Shown one piece after another: positions 1 through 64,000 of a stretch of DNA of 64,000 bases (its first letter is position 1; each line of letters starts with the position of its first letter). Location of the stretch: assembly GCA_038087875.1 (NCBI GenBank), contig CM075996.1:374001-438000 (forward strand). Direction: 5' to 3'. The notes under the pieces were generated by a model, which was not told the DNA's origin, made no database searches, and saw only the letters and a program-made list of their open reading frames with translations. Made by a program: the position numbers and the translations under genes. The DNA is from Malacoraja senta (Eukaryota).

Positions 1-385
1 AAACTCAGCGGGTGAGGCAGCATCTATGGAGCGAAGGAAATAGGCGGCGTTTCGGGTCGACACCCTTCTTCAGACCGATGTGAGGGTGGTGGGGGGGAGG
101 GGGCGGGAAGAAGTAAGGAAGAGGCGGAGACAGTGGGCTGAGGGAGAGCTGGGAAGGGGAGGAGAAAGCAGGGACTACCTGAAATTGGAGGTCAATGTTC
201 ATACAGCTGGGGTGTAAACTGCCCAAGTGGAATATGAGGTGCTGCTCCTCCAATTTACGGTGGTCCTCACTCGGGCCATGGAGGAGGCCCAGGACTGAAA
301 GGTCGGATTCGGAACGGGAGGGGGGGGGGTTGAAGTGCTGAGCCACCGGGAGATCAGGTTGGTTATTGCGAACCGAGCGGAGGAC
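1..385 (-). mobile_element. Penelope-like element 3' fragment (GIY-YIG C-terminus plus pLTR)
   Basis: Minus ORF has LRSVRNNQPDLPVAQHFN...HRKLEEQHLIFHLGSLHP, followed by the CTGAAGAAGGG..CCCGAAAC motif. Confidence 0.85.
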
Positions 386-1054
386 CACCTGTGACAATAA
401 AGTTATCCTATTCATTATTCCAATGTGGCTGGTCCAAGACAAATAGCTGATGATAATCATTCCGTGAAGCTGTCGACAATCTCAACCTCCGTGCCGTCAA
501 TGTGTGTACTGATTCACTTCCCGAAGTCAGTCACAATCTCCTGTGTCTTGTTGGCATCGACACCTTGCCAAGGGCATGCCAGTTGAATCTTGGAGGCTCA
601 CCAAGGAGGCAAAATCAAACTGCTCTCAAACTGGTGCAATACCTTACTAATTACTGAGTTGGACATAGAAACATTGAAGCATAGAAAATAGGTGCAGGAG
701 GAGGCCATTCTGTTTGCTTTGGTGTTACCTTCACCCAGCTAACAACGATCTATTCCACCTTTTCCTTGATCTCCATTCCCTTGCTCCTGTTTTCACACCT
801 TACACATCCTTATCTATATACTCCCATAGAAACATAGAAAATAGGTGCAGGAGGAGGCCATTCGGCCCTTCGAGCCAGCACCGCCATTCATTGTGATCAT
901 GGCTGATCCTTTATCTATATACTTCCTTATCTATATACTTCCTTATCTATGTACCACCCACTCCCCTGACATCAGTCTGAAGAATGGGGGTCTCGACCCC
1001 ACATGTCACCCATTCCTTCTCTCCAGAGATGCTGCCTGTCCTGCTGAGTTACTC

Positions 1055-1254
1055 NNNNNNNNNNNNNNNNNNNNNNNNNNNNNNNNNNNNNNNNNNNNNN
1101 NNNNNNNNNNNNNNNNNNNNNNNNNNNNNNNNNNNNNNNNNNNNNNNNNNNNNNNNNNNNNNNNNNNNNNNNNNNNNNNNNNNNNNNNNNNNNNNNNNNN
1201 NNNNNNNNNNNNNNNNNNNNNNNNNNNNNNNNNNNNNNNNNNNNNNNNNNNNNN
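1055..1254. other. Assembly gap (200 N)
   Basis: Run of N. Confidence 1.
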
Positions 1255-1524
1255 AAAGAGAGTGAGAGAAGGAGAGTGAGAGAGGGGAGGGAGGGAGGGA
1301 GGGAGGGAGGGAGAGGGGGATGGAGGGAGGGGGGGAGAGAGAGAAAGAGGAAAGGGAAGAAAAGGGAGAGGAGAGAGAGGGGAGAGAGGAGAAGAGCAAG
1401 AGGGAAAGGGGAGAACTGGGAGAGAAAGAACGGGGGAGCGGGAGAATGGGGAAAAAGAGTGAGAAAGGGAGAGGGAGGGAGGGAAGAGGAAAGGGAGAGA
1501 AGGGGGAGAGAGAGAGAGAGACCG

Positions 1525-1559
<35 letters not shown>

Positions 1560-1618
1560 AACAGAGAGACAGAGACAGAGACAGAGAGAGAGACAGACAG
1601 AGAGAGAGACAGAGAGAC

Positions 1619-1673
<55 letters not shown>

Positions 1674-1692
1674 GAGACAGAGAGAGAGAGAC

Positions 1693-1745
<53 letters not shown>

Positions 1746-1886
1746 GATAGACAGAGAGAGAGACAGAGAGACAGAGAGAGAGAGAGAGACGAGAGAGAGA
1801 CAGAGACAGAAAGAGAGAGACAGAGAGAGAGACAGAGAGAGACAGAGAGAGAGAGACAGAGAGAGAGACAGAGAGAGACAGAGAGA

Positions 1887-1920
<34 letters not shown>

Positions 1921-1993
1921 CAGAGAGACAGAGAGACAGAGAGAGACAGAGAGAGAGAGAGACAGAGAGAGAGAGAGAGACAGAGAGAGAGAC

Positions 1994-2036
<43 letters not shown>

Positions 2037-2101
2037 CAGAGAGAGAGACAGAGAGAGAGAGACAGAGAGACAGAGAGAGAGACAGAGAGAGAGACAGAGA
2101 C

Positions 2102-2190
<89 letters not shown>

Positions 2191-2312
2191 CAGAGAGACA
2201 GAAAGACAGAGACAGAAAGACAGAGAGACAGAGAGAGAGAGAGACAGAGACAGAGAAAGAGAGAGACAGAGAGAGACACAGAGAGAGACAGAGAGAGACA
2301 GAGAGAGAGACA

Positions 2313-2356
<44 letters not shown>

Positions 2357-2633
2357 GAGAGACAGAGAGATAGATAGATAGATAGATATTTATTTGTTGT
2401 CATTTGAACCTAAGTTCAAACGAAATTTTGTTTCTGCAGTCATACAAACAAGTAAAAAGAACCAAGACAACACAATTTACACAAACATCCATCACAGAGA
2501 GAGAGAGAGAGAGACAGAGACAGAGAGAGACAGAGAGAGAGAGACAGAGAGAGAGACAGAGAGAGAGAGAGAGACAGAAAGAGACAGAGAGAGAGAGAGA
2601 GACAGAAAGAGACAGAGAGAGAAGAGAGAGAGA
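1255..2633 (+). repeat. Polypurine tract and compound (GA)n/(GACA)n/(GATA)n microsatellite (main block to ~2388, second block ~2495-2633)
   Basis: Directly visible. Confidence 0.98.
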
Positions 2634-3650
2634 GTTAAAGTGGGATTTCCTGAGCTCATAGCTCAGGCAGCTGAAGGCATGACTGCCAATGAGGGAATGG
2701 ACTAAATTCACTGCAAGATGTTCTGCCAACTGGTTACACCTCCACAGTTTCAGTCAATGATATTTATTTCTGGTAATTTCTCAGCGGCCATATCATCGTG
2801 AGTCGTTGGGGCGGACTGCTTGTGGCGAGGGGAGGGGTGGAAGTGAGGGAAGGAGGCAAGAGTGTGGGTAAGGGGGGTGTTGGGTAAACGTAGTGAAGGA
2901 ACAACGGAGGGGGAGAGAGAGAGATGGTGAGTAATGTATCACATGAAGAGCATGAGATATATCGAGGGCACGAGAGAAAGGCGGGGAGAGAGAAAGAGGG
3001 AGAGACACAGAAGGCTTTGCCACAGAAGGCTGTGGAGGCCAAGTTAGTGGATATTTTTAAGGCGGAGATAGATAGATTATTGATTAGTGCGGGTGTCAGG
3101 GGTTATGGGGAGAAGGCAGGAGAATGGGGTTAGGAGGGAGAGATAGATCAGCCATGATTGAATGGCGGAGTAGACTTGATGGGCTGAATGGCCTAATTCT
3201 GCTCCTATCACTTATGACATGACAAACAGCTGGAGTAACACAGCGGGACAGGCAGCATCTCCTGGAGAAAAGGAATAGGTGACGTTTCGGGTCAAGACCC
3301 TTCTTCAGAGCTGAAATGCCACCCATTCCTTCTCCAGCATTTTGTGTCTATCTTCGGTGTAAACCAGCCTCTGCAGTTCCTTCCTACACAAGAGGGAGGG
3401 GCAAGAGGGGGGGAGAGGGAAAAGACAGAAGTGGGAAGAAACCGGAACCAGGGGAGATACAGTAGGTTTAAGGTGAGAGGGGGAAGATTTAAGGGGCAAC
3501 ACAAGGTAGGAAGGAACTGCAGACGCTGGTTTACACCGAACATAGAACACAAAGTACTGGAGTAACTCAGCCCAAAGGCGTACAGGTTGGCAGGTCGATT
3601 GGCTTGGTGTAGATACAAAACTTGTCCCTCATGTGTGTAGGATAGTGTTA

Positions 3651-3877
3651 AAGGCCTGTCCCACTTTCACAACCTAATTCACGATCTTTTTTACTCATGG
3701 ACATTTTTCATCAGGCTAGAAAAACGCCCCGACCTACTTGACACCACGAGTACCTACGACTAGCATCACGGTCTGCTACGACCTACCTACGACCTCATGA
3801 CGACCATGCTGCGAGTATGTGTCAAGGGCAAACGCGGCAGAGGTCGTGAATTAGGTCGTGAAAGTGGGACCGGCCCT
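3651..3877. mobile_element. PIF/Harbinger-type MITE (internal family 1) in a SINE
   Basis: TIR A(A/G)GGCC(T/G)GTCCCACTTTCAC; TTA at 3648-3650 and 3878-3880 restores the host SINE sequence. Confidence 0.85.
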
Positions 3878-4687
3878 TTAATGTGCGGGGGGGGGGGGGT
3901 CGCTGGTCGGCGCGGACTCGGTGGGCCGAAGGCCCTGTTTCCGCGCTGTATCTCTAAACTGAGTTAAACCAAGAAGCCAGTAGGAAGAAAGCGGTGGGCG
4001 AGCGAGAGTAGAGAGATGGAGAAGATGATTCAAAATGAAGCAAGGCAGCGTTGGAAGGAAGTGAAGATCGGAACTGCAGAGCCTCCAACCCCTTGTAGAT
4101 TTGATCAGGAACACGTTTAATCTTCATTCACTCAAGAAGTCTCACGATTCACTGCTTGAAACACCATTAGACACGAGTCTATTAGAATTCCCAGCTACAC
4201 CATTTTGAATGTGAGATCAGGCCTCGGCAATGACTACGTTCCTGCCTGTGACAGTTCCAATGTAATCTTAAATATTTAATACTCACTGTTGACTTAAGGT
4301 CCCTGAACTGAATTTGCACGGTCACCATAACAACCAGGGCCCACGGGGAATCTTTAAGTTCAAGCAAATTACGTGGTGAAAAACTCTGGCAATAAACCCG
4401 GGAGATCGTCATAGTGAAGACAGACACTAAACATATAAATGCAGGAAAAATGTTCCCCGTGTTGGGGGAGTCCAGAACCAGGGGGTCACAGTGTAAAGAA
4501 TAAGGGGGAGCCCATTTAGGACTGAGATGAGGACAACTTTTTCACCCAGAGAGTTGTGCATCTGTGGAATTCTCCGCCACAGAAGGCAGTGGAGGCCAAT
4601 TCACTGGATGTATTCAAGAGAGAGTTAGATGTAGCTCTTGGGGCTACCGGAATCGAGGATATGGGGAGAAAGCAGGAATGGGGTACT

Positions 4688-5368
4688 ATTTATTTTATTT
4701 AGCGAATGCAAAGTCCTTTAGCCAAGCAGTTGCCTCTTGATCTGCTGTATGAAGGGTGACAAGTCCTCCTTTAAGCCTTTTTTGAGGGCATGCTTCAATG
4801 ATGTGTTGCATTGTTTGCTGCTCTCCACAAGCACACCGTGGGGTTGGGCTGCTGCCCCATTTGTGAAGGCTGGCCAAGCAGGGGCCATGTCCAGTCCTGA
4901 ATCTATTCAGCGTCGTCCACTGCCTCCTATGGGAGATTGGTGCCAGGGACCGGTGGGGTTGGGTCTGACACCAGATGTTTACTTGGGACGTCCTTGGACT
5001 CCCATTCCTTTTTCCAAGCTGATTGGGTGGTGAAATCAGCTGGTGGTGGGTTCTTCCAAATTGGTCGTCTAGATGAAGTCGAGCAGTGGGGTGGGTTGAG
5101 ATGTCCGTGTGAATTGGCAGATGAGGGAGTTTTTGGTCTTTTGGAGCATCCTTTGAGTGAGGGCTACTCGCCGGATGTGTGGAGGGGCTATGTTGGGATA
5201 GGACAGGGAGCCAGGGGAGTGGTGGTTGAGCGGATTGTTCCTGTGATGATCCTCATTGTTGAGTTCAATTGGGTGTCCACATGGTGTGTGTGGGATGACC
5301 TGGACCAAACAGGGGCGCGATATTCGGCTGAAGAAAATGCAAGGGCTAGTGCTGAAATACGCAGTGTG
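4688..5368 (-). mobile_element. Vingi/Ingi-like LINE 3' fragment inserted in a CR1 tail
   Basis: Minus strand encodes LRISALALAFSSAEYRAPVWSRSSHTHHVDTQLNSTMRIITG...NIAPPHIRR (frameshifted) and C-terminal LHKWG..CACGEQQTMQHIIEACP..GGL..LH..WL, then a short TAAAA tail. Confidence 0.75.
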
Positions 5369-6208
5369 GGGCTGATTGGGGATGATCAGCCATGATCATT
5401 TTGAATGGCTGTGTTGGGCTCGAAGGGCCGAATGGCCTACTCCTGCACCTGTTGTCTATTCACCTTATCTACTTCTCTCACGTAAGTTCTCCCCTAGTTA
5501 GTGGGGAGTCGATGTGAAGGTGGGAACTAGTGTGAACGGGTGATCGGTGGTTGGCGTGGACGCGGTGGTGCCAAAGGGCTTGTCTCCACACTTTGGCGCG
5601 GCACGGTGGTGAAGCGGCAGAGCCGCCTCCTTACAGCATCAAGATCCAGGTTCGGGCGCTGTCTGTGCGAGGTTTGCACCTTCTCCCGTGACTGCGTGGG
5701 TTTTCCACGGCGCTCCGGTTCCCCCCACACTCCAAAGACGTGCAGGGTTTTTTTTGCATCGAATCAACCAAGATGGAGCAATAACTTAGCTATTAATTCC
5801 TCATGGGATTAGGCACGCAAAAAATTAAAATTTAAAAAACACAAGTCATTTAGAAACCATGAACTGAGCAGGTCTAGAGAAGATAATGGAAACTGATGCT
5901 TGGTAATATTGCGGAAAGGTTACCTCCATTCAACCCAGCCATTTGGATATTAATCATAGACCATGACTTTCACGTTGATAAATGTTAGGGGCAGATTCCT
6001 CATATCTTAAGTACACCGTTCTTGGAGTGAATGTCCTTTTAAAAAAAGTAGCTGAATTTTGTATGAATTTAATTTAATTTTAATTCAGTCTGAAGAAGGG
6101 GTCTCGACCCGAAATGCCGCCAATTCCTTCTCTCCACAGATGCTGCCTCGCCCCGTTGATTTTCTTCAGCATTTTGTGTCCAGCTTAATTTAGCGGGCGG
6201 CTTAATTG

Positions 6209-6470
6209 TGGGCGGCAAGGTGGTGCAGCGGTGGAGTTGCTGCCTTACAGCGCCAGAGACCCGGGGTTCGGTCCCGACTGCGGGTGCCTGTCTGCGTGGA
6301 GTTTGCACGTTCTCTCCAGTTTCCTCCCACACTCCAAAGACGTACAGTTTGGAGGTTAATTGCCTTTTGTAAAATCGTAAATCATCCCTTGTGTGTAGGA
6401 TAGTGCTGGTGTAAGGGGTGATCGCGGACTCGGTGGGCCGAAGGGCCTGTTTCCATACCGTGCCTCCAAA
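6209..6470 (+). mobile_element. HE1-like V-SINE
   Basis: Head, V-domain and tail as at 52491-52801. Confidence 0.85.
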
Positions 6471-7805
6471 ATAACACGGGTTTCATCCTTTAATGTTGTA
6501 TATCTCTAAATTAAACGACTTTAGTTTAGTTCGGAGAGATACAACATGGAAACAGGCCATTCAGCCCACCAGGTCCATGCTGGCCATTAATCACACATTC
6601 GCACAAGTTATCCCATTGCAACTTAGAGGGCAATTAACGTACAAACCTGCACATCTTTGGGATGTTGCCACGACTAGTTCATATTTAGTTCTAGGCTCAC
6701 CCACTTCCGCATCCCACTCCCTGCACATCAGAGTAGTTTTTACAGAGGGCCGATTAGCCTACGAACCCGCACGTCTTTGGGATGTGGGAGGAAAGTGGGG
6801 CGCCCGGAGGAAACCCACACAGTCACAGGGAGAACATGCAAACACCAAGCAGATAGCACCCGAGGTCGGGATCGAACCGGAGTCTCAGGTGCTGTAAGCA
6901 GCAGCTCTACCCACTGCACCACCATTCTCACCCTTCCTGATGTCCTGGCCCCAACACTGACCCCCACAACCCTCAACTCTGGACAGAGTGGATGTGGAGA
7001 GGATGTTTCCACTAGCGGGAAAGTCCAGGACCAGAGGACATAGCCTCAGAATTAAAAGACGTTCCATTAGTAAGGAGATGAGGAGGAATTTCTTTAGGCA
7101 GAGGGCGGTGAATCTGTGGAATTCATTGCCACAGACGGCTATGGAGGCCACGTCAATGGATATTTGAAAGGCAGAGATACTACAGATAAATTCTTGATTA
7201 GTACGGGTGTCAGGGGTTACGGGAGAAGGCAGAGAATGGGGTTGAGAGGGAAAATAGATCAGCCAGGATAGAAGGGCGTTGATGGGCTGAATGGCCTTAT
7301 TCTGCTCCTATCACTTGTGAATTTATGAACTTGGGCCAGCACGGTGGCGCAGCGGTAGCATTGGTGCCTTACCAGGGTTCGATCCTGGCTATGGCAGTCT
7401 GTCTGTACGGAGTTCGCACGTTCTCCCCGTGACCACGTGGGTTTTCTCCGAGAACTTCGCTTTCCTCCCACACTCAAAGGCGTGCAGGTTTGTAGGTTAA
7501 TTGGCTTCGGGTAGAAGTGTAAATTGTCCCTAGTGTGTGTGGGTAAGGGTGTCTGTTTAGTGTTCAGCCATGAGCGAATGGCGGTGCGGGCTCGATGGGC
7601 CTGGTGGTCTACTCTCGCACCTACTTTCTATGTTTCTATGTTTCTATGACTCGGTGGGCCGAAGGGCCTGTATTCCGTGCTGTATCTCTAAACTAAACTA
7701 AACTAATGAATGCCAATGCACATTATTAGCCATCATCTGAACGCTGATGACACTGAGTCTCAGTAGCTCCTGGAACGCTTCAGGATATCCTGAGGCAACA
7801 TATTA

Positions 7806-8932
7806 ATGTGTGGGAAGGAACTGCAGATGCTGGTTTAAACCGAAGATAGACACAAAAAGGCTGCAGGAACTCAGCGGGACAGGCAGCGTCTCTGGAGAGA
7901 AGGAATAGGTGACGTTTCGGGTCGAGAACCCTTCTTCAGACTGATGTCAGGGGAAAGTGAAATGACGGAGAGAGACGGTGACGTAGAGAGATGGGGAACA
8001 AATGAATGAAAGACATGCAAACAAAAAGTGACGATGATGAAGAGAACAGGCCATTGTTAGCTGTGGCCTAGGTGAAAACGAGTTACAGACAATGAGACTC
8101 AACACAGCGGCTTCACGATACGATACGATAGAACCTTAATTATCCCAGGAGGGAATTTGGTCAAAGTTTTGAAGCTGGTACAGCGACTTGGATGGGGGAG
8201 GGGGGAGGGATGGAGAGAGAGGGGGGTGCAAGGCTTTCTGCAGGTTAGAGAAATCAATATTCATACCGCTGGGTTGGTAATCTATAGCATCCGCTGCTCC
8301 AGATGTCAGCTGATCTACATCGGCGAGACCAAGCGTAGGCTTGGCGATCATTTCGCCGAACACCTCCGCTCGGTCCGCATTAACCAACCCGAACTCCCGG
8401 TGGCTCAGCACTTCAACTCCCCCTCCCATTCCGAATCTGACCTCTCTGCCCTGGGCCTCCTCCATGGCCAGAGTGAGCACCACCGGAAACTGGAGGAGCA
8501 GCACCTCATATTCCGCTTGGGCAGTCTGCACCCTAGCGGCATAAACATTGACTTCTCCAATTTCCGGTAGCCCTTGCTGTCTCCTCCCCTTCTCAGCTTC
8601 TCCCTCAGCCCTCGGGCTCCTCCTCTTCCTTCTCCTTCCCGCCCCCCCGTCCCCCACCCTCACATCGGTTTCGGCCCGAAACGTTGCCTATTTCCTTCGC
8701 TCCATAGTTGCTGCCGCACCCGCTGAGTTTCTCCAGCACTTTTGTCTACCTCCGCTGGGTTGTAAGCTGCCGAAGCGAAAATGAAGGGTGCTGTTCCTCC
8801 AATTTTGCGTTTGGGCCCGAGTCTGATCATGAGGAGGCCCAGGACAGAAAAGTGGGTGTGGGAATGGGAGGGGGGGTGGAGTTAAAGCAACCGGGAGATC
8901 AAGTAGGCCCGGCGCGGACTGAGCGAAGGTGT
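7806..8932 (-). mobile_element. Penelope-like element (subfamily A) 3' fragment, host of the 8277-8751 insertion
   Basis: GGAAGGAACTGCAGATGCTGG... end, reverse hammerhead motif near 7912-7940, antisense GIY-YIG tail resuming after 8762. Confidence 0.8.
8277..8751 (+). mobile_element. 5'-truncated Penelope-like element (subfamily B) with GIY-YIG endonuclease C-terminus, 11-bp TSD
   Basis: VIYSIRCSRCQLIYIGETKRRLGDHFAEH..VAQHFN (GIY-YIG with the CCHH motif typical of PLEs), stop at 8570. CCGCTGGGTTG duplicated at 8266-8276 and 8752-8762. Confidence 0.9.
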
Positions 8933-10037
8933 TAATGCGTGCACTCCCTTCGTTGAACCACCGCGTGCTGCGTGCTCTGTAGCTGCGCCGGCCCGAGGCC
9001 CGGAGACTTTCTCCTGCAGCGTTGGGTGTGCGTGGGAGCGTCAGTGATCCGCGCTGGCGATTATCCCCACGAATCCGCGCGGGAGCAGGTGGGAATTGTG
9101 TTTACCTCAATCGGCCGGAATACAATCGAGCATAAAACTATCAAGCGGAATACAATGCAGGAACAATGTTCCCAATGTTGGGCGAGTCCAGAACCAGGGG
9201 CCGCAGTCTTAGAATAAAGGGGAGGTCATTTAAGACTGAGGTGAGAAAAAAAAGCTTTCACCCAGAGAGTTGTGAGTTTGTGGAATTCCCTGCCACAGAG
9301 GGCAGTGGAGGCCAAATCACTGTATGGATTTAAGAGAGAGTTAGAATAGCTCTAGGGGCTAGTGGAATCAAGGGATATGGGGAGAAGGCAGGCACGGGTT
9401 ATTGATTGGGGGACGATCAGCCATGATCACAATGAATGGCGGTGCTGCTCGAAGGGCCGAATGGCCTCCTCCTGCACCTATTTTCTATTTTTCCATGAGC
9501 ATCTTCTTAAATTAACGGCCTACAGACTGTGGGCTCCTAAACCCAAGTGGTTATTTGAATGCGCAAGAAAGGGCTTGTTGAATTTAGCTATCTGGAGCTT
9601 TACACTAACTCTGACAGATGATTATCTCCAGGGCCTTGTTGCCTGCCAAGTATTCCCGCTGAAGATAGACAGAAAAGCTGAAGTGACTTCAGTTGCAACC
9701 AGCATCTGCACTTCCTTCCTACACAAGTCTTGCCTACTCTTGCTCTTAAAATAAAGTCATGACGTTGCCCGTGGCAACACGTGCTGGGAACCTGATTAAA
9801 TTATTGAGAGCGCACTGATCCCGGGATCAGAGAGGAACAACAGCAACTGTGTTTATACATCACCTATAATGAAGTAAAATATCCCAGGGTGCATCTGTCA
9901 AGCAAGATTTGATGATGGATTCACACAAGTCAGCTGTGGCTCAGTGGGAAGAGCTCATTGCCTCCAACTGCCAGACTTTAAGTCAGGGTGGAAGAAATCT
10001 AGACGGCACTTAACACAGACCTGCTTTCGGAGATGGC

Positions 10038-10530
10038 GATACAGCGTGGAAAAGGGCCCTTCGGCCTAGCGAATCTTCAATCCGGCAACCTCCTGATATC
10101 CTGGAACAGTTTTCCCCAAGGATGCTCGCTCAGTTTTGAGATACAGCATGGAAACAGGCCCTTCGGCCCAGCAAATCTTCAATCCGGCAACCTCCTGATA
10201 TCCTGGAACAGTTTTCCCCCAAGATGCTCGCTCAGTTTGAGATACAGCATGGAAACAGGCCTTCGGCCCAGCGAATCTATTGCTATCCCGGAAGAGTTTT
10301 CCCCAAAGATGCTCGTTCAGTTTTGAGAGACAGCATGGAAACAGGCCCTTCGGCCCAGCGAATCTACTGCTATCCCGGAAGTTTTCCCCAAAGATGCTCG
10401 TTCAGTTTTGAGAGACAGCATGGAAACAGGCCCTTCGGCCCAGCGAATCTACTGCTATCCCGGAACAGTTTTCCCCAAAGATGCTCGCTCAGTTTTGAGA
10501 TACAGCATGGAAACAGGCCCTTCGGCCCAC
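10038..10530 (+). repeat. Tandem repeat, ~5 units of 85-102 bp built from a SINE 3' tail plus flank
   Basis: GA(T/G)ACAGC(A/G)TGGAAA.. unit starts at 10038, 10140, 10241, 10327, 10412 and 10499. Confidence 0.9.
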
Positions 10531-11251
10531 CGGGTCTGTTCCGATCACCCGTTCACACTCGTTCTATGTCCTGCACACTAGGGGGAGATTTACACAGAGG
10601 ACCACTCAACCTACAAAGCCCGTACGTCTTTGGGATGTGGGGCGGTGGGGGATACCGGAACACCCGTGCAATCTGCGCCCTTCAGACCTTGAACGACCGG
10701 TTTATGGGAACAATTTTGCTCTATTCCACTTCCATTGCGTCGTGATATTCTCGTACAAGCAGCTGAGGAATAGCAATCACTTAAAACACCATTTTATTGA
10801 AGGCAGCAACTCTCAACTAACAATGCATCAAAAGTTATAGCACAGGGGATTCTCAGTTCTTAAGGGTACACTTCCACTTATACATACTGCACTATTTACC
10901 CAGCCTTTTACGCTCTGGTCTCAGTCACTTCGTGTTCGAGGGAGGCATCAATACATTTTTATATATATTATTATGAGAATCGAGGATTAAGGGAGTAAGA
11001 ATTATGAGCCTGACTCGGCTATCCCATCAAACTCGCTCTGCCATCTGTTAGGATTATGGCCCTTTCATCTCTATTCCCACATCCCTCGATTCCCTTCAAT
11101 GTTGTCTCACCGCTCCAGAGTCCCCGGTTTGATCCTGACCCCGGCTGCCACGCTGTGCGGAGTTTGCACGTTGCCCCCCCCCCCCCCCCCGACCGCGTGG
11201 GTTTCCTCCGGGTGCTCCGGTTTCCTCCCTCATCCTCCGGTTTCCTCCCTC

Positions 11252-11708
11252 ATCATAAGCTGAGAGAATGGAGCGGCTGGGCTTGTACACTCTGGAGTTT
11301 AGAAGGATGAGAGGGATTCTCATTGAAGCATATAAGATTGTTAAGGGTTTGGACATGCTAGAGGCAGGAAACATGTTCCCGATGTTGGGGGAGTCCAGAA
11401 CCAGGGGCCACACAGTTTAAGAATAAGGGTTAAGCCATTTAGAACGGAGACGAGGAAACTTTTTCTCACAGAGAGTTGTGAGTCTGTGGAATTCTCTGCC
11501 TCAGAGGGCGGTGGAGGCCGGTTCTCTGGATGCTTTCAAGAGAGAGCTAGATAGGGCTCTTAAAGATAGCGGAGTCAGGGGATATGGGGAGAAGGCAGGA
11601 ACGGGGTACTGATTGGGGATGATCAGCCATGATCACATTGAATGGCGGTGCTGGCTCGAAGGGCCAAATGGCCTACTCCTGTACCTATTGTCTATTGTCT
11701 ATTGTCTA
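11252..11708 (+). mobile_element. CR1 LINE 3' fragment
   Basis: Same family as 29409-30017 with (CTATTGT)n tail. Confidence 0.9.
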
Positions 11709-11814
11709 AGGTCGTTTCGGGTTTGTAGACTAATGGTCCTCGTTGGTGTCGTGTAGGGAGAGGATGCGAAGTGAGACAATGAAGAACTTGTGCGAAACTT
11801 TTGGCCTGGAGTTT

Positions 11815-12135
11815 TGTTCGAGATGCAGCATGGAAACAGGCCCTTCGGCCCACCGGGTCCACGCCGACCATTGATCACCCGCTCACGCTAGTTCTATGTT
11901 GTCCCATATTTCACTTCCACTCCCTGCACACTAGGAGCAATTTCACAGCGGGCCAATTAACCTACAAACCCGCACGTCTTTGGAATATCGGAGGAAACCG
12001 GAGCACCCGGAGAAAACCCACGTGGTCACAGGGGGGAAGATACAAACTCCATACAGACAGCACCCGTGGTCAGGATCGAACCGGGGTTTCCGACGCTGTG
12101 AGGCAGCGACTCTACCAGCTACGCCACCGTGCCGC
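11815..12135 (-). mobile_element. HE1-like V-SINE
   Basis: Reverse complement of the family consensus. Confidence 0.85.
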
Positions 12136-15100
12136 TCTAACCGATCTTTGTTGGGAATTTCCTGGATGACTCAACACGAGCCAGAGTTGCCCCAGTAGAA
12201 ACTCGGAACTGCAGATGCTGGTTTACTAAAAAAGACTCAATATGCTGGAATAACTCAGCATCGGGTCAGGCAGCATCACTGGAGGCCATGGACAGGTGAG
12301 GTTTCGGGATGTGACCCTTCTTCAGAATTTGTGTCCATATTTTTTAGTAAATCAGCATCTGCAGTTCCTTGTTTCTACATTATACAAGAACAAAGGAGGA
12401 CCCGGCACATGGGGGGGGGGGCGCTGTGAGGGGGGGGAGGGGAGACAATGGAGGACCTGGCGTGAGATACTTTGTGACTTTCGTTGCGGTGCCCTTTATG
12501 TGGTGGCCGTTTGCATACCTTGGATGTGCAAAGCAAAGAATTTCACTGTGAATTGTCACCTGTGACAATAATGTATCAGTGATTCATCCACACTCCACTA
12601 CAAGATCTTCTCAAGGTATGCCCACGTTGAAGAAGTTCTCCTCTCTCTGATCGGTCTTCTGTCAGACCATCTCTCACTGCCCCCCCTCTGTGATTCCATA
12701 CGCTCTCCCGATCGGAATAAGGGTCCCGACCTGGAACGTCACCTGTCCATGTTTAGTTTAGAGATACAGTGCGGAATCAGGCCCTTCGGCCCACCGACTC
12801 CGCGCCGACCAGCGATCCCCGCACATTAACACTGCCCTACGCCGCACTATGGACAATGTTAGCATTCACACCCAGCCAATGGATCTACAAACCTGCACGT
12901 CTTTGGAGTGTGGGAGGAAACGGAAGATTTCGGAGAAAAGCCACGCGGGTCACGGGGGGGGTAACGTACGAACTCCGTGCAGACAAGCACCCGTGGTCAG
13001 GATCGAACCTGGGTGTTCTCCACGCATAGGCCCAAAATGCTGGAGTAACTCTGGACAGAAGGAATTTCGGGTCGAAACCCATTCTTCCTGCGTGTTCTCC
13101 AGGGATGCTGCCTGACCCGCCGAGCTACTCCAGCACTCTGTGCATCTGAGGTTCCCCAGTGATTTTCCCAGCTTGTTGCTGGATTGCGCGCATGTTATGA
13201 CGGGATAGGTGACATATTTTCAATGATTCCGGGAATAAACAGGCTCCACAATAACTTCTGTGTGACAACCTACAATTAAGTCAGAATCCTCGCTTGGCCC
13301 TCTTGAACAGACTGTCAGTCAAGCATCCGCATTATACCGCGACACGAATACATTTAAGAAATGTCATCTTTCTTCCACACACACACACACACACGCACAC
13401 ACGCACACAAAGCCCTTTCTTGAGATCCTGTACAGTTTATTGTGAAGGATAATTCAACCCTTCAAAGGATCTCTTCATTCCAGCAACCTTCTGCAATCAA
13501 GTACCGCCGGGAAAAATCCCGACACCTCTTCCCGCCGATGCCAGTTTATGTTAGAGATGCAGCGTGGAAACAGGCCCTTCGGCCCGCCCAGGCTGTGCCG
13601 ACCGGCGATCGCCACTTCGCATCAGTTCTGTGGGGGCTTCCCGCTGCACCGGGGCTGCGTACGGGCGGGGGGGGGTCTTTATCTCGCCTCATGGGTCGGA
13701 GGAGCCCGGGTCGTTGCCCACGGAGGCCTCAGGGGAGGGGCCCGGCGGTGATAGTGGAGAGGTCGGGTGATGAAGGTGCCGACCGACCAACCAACCGACC
13801 GACGGACGAGGACGGACCACGTGGGAGTGAGGACGTCGCTGCCGGTGGGGAGGAAGAACAATGGAGGTCCCGGAGTGGGGGGGGGGACGCTGCAGGGGGG
13901 TGCAGGGCGGGGGGAGGGGGTACATGAATGGACGGAGTGGGGGGAGGGGGCGTTGTGGGGGAGGGGGACGATCAACGCGGACCCGGTGAGCTGGGAAATA
14001 TTCAATAAGAACCTTTTTCTCTCAGAGGGTGGTGGGTAAATGGAATACCGTGAGGAGGGGGGGGGGGTGGTGGAACAATGGACAAAGGGAACCCTGCTTG
14101 GGGCGACCGCCGTGAGGGGGGGGGGGAAAGGAGGGAAGAGCAAAGGGGAACTGGAGCAGGGTGGGGAGGGGGGGGTGGGATTTGTAATTTGTAACTTTGT
14201 AAACGCCCTTCATGGGTGACTCCTGGGGCAAGATACGAGACACAACACAGACACCACACGCACGCACGCACGCAGTCAGGATCGAACCCGGTTCCCTGGC
14301 GCTGTGAGGGAGGCAGCAGCCCTACCAGCTGTGCCACCCTGCCGCCCTTCGTTAGAGATTTTAAACTCAGCCTCTATACATTTGGTCCAGTTGAAATTTA
14401 TTGCATAAATGATATGATATGAGAGAACTTAATTCATCCCAGGAGGGAAATTGATCTGCCAACACTCATAAAAACACCATATAGAGGAAATGTGAAATTA
14501 AAGTGATGAGAGGAAAGGATTGGGGATGTGCAAAGATTGGGGGGGTGGGGGAGGAGGGGTGGGGGGGGAAGGGGAGTCAGTCTACCCCACGACTGAAGGG
14601 GGAGGAGTTGTACAGTTTGATAGCCATGGGGAAGAAGGATCTCCTGTGGCGTTCTGGCCCAGTCAGGCTTTGAGGAAAGTCATGTTGGTTTGTCGTTACA
14701 GTTTTGGGACAGAAAAATCTCTCCGCGGGAGGAAAGCTCCACGCAGAGTCATTGTGTCGCACAGCGCGGAACAGGCCATTCGGCCCAACTCATCCATGCT
14801 GACCGAGTCCGTCCGAGCTAGTTTCACTGACCCGCATTTGACCCCGAGGGGGGGCCCCGGCACATTTGAAGGGGGCCACAGACTGAATGATAATTGGTTA
14901 TCTGTCTATCTGTTCGTGTGGGCTTGGGTGGGCCGAAGGGCCTGTTTCCGCCCTGTATCACTAAACTAAACCAAACGAAACATTGTCCTTTGAGGATGGA
15001 AATCATGCTTCCTCACCTCGCATGACCCATTGCCCACAAAATGTGTGTAACATTTAGCTGCCGACACCATTCAACGGAGTGGAGATTAAATGCTGGCACT

Positions 15101-15577
15101 GCCAAGGCCTTCTTCGAATGAATAGATTTTAAAAATATGGTTCATAATCCAGAGACACGAGTTATAATGCCCCTAGTGACTGGATATTTAAATTCGGCTC
15201 ATTAGAAAAATTCTGGGACTAAAAGGCGAACAGAGACCATGAAAGTATCAGACCTTTGTAATTCCCACCTGCTCCTAATGCCTTTTAGTGGGGGTAATTC
15301 TCCACCCTCGTCTGTACCGTGGCTACCTACGACTCCAGACTATTGCAAAGTGCTTGCTTTTCCAGTCTCAGTCCCAAGGGCCCCACAATGGGCAATTAAT
15401 TCAGGCTGGTTGTGAAGAATTCCTTCGGAAAAACATAACCACAGCAGGTTTATGTTAATTTTATGTTCAATTTGAATCTGATTTAGACCTCGCTTCAGAC
15501 TTTTCGAGATACAGCGCGGAAACGGGCCCTTCGGCCCACCGAGTCCGCGCCAACCAGCGATCACTCCCGTCCACTAA

Positions 15578-15968
15578 AGCCCCTGTCCCACTTGGGAGAC
15601 CTAAACAGCAACCTCTGGTGACCTTGCCCGCCACCCAAAAAAATATCAAGGTCGAGGTGACCTGCAACCTCCTACCACCTCCCACACATATGTTGAAAAC
15701 CTTCCTCGACTATGAAGAAAACCGGCTTCGACTAGACCGGCGACTAAAAAATGATCGATTTTTAAAACGGCAACCTATTTTTAGTCGAGGCCGGTTTTAA
15801 TCATAATGAAAAAATAGCAGCAACCTAGATGAAGCCTCGACCACGCGGAAACCACTTTCGACCATTCGGGAGAGTGACCAAAACCTCCGGTGACCTCATG
15901 GAAACCTTGGGTGGCCGGGCAAGGTCACCAGAGGTTGCTGTTTAGGTCTCCTAAGTGGGACAGGGGCT
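15578..15968. mobile_element. PIF/Harbinger-type MITE (internal family 2)
   Basis: ~57-bp TIR starting AGCCCCTGTCCCACTT; TAA TSD at 15575-15577 and 15969-15971. Confidence 0.88.
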
Positions 15969-17799
15969 TAACACTACACACACTGAGGACAGTTTACTAT
16001 GTCTACCGAAGCCGATTAACCTGCAACCCGTCTTTGAGTGTGGGAGGAGACCGGGGGCACCCGGAGAAAACCCACGCGGGCCACGGGGAGAACGTACAAA
16101 CTCCACACAGTCAGCGCCAATGGTCAGGATGGAACCCGCGTCTCTGGTAAGGTAAGGTAAGGTAAAAGCTCATAGTAAACTGTCCGGTAAGGCAGCAACT
16201 CCACCGCTGCGTCACCGTCCCGCCCACACAGGAGAAAGACTGCACACTTTAATGAAGGGACGGAAAAATAACATGGTCGCTTAGATTTATGAAATGGAAC
16301 CAAGTTTGACTGATCTGTTGAGGTTCTTGAAGTTGGCGGGCGGCACGGCGGCGCAGCGGTAGAGTTGCTGCCTCACAGCGCTGGCCAGAGACCCGGGTTC
16401 GATCCTGACTACGGGCGCTTGTCCGTACGGAGTTTGTGATGCAGTATGTGTCAACTCCGATTGACGTGCTCTGGGGAACTATTTTCTTTCGTCGTCCTGC
16501 TAGTTGCACTGTTCGTATCCCTTCGTTATCACCTCCTCCACAGCCAACAATGGACCATTGTGGGCTCATTGGCCATCGGTGCCGGCTCTGGTTTGTTCCG
16601 TACATTTTCATACTAGTTTCCCTTTCCCCTGACTCTCAGTCTGAAGAAGGGTCTCGACCCGAAATGTCACCTGTTCCTTTTCTCCAGAGATGCTGGCTGA
16701 CCCGCTGAGTTCCTCCAGCTATTAGTGTAGATCTTTGGTTTAAACCAGCATCTGCAGTTCCTTCCTACACATATTTTCTTTTAGTTATGGCCTTGCTGAA
16801 CACAAGGACATACTGAATAGGAGGAGGTCAATTAACTCCTGTAAATTGCCTCTAGTGTGTAGGATAGGACTAGCTTACAGGTGATTGCTGGACGGCACGG
16901 ACTCAGTGGGCCGAAGGGCCTCTTCCCACGCTGTATCTCTATACTCTAAACTAAGTACTTTAACTGTGAAGCATCAAAAAAACTATTTAGAGAAGCCAAT
17001 TAAACCTACAAGTGAGGAAACCCACGAGATGTCAGGGAGAATGTGCAAACTCCACACAGACAGCACCCAAGCTCTGGTGCCATACACGCTGCGCCATGCC
17101 ACCCTATTCCGGATATTAAGGGAATCAAGGGAACTGGAATTGATGCTGGAAATAGTGAAAGGCCTGGATAGAGTGGATGTGGAGAGGATGTTTCCACTGG
17201 TGGGAGAGTCTAGGACTAGAGGTCACAGCCTCAGAATTAAAGGGCGTTCATTTAGCAAGGAGATGAGGAGGAATTTCTTTAGTCAGTGACTGGTGAATCT
17301 GTGGAATTCATCGCCACAGAAGGCTGTGGAGGCCAAGTCAGTGGATATTTTTAAGGCAGAGATAGATAGATTCTTGATTAGTACGGGTATCAGGGGTTAT
17401 GGAGAGAAGGCAGGAATATGGAGTTAAGAGGGAAAGATAGATCAGCCATGATTGAATGGCGGAGTAGACTTGATGGGCCGAATGGCCTAATTCTGCTTCT
17501 ATGACTTATGAACCACAGGTGTTCATCCTGTTGAATGCCCGAATCGGCAGGCAGTGAATTCCAAATGATCTCGACATAAAATTAAGTTTCTTTACATTTG
17601 TTCATCATTTTTCTATCACATATGAACTTATGATAATGGCACTGAGGAGAATAATGCAGGGAAATGGTGCCGCCGTCTTGCTGAACGGCAGGGCAGGCAT
17701 GAGGGGCCGAATGGACTATTCCTGCCTCTGTTCAGGATGTTCTTGTGTTCAGCAATGTCGTGAATAAAAAAAATAGTTCCCCCCACGCACATAAATCTG

Positions 17800-18005
17800 A
17801 GTTGACACGACTGAGTTACTGAGGGAGTCATTCGAACAAGGCCTCAAGCATTTTTAGACATAAACAAACAAAAACATCCAGCAGTACAATTTGAAGAGCA
17901 GCACAGAGTAGCCGACAATATTTACCCATTAATCAAAATGAGCGAAACAGGTTAGCTGGTAACTATCACTTTATGGGAGCTTAAAGTAAAAATGGCTGCC
18001 ATTGT
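17800..18005 (+). mobile_element. Ancient decayed DeuSINE (SacSINE1/AmnSINE1-like) core
   Basis: Ordered motifs TACTGAGGGAG..TTGAAGAGCAG..CAATATTTACCC..AAACAGGTTAGCTGGT..ATCAC..GGGAGCTT..AAATGGCTGCC recall the Deu domain; recognised from memory only. Confidence 0.5.
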
Positions 18006-18025
18006 AAGAATGGCGGCGCAGTGGC

Positions 18026-18338
18026 CAGGGTTGCCAACTTTCTCACCTCTAAACAAGGGCCAAAAGGTCAAAATAAGGGACCGATGATCGGCCATGGTGG
18101 TGTCGGTGGTAAGCCAAGGTCCGAAGGTCGGACAGCTGGCCGGGCTGCTGACCTACGAGGCCACGGGCGAGGCTCTGCTGCTGCACTCCATGGGCGGCAC
18201 TACGTCGGGACGGGTGAAGCAGGGACGGAGACGGCGCACTGACCCTCGACCCGAGTAGTAGCAGTCAAATAAGGGACAAGGGCGGTCCCGTATGGGTCAA
18301 ACCAATTTAGCCCAATATACGGGATGTCCCGGCTAATA
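18026..18338. mobile_element. Truncated hAT-like element (CAGGGTTGCCAACT end)
   Basis: One typical hAT terminus plus AATAAGGGAC/TACGGGA subterminal repeats; the other TIR is missing. Confidence 0.55.
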
Positions 18339-19053
18339 GCTGTGGCGCAGCGGTAGAGTTGCTGCCTCACAGCGCCAGAGACCCGGGTTCGATCCTGACT
18401 ACGGGTGCTCTCTGTGCGGAGTTTGTACGTTCTCCCCGTGACCCGCGTGGGAGGGAAGGATCAATAGTTTGCTCTTTTGGGAGCCAGCACAGATCAGACA
18501 GGCCAAATGGCCTCCTTCCGTGCGGTAAATGAGGCTCTGAGTGAACGAGCTGATGCTTTCAAAGCTGCGGCAAATGCCTGTGTATAAATACTGCTAATGA
18601 ATCGATTTGTTGCCTCCTCTGTGTACAGTAATTGCGTCATAGTTGGCCATCCAGTTCTTCCTGCATTAAAATCAGTGTCTAATCTTGTTAGATCAAAGCC
18701 TTGCAGTCAGAGGGGGGCAATCAAGCACACTCACAGAGGGAGGAGTTACAGAGCGAATATTAAACAAGCAGGCATGTTGCTCAGTTACTCCCAGTTAAAG
18801 ATCCATAACCAGCTCATTAGAGTGGGTGCACCCGTGTATCTGGTCCACCTGGAAGTCCCGTGAAATACTGTTTGGTGTAGTTTAGTTTAGAGATACAGGC
18901 CGTGGAAACAGGCCCTTCGGCCCACCGAGTCCCTGCCGACCAACGACTGAGTTCTATCCCACACATTGATGAAAGTGTGGAACTCTTTGCCACAGAAGGC
19001 CGTGGCAAGGAATATCAGTGGATATTTTTAAGGCAGAGATAGATAGATTCTTG

Positions 19054-19241
19054 TGTTAAAGAAGGAACTGCAGATGCTGGAAAATCGAAGGTACACAAAA
19101 ATGCTGGAGAAACTCAGCGGGTGCAGCAGCATCTATGGAGCGAAGGAAATAGGCAACGTTTCGGCCCGAAACGTTGCCTATTTCCTTCGCTCCATAGATG
19201 CTGCTGCACCCGCTGAGTTTCTCCAGCATTTTTGTGTACCT
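19054..19241. mobile_element. Palindromic mini-PLE (subfamily B), 14-bp TSD, inside a CR1 3' end
   Basis: Near-perfect inverted repeat centred on ...AACGTTTCGG|CCCGAAACGTT...; TAGATAGATTCTTG at 19040-19053 and 19242-19255. Confidence 0.88.
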
Positions 19242-22196
19242 TAGATAGATTCTTGATTGGTACAGGTGTCAGAGGTTACGGGGAGAAGGCAGGAGAATGG
19301 GGTTGGGGGGGGGAGAGATAGAACAGCCATAATTGAATGGCGGAGTAGACTTGATGGGCCGAATGGCCTAATTCTACTATTCCTTATAACCTTATGACAT
19401 ATCAGGACAATTTCTCAAAAAGAATGCATCTTGCCCCGTGTCTCGGTCGGAAATGAACAATAAAGAGAGCTCACAGTTCGAGTGACCGCCTTTAATATTG
19501 ACCTCTGGGACTGTGTGGAGTTTGCATCTTCTCCCCGTCACTGTGTGGCCTTTCCCAGTTTTCTCACACACACTGCTGCTAGCTTGCTTTTATAGATATA
19601 TATACAGCAAAAAAAAAACAGGCCCTTCAGCCTACTGAGCCACGCTGGCCATCAGTGACCTGTTCACTAGATTTGAGCTTTTACTTTTAGTTTAGTTCAG
19701 CGATACAGCGTGAAAACAGGCCCTTCGGCCCACCGAGCCCGTGCCGACCGGCGATCCCCGCACACTAGTTCTACCCTACGCGCTAGGGACAATTAACAGA
19801 AGCCAATCAACCGACAAACCTGCACGTCTTTGGAGTGTGGGAGGAAACCGGAGAGCCCGGAGAAAACCCACGCGGTCACGGGGAGAACGTACAAACTCCT
19901 TACAGACAGCACCCGTGGTCAGGATCGAACCCGGGTCTCTGGAACCACATTGTTTGCCGTTTCCTCCCTCGTTTATTATCCTCCCTCCTCTTACACGGAG
20001 GCGCAGCGGTAGAGTTGCTGCCTTACAACACCCGAGACCCAGGTTCGATCCTGACCTCGAGTGGTGGAGTTTGCACGTTCTCCCTGTGACCGCGTGGACT
20101 TTCCCCGGGTGCTCCGGCTTCCTCCCACATCCCAGAGACGCGCAGGTTTGCAGATTAATTGCCTTCTGTAAATCATCCCTAGATTGTAAGATGGTGTAGG
20201 ATGGTGTAGGATGGGGAAGATTGCTGGTCGGCCCGGACTCACTGGGCCGAAGGGCCTGTCTGCCAAGATGCAGTACAGAACGCCACAGGAGATCCTTCTT
20301 CCCTGTGGCGATCAAACTGTACAACTCCTCCCCCTTCTGTCGTGGGGCAGACCGACTCCCCCCCCCACCCCACCCCCCCCCCCCCCCAACCTTTGCACAT
20401 CCCCTAATCCTTTCCACTCGTCACTTTAATTTCATGTTTCATGTATCTTGTTGAGATTTATGGCCCTTTGGCAGATCAATTTCCCTCCTGGGATCAATAA
20501 AGTTCTATCGTATCGTCCTGTATCGAGGCATCTCTTTTCTTGAATTAACCGAATGGCAAAATAATGGTGAGATCGGCTCGATGGGAAGCCTGATCCCCCG
20601 AAGCTGTTTTGTTGGCATCACTTCACCTACTGATCCACACAGTGCACAGCAGATGGAGGCCATTCCACTTTTATTTTAACCAAAGACAATTTATTTAATT
20701 ATTCACAATAACATGTGCAAAACGGAATGATTCAAAAACAAAACCCACCACCATCGTGCAAGTGAAAGTTAAATATTGTTAAATTATTATTTCCCCATCC
20801 ATTGTTCAGCATGCATTCCAATCCCCCCCTCCCCCACGGTGACCGGCAGTCCCAGCCGTTCCACTCTTGTGTGGCCCCCCGTCCCACACTCCCAGTCTCC
20901 ACCACCTCAAGATGGGCACGAAACGCTGGGGTAACTCTGGAGAGAAGGAAAGGGTAACGCTTCGGGATCGAGACCCTTCTTCAGACTTTCCTCCCTCCTC
21001 CACCATCTCGAGTCTGTTGTGGAATATCTCACGGCGCTTGCTAGTCGTCACGTCGACCCCGCTTCGGAAAGGCGATTCCTCGGCCTGAAGTAGCTCGGGT
21101 CACCCCCCCTCCCTCCCCCCCCCCCCCCCCCCGCGGTTTCCATCGTTCAGTTTAGTTCAGTTTTAGTATGGAGATACAGAGCGGAAACAGGCCCTTCGGC
21201 CCGCCGAGACCGCGCCGACCAGCGATCCCCGCAAACTAGCCCTATCCTACACACTCCAGGATCAATTTGCAATTGTGCAATTACACCAAGGCAATCAGCC
21301 TACAAACCTGCACGTCTTCGGAGTGTGGGGGGGAGACCGGATCACCCGGAGGAAACCCACGCGGGTCACGGGGAGAACGTACAAACTCCGTAACGGCAGC
21401 ATCCGGAGTCAGGATCGAACCCGGGCCTCCGGAGCTGTGAGGCACCTGTGCACCACCTTGCCGCCCATGTTCGCCATGTTACGGTGCATAGGGATACAAA
21501 ACCTTTAACATGTTCTACGGTGCAGACTTCATGATAAATCTCCGTGGCAGCAAGCTGTGGCAACCTACAATGAGAATCATTCTCTTCTTTATTTGCGGTA
21601 AGAAACACTGGCATTTGCATGATGACGGCAGGATTAATGGAACCACACTTTGCTGCAATAATGAATGCCTCAGCAAAGACTAAGATCTCTCTGTTTCCAT
21701 TTCACTAATGTGCAAAGATAAATATAAAAGCAATCGCCATTAAGGTGTCAGTCAGAACACAAAGTGTCGGAGAGTCTCAATGGGACAGGCAGCATCAGCG
21801 GAGAGGGTGGACAAACAAGCTTTCAAGTCGGGACCCTTCTCCAGACTTGCAGTCTTACACAGCAGGTTAATTGACTTGGTATAATTGGAGTTAGGTGGCA
21901 TGGTGGCGCAGCAGAAGAGCTACAGCCATACAGTGCCAGAGACCCAGGTTCGATCCTGACTACGGGCGCTATCTGTACGGACTTTGTACGCTCTCCCCGT
22001 GACCTGTGTGGGTTTTCTCCGATATCTTCGGTTTCCTCCCACACTTCAAAGACGTGCAGGTTTGTAGGTTACTTGGCTTGGTGTAAAATGTAAAAATTGT
22101 CCCAAGTGTGTGCAGGGCAGTGTTAATGTGCGGGGATCGCTGGTCGGTACGGACTCAGTGGGCTGAAGGGCCTGTTTCCGTGCTGTATCTCGAAAC

Positions 22197-22572
22197 CAAA
22201 GATCCTATAGCGAGCAAGATCGACCACTCCTGCTAAATTCAATGGGCTGACGTGTAGTACGCAACGGAGCGGAACGTGGGCCTTTTTTGCCTCCATTTCA
22301 GTAACCGGACCCGACCCGACTCGCAGTGTAATCAACGTTGCGGGGGAACAGTTTGTGTTAATAAATTATAATTCTGAAAATGAGGAGAAGATTTTTACCA
22401 AATAACTTTTCCGTAACCGGCTTCCGTCTGCGCACTATTATCCTATGGGATCTTTGGTGCGGAGACGGAAGCCGGTTATGGAAATGGGGTCTTAAATTAC
22501 CCATGAATCTGCCCATGACCGTACTGTGTCTTTTTCGTCGAGTGGTCTATCTTGCTCGCTGTAGGATCTTTG
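22197..22572. mobile_element. Non-autonomous hAT-type element, 33-bp TIR, 8-bp TSD
   Basis: TIR CAAAGATCCTAYAGCGAGCAAGATMGACCACTC; flanks CTCGAAAC (22189-22196) and CTCTAAAC (22573-22580). Confidence 0.87.
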
Positions 22573-23114
22573 CTCTAAACTAAACTAAACTCCCAAACTG
22601 ACTTCTAAGCGCTGTCAGGAAAATTAGCATCGAATGTATTAATATCCTGCAAGACGGAGCCTTAAACCGTGTGTGATTTCCTTCAGTTGATTGCCAATTT
22701 GATTTCTTTTGCAAGCAGAAGACCTGATTGCCACCACGTTGATATTAAACCCAACGCGTCTGCCCGAGTCTACAATCAGGTCGATTCCAATAAGCTTGGC
22801 TCTGCTCTCCGGTGGTAAGGTTAAAGTCACTTAACAAGGCGGCAATCAATGGGTGGGATTAACGTCAGCCAGCGTACAAGGTGGAAGGCTTCCCAGATGG
22901 GAAAACCTGCCTTACCTTCTCTTTCAGTAATCAAAAGTACTCTTCACGCCCAGAATCTTGGTCGGAAATGAACAATAAAGATAGCTCACAGTTCGAGTGA
23001 CCGCATTTAACATTGACCTCTGGGGCTGTGTGGAGATTGTACCTTCTCCCTGTCACTGTGTGGCCTTCCCTAGTTTTCTCACACACCCTGCTGCTGTCTG
23101 GCTTTATGAGGTGT

Positions 23115-23470
23115 ACAGCATCGAAACAGGCCCTTCAGCCCACTAGGCCCATCAATCACCATTCACTAGTTTTTAGCTTTTCGTTTTAGTTTTGGAGATA
23201 AAGCGTGGAAACAGGCCCTTCGACCCACTAGGCCCATCAATCACCATTCACTAGTTTTTTAGCTTTAGTTTTGGAGATACAGCGTGGAAACAGGCCCTTC
23301 GACCCACTAGGCCCACGCTGACCATCACTCGCCCATTCACTAGCTTTTAGTTTTAATTTTGGAGATACAGAGTGGAAACAGGCCCTTCGGCCCACTAGGC
23401 CCATCAATCACCATTCACTAGTTTTTAGCTTTAGATTTGGAGATACAGCGTGGAAACAGGCCCTCCGGCC
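23115..23470 (+). repeat. Tandem repeat, ~4-5 units of ~75-90 bp built from a SINE 3' tail
   Basis: Recurrent GAAACAGGCCCTTC..CCCACTAGGCCCA..CCATTCACTAG..TTTTGGAGATA. Confidence 0.85.
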
Positions 23471-24300
23471 CACCGAGTCCGCGCCGACCAGCGATCGCAC
23501 GTACACTAGTTCCATCTTAGACACTAGGGACGATTTACAGAAGCCCGATTAACCTACAGTACAAACCTCCACGTTGTAAATTGTCCTCAGTGCAGGGTGG
23601 TGTAAGTGTGTGGGGATCGCTAGCCGGCATGGACTCGGTGGGCTGAAGGGCCTATTTCCGTACCATTTCTCCAAAGTCTAAAGTCTCATCTGGGCAATGG
23701 CTTCCCCAGTTCATCAGCTGGAGCCCATGGCTTAGTGACAGAGGTACACGGTTATAGGGTTGAAACTATAGGAAAGATGTTGTTAAATTGGAAAGGGTGC
23801 AGAGAAGATTTAAAAGGATGTTGCCAGGACTGGAGGACTCGAGGTTAGGCAGGCGACCACTCCCTGGAGTGCAGTAGGATGATCTTACAGACGTGTACAA
23901 AATCATGAGAGGAATAGATCGGGTAAATGCACAGAGTCTCTTGCCCAGAGTAGGGGAATCGAGGACCAGAGGGCATAGGTTTAAGGTGAAGGGGGAAAGA
24001 TTTAATGGGAATCTGAGAGGGGGTAACTTTTTCACACAAAGGGTGGTGGGTGTATGGAACGAGCTGCCGGGAGGAGGTAGTTGAGGCAGGGACTATCCCA
24101 ACGTTTAAGAAGCATGGATAGGACTGGTTTAGGGAGATATGGGGCAAACGCAGGCAGGTGGGACTAGTGTAGATGGGGACATGTTGGTTGGTGTGGGCAA
24201 GTTAGGCCGCAGGCCTGTTTCCACGATGCGAGACTCTGTGACCCTGTGACTCTAAGCGTTATCTATACATCAGCCAACAACACAGACAATAGACAATGGG

Positions 24301-24597
24301 TGTTTAAGAAGGAACTGCAGATGCTGGAAAATCGAAGGTAGACAAAAGTGCTGGAGAAACTCAGCGGGTGAGGCAGCATCTATGGAGCGAAGGGAACAGG
24401 CAACGTTTCGGGCCGAAACCCTTCTTCAGACTGATGTAGGGTGGGGAGAAGAAAGGAAAAAGGAAGAGGAGGAGCCCGAGGGCTGAGGGAGAGCTGAGAG
24501 GGGGAGGAGACAGCAAGGGCTACTGGAAAGTGGAGAATTCAATGTTTATGCCGCTAGGGTGCAGACTGCCCAAGCGGAATATGAGGTGCTTAGGCAC
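24301..24597 (-). mobile_element. PLE subfamily B 3' fragment, 14-bp TSD, in a CR1 tail
   Basis: Starts TGTTTAAGAAGGAACTGCAG; CAATAGACAAT(G/A)GG at 24287-24300 and 24598-24611. Confidence 0.8.
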
Positions 24598-26489
24598 CAA
24601 TAGACAATAGGTGCAGGAGTAGGCCATTCGGCCCTTCGAGCCAGCACCGCCATTCAATGTGATCATGGCTGATCATCCCCAATCAGTACCCCGTTCCTGC
24701 CTTCCCCCCATATCCCCTGACTCCGCCATCTTCAAGAGCCCTATCTAGGATACATAGGATGAGGCATCATGAGCTTCCCACACAAGGTTGCTGTCTGAGT
24801 CTCTCTCAGGAGCTGGGATCGCCCTGGTTCACCACAGGATCTGCCTGTCCCGCCACCCGCCGCTCTCCCTCCCCTCGTCCGAACCGCCGCGGAAAGTTCC
24901 GGAAAGATCCGGCAGCCGCGTCCCCCCGGCCACCGTCTCGGAGGTAATCTCCCTCTCGGATAATCTCGTGTAAGTCAGAAAGTCAACTTCCTTTTAATAT
25001 AAGCCAGGGATCAGCGGTGTGGAAGCAAGGCGTTTCCACGGCAACGGGACTCTAATAAAAGGTTCATATTTTCCTTTCGTAGCAGACAGTCTCCCCGCTG
25101 AGGCTTCGAAAGGCGACCAGCAAAAATCCTGGCTGTCTCACTTCAAGTATGAACATTGACTTCCCTAACTTCAAGTAACCCTTCCTTCCCCTCTCTCTCC
25201 ATACCCTCTTCCAGTTCTCCCACCACCCCTACCGTCTCCGACTACATTTGATCTCTGTTTGCTTTGTTGTTACCTTCTCCCAACTAACTACGACCTATTC
25301 TACTTTTGCCTAGATCCACATTCCCTTTGTCCTATTTTCACACCTTACTCTTCCTTATCTATGTACCTCCCACTCCCCTGACATCAGTCTGAAGACGGGT
25401 CTCGACCCAAAACGTCGGCCATTCCTTCTCTCCAGAGACGCTGCCAGCATTGGACCCCTTATTTAAGACCATTTATGCATTGATTTAGGTTTGTTTTTGT
25501 CACATGTACCGAGGTACAGTGAAGAACTTTGTACTGCACGTTATCCAACAGAGGTCTCTGAGACAAGATAGACACAAAAAACTGAAGTTACTCAGCGGGA
25601 CAGGCAGCATCTCTGAAGAGCAGGATTGGGCGACGTCACCCATTCCTCCTCTCCAGAGACGTTGCCTGTCCCGCTGAGTTCCTCCAGCATTTTTTGTGTC
25701 TATCTTCGATCTAAACCAGCCACACCGGTTATTTTTTTGGGGGCAAGTTAAGCCTTTGTTTGACGCCGCGTTAAACCCCCTCACTGCCGACTCGAACGCC
25801 CTCACAAAATAACGAAGACAACAACAGAATTGGAGGTGAAGACAATATCAGGTTCAGTCTGCAGCAGGATGGCGCCCCAAACGTCACCCTATCTCCCCCA
25901 CCTTTCCTTCTCTCCAGTAGATGCTGCCTGTCCCCACTGAGCTACTCCAGCCTCTCGCGTCGATCTTGGGTCCCTAGTCTGTTTTGGAAAGAGGCGTCCC
26001 TTCGAAGTAATCGGAAGGGTGTGCATTTCTGTAGCACCCTTCTCATCCCCTCTGCAGGACATCCTGATGCACCCTCAGAGCTGAGACACAGGTCACTGTA
26101 GAACCTCAGTTCAGTTTATTGAACTAAATGGATAGGACAGGTCTGGAGGGATACGGACCAAAATGCTGGCAGGTGGGGCCAGTGTAGCTGGGACATGTCG
26201 GCCGGCGTGGGCAAGTTGGGCCGAAGGGCCTCTTTCCACGCTGCATCTTCACACTGAAGAAGGGTCTCGACCCGAAACGCTACCCATTCCTTCTCTCCGG
26301 AGATGCTGCCGGACCCGCTGAGTTACTCCAGCTTTTTGTGTCTATCTGGAGAGATGTCTATCTCCGTTCTGCATGGGCAGAGGGTGGAGGAGGACAGGCG
26401 AGGGAGAGATGGGGGAACTCCTTGTGAGGGCTCCATCAACTTCATAATAATGCGTTTCATCATTTCTCAGTGAGAACTGTGAAAATCAC

Positions 26490-27260
26490 CTCTTTTTCTT
26501 TATAAACCAAAAATAAATGTAACCATTTATTTACAATAATACGTACAATACAAAACAATCAGGCAGCCCGAAGAAGGGTTTCGGCCCGAAACGTTGCCTA
26601 TTTCCTTCGCTCCATAGATGCTGCTGCACCCGCTGAGTTTCTCCAGCATGTTTGTTTACCCAAAACAATACAAACAATCCCACCACCGTGACAATAGTAA
26701 AAGAAATATTCTTAAATGACTATTTCACCATCCTTGTCAAGATACATTCCAACTCCCCCCCCCCTCCCCCAGCAGTCCCGGAAATCCCCCCGGGTGCCCG
26801 GGGACAGCGCGTAGTCCCTCTCTAGTGCCACCCGGGCGCGGACGTAACCCCTGTTAAGGGGCAGGCAGCCGGCTCGGGCAGAGCCCTCTTCCGCCTGGCG
26901 CCGTGACTCGCGGATGGCCAGCTCGGCCAGGGCCCAGGAGCAACCCAACCAGGACACCTTCAGCCCCAAACCCTCTCCCCAACCGCACTGGGGTGGCCAA
27001 AGATGAGGGTGGGTGGTGGGTGTGAAGTGAAGAGGAGCCAGAAGGCAAGGAGCAGCCCCCTTTAGGTATTGGGAACAGGGGCGGCAGCCCTCACGCACTC
27101 CATGTCCACGTGGATCACAAATTCGTCCCGCCCGCAAAAATGGCAGGAGGCCCGCGAGTCGGTGAACCGCGAGAGGAACGGGTTGCAGGGGACTCCTCAG
27201 CGCAGTACCTTCCTAACTCCCGCTCAGGCAGAAGTGAAAATCACCTCTCGTGTCGCTCGT
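26490..27260 (-). mobile_element. Tx1-like (L1 clade) LINE remnant; related decayed copy at ~20670-21100
   Basis: ORF end LAIRESRRQAEEGSARAGCLPLNRGYVRARVALERDYALS..DFRD.W; interrupted by a small PLE at ~26560-26660. Confidence 0.65.
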
Positions 27261-28931
27261 CATCGTCATCGTCGTCGTCGTCATCATCACCTCCCTCCCT
27301 CCCCCCAGCATCTGAGAGCAAGGTCAGGCTGAACTTGACAGCCCAACACTCCCGTATCCCGGCATCCACTCCGCCATCTCACTCGCGGTGTGATCAGAGC
27401 GCTAAATGCCGTCCTGCGAGCCCGATCAGTTGGCCAGACAAGCAGGACGAAAACCAGAGATGGCAAAACGTTGAATGCCTGATCAGGCTTTAGAGATACA
27501 GCGCGGGAAACAGGCCCTTCGGCCCGCGCCGACCAGCGATCGCCCCGTACACGAGCTCTATCCTACACGCACTCGGGACAATTTGCAATTTTTACAGGAG
27601 CCAATTATGCTACAAATCTGCACGTTTTTGGAGTGTGGGAATAAACCCATGCGGTCACAGGGAGAAGGTCGTAAGATCATGTGATAGGAGCAGAATTAGT
27701 CTACTCCATCATTCAATCATGGCTGATCTATCTCCCCCACCTAACCCCATTCTGCTGCCTTCTCCCCATAACCCCTGACACCCGTACTAATCAAGAATCT
27801 GTCAATCTCTGCATTAACAATATCCATTGACTTGGCCGCCACAGAAGGCTGTGCACAGATTCACCACCTGACTGAAGAAATTCCTCTTTATCTCCTTCCT
27901 AAAGGTACATCCTTTAATTCTGAGGCTGTGCCCTCTGGTCCTAGACTCTCCCACTAGTGGAAACATCCTCTCCGCATCCACTCTATCCAGGCCAAGAACA
28001 AACAAACTCCGCAACCCACAGTCGACATCGACCAGCGATCACCCGCTCTATCTTACACACCGAAGGCTATTAACCTACAAGCCTGCACGTCTTTGGAGTG
28101 TGGGGAGGAAACCGGAGCACCCGGAGAAAACCCACGCAGGTCACGGGGAGAAGGTACAAACTCTGTACAGACTGCACCCGTAGTCAAGATTGAACCCGTG
28201 TCTCTGGCGCTGTGAGGCCGCGTTGCTCTATAATGTGCCGCCCTTTTAACAAAAAAAAAAGCTCAGCTAATTTTTCTCTGGGACTTACCCAGAATTTTTT
28301 TTATTGCTAAATCAATTTGCCCGATATCGAGTGCAGCAGCTTGCTTTAAGAGATGATAAGTACTCCAGGAAGATCTAACACTTTCATGCCTATCATACAT
28401 ATTTCTGACACCATCCTCATTAACTCTTTAAATACTTGCAGTGGAGAGGGAAGGCCGCAGACCATTCGGCCCGCATCCCTGTACGCACCGGTTGGCACGG
28501 TGGCGCAGCGGTAGAGTTGCTGCCTCACAGCGCCAGAGACCCAGGTCCGATCCTGACTACGGGTGCTGTCTTTACGGGGTTCGCCCTTTGACCTTGTGGG
28601 TTTTCTCCGGGTGCTCCGGTTTCCTCCCACGCTCCAAAGACTTACAGGTTTTAGGTTAATTGGCTTTTATAAATAGTGTAGGATGCTGTCGAACTGAGGG
28701 GGGGGGGGGGAACTGCAGGTGCTGGTTTACACCAAAGATAGGCGCAAAGTGCTGGAGTAACTCAGCGGGTCAGGCAGCATCTCTGGAGGAAAAGGAATAG
28801 GTGACGTTTTGGGCGGGGACCCTTCTTCTGGCTGAAGGCAGCAGGTAGGGGGAAGAACTAAAGATTTTTAGACAAAATGTTGGAGTAACTCAGCGGGACA
28901 GGCAGCATCTCTGGAGAGAGGGAATGGGTGA

Positions 28932-29131
28932 NNNNNNNNNNNNNNNNNNNNNNNNNNNNNNNNNNNNNNNNNNNNNNNNNNNNNNNNNNNNNNNNNNNNN
29001 NNNNNNNNNNNNNNNNNNNNNNNNNNNNNNNNNNNNNNNNNNNNNNNNNNNNNNNNNNNNNNNNNNNNNNNNNNNNNNNNNNNNNNNNNNNNNNNNNNNN
29101 NNNNNNNNNNNNNNNNNNNNNNNNNNNNNNN
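28932..29131. other. Assembly gap (200 N)
   Basis: Run of N. Confidence 1.
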
Positions 29132-29408
29132 ACAAACCTGCACGTCTTTGGAGTGCGGGAGGAAACCGGAGCATCCAGAGAAAACCCACGCGGGTCACGG
29201 GGAGAACGTACAAACTCTGCACAGACAGCGCCCGTACCTGCCTCAGTTAACTCCTCCGGCAGCTCGTTCCATACACCCACCACCCTTTGTGTTAAGAAAT
29301 GGCCATTAAATCTTCCCCCCCCCTCCCCCCCACCCCATACCTCAAACCTGCATCCTCTGGCTGTCGATTCCCCTGCTCTGAACAAAAGACTCTGCATGTT
29401 TACCCAAT

Positions 29409-30017
29409 CTAGAAGGAGCAAAGAGGACCTTCTGCAGTTGTACAGGGCCCTAGTGAGACCACACCTGGAGCATTGTGTGCAGTTTTGGTCCCCAAATTTG
29501 AGGAAGGACATTCCTGCTATTGAGGGAGTGCAGCGTAGGTTTACAAGGTTAATTCCCGGGATGGCGGGACTGTCATATGCTGAGAGAATGGAGCGGCTGG
29601 GCTTGTACACACTGGAGTTTAGAAGGATGAGAGGGGATCTCATTGAAACATATAAGATTGTTACGGGTTTGGACACGCTAGAGGCAGGAAACATGTTCCC
29701 GATGTTGGGGGAGTCCAGAACCAGGGGCCACAGTTTAAGAAAAAGGAGTAAGCCATTTAGAACGGAGACGAGGAAACACTTTTTCTCACAGAGAGTGGTG
29801 AGTCTGTGGAATTCTCTGCCGGAGGCCGGTTCTCTGGATACTTTCAAGAGAGAGCTAGATAGGGCTCTTAAAGATAGCGGAGTCAGGGGATATGGGGAGA
29901 AGGCAGGAACGGGGTACTGATTGGGGATGATCAGCCATGATCACATTTAATGGCAGTGCTGGCTCGAAGGGCCAAATGGCCTACTCCTGCATCTATTGTC
30001 TATTGTCTATTGTCTAT
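29409..30017 (+). mobile_element. CR1-clade LINE 3' fragment (HER1-like) nested in a minus-strand CR1 of another subfamily
   Basis: LYRALVRPHLEHCVQFWSP...RRMRGDLIETYKI...FFSQRVVSLWNSLP; (CTATTGT)n tail. Confidence 0.92.
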
Positions 30018-31047
30018 TATCTATTCCTCACATGATTTTGTGCACCTCTGCGAGATCACCCCTCATCCTCCTGTGCTCCAAGGAAGAAAGTCCCAGCCTG
30101 CTCAACCTCTCCCGACAGCTCAGGTCCTCAAGTCCTGGCGACATCCTTGTAAATCTTCTCTGCGCCCTTTCCAGCTTGACAACATCTTTCCTATAACATG
30201 GGGGGACCAAAACTGAACACAACGCTGGTGGGGGGAGGGGGGGGGGGGAAGAGGTTCTGACTGTCTACCCTATCTCTGCCTCACATAATTCCTCCTGAAA
30301 CTATTGCCACAAATAATAGGGATGAAAACGATATTTGTCATCGACCGAAGACAGACGCAAAGAGCTGGAGTAACTCAGCGGGTCAGGCAGCATCTCCGGA
30401 GGAAAGGAATGGGTGACGTTTGAGGTCGAGACCCCTCTTCAGACTGAGAGTCAGGGGAGAGGGGAACGAGAGATACAGACGGCATATTGGACAACCGCAT
30501 GAAGGATATGCACAGAGGGGCAGCAGCACAGAGGGTGTGTTGCAGAACCCTCGTAGAAACATAGACAATAAGTGCAGGAGTAGGCCATTCGGCCATTCGA
30601 GCCAGCACCGCCATTCAACATGATCATGGCTGATCATCCAGAATCAGTACCCCGTTCCTGCTTTCTCCCCATATATCCCTTGATTCCATTAGCCCGAAGA
30701 GCTAAATCTAACTCTCTCTTGAAAACATCAGTGAATTGGCCTCCGCTGCCCTCTGTGGCAGAGAATTCCACACATTCACAACTCTCTGGGTGAAAAGGTT
30801 CTTCCTCATCTCAGTCCCAAATGGCATACCCCTTAATCTTAAACTGTGTGACCCCTGGCTCTGGACTCCGCCAACATCGGGACCATCTTGCCTGCATCTG
30901 GCCTGTCCAATCCCTTAAGAATTTTACGTGTCTGTAAGATTCCCTCTCATCCTTCCAAATTCCAGTGAATATATTAGCCCAGTTGATCCATTCCTTAACT
31001 CTCTTCGGAGAGAGGAGGAGAACTTCTTCAAATTAGGCACACCTGGA

Positions 31048-31265
31048 AGGGCCTGTCCCACTCAGGCGATTTTTTGGGCGACTACAGGCGACTGCCGCAA
31101 AATTTTCAACAGGTCGAAAAATTTTCGGGGACAGTGGCGACAATATTTGCTGTCGTAGGTTGACGTAGGTGATGTCATAGGTTGTCGCCAGGTTAACGTA
31201 GGTGAATTCCATTAAAACTAGTCCCAGGCAGTTGCCTAAAGAGTCACCTGAGTGGGACAGTCCCA
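31048..31265. mobile_element. PIF/Harbinger-type MITE (internal family 3)
   Basis: AGGGCCTGTCCCACTCAGGCGA ... TCACCTGAGTGGGACAGTCCCA; imperfect GGA/TGA flanks. Confidence 0.75.
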
Positions 31266-31782
31266 TGAGGAGATTTCGCAGAGGAGCTGACAAAACGTGT
31301 TGGGGAGGAACTGCAGATGCTGGTTGACAGCGAAGACAGACACACAAAGCTGGAACAACTCAGCTGGCCAGGCGGCGCCTCTGGAGACGAGGGTTCGCTG
31401 ACGTTTCGGGTCGAGACCCTTCTTCGCTGTTCTTCGGAAAGCAGGACGTGACCCTGGAACAGTTTAATTGCAGTCCGCGTCCCCGGCAGACAGTCGCATG
31501 AAATGTTGCTGAAACTTTGCATGGAACCGCTGCTGAGGGAAGGCTCTAATGATGCAGAGTCACCCGGCCCTAATTAATTCCTTCATCCGCCAGCCATTTG
31601 TCGCAAAGATCTGCAGGGTCCAAGTTAACAACTTGGCCCGCAACAAAGCTTTATGCATGGATGTAAATTAAGGCCTCAAGGAATGGTTGAAGTCGGGACT
31701 GGCGATGGTCTCCTTGCAGTGAGGCGATTTGTCATTTGTCTGCGTTAGCACCAGCTTCATTAATTTCTTTCCAAATAACGAG

Positions 31783-32088
31783 GGTCATAGTGGCACAGCG
31801 GTACAGTTGCTGCCTCGCAGCGCCAGAGGCCCCGGTTCGATCCTGACTACGGGTGCTTGTCTGTACGGAGTTTGCACGTTCTCCCCGTGACCTGCGTGGG
31901 TTTTCCCTGAGAACCTCAGTTTCCACCCACGCTCAAAAGACGTGCAGGTTTGTAGGCTAATTGGCCTGGTATAAATGTAAAAATTGTCCCTAGTGGGTGC
32001 AGGATAGTGTTAATGTGCTGGGGATCGCTGGTCGGCGCGGACTCAATGGGCCGAAGGGCCTGTTTCCGTGCTGTATCTGTAAACTTAA
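31783..32088 (+). mobile_element. HE1-like V-SINE
   Basis: Full head-V-tail structure. Confidence 0.88.
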
Positions 32089-32143
32089 ACGAGAGAGTGG
32101 GAGAGAGACATGGACTAATAGCCTGCAATTAACCACAATGCCT

Positions 32144-32314
<171 letters not shown>

Positions 32315-32315
32315 G

Positions 32316-32620
32316 TTTAAGTTTAGAGATACAGCGCGGAAACAAGCCCTTCGACCTACCGAGTCCGCGCCGACCAGCGATCCCCGCGCATTAACAGTAC
32401 TCCACATGCACTGGGGAACAATCTTTACATGTATACAATTTATACCGAGCCAATTAACCTACAAACCTGTACGTCTTTGGAGTGCAGGAGGAAATCGGAG
32501 CACCCGGAGAAAACCCACGCGGGTCACTGGGGAGAACGTACAGACTCCGTACAGACAGCGCCCGTAGTCAGGATGGAACCCGGCTCGCTGGCGCTGTGAG
32601 GCAGCAACTCTACACCTGCG
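32316..32620 (-). mobile_element. HE1-like V-SINE
   Basis: Full structure, tail-to-tail with 31783-32088. Confidence 0.88.
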
Positions 32621-33166
32621 GCAGCTTTCAGAAGGGGCCTAATCAATGAATCCTACTGTCCTTTCTCCTTCTCTTCAATCCTACAAATATTTCCCTTCGT
32701 ACATCGCAGAGGGCGGTGGAGGCGGGTTCTCTGGATGCTTTCAAGAGAGAGAGAGAGCTAGATTGGGCTCTTAAAATAGCGGAGACAGGGGATATGGGGA
32801 GAAGGCAGGAACGGGGTACTGATTGGGGATGATCAGCCATGATCACATTGAATGGCGGTGCTGGCTCGAAGGGCCGAATGGCCTACTCCTGCACCTGTTG
32901 TCTATTGTCTACATCCTTTGGAAGTGTTTACCATCTCCCCTCCAAAAGTCCCATGTTGTCCAGGGATGCTGCCTGACCCGCTGAGTTACTCCAGCAATTT
33001 GTGTCTTTTTTCTCCAAAGGTTCCTGTTGGTTTCATTGATTCATGAACCACCCCCCCCCCCCTCTCGCTCACTCCCCCTCCTCCCTGCACCCCCCCCCCC
33101 CTTCCCAGCAGTGCGATCCAGGCCGCAACACACTACAGATATATATTCTCCATACTCCCCACTTCT

Positions 33167-33635
33167 TTCTTTCTTTTAAAATCCTTCCCAAAACAAAAAA
33201 CAAGGCAACAAAAAGAACAATGATAAACATCACAACGATATTGATACATAGGGATCAGGGGTTACATTAATGGCAGGTAGAACCTAAATATGAGACCAGT
33301 GTCAAAATACACCTTGAATATAGAGTCCTCTATGTAAATATAGTTAATTGTTTAAAAGAAAACTTATATATAAAAAAATCCAAAAAAGATAAAAAGAAAA
33401 AAAAGGAAAAAAAGGAAAAAACAAAACCCCCCGCTAAACTAGAAATAAATGTCAACAATTTAAGTCCCTGTTTGTCGTCAAGTCCGTTCCACCGTATAAA
33501 GGTAAACAAATTATTATAACGGTTGGAGAGGGGACAATTTATGTCGTATGAAAATGTTAAATATATCTCCCCCAAGTCCTATCAAATTTAACCAAGGGTT
33601 GAACAATGTCACTCCTAATTGTTTGTAAATTTAAA
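33167..33635 (-). mobile_element. 5'-truncated L1-clade LINE (ORF2 end plus T-rich 3' UTR), 16-bp TSD
   Basis: CATACTCCCCACTTCT at 33151-33166 and 33636-33651; minus strand CLNLQTIRSDIVQPLVKFDRTWG resembles fish L1 ORF2 C-termini. Confidence 0.75.
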
Positions 33636-35084
33636 CATACTCCCCACTTCTATCGCTGATGATTTTGAACTCCGAGCAGCTTAATTGCTTCGAGGTTTGT
33701 GATGTATGTGGTTCCGCACCAAGTGTTTCAGAGGATGTTTAAGGGAAGGACCATCACAATTGGGAGTTTCGTCGTGGTTCAGTTTGTTCCTGTCACGTGC
33801 ACCGAGGAACAGCGAAAAGATTTTTGGCTTGCCCGCTAACCAGCCAGCGGAAAAAACTATCGGTGTAGGGAGGAACGACAGGCAGATGCTGGTTTAAACT
33901 GAAGACAGACACAAAACGCTGGGGTAACTCAGCGGGACAGGCAGCCGGCTCCGGAGAAAAGGGACGGGTGACGTTTCGGATCGAGACCTTCTTCGGACGT
34001 CTCGACCCGAAGCGTCACCCATCCCTTCTCTCCAGAGATGCTGCCTGTCCCGCCGAGTTACCCCAGCGTTTTGTGTCTATCTTCGGTGTAAACCGGCTCC
34101 TGCAGTTCCTTCCTGCACGTTTCACCTTGCCGCGGGTTTGCTGAGCCTCTTTGATCCTTTCACAGGAATGTGCCATTGGTTTAGTTTAGTTCAGAGAGGC
34201 AGTGTGGAAACAGGCCCTTCGGTCCACTGAGTCCACGCCGACCAGCGATCCCCCGCACACTGGCAGTATCCGCGACAATTTCACACACACACCAAGCCGA
34301 TCAACCTACAAACCCGTACGTCTTTGGAGTGTGGGGGGGGGGGGGAAACCGAAGATCTCGGGATAAAACCCACGCAGGTCACGGGGGAAGAACGTACAAA
34401 CTCCATGCAGGCAGCACCCGTAGTCAGGATCGAACCCGGGTCTCTGGCGCTGTCAGCTCTGTAAGGCAGCAACTCTACCGCTGACAGTGTTGCAAGCTTT
34501 CAGGTTTCACTCCTGGACTCGATGCAATAGTACCTCCAATGACCTGACCGGATCATCGTTGGAGATACATGTATAATCACATCACTCTTTGATATTCTCC
34601 TGTTTATCGCTTGAAGGGCTTAAGCGATTTACACAAAGTTCTGATATTATCAGCTATTATTCAAGCATCCTATTTTCAAATGTCAGATTTGCTCAGTGGT
34701 GTTAACACACAAGCTCTGTCATGTTTTTTAAACCCTCTCCGTAAGGCCGAACCATAATATTGTTTTTGCTCTCGCTCATCTGCATCTAGAGTCTAGACCA
34801 GTCTCCCCTCCAGATTTAACATGAGTTTAGAAGGACGAGGGGGGGGGGGGGGAAACCTCATCGAACCTTGCCGAATGGTGAAAGGCCTGGATAGAGTGGA
34901 TGTGGGGAGGATGTTTCCACTAGTGGGAGAGGCCAGGACCAGAGAGCGCAGCCTCAGAATAAAAGGACGTTCCTTTAGGAAGGAGATGAGGAGGAATTTC
35001 TTTAGTCAGAGGGTGGTGAATCTGTGGAATTCTTTGCCACAGAAGTCAATGGCTATTTTTAAGGCAGAGATAGATAGACTCTTG

Positions 35085-35268
35085 AAGGTAGATACAAAAT
35101 GCTGGAGAAACTCAGCGGGTGAGGCAGCATCTATGAAGAGATGGGATAGTCTCGACCCGAAGCGTTGCCTATTCCTTCTCTCCATAGATGTTGCCTCACC
35201 CGCTGAGTTTCTCCAGCATTTTGGACCTACCTTCGACTTTGCCAGCATCTGCAGTTCTTTCTTAAACA
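35085..35268. mobile_element. Palindromic mini-PLE (subfamily B), 14-bp TSD, inside a CR1 3' end
   Basis: TAGAT(A/G)GACTCTTG at 35071-35084 and 35269-35282; ends ...TTCTTAAACA. Confidence 0.85.
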
Positions 35269-35868
35269 TAGATGGACTCTTGATTCGTACGGGTGTCAGG
35301 GGGCGAAGGCAGGAGAATGGTGTTCGGAGGGAGAGATAGATCAGCCATGATTGAACGGCGGAGTAGACTTGATGGGCCGAATGGCCTAATTCTGCTCCTA
35401 TCACTTGCAAAATTATGAACATAGAACATGGGGCAGTACAACACCGAAACAGGCCCTTCGGCCCACAATATCTGTGCAGAGCATGATAATAATAATAATA
35501 ATACATTTTATTTATATAGCGCTTTTCAGGACTCAAAGTCGCTTGATGCCGAGATAAACTATTCTCATCTGCCTGAATGTGATCCACATCCCTCCATTCC
35601 CTGCATATCCGATCTGACTCTCCACAAGCCTGTTAAACGCCACTCTCGTCTCTGCCTCCACCACCACCACGTCTGGCAGCGCTCAGTCACCCTGTGTGTA
35701 AAACAAATCTTTCCCCACTCATCTTCTTTAACCTTTGCCCCTCTCCCCGTAAAGCTGTGGTCGTAGAGTCACACAGCACGTAAACAGGCCCTTCGGCCCA
35801 ACTAGCCCGTGCCGACCAAGCCGCCCCATCATCTCCACTGGTCCCACCTTGGCCCGTATCCCTCCAAA

Positions 35869-36170
35869 CGGCACGGCGGCGCAGCGGTAGAGTTGCTGCC
35901 TCACAGCGAGCGCAGCGCCGGAGACCCGGGTTCGATCCCGACTCTCTGTACGCAGTTTGCACATTCTCCCCGTGACCTGCGCGGGTTTTTCCGAGATCTT
36001 CTGTTTCCTCCCGCACTCCAAAGACGTACAGGTTTGTAAGTTGATTAGCTTGGCGTATGTGTAAAAATGTCCCTAGTGGGCGTAGGATAGTGTTAATTTG
36101 CGGGGATCGCTGGTTGGCGCGGACCCGGTGGGCCGAAAGGGCCTGTTTCCGTGCTGCGTCCCTAAACTAA
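35869..36170 (+). mobile_element. HE1-like V-SINE
   Basis: Full structure; tail interrupted by a Harbinger MITE. Confidence 0.88.
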
Positions 36171-36408
36171 AGGGCCTGTCCCACTTGGCGGTTTTTTTCG
36201 GCGACTGCCGGCGGCATATCAGTGACGCCAAAAGATTTTGAACATTTCAAAATCCGGCGGCGACGAAAAAAATGTTGCGACGCTTGAAAAAACACAGCGC
36301 GGGTCAAACGTCATCACGCCGCATCACGCCGCGCATTTTTCGGTGACCTGATACGTCAGTCAATGATGACGGCAGTCGCCGTAAAAATCGCCAAGTGGGA
36401 CAGGCCCT
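36171..36408. mobile_element. PIF/Harbinger-type MITE (internal family 4)
   Basis: TIR AGGGCCTGTCCCACTTGGCG..; TAA TSD at 36168-36170 and 36409-36411. Confidence 0.88.
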
Positions 36409-39022
36409 TAAAAGAAACTAAACCTGTCCTTTCTCGTCTTTGACATTTTCATCCAGGACAAAAAACCTCCTGATTGTCTGTCCTAAGCTAAATCACATGT
36501 TGGGTCTTTGTGCGTTGGTCACCCAGCCGGTCAATAACCTGCCTTGGGATGTGCTCTTTTGTGCTTCAGCAAAAAAAACGTGACTGTATGATTCCCCTTT
36601 GTCAAACGCTGGCATCCCTGTTGTGTTTCGTTTCTCTGGTGCCTCCTGGACAATTCTCACTGATCTCGGCTGCACTCGGAAAAATGCAAAAAAATCTGTT
36701 TCACAAAGTGCAGAAATAGAAATGAACAAAATGGAGGCGCGTCGGGCGGCACGGTCGGTGGCGCAGCGGTAGAGTCGCTGCCTGTATCCGTCTGTCTCTT
36801 CTGAAGAAAGGACCCAAAACGTCATCCATCCATGTTCTCCAGAGATGCTGCCTGACCTGCTGAGTTACTCCGGCATTTTGTGTGTTTTGGTTTGTAAGCC
36901 TGCATCTGCAGTTGCTTGTCTCCACTTATCACTTGCCTGGCTTTGTCCTGCCCCCACCTCTCTTCCAGCTCTCTCCCCCTCCGAATAGAATTGGTCTGAA
37001 GAGGTTTTCGTTTTGTTTCGCCACACTAGGGACAATTTACATTTATACCAAGCCAATGCCACAGTGGCACAGCGGTAGAGTCACTGCCTTACAGCGCTTG
37101 CAGCCCCGGAGACCCGGGTTCGATCCCGACTACGGGCGCTGTCTGTACGGAGTTTGTACGTGACCTGCGTGGGTTTTCTCCGAGATCTTCGGTTTCCTCC
37201 CGCACTCCAAAGACGTGCAGGTATGTAGGTAAAATTGGCTTGGTAAATGAGGTGAAAAAAATGTCTCTAGTATGTGTAGGATAGAGTTAGTGTGCGGGGA
37301 TCGCTGGTCGGCGCGGACCCAGTGGGCCTGTTTCCACGCTGTATCTCGAAACTCAACTCAACTGTAAATTAACCCACAAACCAGCACGTCCTTGGAGTGT
37401 GGGAGGGAACCGAAGATCTCGGAGAAAACCCACGCGGGTCACGGGGAGAACGATTGTTCGGTAAAGGTTTCTCCACTGCCACAAATTGCTTCCACCTTTT
37501 TCTTTGGCAAATCTGCTGCTGAAGAGCAACATTTACAGAGGCTTCACAAACACTGCTTAGACTTCTCGCGGCATAGCCTTCCCTTCTGTGAAGTAATCAC
37601 ACCACTGGAGTTTCTTTGATCAACGGCATTGGCTTCAAGCTTGCAACTGAGGATATGGCCGTCTTCACTAGCATTTAATGCATTTGGCGTGTTTTGAATT
37701 GACATATGTACGATGGATAGCTTCCATTACATCTGTAACAACAGACTGCATCTCTCTTTGGATGCTGCCCTGTAGCTGTTGGTTTTGTATCACTCATAGA
37801 GTCATAGAGAGATACAGCGTGGAAACAGGCCCTTCGGCCCACACCGGCCAACATGTCCCAGCTACACTAGTCCCACCCTCCCACGTTTGGCCCATATTCC
37901 TCCAAACCTGTCCTATCCATGTAGCTGTCAAACTGTTTCTTAAACGTTGGGATAGTCCCTGCCTCAACCGCCTCCTCTGGCCGCTCGCTCCATACACCCA
38001 ATCTAATTGAAGTTCCTTGGATGCGGCAAGGGGTTTGGATGCCTGGGTCCAAATTCTCCACCGTTCTCGTCTGAATTTTGCAGTGTGTGAAAAAGTCACC
38101 CCTTTCGCCCCTTCGCCTTAAACCTATGTCCTCTGGTCCTCGATTCCCCGACTCTGGGCAAGAGACCCTGTGCGTCTACCTGATCTATTCCCCTCATGAA
38201 TTTATAGACCTCTATAAGATCACCCCTCATCCTCCAGCTCTCCATGGAATAGAGTCCCAGCCTACTCAACCTCTCCCAACAGCTCCGACCCTCCAGTCCT
38301 GGCGACATCCTTGTAAATTTTCTCTGTACCTTATACAGCGATGATTAATGTGCCTAGTATTGCATGGATTTCTTTCGCACTTTTTAATGTCATCTCCATA
38401 GATAACACAAGGCCCGTTGTGATATTTGGTGCGCATAATAAATTTGACTGAGTTGATTCATCAATCAAATTTGCCACTGAAAGGCCAACACAGAGGAACA
38501 TCGATGCGGCTGTCTTTGGAGAGACTTTTCAGTGGAGTGATATATTCACTGACGGTGTTACCTAACTTCAAGTTCAAGGTCATGTTCTTGTCACATGCAC
38601 CGATTGTACAGTGAAATTTGAGTTACCGTACGAATAAAAAGAACGCAATACACGGTAGAATTTAACATAAACATCCCCACACAGCGGAATCAACGTTTCT
38701 CACTGTGATGGAAGGCAATAAAGTTCAGTCAATCTTCCTCCTTTGTTCACCCGTGGTCGGGGCCTTCGAACCCTCCGCAGTCGGCCGCTACGGACGGCCC
38801 AATGTACAGGCCCCCTCTCGCCGGGGTGATCGAAACTCCGGCGTCGGAACGGAGGGACGCACTCTGCGGCGTGGAGTTCCCGAATCGGCCACAGAGACCG
38901 CGGCTTCCGAAGTCCGCAGGCAGAGCCGGGCAGAGCTCCGACACTGGCGCTCCCCGGCAAGGGGTTTGGATTTTGAAGCGTAGTGGGACATTCTGGACAG
39001 GAGAGTTTAGTTTGGTTTAGAG

Positions 39023-39394
39023 CAGGGGTGGGGAACCTGTTCATGTTGGAAGGCCGCATTAAGTTAGCTGTAATCTAATAAGGCCGCATCCAAGAAACTT
39101 CAATTAGATATACTTCAAAATGTACATTATTTTGTTAAAATAGCCCTCATGATTTACTAATGTTTTAATTGTGGCCGTCAGTCGGGGAGGATTATTTTGT
39201 TGAATTTTCTTTAACTCTTTGGTATTTTAAATATGTTAATTTTAAGATTAAAATTAAAATAATAAAAGACGAACAAAAACATATTAATAAAAATAAAAGG
39301 ATTTGTTCTACAAAATTTGGATTCATTCAAAAGGCCGCACTTAATGGCCTAGAAGGCCGCATGCAGCATTAAGGCCGCAGGTTCCCTACCCCTG
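39023..39394. mobile_element. hAT (Charlie-like) MITE
   Basis: TIR CAGGGGT(G/A)GGGAACCTG; exact TSD GTTTAGAG at 39015-39022 and 39395-39402; subterminal AGGCCGCA repeats. Confidence 0.9.
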
Positions 39395-40514
39395 GTTTAG
39401 AGATACAGCGTGGAAACAGGCCCTCCGGCCCACCCAGTCCGCGCCGACCAGCGACCACCCCGTACACTAGTTCTGTCCCGCAGACTAGGGACAATTTACC
39501 AGAAGCCAATCAACCTACAAACCCGCACGTCTTTGGGGTGCGGGAGGAAACCGGAGCGCCCGGAGAAAACCCACGCGGGTCAGAGGGAGAACGTGCAAAC
39601 TCCGCACAGCTAGCTCGCACCCGTAGTCAGGATCGAAACCGGAACTCCAGCGCTGTGAGGCAGCAGCTCTACCAGCCGTGCCACCCAGAAAACTTTAAAG
39701 ATGCATGGTCCAGACGTGGGCGAATGAGACTAATTAGCTGGGACATCTTGGTCGGCATAGGCGAGTGGGCAGCGTGGGCCTAATTCCGTGCTGTTTGCCT
39801 CGACGGCTCCATTATAAAAAGTTTGAGCTAAATGCATAGCACTGGAGGAACCCGGATGCTGCCTGGCCTGCTGAGTTCCTCCAGCACTTTGTGAGGTGCC
39901 CAAGATTCCAGCTTCTGCGGTTTTTTGTGTGGGAAGGAGGCTGGTTGCCGGGGGTCAGGGGTGATGGGGAGAAGGCAGGAGAATGGGGTTAGGAGGGAGA
40001 GATAGATCAGCCATGATTAAACATGGCGGAGTAGACTTGATGGGCCGAATGGCCTAATTCTGCTCCTCTCACTCATGACCTTATGATTTACACCGAAGGT
40101 AGACACAAAATGCTGGAGTAACTCAGGTTACTCAGCGGGACAGGCAGCATCTCGGGAGAAGGAATGGGTGACGTTTCGGGTCGGGGCCCTTCATTACACT
40201 GAGAGTCAGGGGAGAGGGAAACTAGAGATATGGAAGGGTGCAAAGAGCATGTAAGGTGTGAAAAGGACAGATCAAAGCAGATGATGTTTAAGGAAATGTA
40301 CGATGGGTCGTTGTTGGCTGAGGGGAAGGTGACAAATCAGCACAAAAACAGTAAAATTAGTCAGGGGGACAGTAACACGAGTGGAGAACTAGGGTGGGGG
40401 AAGACAGAGAGAGAGAGGGAAAGCAAAGGTTACTTGAAGTTATAGAAATCAATGTTTATAACACTAGGTTGTAAGTTACCAAAGCATTTCTCATGTCTCC
40501 ATTATAAGAACTAT

Positions 40515-41082
40515 AACAGACAATAGACAATAGGTGCAGGAGTAGGCCATTTGGCCCTTCGAGCCAGCACCGCCATTCAATGTGATCATGGCTGATCATC
40601 CCCAATCAGTACCCCGTTCCTGCCTTCTCCCCATATCCCCTGACTCCACTATTTTTAAGAGCCCTATCTAGCTCTCTCTTAAAAGCATCCAGAGAACCTG
40701 CCTCCACCGCCCTCTGAGGCAGAGAAAATTCCACAGACTCACAACTCTCTGTGAGAAAAAAGTATTTCCTCATCTCCGTTCTAAATGGCTTACCCCTTAT
40801 TCTTAAACTGTGGCCCCTGGTTCTGGACTCCCCCAACATCGGGAACATGTTTCCTGCCTCTAGTGTGTCCAAGCCCTTAACAATCTTATATGTTTCAATG
40901 AGATGCCCTCTCATCCCTTCTAAACTCCAGAGTGTACAAGCCCAGCTGCTCCATTCTCTCAGCATATGACAGTCCCGCCATCCCGGGAATTAACCTTGTA
41001 AACCTACACTGCACTCCCTCAATAGCAAGAATGTCCTTCCTCAAATTGGGGGACCAAAACTGCACACAATAATCCAGGTGTG
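40515..41082 (-). mobile_element. CR1 LINE 3' fragment
   Basis: Reverse complement of the 29409-30017 family. Confidence 0.9.
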
Positions 41083-41097
41083 TTATAGAAATGCTGG

Positions 41098-41525
41098 ATG
41101 TGTAGGAAGGAACTGCAGATGCTGGTTTAAATGGAAGATAGACACAAAATGCTGGAGTGACTCAGCGGGACAGGCAGCGTCTCTGGAGAGAAGGAATGGG
41201 TGACGTTTCGGGTCGAGACCCTTCTTCAGACTGATGTCAGGGAAGTGGGAGATACATAGAAAATGACGTGTAAGGCGTGAAAACAGGACAAAGGGAATGG
41301 AGAACAAGGGAAATGTAGAATAGATCGTTGTTAGTTGGGAGAAGGTAACAACAATGCAAACAGAGATGAAATGTAGTCGGAGACAGTAAGACTGGTGGGA
41401 GAACTGGGAAGGAGGAGGGATAGAGAGAGAGAGAGGGAGAGCAAGGGCTAGAAGTTGGAGAAGTCAATATTCGTACTGCTGGGGTGTAAGCTGCCCAAGC
41501 GAAATATGAGGAGCTGTTCCTCCAA
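41098..41525 (-). mobile_element. PLE subfamily A 3' fragment with an intact hammerhead core (41202-41229)
   Basis: Same sequence family as 7806-8932. Further copies near 712-1054, 25140-25445, 33865-34117, 40090-40485, 52222-52460, 53605-54735, 55965-56065 and 58080-58336. Confidence 0.8.
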
Positions 41526-41566
41526 GTCAGTGTTCAGCATCTTTGGATGGAAGGAAGGGGTGACGT

Positions 41567-41920
41567 TCAAGATTCAAGATTCAAAAGAGTTTATTGTCAT
41601 GTGTCCCAGATAGGACAATGAAATTCTTGCTTTGCTTCAGCACAACGGAATATAGTAGGCATGAATACAGAACAGATCAGTGTGTCCATATACCATTGTA
41701 TAAATATATACACACACATGAATAATTAAACTGATAAAGTGCAAATAAACAGATAATGGGCTATTAATGTTCAGAGTTTTGTTTGAGTTGAGTTCAATAG
41801 CCTGATGGCTGTGGGGAAGTAGCTATTCCTGAACCTGGACATTGCAGTCTTCAGGCTCCTGTACCTTCTACCTGAAGGTAGCGGGGAGATGAGTGTGTGG
41901 CCAGGATGGTGTTCATCACC
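41567..41920 (-). mobile_element. Rex1/Babar-like LINE 3' fragment
   Basis: [40 protein letters not shown] plus (CTTGAAT)n tail. Related tails at ~14430-14660, 20265-20525, 60050-60600 and 62690-63030. Confidence 0.8.
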
Positions 41921-42063
41921 ACAGAAGGCAGACGTTTCGGGTTGCGGCTCTGTAGAAGGGTTTCGACCCGAAACATCAGCCGCAGAAATGCTAGCGTCTG
42001 TTTTCCCAGCCAGGGCCGTGAGTTGGTGTTGGTTGACTTTGTGTCCTGTTCTCTCTTTCGCAG

Positions 42064-42161
42064 GATGGTGGAGTACTCGCTGGACCTCCAGAACGTCAGC
42101 CTCTCTGCGATCCGGACCGTCCGCGTTCTCCGCCCGCTGAAAGCCATCAACCGAGTACCCA
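42064..42161 (+). CDS. CACNA1I: Internal coding exon (98 nt) of a T-type calcium channel alpha-1 subunit, domain I S3-S4; best match Cav3.3
   Basis: Translates (G)[32 protein letters not shown](S), the Cav3 IS3-IS4 segment with R/K at every third residue. [10 protein letters not shown] and PLKAINR match recalled CACNA1I better than CACNA1G (MLEY, PLRA) or CACNA1H (MMEYSLDGHN). Acceptor is a pyrimidine tract plus CAG (42061-42063); donor is GTAATT from 42162. Confidence 0.9.
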
Positions 42162-42264
42162 GTAATTCTCACTCGCTTCTCCCGGGCACTGACGGCTCCT
42201 GTCGCCAGCAACAGCTGAGAATTAACCTGTCAGGGGCCAGCAAGAGCGCAGAGAAGATTGACAA

Positions 42265-43232
42265 GGATGGAATTTAGAACGATGAGAGGGGAATCTTATA
42301 GAAACATCTACAACTCTTAAGGGATTGGACAGGCTAGATGCAGGAACAATGTTGGAGGGAGTCCAGAACCAGGGGTCACGTTTTAAGAATAAGGGGGAGG
42401 CCATTTAAGACTGAGATCAGGAAGAACCTTTTCACCCAGAGAGTTGTGAATCTGTGGAATTCTCTGCCACTGAAGGCAGTGGAGGCCGATTCACTGAATG
42501 TTTTCAGGAGAGAGTTAGATTTAGCTCTTAGGGCTAATGGAATCAAGGGATATGGGGAGAAAGCAGGAACGGGGTACTGATTTTAGAGGATTAGCATATT
42601 GAATGGCGGAGCTGGCTCGAGGGGCCGAATGGCCTACTCCTGCATCTATTTTCTATCTTTCTATGTCTATGTTTCTATGTCGCCAGGAGTTGATCTTGCA
42701 GTTGTATAAGACGTTGGTGAGACCGCATTTGCAATATTGTGTTCAGTTCTGGGCACCATGTATTGGAGGAGAGATATTGTCAAGCTTGAAAAAGTTCAGA
42801 AAAGATTTACTAGGATGTTGCCAGGACTAGAGGGTGTCAGCTATACGGAGAGGTTGAGTAGGCTGGGTCTCTATTCCGTGGAGCGCAGGAGGATGAGGTG
42901 TATAAAATCATGAGAGGAATAGATCGGGTAGATCTTTTGCCCAGAGTAGGGGAATCGAGGACCAGAGGACATAGGTTCAAGGTGAAGGGGAAAAGATTTA
43001 ATAGGAATCCGAGGTGTAACTTTTTCACACAAAGGGTGGTGGGCGCATGGAACAAGCTGCCAGCGGAGGTAGTTGAGGCTGGGACTATCCCAATGTTTAA
43101 GAAACAATTAGACAGGTACATGGATAGGACCGGTTTGGAGGGATATGGACCAAGCGCAGGCAAGTGGGACCGGTGTGGGCGAGTTGGGCCGAAGGGCCTG
43201 TTTCCACCCTGTATCACTCTATGACTCTCTGA
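42265..43232 (+). mobile_element. Two adjacent CR1 LINE 3' fragments (~42265-42680 and ~42683-43232)
   Basis: ESRTRGH..FTQRVVNLWNSLP and LYKTLVRPHLQYCVQFWAP..FFTQRVVGAWNKLP motifs with CR1-type tails. More CR1 pieces near 3010-3215, 4436-4687, 6980-7320, 9155-9490, 17150-17510, 23765-24250, 27680-27993, 30555-30990, 34850-35410, 37795-38330, 44435-45090, 47452-47830, 49080-49320, 54780-55530 and 60880-61570. Confidence 0.88.
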
Positions 43233-43692
43233 CTAAGATAGGTGACGTTTCGGGTCCCTTCTTCAGATGTGATAGGTGGATGCAGGTGAGGGGGGGGGGG
43301 GGGGCGTGATTGTCGGATGGCTGGACTAAGGCCAGAGATGGAAAGACAGAAGGTTGTGAGATAAGGAGATGAGGAGAGGAGGCGTGAAGTGGGTTAATGG
43401 GACAATATAAAGATAATTATCTTTCTTTGTGATGTGTTGCTAAAAACAGGGCTGTGGGACCTGCTGAGGTTACATTACCACTCTATTTTTTATCGCAGGT
43501 GGGCTAAAGGGTCTGTTTCCGTGCTGTTTCTTTCAATTCAATCCAATTCCCATCCTTTCGTTGCTGGTATTCAATCAGGGCATGATATATTTGCACGGTT
43601 AGGGTCAGGGTTAACCGTGTCTGAAGAAGGGTCTCGACCCGAAGCGTCACCCATTCCGTCTCTCCAGAGATGCTGCCTGACCCGCTGAGTTA

Positions 43693-43923
43693 AGGGCCTG
43701 TCCCACTTGGCGATTTTTTTCGGCGCCTGCCGGCATCATTGACTGACGTATCAGGTCACCGGAAAATTAGCGGCGTGATGGCGTATTGACGCGCGGTGTT
43801 TTTTCCCAAGTGTCGCGACCTTTTTTTTTGTCGCCGCTGGATTTTGAAATGTTCGAAATCTTTTGGCGACCCTGATATGACGTCGGCAGTCGCCGAAAAA
43901 AATCGGCAAGTGGGACAGGCCCT
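43693..43923. mobile_element. PIF/Harbinger-type MITE (internal family 4, opposite orientation)
   Basis: Same TIR and interior as 36171-36408, reversed; TTA/TTG flanks; interrupts a PLE arm. Confidence 0.85.
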
Positions 43924-46230
43924 TTGCTCCTCCAGCTTTTTGTGTCTACCTTCGGTTTCAACCAGCATCTGCAGTTCCTTCCCCCGCATCCAAACCCAGG
44001 TGCTTGCTGAACCTCTCCGCTCTGGCGCTTTGGGAACGTCAGGCATCAGGAAGAGGTGCCCGACTCCTGTGCTGAAAGATGAATTAATTCAGGTTTGCCA
44101 GCCTGCCAAAAAAAAAACGATAGGTCAGAGTTATTTTGGATCTCGCGATTGATACTGTTGGCACTTAGCTTGGCTGGGCAATTGTTGTAAAGGTCAGTGA
44201 TATCGGCTTCAGGCCAGCCTTCCGCTCTGACTCACTTACACTGGCGACCTTACACTAGGCTGGTTTCAAATCAGACCCCTGGGTGAAGTTTACAACAGAC
44301 GTCTCCTGACTTTAGAGATATGGTATGAGGAAACCTCACCCGTTCCTTCTCTCCAGCGCTGCTGCCCGTCCCACAGAGTTACTCCAGCTTTTTGTGTCTT
44401 TCTGTGGTATGGTACAGTTCTTTATTTGTCACCTAGAGTCATAGAGTGATTTAGCGTGGAAACAGGCCCCTTTGGCCCAACTTGCCCACATCGGCCAACA
44501 TGTCCCAGCTACACTTGTCCCACCTGCCTGTGTTTGGTCCATAGCCCTCCAAACCCGTCCTCTCCATGTGCCTGTGTAACTGTTTCTTAAACATTGGGAT
44601 AGTCCCAGCCTCAACTACCTCCTCTGGCAGCTTGTTCCATCCACCCACCACCCTTTGCGTGAAAAACTTACTCCTCAGATTCCTATTGAATCTTTCCCCC
44701 TTCACAAACCTATTTCCTCTGGTCCTCGATTCCCCTACTCTGGGCAAGAGATTGTGCATCTACCCTGATCTATTCCTCTCATGATTTTAGCGGGGTACAG
44801 TGAAATTAATAGACAGTAGACAATAGGTGCAGGAGTAGGCCATTCGACCCTTCGAGCCAGCACCGCCATTCAATGTGATCATGGCTGATCATCCCCAATC
44901 AGTACCCCGTTCCTGCCTAATCCCCTGACTCCGCTATTTTTAAGAGCCCTATCTAGCTCTCTCTTGAAAGTATCCAGAGAACCGGCCTCCACCGCCCTCT
45001 GAGGCAGAAAATTCCACAGACTCACCACTCTCTGTGAGAAAAAGTGTTTCCTCGTCTCCGTTCTAAATGGCTTACTCCTTATTCTTAAAATGTGTAGGAA
45101 GGAACTGCAGATGCTGGTTTAATAAAAAAATGGACACAAAAAGCTGGAGTTAACGACAGGCAGCATCTCTGGAGAAAAGGAATAGGAGACATTTCGGGTC
45201 GAGACCCTTCTTCAGACTCGAATCTGACCCGCTGAGGTTACTCCAGCTTTTTGTGTCTATCTATAGTAAATTTCATTTTCGTACACAGTTCAGCATAAGT
45301 ATCACTACATAAGCACTTCGATACATCACGTGAAGCATCTCCGATACAGTGCGAATGTATAGCAGTAGAACACTGAGACAGTGTACAGAGTCGCCAGTTT
45401 GGCGCCATTTTCAAGTCCCTGCAGAAACAGGCCCTTCGGCCCACCGAGTCAGCGCTGACCTGCGATCACCCCCATACTCTTCTAACACTATCCTACACGC
45501 GAGAGATCATTTTACAATTTTACCGAAGCCATTGAACCGACCAACCCGCATGTCATGGAGTGCGGGAGGAAACCGGAGCACCCGGAGAAAACCCACGTGG
45601 TCCGTACAGACTCTGTTCAGACAGCACCCGTGGTCAGGATGGAACCTGGGTCTCTGGCGCCGTGAGGCGGCAACTCCACGGTGTTGGCCCAAAGCAATTT
45701 ATTGGAAGGTCCAGGAGAGTCGGCCCGAGGGGGATAATTTTGAATGTATATTCATGAAAATTAGCCGATAACATTCGGCTCTCTATTTTAATTTCCATTG
45801 ATTTTTGCAATGATCCATGATGCAAATCGAACTCATTCCTGATCCACGCTTCGTTGGGTTCACTAACAATAGGCAAAATCACAGCGGAAAGAAATGGGGA
45901 GGGCAGAAGCGACAACCTCTCTGCCCAGAGGACAGACACAAAATGCTGGAGTAACTCAGTGGGACAGGCAGCATCTCTGGACAGAAGGAATGGCTGACTC
46001 AGTCTGAAGAAGGGTCTCGACCCGAAACGTCTCCCCTTCCTTCTCTCCAGAGATGCTGCCTGTCCCACTGAGTTACTCCAGCAATTTGTGTCTGTCCTCT
46101 GGGCAGAGAGGATGTCGCTTCTGCCCTCCCCATTTCTTTCCGCTGTGATTTTGCCTATTGTTAGTGAACCCAACGGGGCGTTACACCAGCATTTTGTGTC
46201 TATCTTTTTGTGCCTCTCTGCCTAGGGTTA

Positions 46231-46747
46231 AGGGCCTGTCCCCACGAGCATGCGACTGCATGCGGCAAGCGCGACCAAACCGGAAGCGGGGGCCGCGCGG
46301 ATGTCGAGTGATCCCCGTACAGGGCCGGTCCCACCAGCATGCGGCCGCATGCGGCGAGCGCGACCAAACCGGAAGCGGGGGCCGCGCGGAGGTCGAGTGA
46401 GTGACGTGAAGTTCGAGCGAAGTCCGCGGGAAGTTCGCGCGTGACGTGCGGCGTCGAGACGCTGCGTACGGCGTCGAGACGCTGCGTATGGCGTCGAGGC
46501 GGTGCGCACGGCCGTCGAGGCGGTGCGTACGGCCTCAATGCGGCTGCGGGCCGGCAGGCCGTTGCCGCGCGGAAATTTTGAACAGTGTCAGTTTTTCGGA
46601 GCGCCGCGCGATGTCGGGACCAGCTCCGCACAACTCCATACGGCTCCGGCGATCGAAGTGGGACCGGCCCCGCGAGGCCGTACGGCGCAAGCGACCACGT
46701 TAGGTCGTGCTTGCCGCATGCAGTCGCATGCTCATGGGACAGGCCCT
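46231..46747. mobile_element. PIF/Harbinger-type MITE (internal family 5, CpG-rich)
   Basis: ~45-bp TIR AGGGCCTGTCCC(C)AYGAGCATGCGACTGCATGCGGCAAGC; TTA/TAA flanks. Confidence 0.85.
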
Positions 46748-48703
46748 TAAGTTTGTACTTTCCAGAGAAGCATTATTCCATATAGGGGGTAATGTATTAT
46801 TAGTCTAGTTTAGTTTTAGCGGATACAGGCAGTTCTGCCCACCGGGTCCGCGCCGACCAGCGATCCCTGCATATTAACACTACCCTACACACACACACAC
46901 ACTAGGGACAATTTTTACACCAAGCCAATTAACCTACACACCTGTGCGTCTTTGGAGTGTGGGAGGAAACCGACGATCTTGGAGAAAACCCACACGGGTC
47001 ACGGGGAGAAGGTACAAACTCCGTACAGACGAGTGCCCCATGTCAGGATCGAACCCGGGACCCTGGTGCTGTGGGGTTGTCGCTCTACCACTGCGCCACC
47101 CATTTCAAAATGATTTTTTCTTTTTTTTCTTTTTCCCTTTTTCTCGTTTGATGAGAGGGGAGCAAAACTTCCTGCAATGGTTGTCAATCAGCGAACAAGT
47201 GCAGATCTTGTTCATTTCTAGGTGGAGATCTCCCCACTTCCTTCAACTCTGGCTAAAATGGGACTAGCTAAAGCCGGCTAGAGTTCCCAGATAACCTCAT
47301 GGACGCAGCGGGTAGAGCTGCAGCCTCACAGCGCCAGAGACCCGGGTTCGATCCCGACCTCGGATGCTGTCTGCGTGGAGTTTGCACGTCCTCCCTGTAA
47401 CCGCGTGGGTTTCCTCCGGGTGCTCCGGTTTCCACCCACACTCCAAAATCATATAGACAATAGGTGCAGGAGTAGGCCATTCGGCCCTTCGAGCCAGCAC
47501 CGCCATTCAATATGATCATGGCTGATCATCCCCAATCAGTACCCCGTTCCTGCCTTCTCCCCCATATCCCCTGACTCCGCTATTTTTAAGAGCCCTATCT
47601 AGCTCTCTCTTGAAAGCATCCAGAGAACCCGCCTCCACCACCCTCTGAGGCAGAGAATTCCACAGACTCACCACTCTCTGTGAGAAAAAGTGTTTCCTCG
47701 TCTCCGTTCTAAATGGCTTACCCCTTATTCTTAAACTGTGTGGCCCCTGGTTCTGGACTCCCCCAACATCGGGAACATGTTTCCTGCCTCTAGCATGTCC
47801 AAACCCTTAATAATCTTATATGTTTCAATCTTATATAGATTTGTAGGTTGTGTGGGAAGGACCTGCAGATGCGAGGTCACCCCCAAATTGCGTGGACACA
47901 AATAGCTGGAGTATCTCAGCGGGCCAGGCAGCATCTCTGGGAAAAGGAATAGGTGACGTTTTGGGTCGGAACCTTCCTTCAGACTTTATTCAGCTTGTAA
48001 GTCAATTGGCTTTTCAGTAAAATTGTAAATTGTCCTTAGTGTGCAGGACAGTGCCAGTGCACGGGGTAGGATTCGATGGGCCGAAGGGCCTGTTTCTGTG
48101 CTGTACTCTAAAGTCTAAAGACTAACCTAAAGTGGACTAACTCCAGTGGTAAAAGGTTTCTTTCTGTTCCAGAGTGAGATGCTCCCTAATTTTGCAACTA
48201 ATTCATGTTTTTTTTTTGAAGTGAGACATAGCAATTTGCATATAGACAAGACTTATGTTCCAAGTGCTATTTTTGTACTGATATGGATGTACATGTCATT
48301 TAATATCAGTGGCTTGGGTAAACAATATTAATTTTCTTTTGAAGTGATTATTAGGTGGTTTGTAAAACACGCGTGATTATGCTCGATCAAAAAGCCTCTG
48401 TCATGTAACAACATGCCCAATGTGGATTGGTTTTCACCGAAGACAGACACAAAACGCTGGAGTAACTCAGCGGGTCAGGCAGCATCTCTGGAGAGGGGGA
48501 ATGGGTGATGTTTCGGGTCGAGACCCTTCTTCAGACTGAGCTTCAGGGGAGAGGGAGCCACGGAGAGAAGGAAGTGTAAGAGATCGAAAGAGATGAAGAT
48601 CAAGGCAAATGTAGAATAGACCGCTGCTAGCTGGGAGAAGATGACAACGAAGCATACAGAGATAAAATGTAATCAGGGGGCCAGTAATCAGACTGGTCAG
48701 TGA

Positions 48704-48907
48704 TAGACAAAAGTGCTGGAGAAACTCAGCGGGTGCGGCAGCATCTATGGAGCGAAGGAAATAGGCAACGTTTCGGGCCGAAACCCTTCTTCAGGCTGGA
48801 AACGTTGCCTATTTCCTTCGCTCCATAGATGCTGCTGCACCCGCTGAGTTTCTCCAGCATTTTTGTCTACCTTCGATTTTCCAGCATCTGCAGTTCCTTC
48901 TTAAACA
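48704..48907. mobile_element. Palindromic mini-PLE (subfamily B), ~13-bp TSD, nested in a minus-strand subfamily A PLE (~48430-49030)
   Basis: GACTGGTCAG(T/A)GA at 48691-48703 and 48908-48920; inverted arms. Confidence 0.82.
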
Positions 48908-51326
48908 GACTGGTCAGAGAACTGGGGAGGGGGAGGGAGAGAGAGGGAAAGCAAGGGGCTACTTGATGTTAGAGAATTCGATATTCATACCGCTGGGGTG
49001 TTAGCTACCCAAACGAAATATGAGGTGCTGTTGGGACAGGCAGCATCTCTAGATAGAAGGAATGGGTGACTTTCCGAGTCTGGAAAACGTTTTCACCCAG
49101 GGAGTCGTGAATGTGTGGAATTCTCTGCCACAGAAGGCAGCGGAGGTCAATTCAATGGATGCATTCACGAGAGAGTTAGACATAGCTCTTAGGGCTGACG
49201 GAATTAAGGGATATGGGGAGAAAGCAGGAACGGGGTACTGATTTTGGATGATCAGCCATGATCATATTGAATGGCGGTGCTGGCTCGAAGGGCCGAATGG
49301 CCTACTCCTGCACCTCTTTTCTACATTTCTTTGTTCCTCCAATTTGCGCTGGGCCCGATCGAACCCGGGTCCCTGGCCCTGTATGATGGGTCTTCAATTT
49401 CAAGCCGTCTATGATGTGTCAATTTCATCACATCGTTCAGAGTCAAAATGAGTGCAGCTGAGAGCTCAGGAGATCAGTGAGAACTGTCACGGATGCGCCA
49501 AAGAACTCTACCGCTGCGCCACCGTGCCGGCCTCTGCCGCCCAATAACATTAGGATGGTTTCTACTGCCCTCCCAGAGCCCTACATTCTTTGAGTCCATC
49601 CTGGCCTCCCACCTCCACCCCATCCCCCTTGCTACTCCCCCCACCCACCCCCCCCCCCCCACCTTCCCAGCTTCACAATCCACAACTCTTCAAAACCTGT
49701 CTCACACCTGCTCTTCTTATCCCTGGCCCTTTGTCCCAACCATCCGACTGTCAAAAAAACACCCCCTCGTCTGTGTCGACCTAATCCCTGCCACGCTTTG
49801 TACAGCCTTAATAAATAATAATAATGATAATAAATACTTTATTAATCCCCTTTTCAGGGGGAATTCAGATGTCCTTGTAGCAGACTAATAAAAAGACAAC
49901 ATAACATTAAAGAAGAGGTTTAACATTAAAACATAAAACCATCCCCCCACAATGGTTCCCACTGTGAGGGAAGGCACAAAGTCCAGTCCCCATCCTCATG
50001 TCCACCAATAGTCGGGCCTATTGAGGCCTCCACAGTCGCCACTACAGGGCCCGATGTTTCAGGCCGTTGTCGCCGGGTGATGGTGCTCCAGCGTCGGGAG
50101 AACCCTCTCAGCGGCTTGGGTCGCCTGGAACGGCCGCCTCCTTACCGGAGACCGCGGCTTCTGAAGCCAACAGGCTGCGCTGGACGGAGCTCCAGCACTG
50201 ACGATCTCGGCGAGAGATCCCAGGCTCCCGATGTTAAAGTCAGCTCCACAGGCCCGCAGCTCCGCGGTGTTCAATCGGCAGGTCCCAGTGCGGCGACCCA
50301 GGCCTTACCCCCTTTTCCTACTTCGTAGTTCTTCTTACCTTACCCCCCTCCCCCCCATCTTACAATCAGTCTGAAGAAGGGTCTCGACCACCATTACGCA
50401 TATTCTCCAGAGAAGCTGCCTGACCCGCTGAGTTATTCCAGCACTTTGTGGCCTTTTACTGATTCCATCGCTCTGAAAGACTACTGAGCATTCACAGCTC
50501 CTTGACAATAGAACTCGGCTCAGAGTGTTCGGAGCCGAGTTCTTGTTCTGAATATATTGCGTGAAGGGAATAGAAAATGAGAGACCTGTTCTGGTTGCCC
50601 CGTTGCAGGGAGGAGGTGGACGCTTCGGAGAGAGTGGCAGAATAGGTTTACCCGGAGAGTCTTATCTCTGTGGAGAGACTGGAAAAACATGGATCGTTTC
50701 CCGTGGAACACCGGAGGCTGATGGGAGACCTGATAAGGGGATATAAAATCATGAGAGGCATAGCGAGGGTCAGAACAGTTTCCCCAGGTTTTCACCGTAC
50801 CTCGGTACACGTGACAATAAACTAAACTGAACTGAACGGTCGCGGAGGCGCAGCGGTAGAGTTGTCGCCTTACAGCGAATGCAGCGCCGGGTTCGATCCC
50901 CACTACGGGCGCTGTCTGTATGGAGTTTGTACGTTCTCCCCTTAACCTGCGTGGGTTTTCTCCGGGTGCTCCGGTTTCCGCCCACACTCCAAAGGCGTGC
51001 AGGTTTGTGGGTTAATTGGCTTGGTACATGGAAAGATTGTCCCTAGTGGGTGTAGGATAGTGTTAGTGTGTGGGAATCGCTGGTCGGCACGGACCCGGTG
51101 GGCCGAGTTGTAGGAGCCTGTGGTCCGTGCCGCTTCGCTGAACTAAATTAAATAAGCGATCAGTCTGAAGAAGGGTCTCGACCAGAAACGTCGCCTATTT
51201 CCTTCGCTCCATAGATGCTGCCTCACCCGCTGAGTTTCTCCAGCATTTTTGTCTGCAATGGATCAGGAGATCCTTTTTACTCCAGAGATGCTGCCCGACC
51301 CGCTGAGTTTCTCCAGCACTTTTGTC

Positions 51327-51719
51327 CAAAGATCCTACAGCGAGCAAGATAGTCCACTCGACGAAAAAGACGTAGTACGGTCATGGGCAGATTCCTGGGT
51401 AATTTAAGGCCCCATTTCCGTAACCGGCTTCCGTCTCCACATCAAAGATCCCATAGGATACTAGTGCGGAGACGGAAGCCGGTTACGGAAACATCCTCGT
51501 AAAAATAAACGTTATTTGGTAAAAATCTTCTCCTCATTTTCAGAATTTTAATTTATTAACACAAACTTCCCCCGCAACGTTGATTACACTGCGAGTCGGG
51601 TCGGGTCCGGTTACTGAAATGGATGAAAAAAAGGCCCACGTTCCGCTCCGTTGCGTACTACACGTCAGCCCATTGCATTTAGCAGGAGTGGTCTATCTTG
51701 CTCCACTATAGGATCTTTG
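51327..51719. mobile_element. Second copy of the CAAAGATCC hAT-type element, opposite orientation
   Basis: Exact TSD CTTTTGTC at 51319-51326 and 51720-51727. Confidence 0.9.
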
Positions 51720-52490
51720 CTTTTGTCTACCTTAAATAAACGAGCTGACAATCTGTTAACGTCACGGGATCTTCCAACATGGAGGACCGCGTCAGACTTT
51801 GAGCTGAGGCCTCTGGGGGTGGGGATTGAACCCACAACCGACTGACTGCCACAGCTGACAGGGAGCTGAGAGTCGAGTCAGAGGGGATATTCCCACTGCA
51901 TCATGGAGGTGCCAGTGGGAAGTTATCAGGAGAGCTGTCAACCTGTGGAAGCAGACTGGGCCATGCCAGTTATTAATCAGGATTAGTACACTGCGGCGTG
52001 CTGCCGGCTCTGATAACATCACATTAAATGGCTGCCTGCTCTCTGAACCATTCATCAGTTCTGCTTGGCAAAGATAAGGAGCTCGTTTTGTCCGATTCAT
52101 CGGTTTGAAGCTTTCCCCTACCACTTTCAGATCTCGTGTGATAGGCGAGAGTTTTTTTTTTTTCAAATGCGCACTAAACAATGAAACTGTGAGAAATGTC
52201 CGCCCACGTCCCATTTTTACATGTGCAGATGCTGGTTTAAACCGAAGATAGACACAAAAAGCTGGAGTCACTCAGCGGGACAGGCAGCATCTCTGGAGAG
52301 AAGGAATGGGTGACGTTTCGGGTCGGGACCCATCTTCGTTCCTCACTCCCGCAGGACTGCCCCCTCAGTCTGAACAAGGGTCTCCACCCGGAACGTCGCC
52401 CATTCCTTCTCTCCAGAGATGCTGCCTGTCCCGCTGAGTTGCTCCTGCATTCTGTGTCTGTCTTTAGTGATTTCAAGCAATTCTGCTTTG

Positions 52491-52801
52491 GGTGGCACTG
52501 TGGCTCAGCGGTAGAGTTGCTGCCTCACAGCGCCAGAGACCCGGGTTCGATCCTGACCTCGGTTGCTCTCTGTACGGAGTTTGCACGTTCTCCCCGTGAC
52601 CTGCGTGGGTTTTCTCCGGGTGCTCCGGTTTCCTCCCACACTCCAAAGACGTGCAGGTTGCAGGTTAATTGGCTTGGTATAAATGTAAATTGTCCCTGGT
52701 GTGTGTGTGGAAAGTGTTAATGTGCGGGGATCGCTGGTCGGCGCGGACTCAAGGGCCGAAGGGCCCGTTTCCGCGCTGTATCTCTAAACTAAACTAAACT
52801 A
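52491..52801 (+). mobile_element. HE1-like V-SINE, full length (representative of dozens of copies)
   Basis: tRNA-like head (TGGCTCAGCGG A box, GGTTCGATCC B box), V-domain GGAGTTTGCACGTTCTCCCCGTG..CTCCGGTTTCCTCCCAC, CR1-like tail GGGCCGAAGGGCC..(CTAAA)n. Confidence 0.9.
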
Positions 52802-52838
52802 AGCTTTTATGTAGGAAGGAACTGCAGATGCTGATTAA

Positions 52839-53027
52839 AGGGCCTGTCCCACTTGGCCGTCATTTGCGCATAATTTACGCGACATCATTTACGTGATGCG
52901 CGCATGGTGCGCGATGAGATAGGCAGTGACACGCAGCCGCGCGCGGCGCCGCAGGATTTTGTGATGTACAAAATCTTCGTGCGCCATCTGCGTGACGCGC
53001 AAATGACGGCCAAGTGGGACAGGCCCT
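52839..53027. mobile_element. PIF/Harbinger-type MITE (internal family 6)
   Basis: TIR AGGGCCTGTCCCACTTGGCCGTCATTTGCG; T(T)AA flanks. Confidence 0.85.
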
Positions 53028-53623
53028 TTAAGCAGTAGACACAAAAACCTGGAGTAACTCAGAGGGTCAGACACCATCTCTGGAGAAAAATAATTGGTGA
53101 CGTTGTGGGTCGAGAAGAAGGGTCTCGACCTAAAAGGTCATCTATTCCTTTTTTCCAGAGATGCTGTCTGACCCGCTGAGTTGAAGCTGGACGATTATTT
53201 TTGCGGACACATAAGCATTATTATGACTTGTCACACAGCAAAAAGATTACGAGTATTCAGTGCTTCCCTTTAAATTGGCGTGATGGACACCTCTTTCAGA
53301 TCGCTGTGGCAGAGAAACTGACTGATTTATTCAACAATGTCAGCTTCACCGCTCATTCCATCCTGTGATCTGCTTCCAGCCACAACAGGAGTTTGCTGGG
53401 TCAGAGAAATCTTGCTTCAATCGCCCTGGGACCCGTGTTAATTCCATGGGTGAGGAACAGTAGCAGTAATCCAATGTGAAGTCCAGTGGGTTACTCTGCA
53501 GCACCAACATGCCATCTGACTCCTGGCCAGCACAGCGATCACGCATCAAAAAGGCACAAAGTGCTGGAGTAACTCAGTGGATCAGGCATCATCTCTGCAG
53601 ATAGACCGAAAAAGCTGGAGTAA

Positions 53624-54143
53624 ACAGCCTGTCCCACTTGGGCGATCTAATCCTCGAGTTCTGGCGAGTTTGCCCTAGACTCATACTCGCAGCATGGTCG
53701 ACACGAGGTCGTAGGAGGTCTTCGTAACTCTCCTTCATGCTCCAGAGTGGTCTCCACGTACTCGAGGCCTCAGCTAGGTCGCGGCGTTTTTTTCAATATG
53801 TTAAAAAATGCCCACGAGTAAAAAAAGGTCGCCATGGAAAAAATCGACACTTTTTTTACTCGTAGGTTTATTCGTAGTAGGTCGACATGTTAGTCGTAGG
53901 TAGTCGAGGGTAGTCGAAGGTAGTCGTAGATAGTCTTCATCATAGTCGAAGGGAGGTCGAAGGAGATCGAAGGAGGTCGTCTTCACTCTCCGCTATTCGG
54001 TGTCCAATTTTCCCAAAGTTAGTCGTAGCTAGTTGAAGCTAGTCTTCAACATAGTCGAACAAAGTCGATGGAGGTCTTCAACATGTCATTTTTTCAAACG
54101 CTCCTAAACTCGCCAATTAGGTTGCCCAAGTGGGACAGCCCCT
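53624..54143. mobile_element. PIF/Harbinger-type MITE (internal family 7)
   Basis: ..CTGTCCCACTTGGGC..CTAAT TIR; TAA TSD at 53621-53623 and 54144-54146 restores the host GCTGGAGTAACTCAGC. Confidence 0.85.
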
Positions 54144-54339
54144 TAACTCAGCGGGACAGGCAGCGTATCTGGAGAGAAGGGATTCGGTTCAAGACTCTTC
54201 TTCAGAGTGGTTAGGGAGAAGGGAAACGAGAGATATGAACGATGAGAGATGCATCCATGTGGAGAGATGAAGAACAAAGAATGAAAGATATGCAATAAAA
54301 GTAACGATGTTAAAGGAAACTGGCCATTGTTTGCTGTTA

Positions 54340-54576
54340 AGGGTCTGTCCCGCTTGGCGATTTTTTCGGTGACTACCGGCGTCATTGACTGACGTACCAG
54401 GGTTGCCGAAAGATTTTGAACATTTCAAAATCCAACGGCGACAAAAAAAATGTTGCATCACTTGAGGAGACACCGTGCGTCAATACGTCATCACGCCGCG
54501 TCTTTTTCGGTGACCTGATACGTCAGTCAATGATGCCGACAGTCACCGAAAAAAATCGCCAAGTGGGACAGGCCCT
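54340..54576. mobile_element. PIF/Harbinger-type MITE (internal family 4)
   Basis: Same TIR and interior as 36171-36408. Confidence 0.85.
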
Positions 54577-55641
54577 TAAGTTGAGTGTAAACGAGAAGCT
54601 GGTGCGACTTCGGTGGAGGAGGGATAGAGAGCGAGGGAATGCCGGGGCTACCTGAAGTTAGAGAAATCAATATTCGTACCACTGGGCTGTAGGTAGCCCA
54701 AGCGAAATATGCGATGCTGTTCCTCCAATTTGCGTCATCTCTGGCGAACTTGGATAGGCGAATTAAGACATTGGTGAAGCTTCATAAGTGATAGGAGCAG
54801 AATTAGGCCATTTGGCCCATCAAGTCTACTCTGCCATTCAATCATGGCTGATCTATCTTCCCCTCTCAACCCCATTCTCCTCCCCATAACCCTAACACCC
54901 ATACTAATCAAGAATTACTCCAAGGAATGTCCTTTAATTCTGAGGCTATGACCTCTAGTCCTAGACTCTCCCACCAGTGAAAAAATCCTCTCCACATCCA
55001 CTCTATCCAGGCCTTTCACTATTCGGGTATCGTGTTCAGTTTTGGTCACTTTGTTATAGGAAAGCTGTTGCCACAGTTTAAGATTAAGGAGTAAGCCATT
55101 TAGAACGGAGACGAGGAAACACTTTTTCTCACAGAGAGTGGTGAGTCTGTGGAATTCTCTGCCTCAGAGGGCGGTGGAGGCAGGTTCTCTGGATACTTTC
55201 AAGAGAGAGCTAGATAGGGCTTAAAAATAGCGGAGTCAAGGGATATGGGGAGAAGGCAGGAACGGGGTACTGATTGGGAATGATCAGCCATGATCACATT
55301 GAATGGCGTTGCTGGCTCGAAGGGCCGAATGGCCTACTCCTGCACCTATTGTCTATTGTCTATTGTCAAGCTGGAAAGAGTGCAGAGAAGATTTACGAGC
55401 ATGTTGCCAGGACTTGAGGGACCTGAGCTTTTGAGCAGGCTAGGACATTATTCCTTGGTGAAAGGAGGATGAGGGTTGATCTTAGAGAGGTGTGTAAAAT
55501 TATGAGAGAAATAGATCGGGTAGACACACAGAGTCCATTTGGCCCGTCAAGTGTGCAATAGATCAATTAGGCCTAATTAAATGGAACGTCGCAGTTTATG
55601 GAATCTTGTTTTCGGCTTTCTTTGACCGCATACCTCCAATA

Positions 55642-55961
55642 GGGCGTCACGGTGGCGCAGCGGTAGAGTTGCTGCCTAACAGCGCTTACAGCGCCAGAGA
55701 CCCAGGTACGTTCCTGACTGCACAGAGTTTGTACGTTTTCTCCCCGTGACCTGCGTGGGTTTTCTCCGAGATCTTCAGTTTCTTCCCGCACTCCAAAGAC
55801 GTACAGGTTTGTAGGTTAATTGGCTTGGTACAAAAATGTAACAATTGTCCCTGGTGCGTGTAGGACAGTGTCAATGCGCGGGGATCGCTGGTCGTGCGCG
55901 GACCCGGTGAGCCAAAGGGCTTGTTTCCCGCGCTGGCTCTCTAAACTGAGCTAAACTAAAC
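55642..55961 (+). mobile_element. HE1-like V-SINE
   Basis: Full structure. Other near-full copies at ~21160-21466(-), 21893-22196(+), 34180-34482(-), 37058-37360(+), 39395-39685(-), 46825-47100(-), 50838-51150(+) and 59398-59652(-). Confidence 0.88.
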
Positions 55962-56808
55962 CAATCAGTCTGAAGAAGGGTCTCGACCCGAAACGTCACC
56001 CATTCCTTCTCTCCAGAGATGCTGCCTGTCCCGCTGAGTTACTCCAGCCTTTTGGTGCCTATCTTGAAACCAAACTAATAGCTGGTTTCAGAGGCATCTA
56101 TATCCATCAGAGATCTTGGAGGGATTTCACAAGTTGCGAAGTAAACACAAGGCCTTGACATTTGATGACTTGTCGTCCTCTTGCCTTGATGTTGACTGCA
56201 GGGACAAAACCATCATCCATCTTGTGGTTCAATGTGACAGCTGAAATGAGCAAACATCCTGGTGAAGACTTGAACATCAATGCCTCCAGGTCTGCTTTAA
56301 CCTACATTATGCCGGAGCGACTCTCTCTCTGCCTTCATGCCAGTTGTGCCCAGCTCACTGCCACCTTCTCTTTACCTTCGTCGTGGAGCGGTTGCCACCT
56401 CACAGAGCCAGAGACCCGGGTTCGATCCTGACTACGGGTGCTGTCTGTGCGGAGTTTGCATGTTCTTCCCCGTGACCGCGTGGGTTTTCTCCGGGCTGCT
56501 CCGGTTTCCTCCCGCACTCCAAAGATGTACAGGTTTGTAGGTTAACTGGCTTTGGTAAAATATTGTAAATTGTCCCTAGTGTGTGTGTGATAGATTGTTT
56601 TTTGTTGATCCCTGACCCTGGGGCCAAGTCTTGGTGCATCTCCACTATCTATTCCCCTCATAACCTCTATAAGATTCCCTCTCATCCTCCTGCACTCCAA
56701 GGAATACAGCCCCAGCCTGCTCAACCTCTCCCTGTAGCACAGGCCCTCAAGTCCTGGCAACACCCTTGTAAATCTTTGTGTTCTGCAACTGTAACTATTG
56801 TAATATAG

Positions 56809-57240
56809 TCATCTTCTTCGGCCCCCTGCCGTCATGGCTGACCATGGGTGTCTCCAGGGTGCTATTCCCTAGATGGAGGACGCCTGTGCGTGACTTTGTT
56901 TAACGTGGGAGACTGGTGCACAGACAGCCACCCCACGGTCCTTGACAGATCTAGGTCAGGATCCAGTGGCATGGAGTCCAAGACGACCGGAGACCCTTTT
57001 CTGCTGCAGCCTTCATCCGCCTTCCCAGCTGTTGTGACGCTCCACTAAGGTCAGCCATCGTCCTCCGCCTGTTCCACCGTTGAGGTCTTGGTTGGATTGC
57101 TCTTTGTCAGTGACCTCCCCCTCGACCTTACCGCCATGGGTGGCCCTACCAGGAGCATAGCTCCAGACGGCATCGCTCTCAGGATCTCAGGACCACACAA
57201 GCTTCTCCACCACGACAAGGTGACAATCCGCAGAGAAGCA
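56809..57240 (-). mobile_element. Short non-autonomous RTE-derived retroelement (5' UTR joined to 3' end)
   Basis: Minus-strand 5' end CACCTTGTCGTGGTGGAGAAGCTTGTGTG..GGTAGGGCCACCCATGGC resembles recalled RTE/Expander 5' UTRs. Short GAA tail. Approximate TSD TATTGTAA(T/C)AT(A/T)G at 56796-56808 and 57241-57253. Confidence 0.7.
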
Positions 57241-58348
57241 TATTGTAACATTGTAAAAAGTATTGTGACGTCTTATACCACTTCAGGGCTCCCGTCAGCC
57301 CTCTTCATTTCCATAACCGCACAGTTAGTATAGTTCAGTGTCGTTTAGAGATACAGCACGGAAACAGGCCCTGAGACCCACCAAGTCCGTACCGTCCAGG
57401 AAATGGGTGGGGGTTGGCACAGGAACGGGAGAGAGGGCAGTGGATGTCACTTAAGATTAGACAATTCCATATTCATACGGTATAGGAGAGAATTACAGAT
57501 GCTGGTTTACACCGAAGCTGGGCAAAAGAATGGGTGACGTCACTTATTCCTTCTCTCCAGAGATGCTAGCCTGCCCCGCTGAGTTACTCCAGCAATTTTG
57601 TGTTTATCCCCCATCTTCATACTGTAGGTTTGTGAGCGACCCAAGTGGAATATCCATTCATTTTCAACATTTTAATTTTGGAACAATTCCGGAAACACTG
57701 CAAACCATGATGCCGCAACGCCAAGGGTACTTGACCGACCAGGACCTAACGCTAGATACCCCCCCCAGTCATGAGCTGAAGGGTGCGGGTAATTTTGGGG
57801 CGGCACGGTGGCACAGCGGTAGAGTTGCCGCTTCACAGCGTGGGTTCGATCCTGTCTGTACGGAGTTTGTACGTTCTCCCAATTGGCTTACGCAAAAATT
57901 GTCCCTAGTGTGCAAGATGGCGCTAGTGTAAGGGAGGTGATCGCTGGTCGGCACGGACTGGGTTGTCCAAACGTCCTGTATCTCCAAAGGTTAAAGTCTA
58001 AATTTGTTCCACGAGTTCATTTGGGGAATTAATTTGCACATAAATGTATAAGGCTGCAAACAGAAGACGTTCTCACCCAACAAACAGCTAGCAATGTCCC
58101 TTTCCTTTAATCATTGTCACTTTTTTGCAGATCTTTCATTCATTGTTCTTTACCTCTCTACATCATCGTCTATATCTCTCCTTTCCCTCTCCCCGACTCT
58201 CAGTCTGAAAGAAGGGTCTCGACCCGAACCGTCTCCCATCCCTTCTCTCCAGAGATGCTGCCTGTCCCGCTGAGTTACTCCAGCTTTTTGTGTCTATCTT
58301 CGGTTTAAACCAGCATCTGCAGTTGCTTCCTACACAGAAGTGCTCAGT

Positions 58349-58369
58349 GGCCCTGTCCATGGTGCTGAA
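58349..58369 (-). promoter_or_regulatory. RE1/NRSE (REST/NRSF binding site)
   Basis: Reverse complement reads TTCAGCACCATGGACAGGGCC, 19/21 to the canonical TTCAGCACCACGGACAGCGCC, with both half-sites and the canonical 2-nt spacer. Lies in non-repeat-looking sequence just after a PLE end. Confidence 0.8.
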
Positions 58370-59661
58370 TAAACTCAACCTGCCTTTTACATTGAATCTG
58401 AAACAGGATCTCGGCTGAAACATTGCCTATCCATTTACCTCCACATGCGACTCCCTCATTTCCTTCATATCCTTCCCCCCCCCCCACCCCCCACCACTCC
58501 TGCTTGCACCTATTTCTCCCACCCCCCTCCCCTTCCACATACATCCTTTCCTCCGGCTTCACCGATTGCACCTCTTCAATCCTCCTGTCACACACCTTCA
58601 GTCTATCCATCCTCTGGCCTTTGTCCTCCCAATCTGCCTATGGAGAAACCTCCTGACTATCAACCTATTCCCTGACAGGCTTGTCCTACCCTCCTCTATT
58701 ACAGCTTTCTTCCCCCCCCACCCTTTACCTCAGTCCCCCCCCCCCCAGTTCCCCCCCCCCCAAGAAGGGTCCTGACACAAAATGTCACTTGTCCATGTTC
58801 TCCAGCGATACTGCCCGACCCACTGAGTTATTCCAGCACTTTGCGCCATTTTTCTTTTGTAAACCAGCGTCCGCAGTTCCCTTGCATCCTTGGGGATGAT
58901 ACAGCGTGGAGATGGGCCTTTCGGCCCACCGCAGGTCACAGGGAGAAGGGACAAAACTCCGCAAGGGACAGCACCCGCAGCCAGAGGACCCGAGGTCAGG
59001 ATTGAACTTGGGTCTCCGTGGACATGCAGGTGAGACCAGTCTTAATCTGGCAGCGTGTTGTGGGCCGAAGGGCCCCCCTGTTCCTGTGCTTCACTGTCTC
59101 CATGGGATCCGACTCGGTGGGATTCACTTTGCAGACTGAGAGGATGATAATTTAACACGGCGAGCTGACGGCTTGGCAAAGGGCCCGCGGTTCCAGCTGC
59201 ATTGCCATCTGGGTTCAAACAGGGTTCGCAGTCAAGTGAACTGTCTGAGAAGGACATTTTGAAAAGTCAGGAGAGAGCTAAAGCCAAAACAAAACAAAAC
59301 AAAGAGGCTGAAGCAACAGGTTGAACTCACTGGGATGAAATATGTAGCGGGTAGGACAGTACAGCTCAGCCCACAATGTTTCTGCCGATGCCAAGTATAG
59401 TTTAGAGATATAGCACGGAAACAGGCCCTTCAGCCCATCGACGATCCCGCATATTAACACAGTCCTACACACACGAGGGACAATTTACCAAGCCAATTTA
59501 CCTACACACCTGTACGTAGTGTGGGGGGACACCGAAGATCTCGGGAGAAAACCCACGCGGTCACGGGGAGAACGGACAAAACTCCATGCGATCGAACCCG
59601 GTGCTGCATGCGCTGTAAGGCGACAACTCTACCGCTGCGCCACCGTGCTGCCCAAAAACAA

Positions 59662-59743
59662 TGGCAGCGGTGGGATTCGAACCCACACCGCCAAAGAGAC
59701 TGGAGCCTTGATCCAGTGCCTTAGACCGCTCGGCCACACCACC
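59662..59743 (-). pseudogene. tRNA-Leu(AAG)-like gene, probably decayed
   Basis: Reverse complement GGTGGTGTGGCCGAGCGGTCTAAGGCACTGGATCAAGGCTCCAGTCTCTTTGGCGGTGTGGGTTCGAATCCCACCGCTGCCA (82 nt). Has a long variable arm, intact A/B boxes and a downstream TTGTTTTT. U33 is C and several CpG-type transitions are present. Confidence 0.8.
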
Positions 59744-60162
59744 GGGTTACCAAGTTAAAAAAACTGAACTCACCTGCATGTACATGCAGACCCAGGTTCA
59801 ATCCTAACCTCGGGTCGTCTGGCTACAGATGATGTCCGTACGGAGTTTGTACGTTCCTCCTGTGACCGCAACATGATGCCGAGATGAACTGCCTGTACAT
59901 GATCCATATTTCAGTCTTAAGAATGGTCACGACCTGAAACGCCTGCCATCCTTTTTCTCCAGAGATGCTGCCTGGCCCACTGAGTTACTCCAGCACTTTG
60001 TGTCTATCTTTGGTATGAACCAGCATCAGCAGTTCTTTATTTCTACAAGTTCAGTTCAGTTTATTGTCACGTGGACCAAGGTACAGTGAATAGCTTTCTT
60101 GTTGCCTGCTATCCAGCGGAAAGAAAATATCGAGCCATTTACAGCATATAGATACATGGTAA

Positions 60163-60381
60163 AGGGCCTGTCCCACTTGAGCGACATTTGCGTCTCACGC
60201 AGATGGCGCGCGAAGATTTTGTGAATCCCCAAATCCTGGGGCGCCGCGGGCGACCGCGCGTCACTGCCTACTTCACCACGCACCATGCGCGCATCACGTG
60301 CTCGGCACAAGGGGTGCGTCGTGACGCGTAAAAGATGTCGCGTAAATTACGCGCAAATGACACCCAAGTGGGACAGGCCCT
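60163..60381. mobile_element. PIF/Harbinger-type MITE (internal family 6, opposite orientation) in a Rex1-like tail
   Basis: TAA TSD at 60160-60162 and 60382-60384; interior is the reverse complement of 52839-53027. Confidence 0.87.
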
Positions 60382-63304
60382 TAAGGGAATAACGTTTAGT
60401 GCAAGGTAAAGCCAGCAAAGTCCAATCAAAGATAGTCCAAGGGTCACCAGTGAGTGAGGTAGATAGTAGTTCAGCACTGCTCTCTGGTTGTGGTGGGATG
60501 GTTCAGTTGCCTGATAACAGCTGGGAAGAAACTGTCCCTGAATCTTGAAATGTGCGTCTTCACACTTCTGTACCTTTCGCCCGATGGGAGAGGGGAGAAG
60601 AGGAAGTGTTCTATACCCTACACTTCCATGTGCCTATCTAAAAGCCTCCTAAAGGTCACATACAGCAACCAGCTATGGACCCCGCGACTGGCCATTCAGT
60701 CCATCGTACCTATGCTAGTTCTTTCAACTTGATACGTATTTAAAATATAAACACAATTCTCTCTTGGAGTTCCCTGTTGAATTCCTATCCACAACATTTT
60801 CAGGCAGCACTATCCTGATCACGCCATTTTGCTCCTAAAGTTTTCTCAAATTTTAATTTTAAATTTGAATTCATCCTGGATGAGGAGAAGATGTTTCCAC
60901 TAGTGGGAGAGTCTGGGACTAGAGGTCACAGCCTCAGAATAAAAGGACGTTCTTTTAGGAAGGAGATGACGAGGAATTTCTTTAGTCAGAGGGTGGTGAG
61001 TCTGTGGAATTTATTGCCACAGAAGGCTGTGGAGGCCTAGTCAATGGATATTTTTAAGGCAGAGATAGATAGATTCTTGATTAGTGCAGGTGTCAGAGGA
61101 TATGGGGAGAGGTCAGGAGAATGGGGTTAGGAGGGAGAGATAGATCATTCTGAGGCTGTGACCTCTGGTCCTAGACTCTCCCACTAGTGGAGACATCCTC
61201 TCCACATCAACTCTATCTTGAGCCTTTCACTATGTGGTACATAGAAACATAGAAAATAGGTGCAGGAGGAGGCCATTCGGCCCTTTGAGCCAGCACATCG
61301 CCATTCATTGTGATCATGGTTGATCCTCCCCAATCAATAACCCGTGCCTGCCTTCTCCCCATTTCAATGACCCCCCCCCCCCCCTCTCCTCATTCTTCTA
61401 AATTCCAGCGAGCACAGGCCCAGTGCCGTCAAACGCTCACCATACGTTAACCCACTCATTCCCGGGATCGTTCTTGTAAACCTCCTCTGGACTCTCTCAC
61501 CAGAGCCAGCACATCCTTCCTCAGATATGGGGCCCCAAAACTGTTCGCAGTGCTCCAAATGCGGCCTGATTTTCCTGGGCTGTTTGCAGAACAGCAATTT
61601 GTTCTTCCCCCGCACAGTTAAAGCATGGAATAATCTTCACCCTACCATAGTTCCCCAACCAGATGCAACTAAATGTAAGGTAGCTCTTTCTCCCCAAAAA
61701 CCCTTCCTGGCTTAAGTCCTCCCTCCACCACCTCCAGTTTAAATTCCAATTTGGAATATTTTGGAGGGCCAAGAAACCAAGACACAGTCGCCGATTGGTG
61801 TTTTCCATTTGCCCCCAGAGTGACTATGTCTGCCGATGAGGGACAGCAGGGAATGGCCTTTCAAATCGTTCCCACGCGCCTTCCTGCTTCGAGCGGCAGC
61901 CAGCTGCCTCTCTGAAGCAAAAACCCGTGACGCTTCCATGTATCTTGTTACCTTAATGGAAATAAAACAGCAGCAAAGTACTCAGATGCCAGAAGATGAA
62001 GTGGCGGGGGATCGCTAATAGATTATATCTTCATTAAGGGAATTGTAAAACCCGCTCGTGTTACACAGACGCATCCCACAGCCTTTAAACACTTGGTTCG
62101 TCATAATCCTCAACCTAATTACTCAGCCTGCTCTAACATGAAACACGCCATTATCTCCGAATTGGTTAACTTTCAATTTTCGCGGAAGCTAATTTAGTTT
62201 CTTAATTACTGTTTTCGATGAGTCGTAAGCATCCCTCTTCTTACCCAACCCTGACTCCTGACGTACATGTTTTACCGACCTGCGGTTTGGTGGCAGCTCA
62301 GCGGAGGATGGAGGGAGATGGGGGAGATGGGGGCGGGGCGGAGGTGGTAGGTGACAGAGAAATTGTGTTTCTTATTTTCTTTTGGTGCTCTTGAAATTGA
62401 ATTCTGTCCTTGATTTGTGTACTGTGGTGTTTTTATATTTAATTTATTCCGATTATGTGTTTTGTATTTTATTTTTTATTTTTGTATTTTTGTGATTCTA
62501 TGCATTGTAAGGTGTCCTTGGGTTTTAGAAAGGCGCCAGTAAATAAAATGATGATTATTATTATTATTAGAGAGGGGACGCGGGTCAGGGAGGAAAGGAG
62601 GGTGGCAGAGAGGGCAATGGAGCTAGGGGAGACTAGAAGGTAGAGAGGAGAGAGGAAAGTCGGACCAGGGGTCAGAGTTTTAGTTTGCGTAGTTCTTATT
62701 GTCCCATGTACCGAGGTACAGTGAAAAGCTTTTGTGTTGCCTGCTATCCAGCCAGCGGAAAGACAACAAATGTCAAGTCAAGTCAATTTTATTTCTATAG
62801 CTCATTTAAAAACAACTCTCGTTGACCAAAGTGCTTTACAATGGTGATTGTAATCGATCCATTTGCAGTGTGTAGAGACATGATGAGGGAATGACGTTTG
62901 GTGCAAGGTAAAGCCAGCAAAGTCCGATCAAGGATAGTCCGAGGGTCACCAATGAGGTAGATAGTGGTTCAGCGCTGCTCTCTGGTTGTGGTGGGATGGT
63001 TCAGTTGCCTGACGACAGCTGGAGAGAAGTAGCTGGGTACAGGGTGAGGGGAGGGGGAGGTGGGGTTGTTGAAGGGGGACAGGGATGGGAGGGAAGGAAG
63101 GAAGGAGTGAGGTGGGACTCGGGTTGGGGGAAGTGACGGGGGAGTGGCAGCACGGGTGGCGCAGCGGTAGAGTTGCTGCCTCACGGCGCCAGAGGCCCGG
63201 GTTCCATCCTGACTGCGGGCGCTGCCTGTACGGAGTTTGTACGTTCTCCCCGTGACCACGTGGGTTTTCTCCGGGTGCTCCGGTTTCCCCCCACACTCCA
63301 CAGA

Positions 63305-64000
63305 CGGGAGGGGTCAGTAGGGGTGGGGTGGGCGGGTGAGGGGGAGGGTCTGATGGGGGTTGGGAGGGAGGGTTCTATGGGGGGGGTGTGGGAGGGAGGG
63401 GGGCAGGGGAGATGGGGCGTGGAGGAGAGATTTATGGGGTGTGGGCCGGGGATTCGATGGGAGGTGGGTGGGGGGAACGGGAGGGAATGGTGGGGTTTGG
63501 GTGGGAGGGTTCCATAGGTGGGTGGGGGAAGAGGTGGGAGTGGGAAATGGGGGGTGGGGGAGAGATTTACGGGGTGTGGGCACAGGATTCGATGGGTCCC
63601 TAGGGCGGGTGGGAAGGGGAGATGGGGGGGGCTGGGCATGGGGTTTCGGTAAGGGGTCGGGTGAGTGGGGGGGGTTTGATGGGGGGTGGGAGGGGGGGTT
63701 CGGTGGGGGGGTATGTGGGAAGGGGGGTGGGGGAGGGGGGGCTGGGCACGGGGTTTCGGTTGGGGGGGAGGAGGGAGGATTCTATGGGGGAGGCATGTGG
63801 GAAGGGGTGTGGGAGGGGGGCGGGGGGGAGGATTTGATGGGGGGTGGGAGGGATGGTTCGGAGGGGGGGGTGGGAGGGGGGACTGGGCACCGGTTTTCGG
63901 TGGGGGTCGGCGGGTGAGGGAGGGGGAGGGGGAAGGTGGGTGCGAGGGGGAGGGGGTGGTGGGGGGTGGGAGGGGTGATGGTTTGATGGGTGGTGGGGGG
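63305..64000 (+). repeat. G-rich degenerate minisatellite / low-complexity tract
   Basis: Recurrent units such as GGTTCTATGGGGGGG, GGGTTTCGGTGGGGG, GAGATTTAYGGGGTGTGGG; runs off the window end. Confidence 0.9.

What the first reader, a model, noticed from the sequence alone, without database searches (positions are those of the whole stretch)
58349..58369. Near-canonical REST/NRSF site deep in a CACNA1I-like intron
Seen: TTCAGCACCATGGACAGGGCC on the minus strand, 19/21 to the canonical RE1, in a short unique island between two PLE remnants about 16 kb downstream of the exon. Established: REST represses neuronal ion-channel genes, and the paralogue CACNA1H is a known REST target. Inference: REST control of a T-type channel gene may extend to cartilaginous fish, and this may be one of few selected non-coding elements in the window.
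Basis: partly seen in the sequence, partly recalled or inferred. Interest (0 to 1): 0.7.

Follow-up and report, generated by a model that had tools for sequence, protein, structure and literature searches.

The report
REST silencer site in skate CACNA1I
This is a real, near-textbook binding site for the neuronal-gene repressor REST inside a calcium-channel gene of a skate-like fish, an ordinary feature of vertebrate neuronal genes whose binding and effect here remain untested.

Summary
The 21-mer is there (minus strand, 58369-58349). It is the window's only match to the published 17-bp RE1 consensus, with a chance of about 1e-4 per window for the exact core. It lies 16.2 kb behind a 98-bp exon whose peptide is identical to thorny skate CACNA1I. 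It is not part of the flanking repeat. That family stops at 58336 and resumes at 58396, and contigs of four related organisms show single-copy depth beside the site against 1e7 in the repeat. No substitution inside the 21-mer is listed in those four, but this is only suggestive (p about 0.09; 57 of 97 rows hidden; one spanning contig seen). Six mouse sites sharing its positions 2-18 all show REST ChIP signal. Novelty is low: mouse and human CACNA1I already have REST peaks, and NRSEs are in print for elephant shark. The one mammalian site annotated by position is 5' of the gene, not in this intron. The skate site is over 58 kb from the start of the gene, where REST repression is usually weak. 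Verdict: probably a genuine REST site, an ordinary new member of a known class; effect on CACNA1I unproven.

The parts
58349..58369 (-). Canonical RE1/NRSE 21-mer with normal 2-bp spacer
   Evidence: only such site in the window
58337..58395 (.). Single-copy island that holds the site
   Evidence: No within-window repeat alignment enters the 21-mer; depth 13.6-49.6 at 58371 in four runs
58068..58336 (+). Young copy of the 3' part of a very high-copy repeat (Penelope-like by a recalled motif; class not confirmed)
   Evidence: 83% over 276 bp to the copy at 7807-8080; depth 1.8e7-5.8e7 in 58225-58318; 2,192-2,890 contigs per run leave at 58336
58396..58880 (+). Older, decayed repeat sequence; same family at 58396-58443 and 58762-58879, the middle assigned only by raised depth
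   Evidence: profile hits E 3e-4 and 3e-28; depth 200-5,900 in several bins
42064..42161 (+). CACNA1I exon for domain I S3-S4; the only exon of the gene found in the window
   Evidence: human alpha-1I 30/32, alpha-1G 28/32, alpha-1H 28/32; 33/33 to Amblyraja radiata CACNA1I, 32/33 to whale shark; neighbouring exons not found

Best explanation
A genuine RE1/NRSE silencer in the intron after the domain I S3-S4 exon of CACNA1I (Cav3.3) in a skate or close relative. REST's zinc fingers bind the two half-sites and recruit Sin3/HDAC and CoREST complexes, which help keep this neuronal T-type channel gene low in non-neuronal cells and progenitors. Shown: the motif, the gene, single-copy status, independence from the flanking repeat. 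Suggested: retention of the site among relatives. Inferred: binding (from mouse sites of nearly the same sequence), the co-repressor step (established knowledge), and CACNA1I as the target (host gene; its mammalian orthologues are REST-bound).
For: Perfect match to the published consensus, far beyond chance for one window. All 6 mouse RE1s in a 1,166-row table that share positions 2-18 have PWM scores 0.92-0.96 and ESC ChIP-chip first-column values of 9e-6 or lower; one is 20/21 identical (reading that column as a p-value is my inference). Human CACNA1I has one assigned REST peak in ES cells and mouse Cacna1i two; mouse has a 5' proximal RE1 of score 0.957. Cacna1i mRNA was higher in all 3 mice with REST inhibition than in all 3 controls (760-4558 against 423-520). 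Introns are the commonest RE1 location, 29.4%. No difference is listed inside the 21-mer in four related organisms whose nearby DNA differs by about 1-11%.
Against: No binding or expression data exist for this species, and I did not find or check its REST protein. Upstream exons are absent from 1-42063, so the site is at least 58 kb from the gene's start, while REST's repressive effect falls off within 2-3 kb of the start and most bound genes did not respond to dominant-negative REST. Invariance of 21 bp is weak: 0/21 against 18/158 variable control positions, p=0.09, and 25 of 138 control windows of 21 bp are also invariant. 74% of all predicted sites on the mouse array were bound, so 6 of 6 adds little (0.16 by chance). 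The mouse expression study raised all genes on its panel. The frog screen lists cacna1h but not cacna1i.
Confidence: 0.55

Rival explanations
1. REST binds the site, but it has little or no effect on CACNA1I: a distal, occupied site that is passive or acts on some other, unseen promoter.
For: At least 58 kb from the gene's start; repression is strongest within 2-3 kb and most bound genes are not de-repressed; only 15-30% of REST peaks are shared between human and mouse.
Against: The 57 bp of island show 1 variable position against 18/158 in the control, p=0.02, which hints at selection. Intronic RE1s of CACNA1A bind REST in vivo and that gene is de-repressed 75-fold by dominant-negative REST.
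Confidence: 0.3
2. A chance look-alike that is not bound and evolves neutrally.
For: About 2 to 5 such matches are expected by chance in a 2.5-Gb genome; one exact copy sits in a GC-rich, CpG-normal metagenome contig where it is probably chance (L002); conservation of the 21-mer alone is not significant.
Against: Vertebrate genomes hold 554 to about 1,900 consensus sites, far more than chance gives at this strictness, and this one lies in a neuronal channel gene whose mammalian orthologues are REST-bound.
Confidence: 0.1
3. The site was carried in by, or grew out of, a transposon: either part of a repeat consensus or a decayed inverted piece of the flanking repeat's tail.
For: LINE2, Alu and LINE1 copies spread RE1s in mammals. 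The left half-site plus its 5' flank resembles the repeat tail in reverse (12/15 to the window's majority sequence, 14/16 to some copies). 60% of the window is repeated within itself.
Against: Depth beside the site is at single-copy level in four runs at 80% likeness, about a million times below the repeat. The resemblance is not significant against shuffles: P 0.13-0.22 to the majority sequence, 0.045-0.055 to the best of 50 copies. The repeat profile gives no hit on the island.
Confidence: 0.05

Closest known systems
Canonical RE1/NRSE bound by REST/NRSF
   Same: Both half-sites, 2-bp spacer, full match to NTYAGMRCCNNRGMSAG, intronic position in a neuronal gene.
   Different: Only the species: no binding test exists for it here.
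REST sites at mammalian CACNA1I
   Same: Same gene. Human peak hg19 chr22:39,956,283-383; mouse peaks mm10 chr15:80,277,712-928 and 80,325,337-469; mouse 5' proximal RE1, PWM 0.957.
   Different: The mouse RE1 annotated by position is 5' of the gene and differs in sequence at 5 of 21 positions; the skate site is in the intron after the S3-S4 exon. The intron that holds the second mouse peak could not be determined.
NRSE of CACNA1H (Cav3.2)
   Same: T-type channel paralogue with an intronic NRSE, EMSA-bound and de-repressed by dominant-negative NRSF.
   Different: Different paralogue; first intron, not this intron; function shown there, not here.
NRSEs of the elephant shark protocadherin cluster
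   Same: RE1 motifs in a cartilaginous fish, found by sequence: five sites.
   Different: Different locus; the passages I saw do not say that shark sites were among those tested by EMSA.

Membership tests
Canonical RE1/NRSE | Left and right half-sites matching the 17-bp consensus | tested here: met
   0 mismatches to the published degenerate consensus
Canonical RE1/NRSE | 2-bp spacer between half-sites | tested here: met
Canonical RE1/NRSE | PWM score above the 0.91 cut-off | tested here: inconclusive
   No matrix was available to score it. Proxy: 6 of 6 mouse sites sharing positions 2-18 score 0.92-0.96, and the 20/21 twin scores 0.957
Canonical RE1/NRSE | Binding by REST | not testable with these tools
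   Only mouse look-alike data
Canonical RE1/NRSE | Silencing of the linked gene in non-neuronal cells | not testable with these tools
   Distance from the start argues for a weak effect
Canonical RE1/NRSE | Conservation above the flanks | tested here: inconclusive
   0/21 against 18/158, p=0.09; island 1/57, p=0.02; 57 of 97 rows hidden
Canonical RE1/NRSE | A REST orthologue in the species | not tested
   No genome held; no REST sequence fetched
Transposon-borne RE1 | Site lies inside a repeat family consensus | tested here: not met
   repeats below 80% likeness and absent from the window cannot be excluded
CACNA1I (Cav3.3) gene | Exon peptide closer to alpha-1I than to alpha-1G or alpha-1H | tested here: met
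   one 33-residue exon only, no synteny
Penelope-like element (flanks) | PLE reverse transcriptase, GIY-YIG endonuclease or minimal hammerhead | tested here: inconclusive
   No Pfam hit, no Rfam hammerhead, fold z -0.5; a hammerhead-like word pattern occurs 18 times in the window; PLEs carry minimal hammerheads

The most novel reading that the evidence does not exclude
This intronic RE1 is conserved in place across cartilaginous fishes and is the counterpart of the intragenic mouse Cacna1i REST peak, so REST has controlled Cav3.3 through one site since the last common ancestor of jawed vertebrates. A milder reading is much more likely (about 0.45): CACNA1I has stayed a REST target across jawed vertebrates while the site itself moved.
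Probability: 0.07. Interest if true: 0.5.

Novelty: new member of a known kind. Interest (0 to 1): 0.2.

Why it matters
If bound and functional, it adds Cav3.3 to the REST targets shared between cartilaginous fish and mammals, and gives one more case of a target gene kept while its binding site turns over. It also gives a compact 59-bp element, isolated between repeats, that is easy to test. It would not change the picture of REST: hundreds to thousands of such sites exist per vertebrate genome.

Tried and rejected
No genome was held for this window, so no genome-wide RE1 count or repeat library could be made. The first structure search used the wrong frame and found nothing. A scan of metagenome contigs for the exact 21-mer gave 5 loci; none shares flanks with the window (8-12 of 40, chance level) or encodes the channel, so none is an orthologue; 4 of 5 come from one CpG-poor assembly. 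No non-canonical or second RE1 was found: one left and one right half-site only, both this site; a 1-mismatch hit at 18136-18151 is within chance. Pfam, Rfam and folding did not identify the flanking repeat. The run search gave shares of 0.05-0.10 for 23 of 24 runs; I used only the four I laid. Lack of cover in run X14 at 59165-59258 and in X24 at 57990-58036 was not used. A paper search for the human gene's start coordinate found nothing. Supplements of PMC2687797 could not be read and file 1 of PMC4499139 was not searched; they may list further CACNA1I sites. CACNA1I is absent from the one supplement of PMC1794552, from the frog screen's supplements and from the visible part of Table 2 of PMC1557810. 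Earlier findings of this scan: nothing returned.

Full report
Observation. Against the textbook 21-base RE1 (recalled) it differs at position 11, in the free spacer, and at position 18, in the weak tail; the next best site in the window is 15/21. It fits the published consensus NTYAGMRCCNNRGMSAG (PMC4430910, passages) without mismatch and is the only such site. From base composition, a match of at least 19/21 has a chance of 6e-5 per window and the exact core 1.2e-4 to 2.5e-4; over a 2.5-Gb genome that is about 2 to 5 chance sites, against 554 to about 1,900 consensus sites reported for fugu, frog, mouse and human.

The gene. A 98-bp exon at 42064-42161 with AG and GT borders encodes the domain I S3-S4 segment of a T-type calcium channel. 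It matches human alpha-1I at 30 of 32 residues, alpha-1G and alpha-1H at 28, Amblyraja radiata CACNA1I at 33 of 33 and whale shark CACNA1I at 32 of 33. The organism is therefore a skate or close relative by inference. No other exon was found in the window (two 200-base gaps lie upstream), so the site is 16,188 bp into an intron longer than 21.8 kb and at least 58 kb from the gene's start. That the site lies within the gene is inferred from the missing next exon.

Is it a repeat? Within the window, 18 alignments of the upstream repeat reach 58330-58340 and none enters the site. A profile from 50 copies hits 58201-58324, 58396-58443 and 58762-58879 but not the island. I laid contigs of 4 of the 24 listed runs, four different organisms, on 57990-59390 at 80% likeness. 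Summed depth is 1.8e7 to 5.8e7 in the repeat tail and 13.6 to 49.6 at position 58371, two bases from the site; 2,192 to 2,890 contigs per run leave the sequence at 58336. A slight likeness of the left half-site to the reversed repeat tail is not significant (P 0.045 to 0.22). The name Penelope-like rests on a recalled motif and on PMC6155905 (passages); Pfam, Rfam and folding did not confirm it.

Conservation. In run X24 one contig spans 58309-58443 with 4 other letters and 1 gap. For X3, X7 and X14 no spanning contig is listed; orthology is inferred from low depth at 58371, and from the fact that in X24 the depth there equals that single contig, so unrelated RE1 copies were not being laid. 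Nearby pieces differ from the window by 1.1% (X24), 6.6% (X7), 7.3% (X14) and 11% (X3). None of the 40 listed differences falls in 58349-58369; one falls at 58371. 57 of 97 rows were hidden; their kinds of change are nearly the same in all runs (41 in common at most, excess 2 to 9 per run), as expected for repeat-consensus differences, but a hidden change in the site cannot be excluded. Against 18 variable positions in 158 control bases (59101-59258), the site gives p=0.09 and 57 bases of island p=0.02; 25 of 138 control windows of 21 bp are invariant too, and the runs share ancestry. This is a hint of selection, not proof. A metagenome scan found 5 exact copies, none orthologous.

Likely mechanism. 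REST binds the two half-sites and recruits CoREST, Sin3A and histone deacetylases (PMC4430910, passages). Binding here is inferred from mouse: in Dataset S1 of PMC2573930 (supplement rows) 6 of 1,166 sites share positions 2-18, all score 0.92-0.96 and all show ESC enrichment; the column meanings are my reading, and 810 of 1,095 probed sites were bound anyway (passages). Against a strong effect, the same paper reports that repression falls off within 2-3 kb of the start and that most bound genes do not respond (passages).

Comparison with what is known. CACNA1I is already a REST-bound gene in mammals. Table S2 of PMC4499139 (supplement rows and passages) assigns one human and two mouse peaks to it; PMC2573930 lists a 5' proximal mouse RE1 with borderline enrichment; PMC6965066 (passages, section 19, supplement rows) shows Cacna1i rising on REST inhibition, along with every gene on the panel. 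CACNA1H has a tested NRSE in intron 1 (PMC11594734, passages), CACNA1A has tested intronic sites, and half of the RE1s of calcium-channel genes are not kept between human and mouse (PMC1557810, passages). NRSEs in a cartilaginous fish are in print (PMC2926608, passages). Only 14% of frog sites in alignable regions have a human counterpart, and the frog tables list cacna1h but not cacna1i (PMC4430910). PMC11025195 (passages), PMC12202048 (one passage) and PMC1794552 (supplement search) added nothing on this site. I found no report of this skate site in the searches (listings only, open-access library).

Verdict. It is most likely a real REST site (binding about 0.85, an effect on CACNA1I about 0.55). 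It is a new member of a well-known class in a gene already known to be REST-bound. Conservation in place with mammals is unsupported. Interest 0.2.

Noticed in passing
window 59662-59743, minus strand: A tRNA-Leu(AAG) gene or pseudogene 1.3 kb from the site (ARAGORN; Rfam 49.4 bits), inserted among SINE-like pieces and followed by a T-rich run.
   Followed up: partly
window 1-64000: Only one 98-bp CACNA1I exon in 64 kb; flanking introns exceed 42 kb and 21.8 kb, and 60% of the window is repeated within itself.
   Followed up: yes
protein P0076 (Amblyraja radiata CACNA1I): The database model starts 49 residues before this exon with sequence unlike the conserved upstream exons of shark and bird CACNA1I, probably an annotation artefact of the long introns.
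   Followed up: no
window 58209-58336: Many contigs of all four runs turn to the opposite strand at the repeat's end, which suggests frequent inverted tail-to-tail copies of this family.
   Followed up: no
L001, L003, L004, L005 (position 1001-1021): The exact 21-mer occurs four times in one CpG-poor, vertebrate-like assembly filed among metagenomes; L004 and L005 share 82% over 88 bp around it, a duplicated RE1.
   Followed up: partly
window 46231-46548 and 10038-10529: A GC-rich element with 89-bp and 20-bp tandem units, and a tandem array of 85-102 bp SINE-head units.
   Followed up: no
window 59118-59152, 59192-59218, 59237-59258: Stretches without listed differences in the three runs that cover them, between clusters of changes; possibly other constrained bases or chance.
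   Followed up: no
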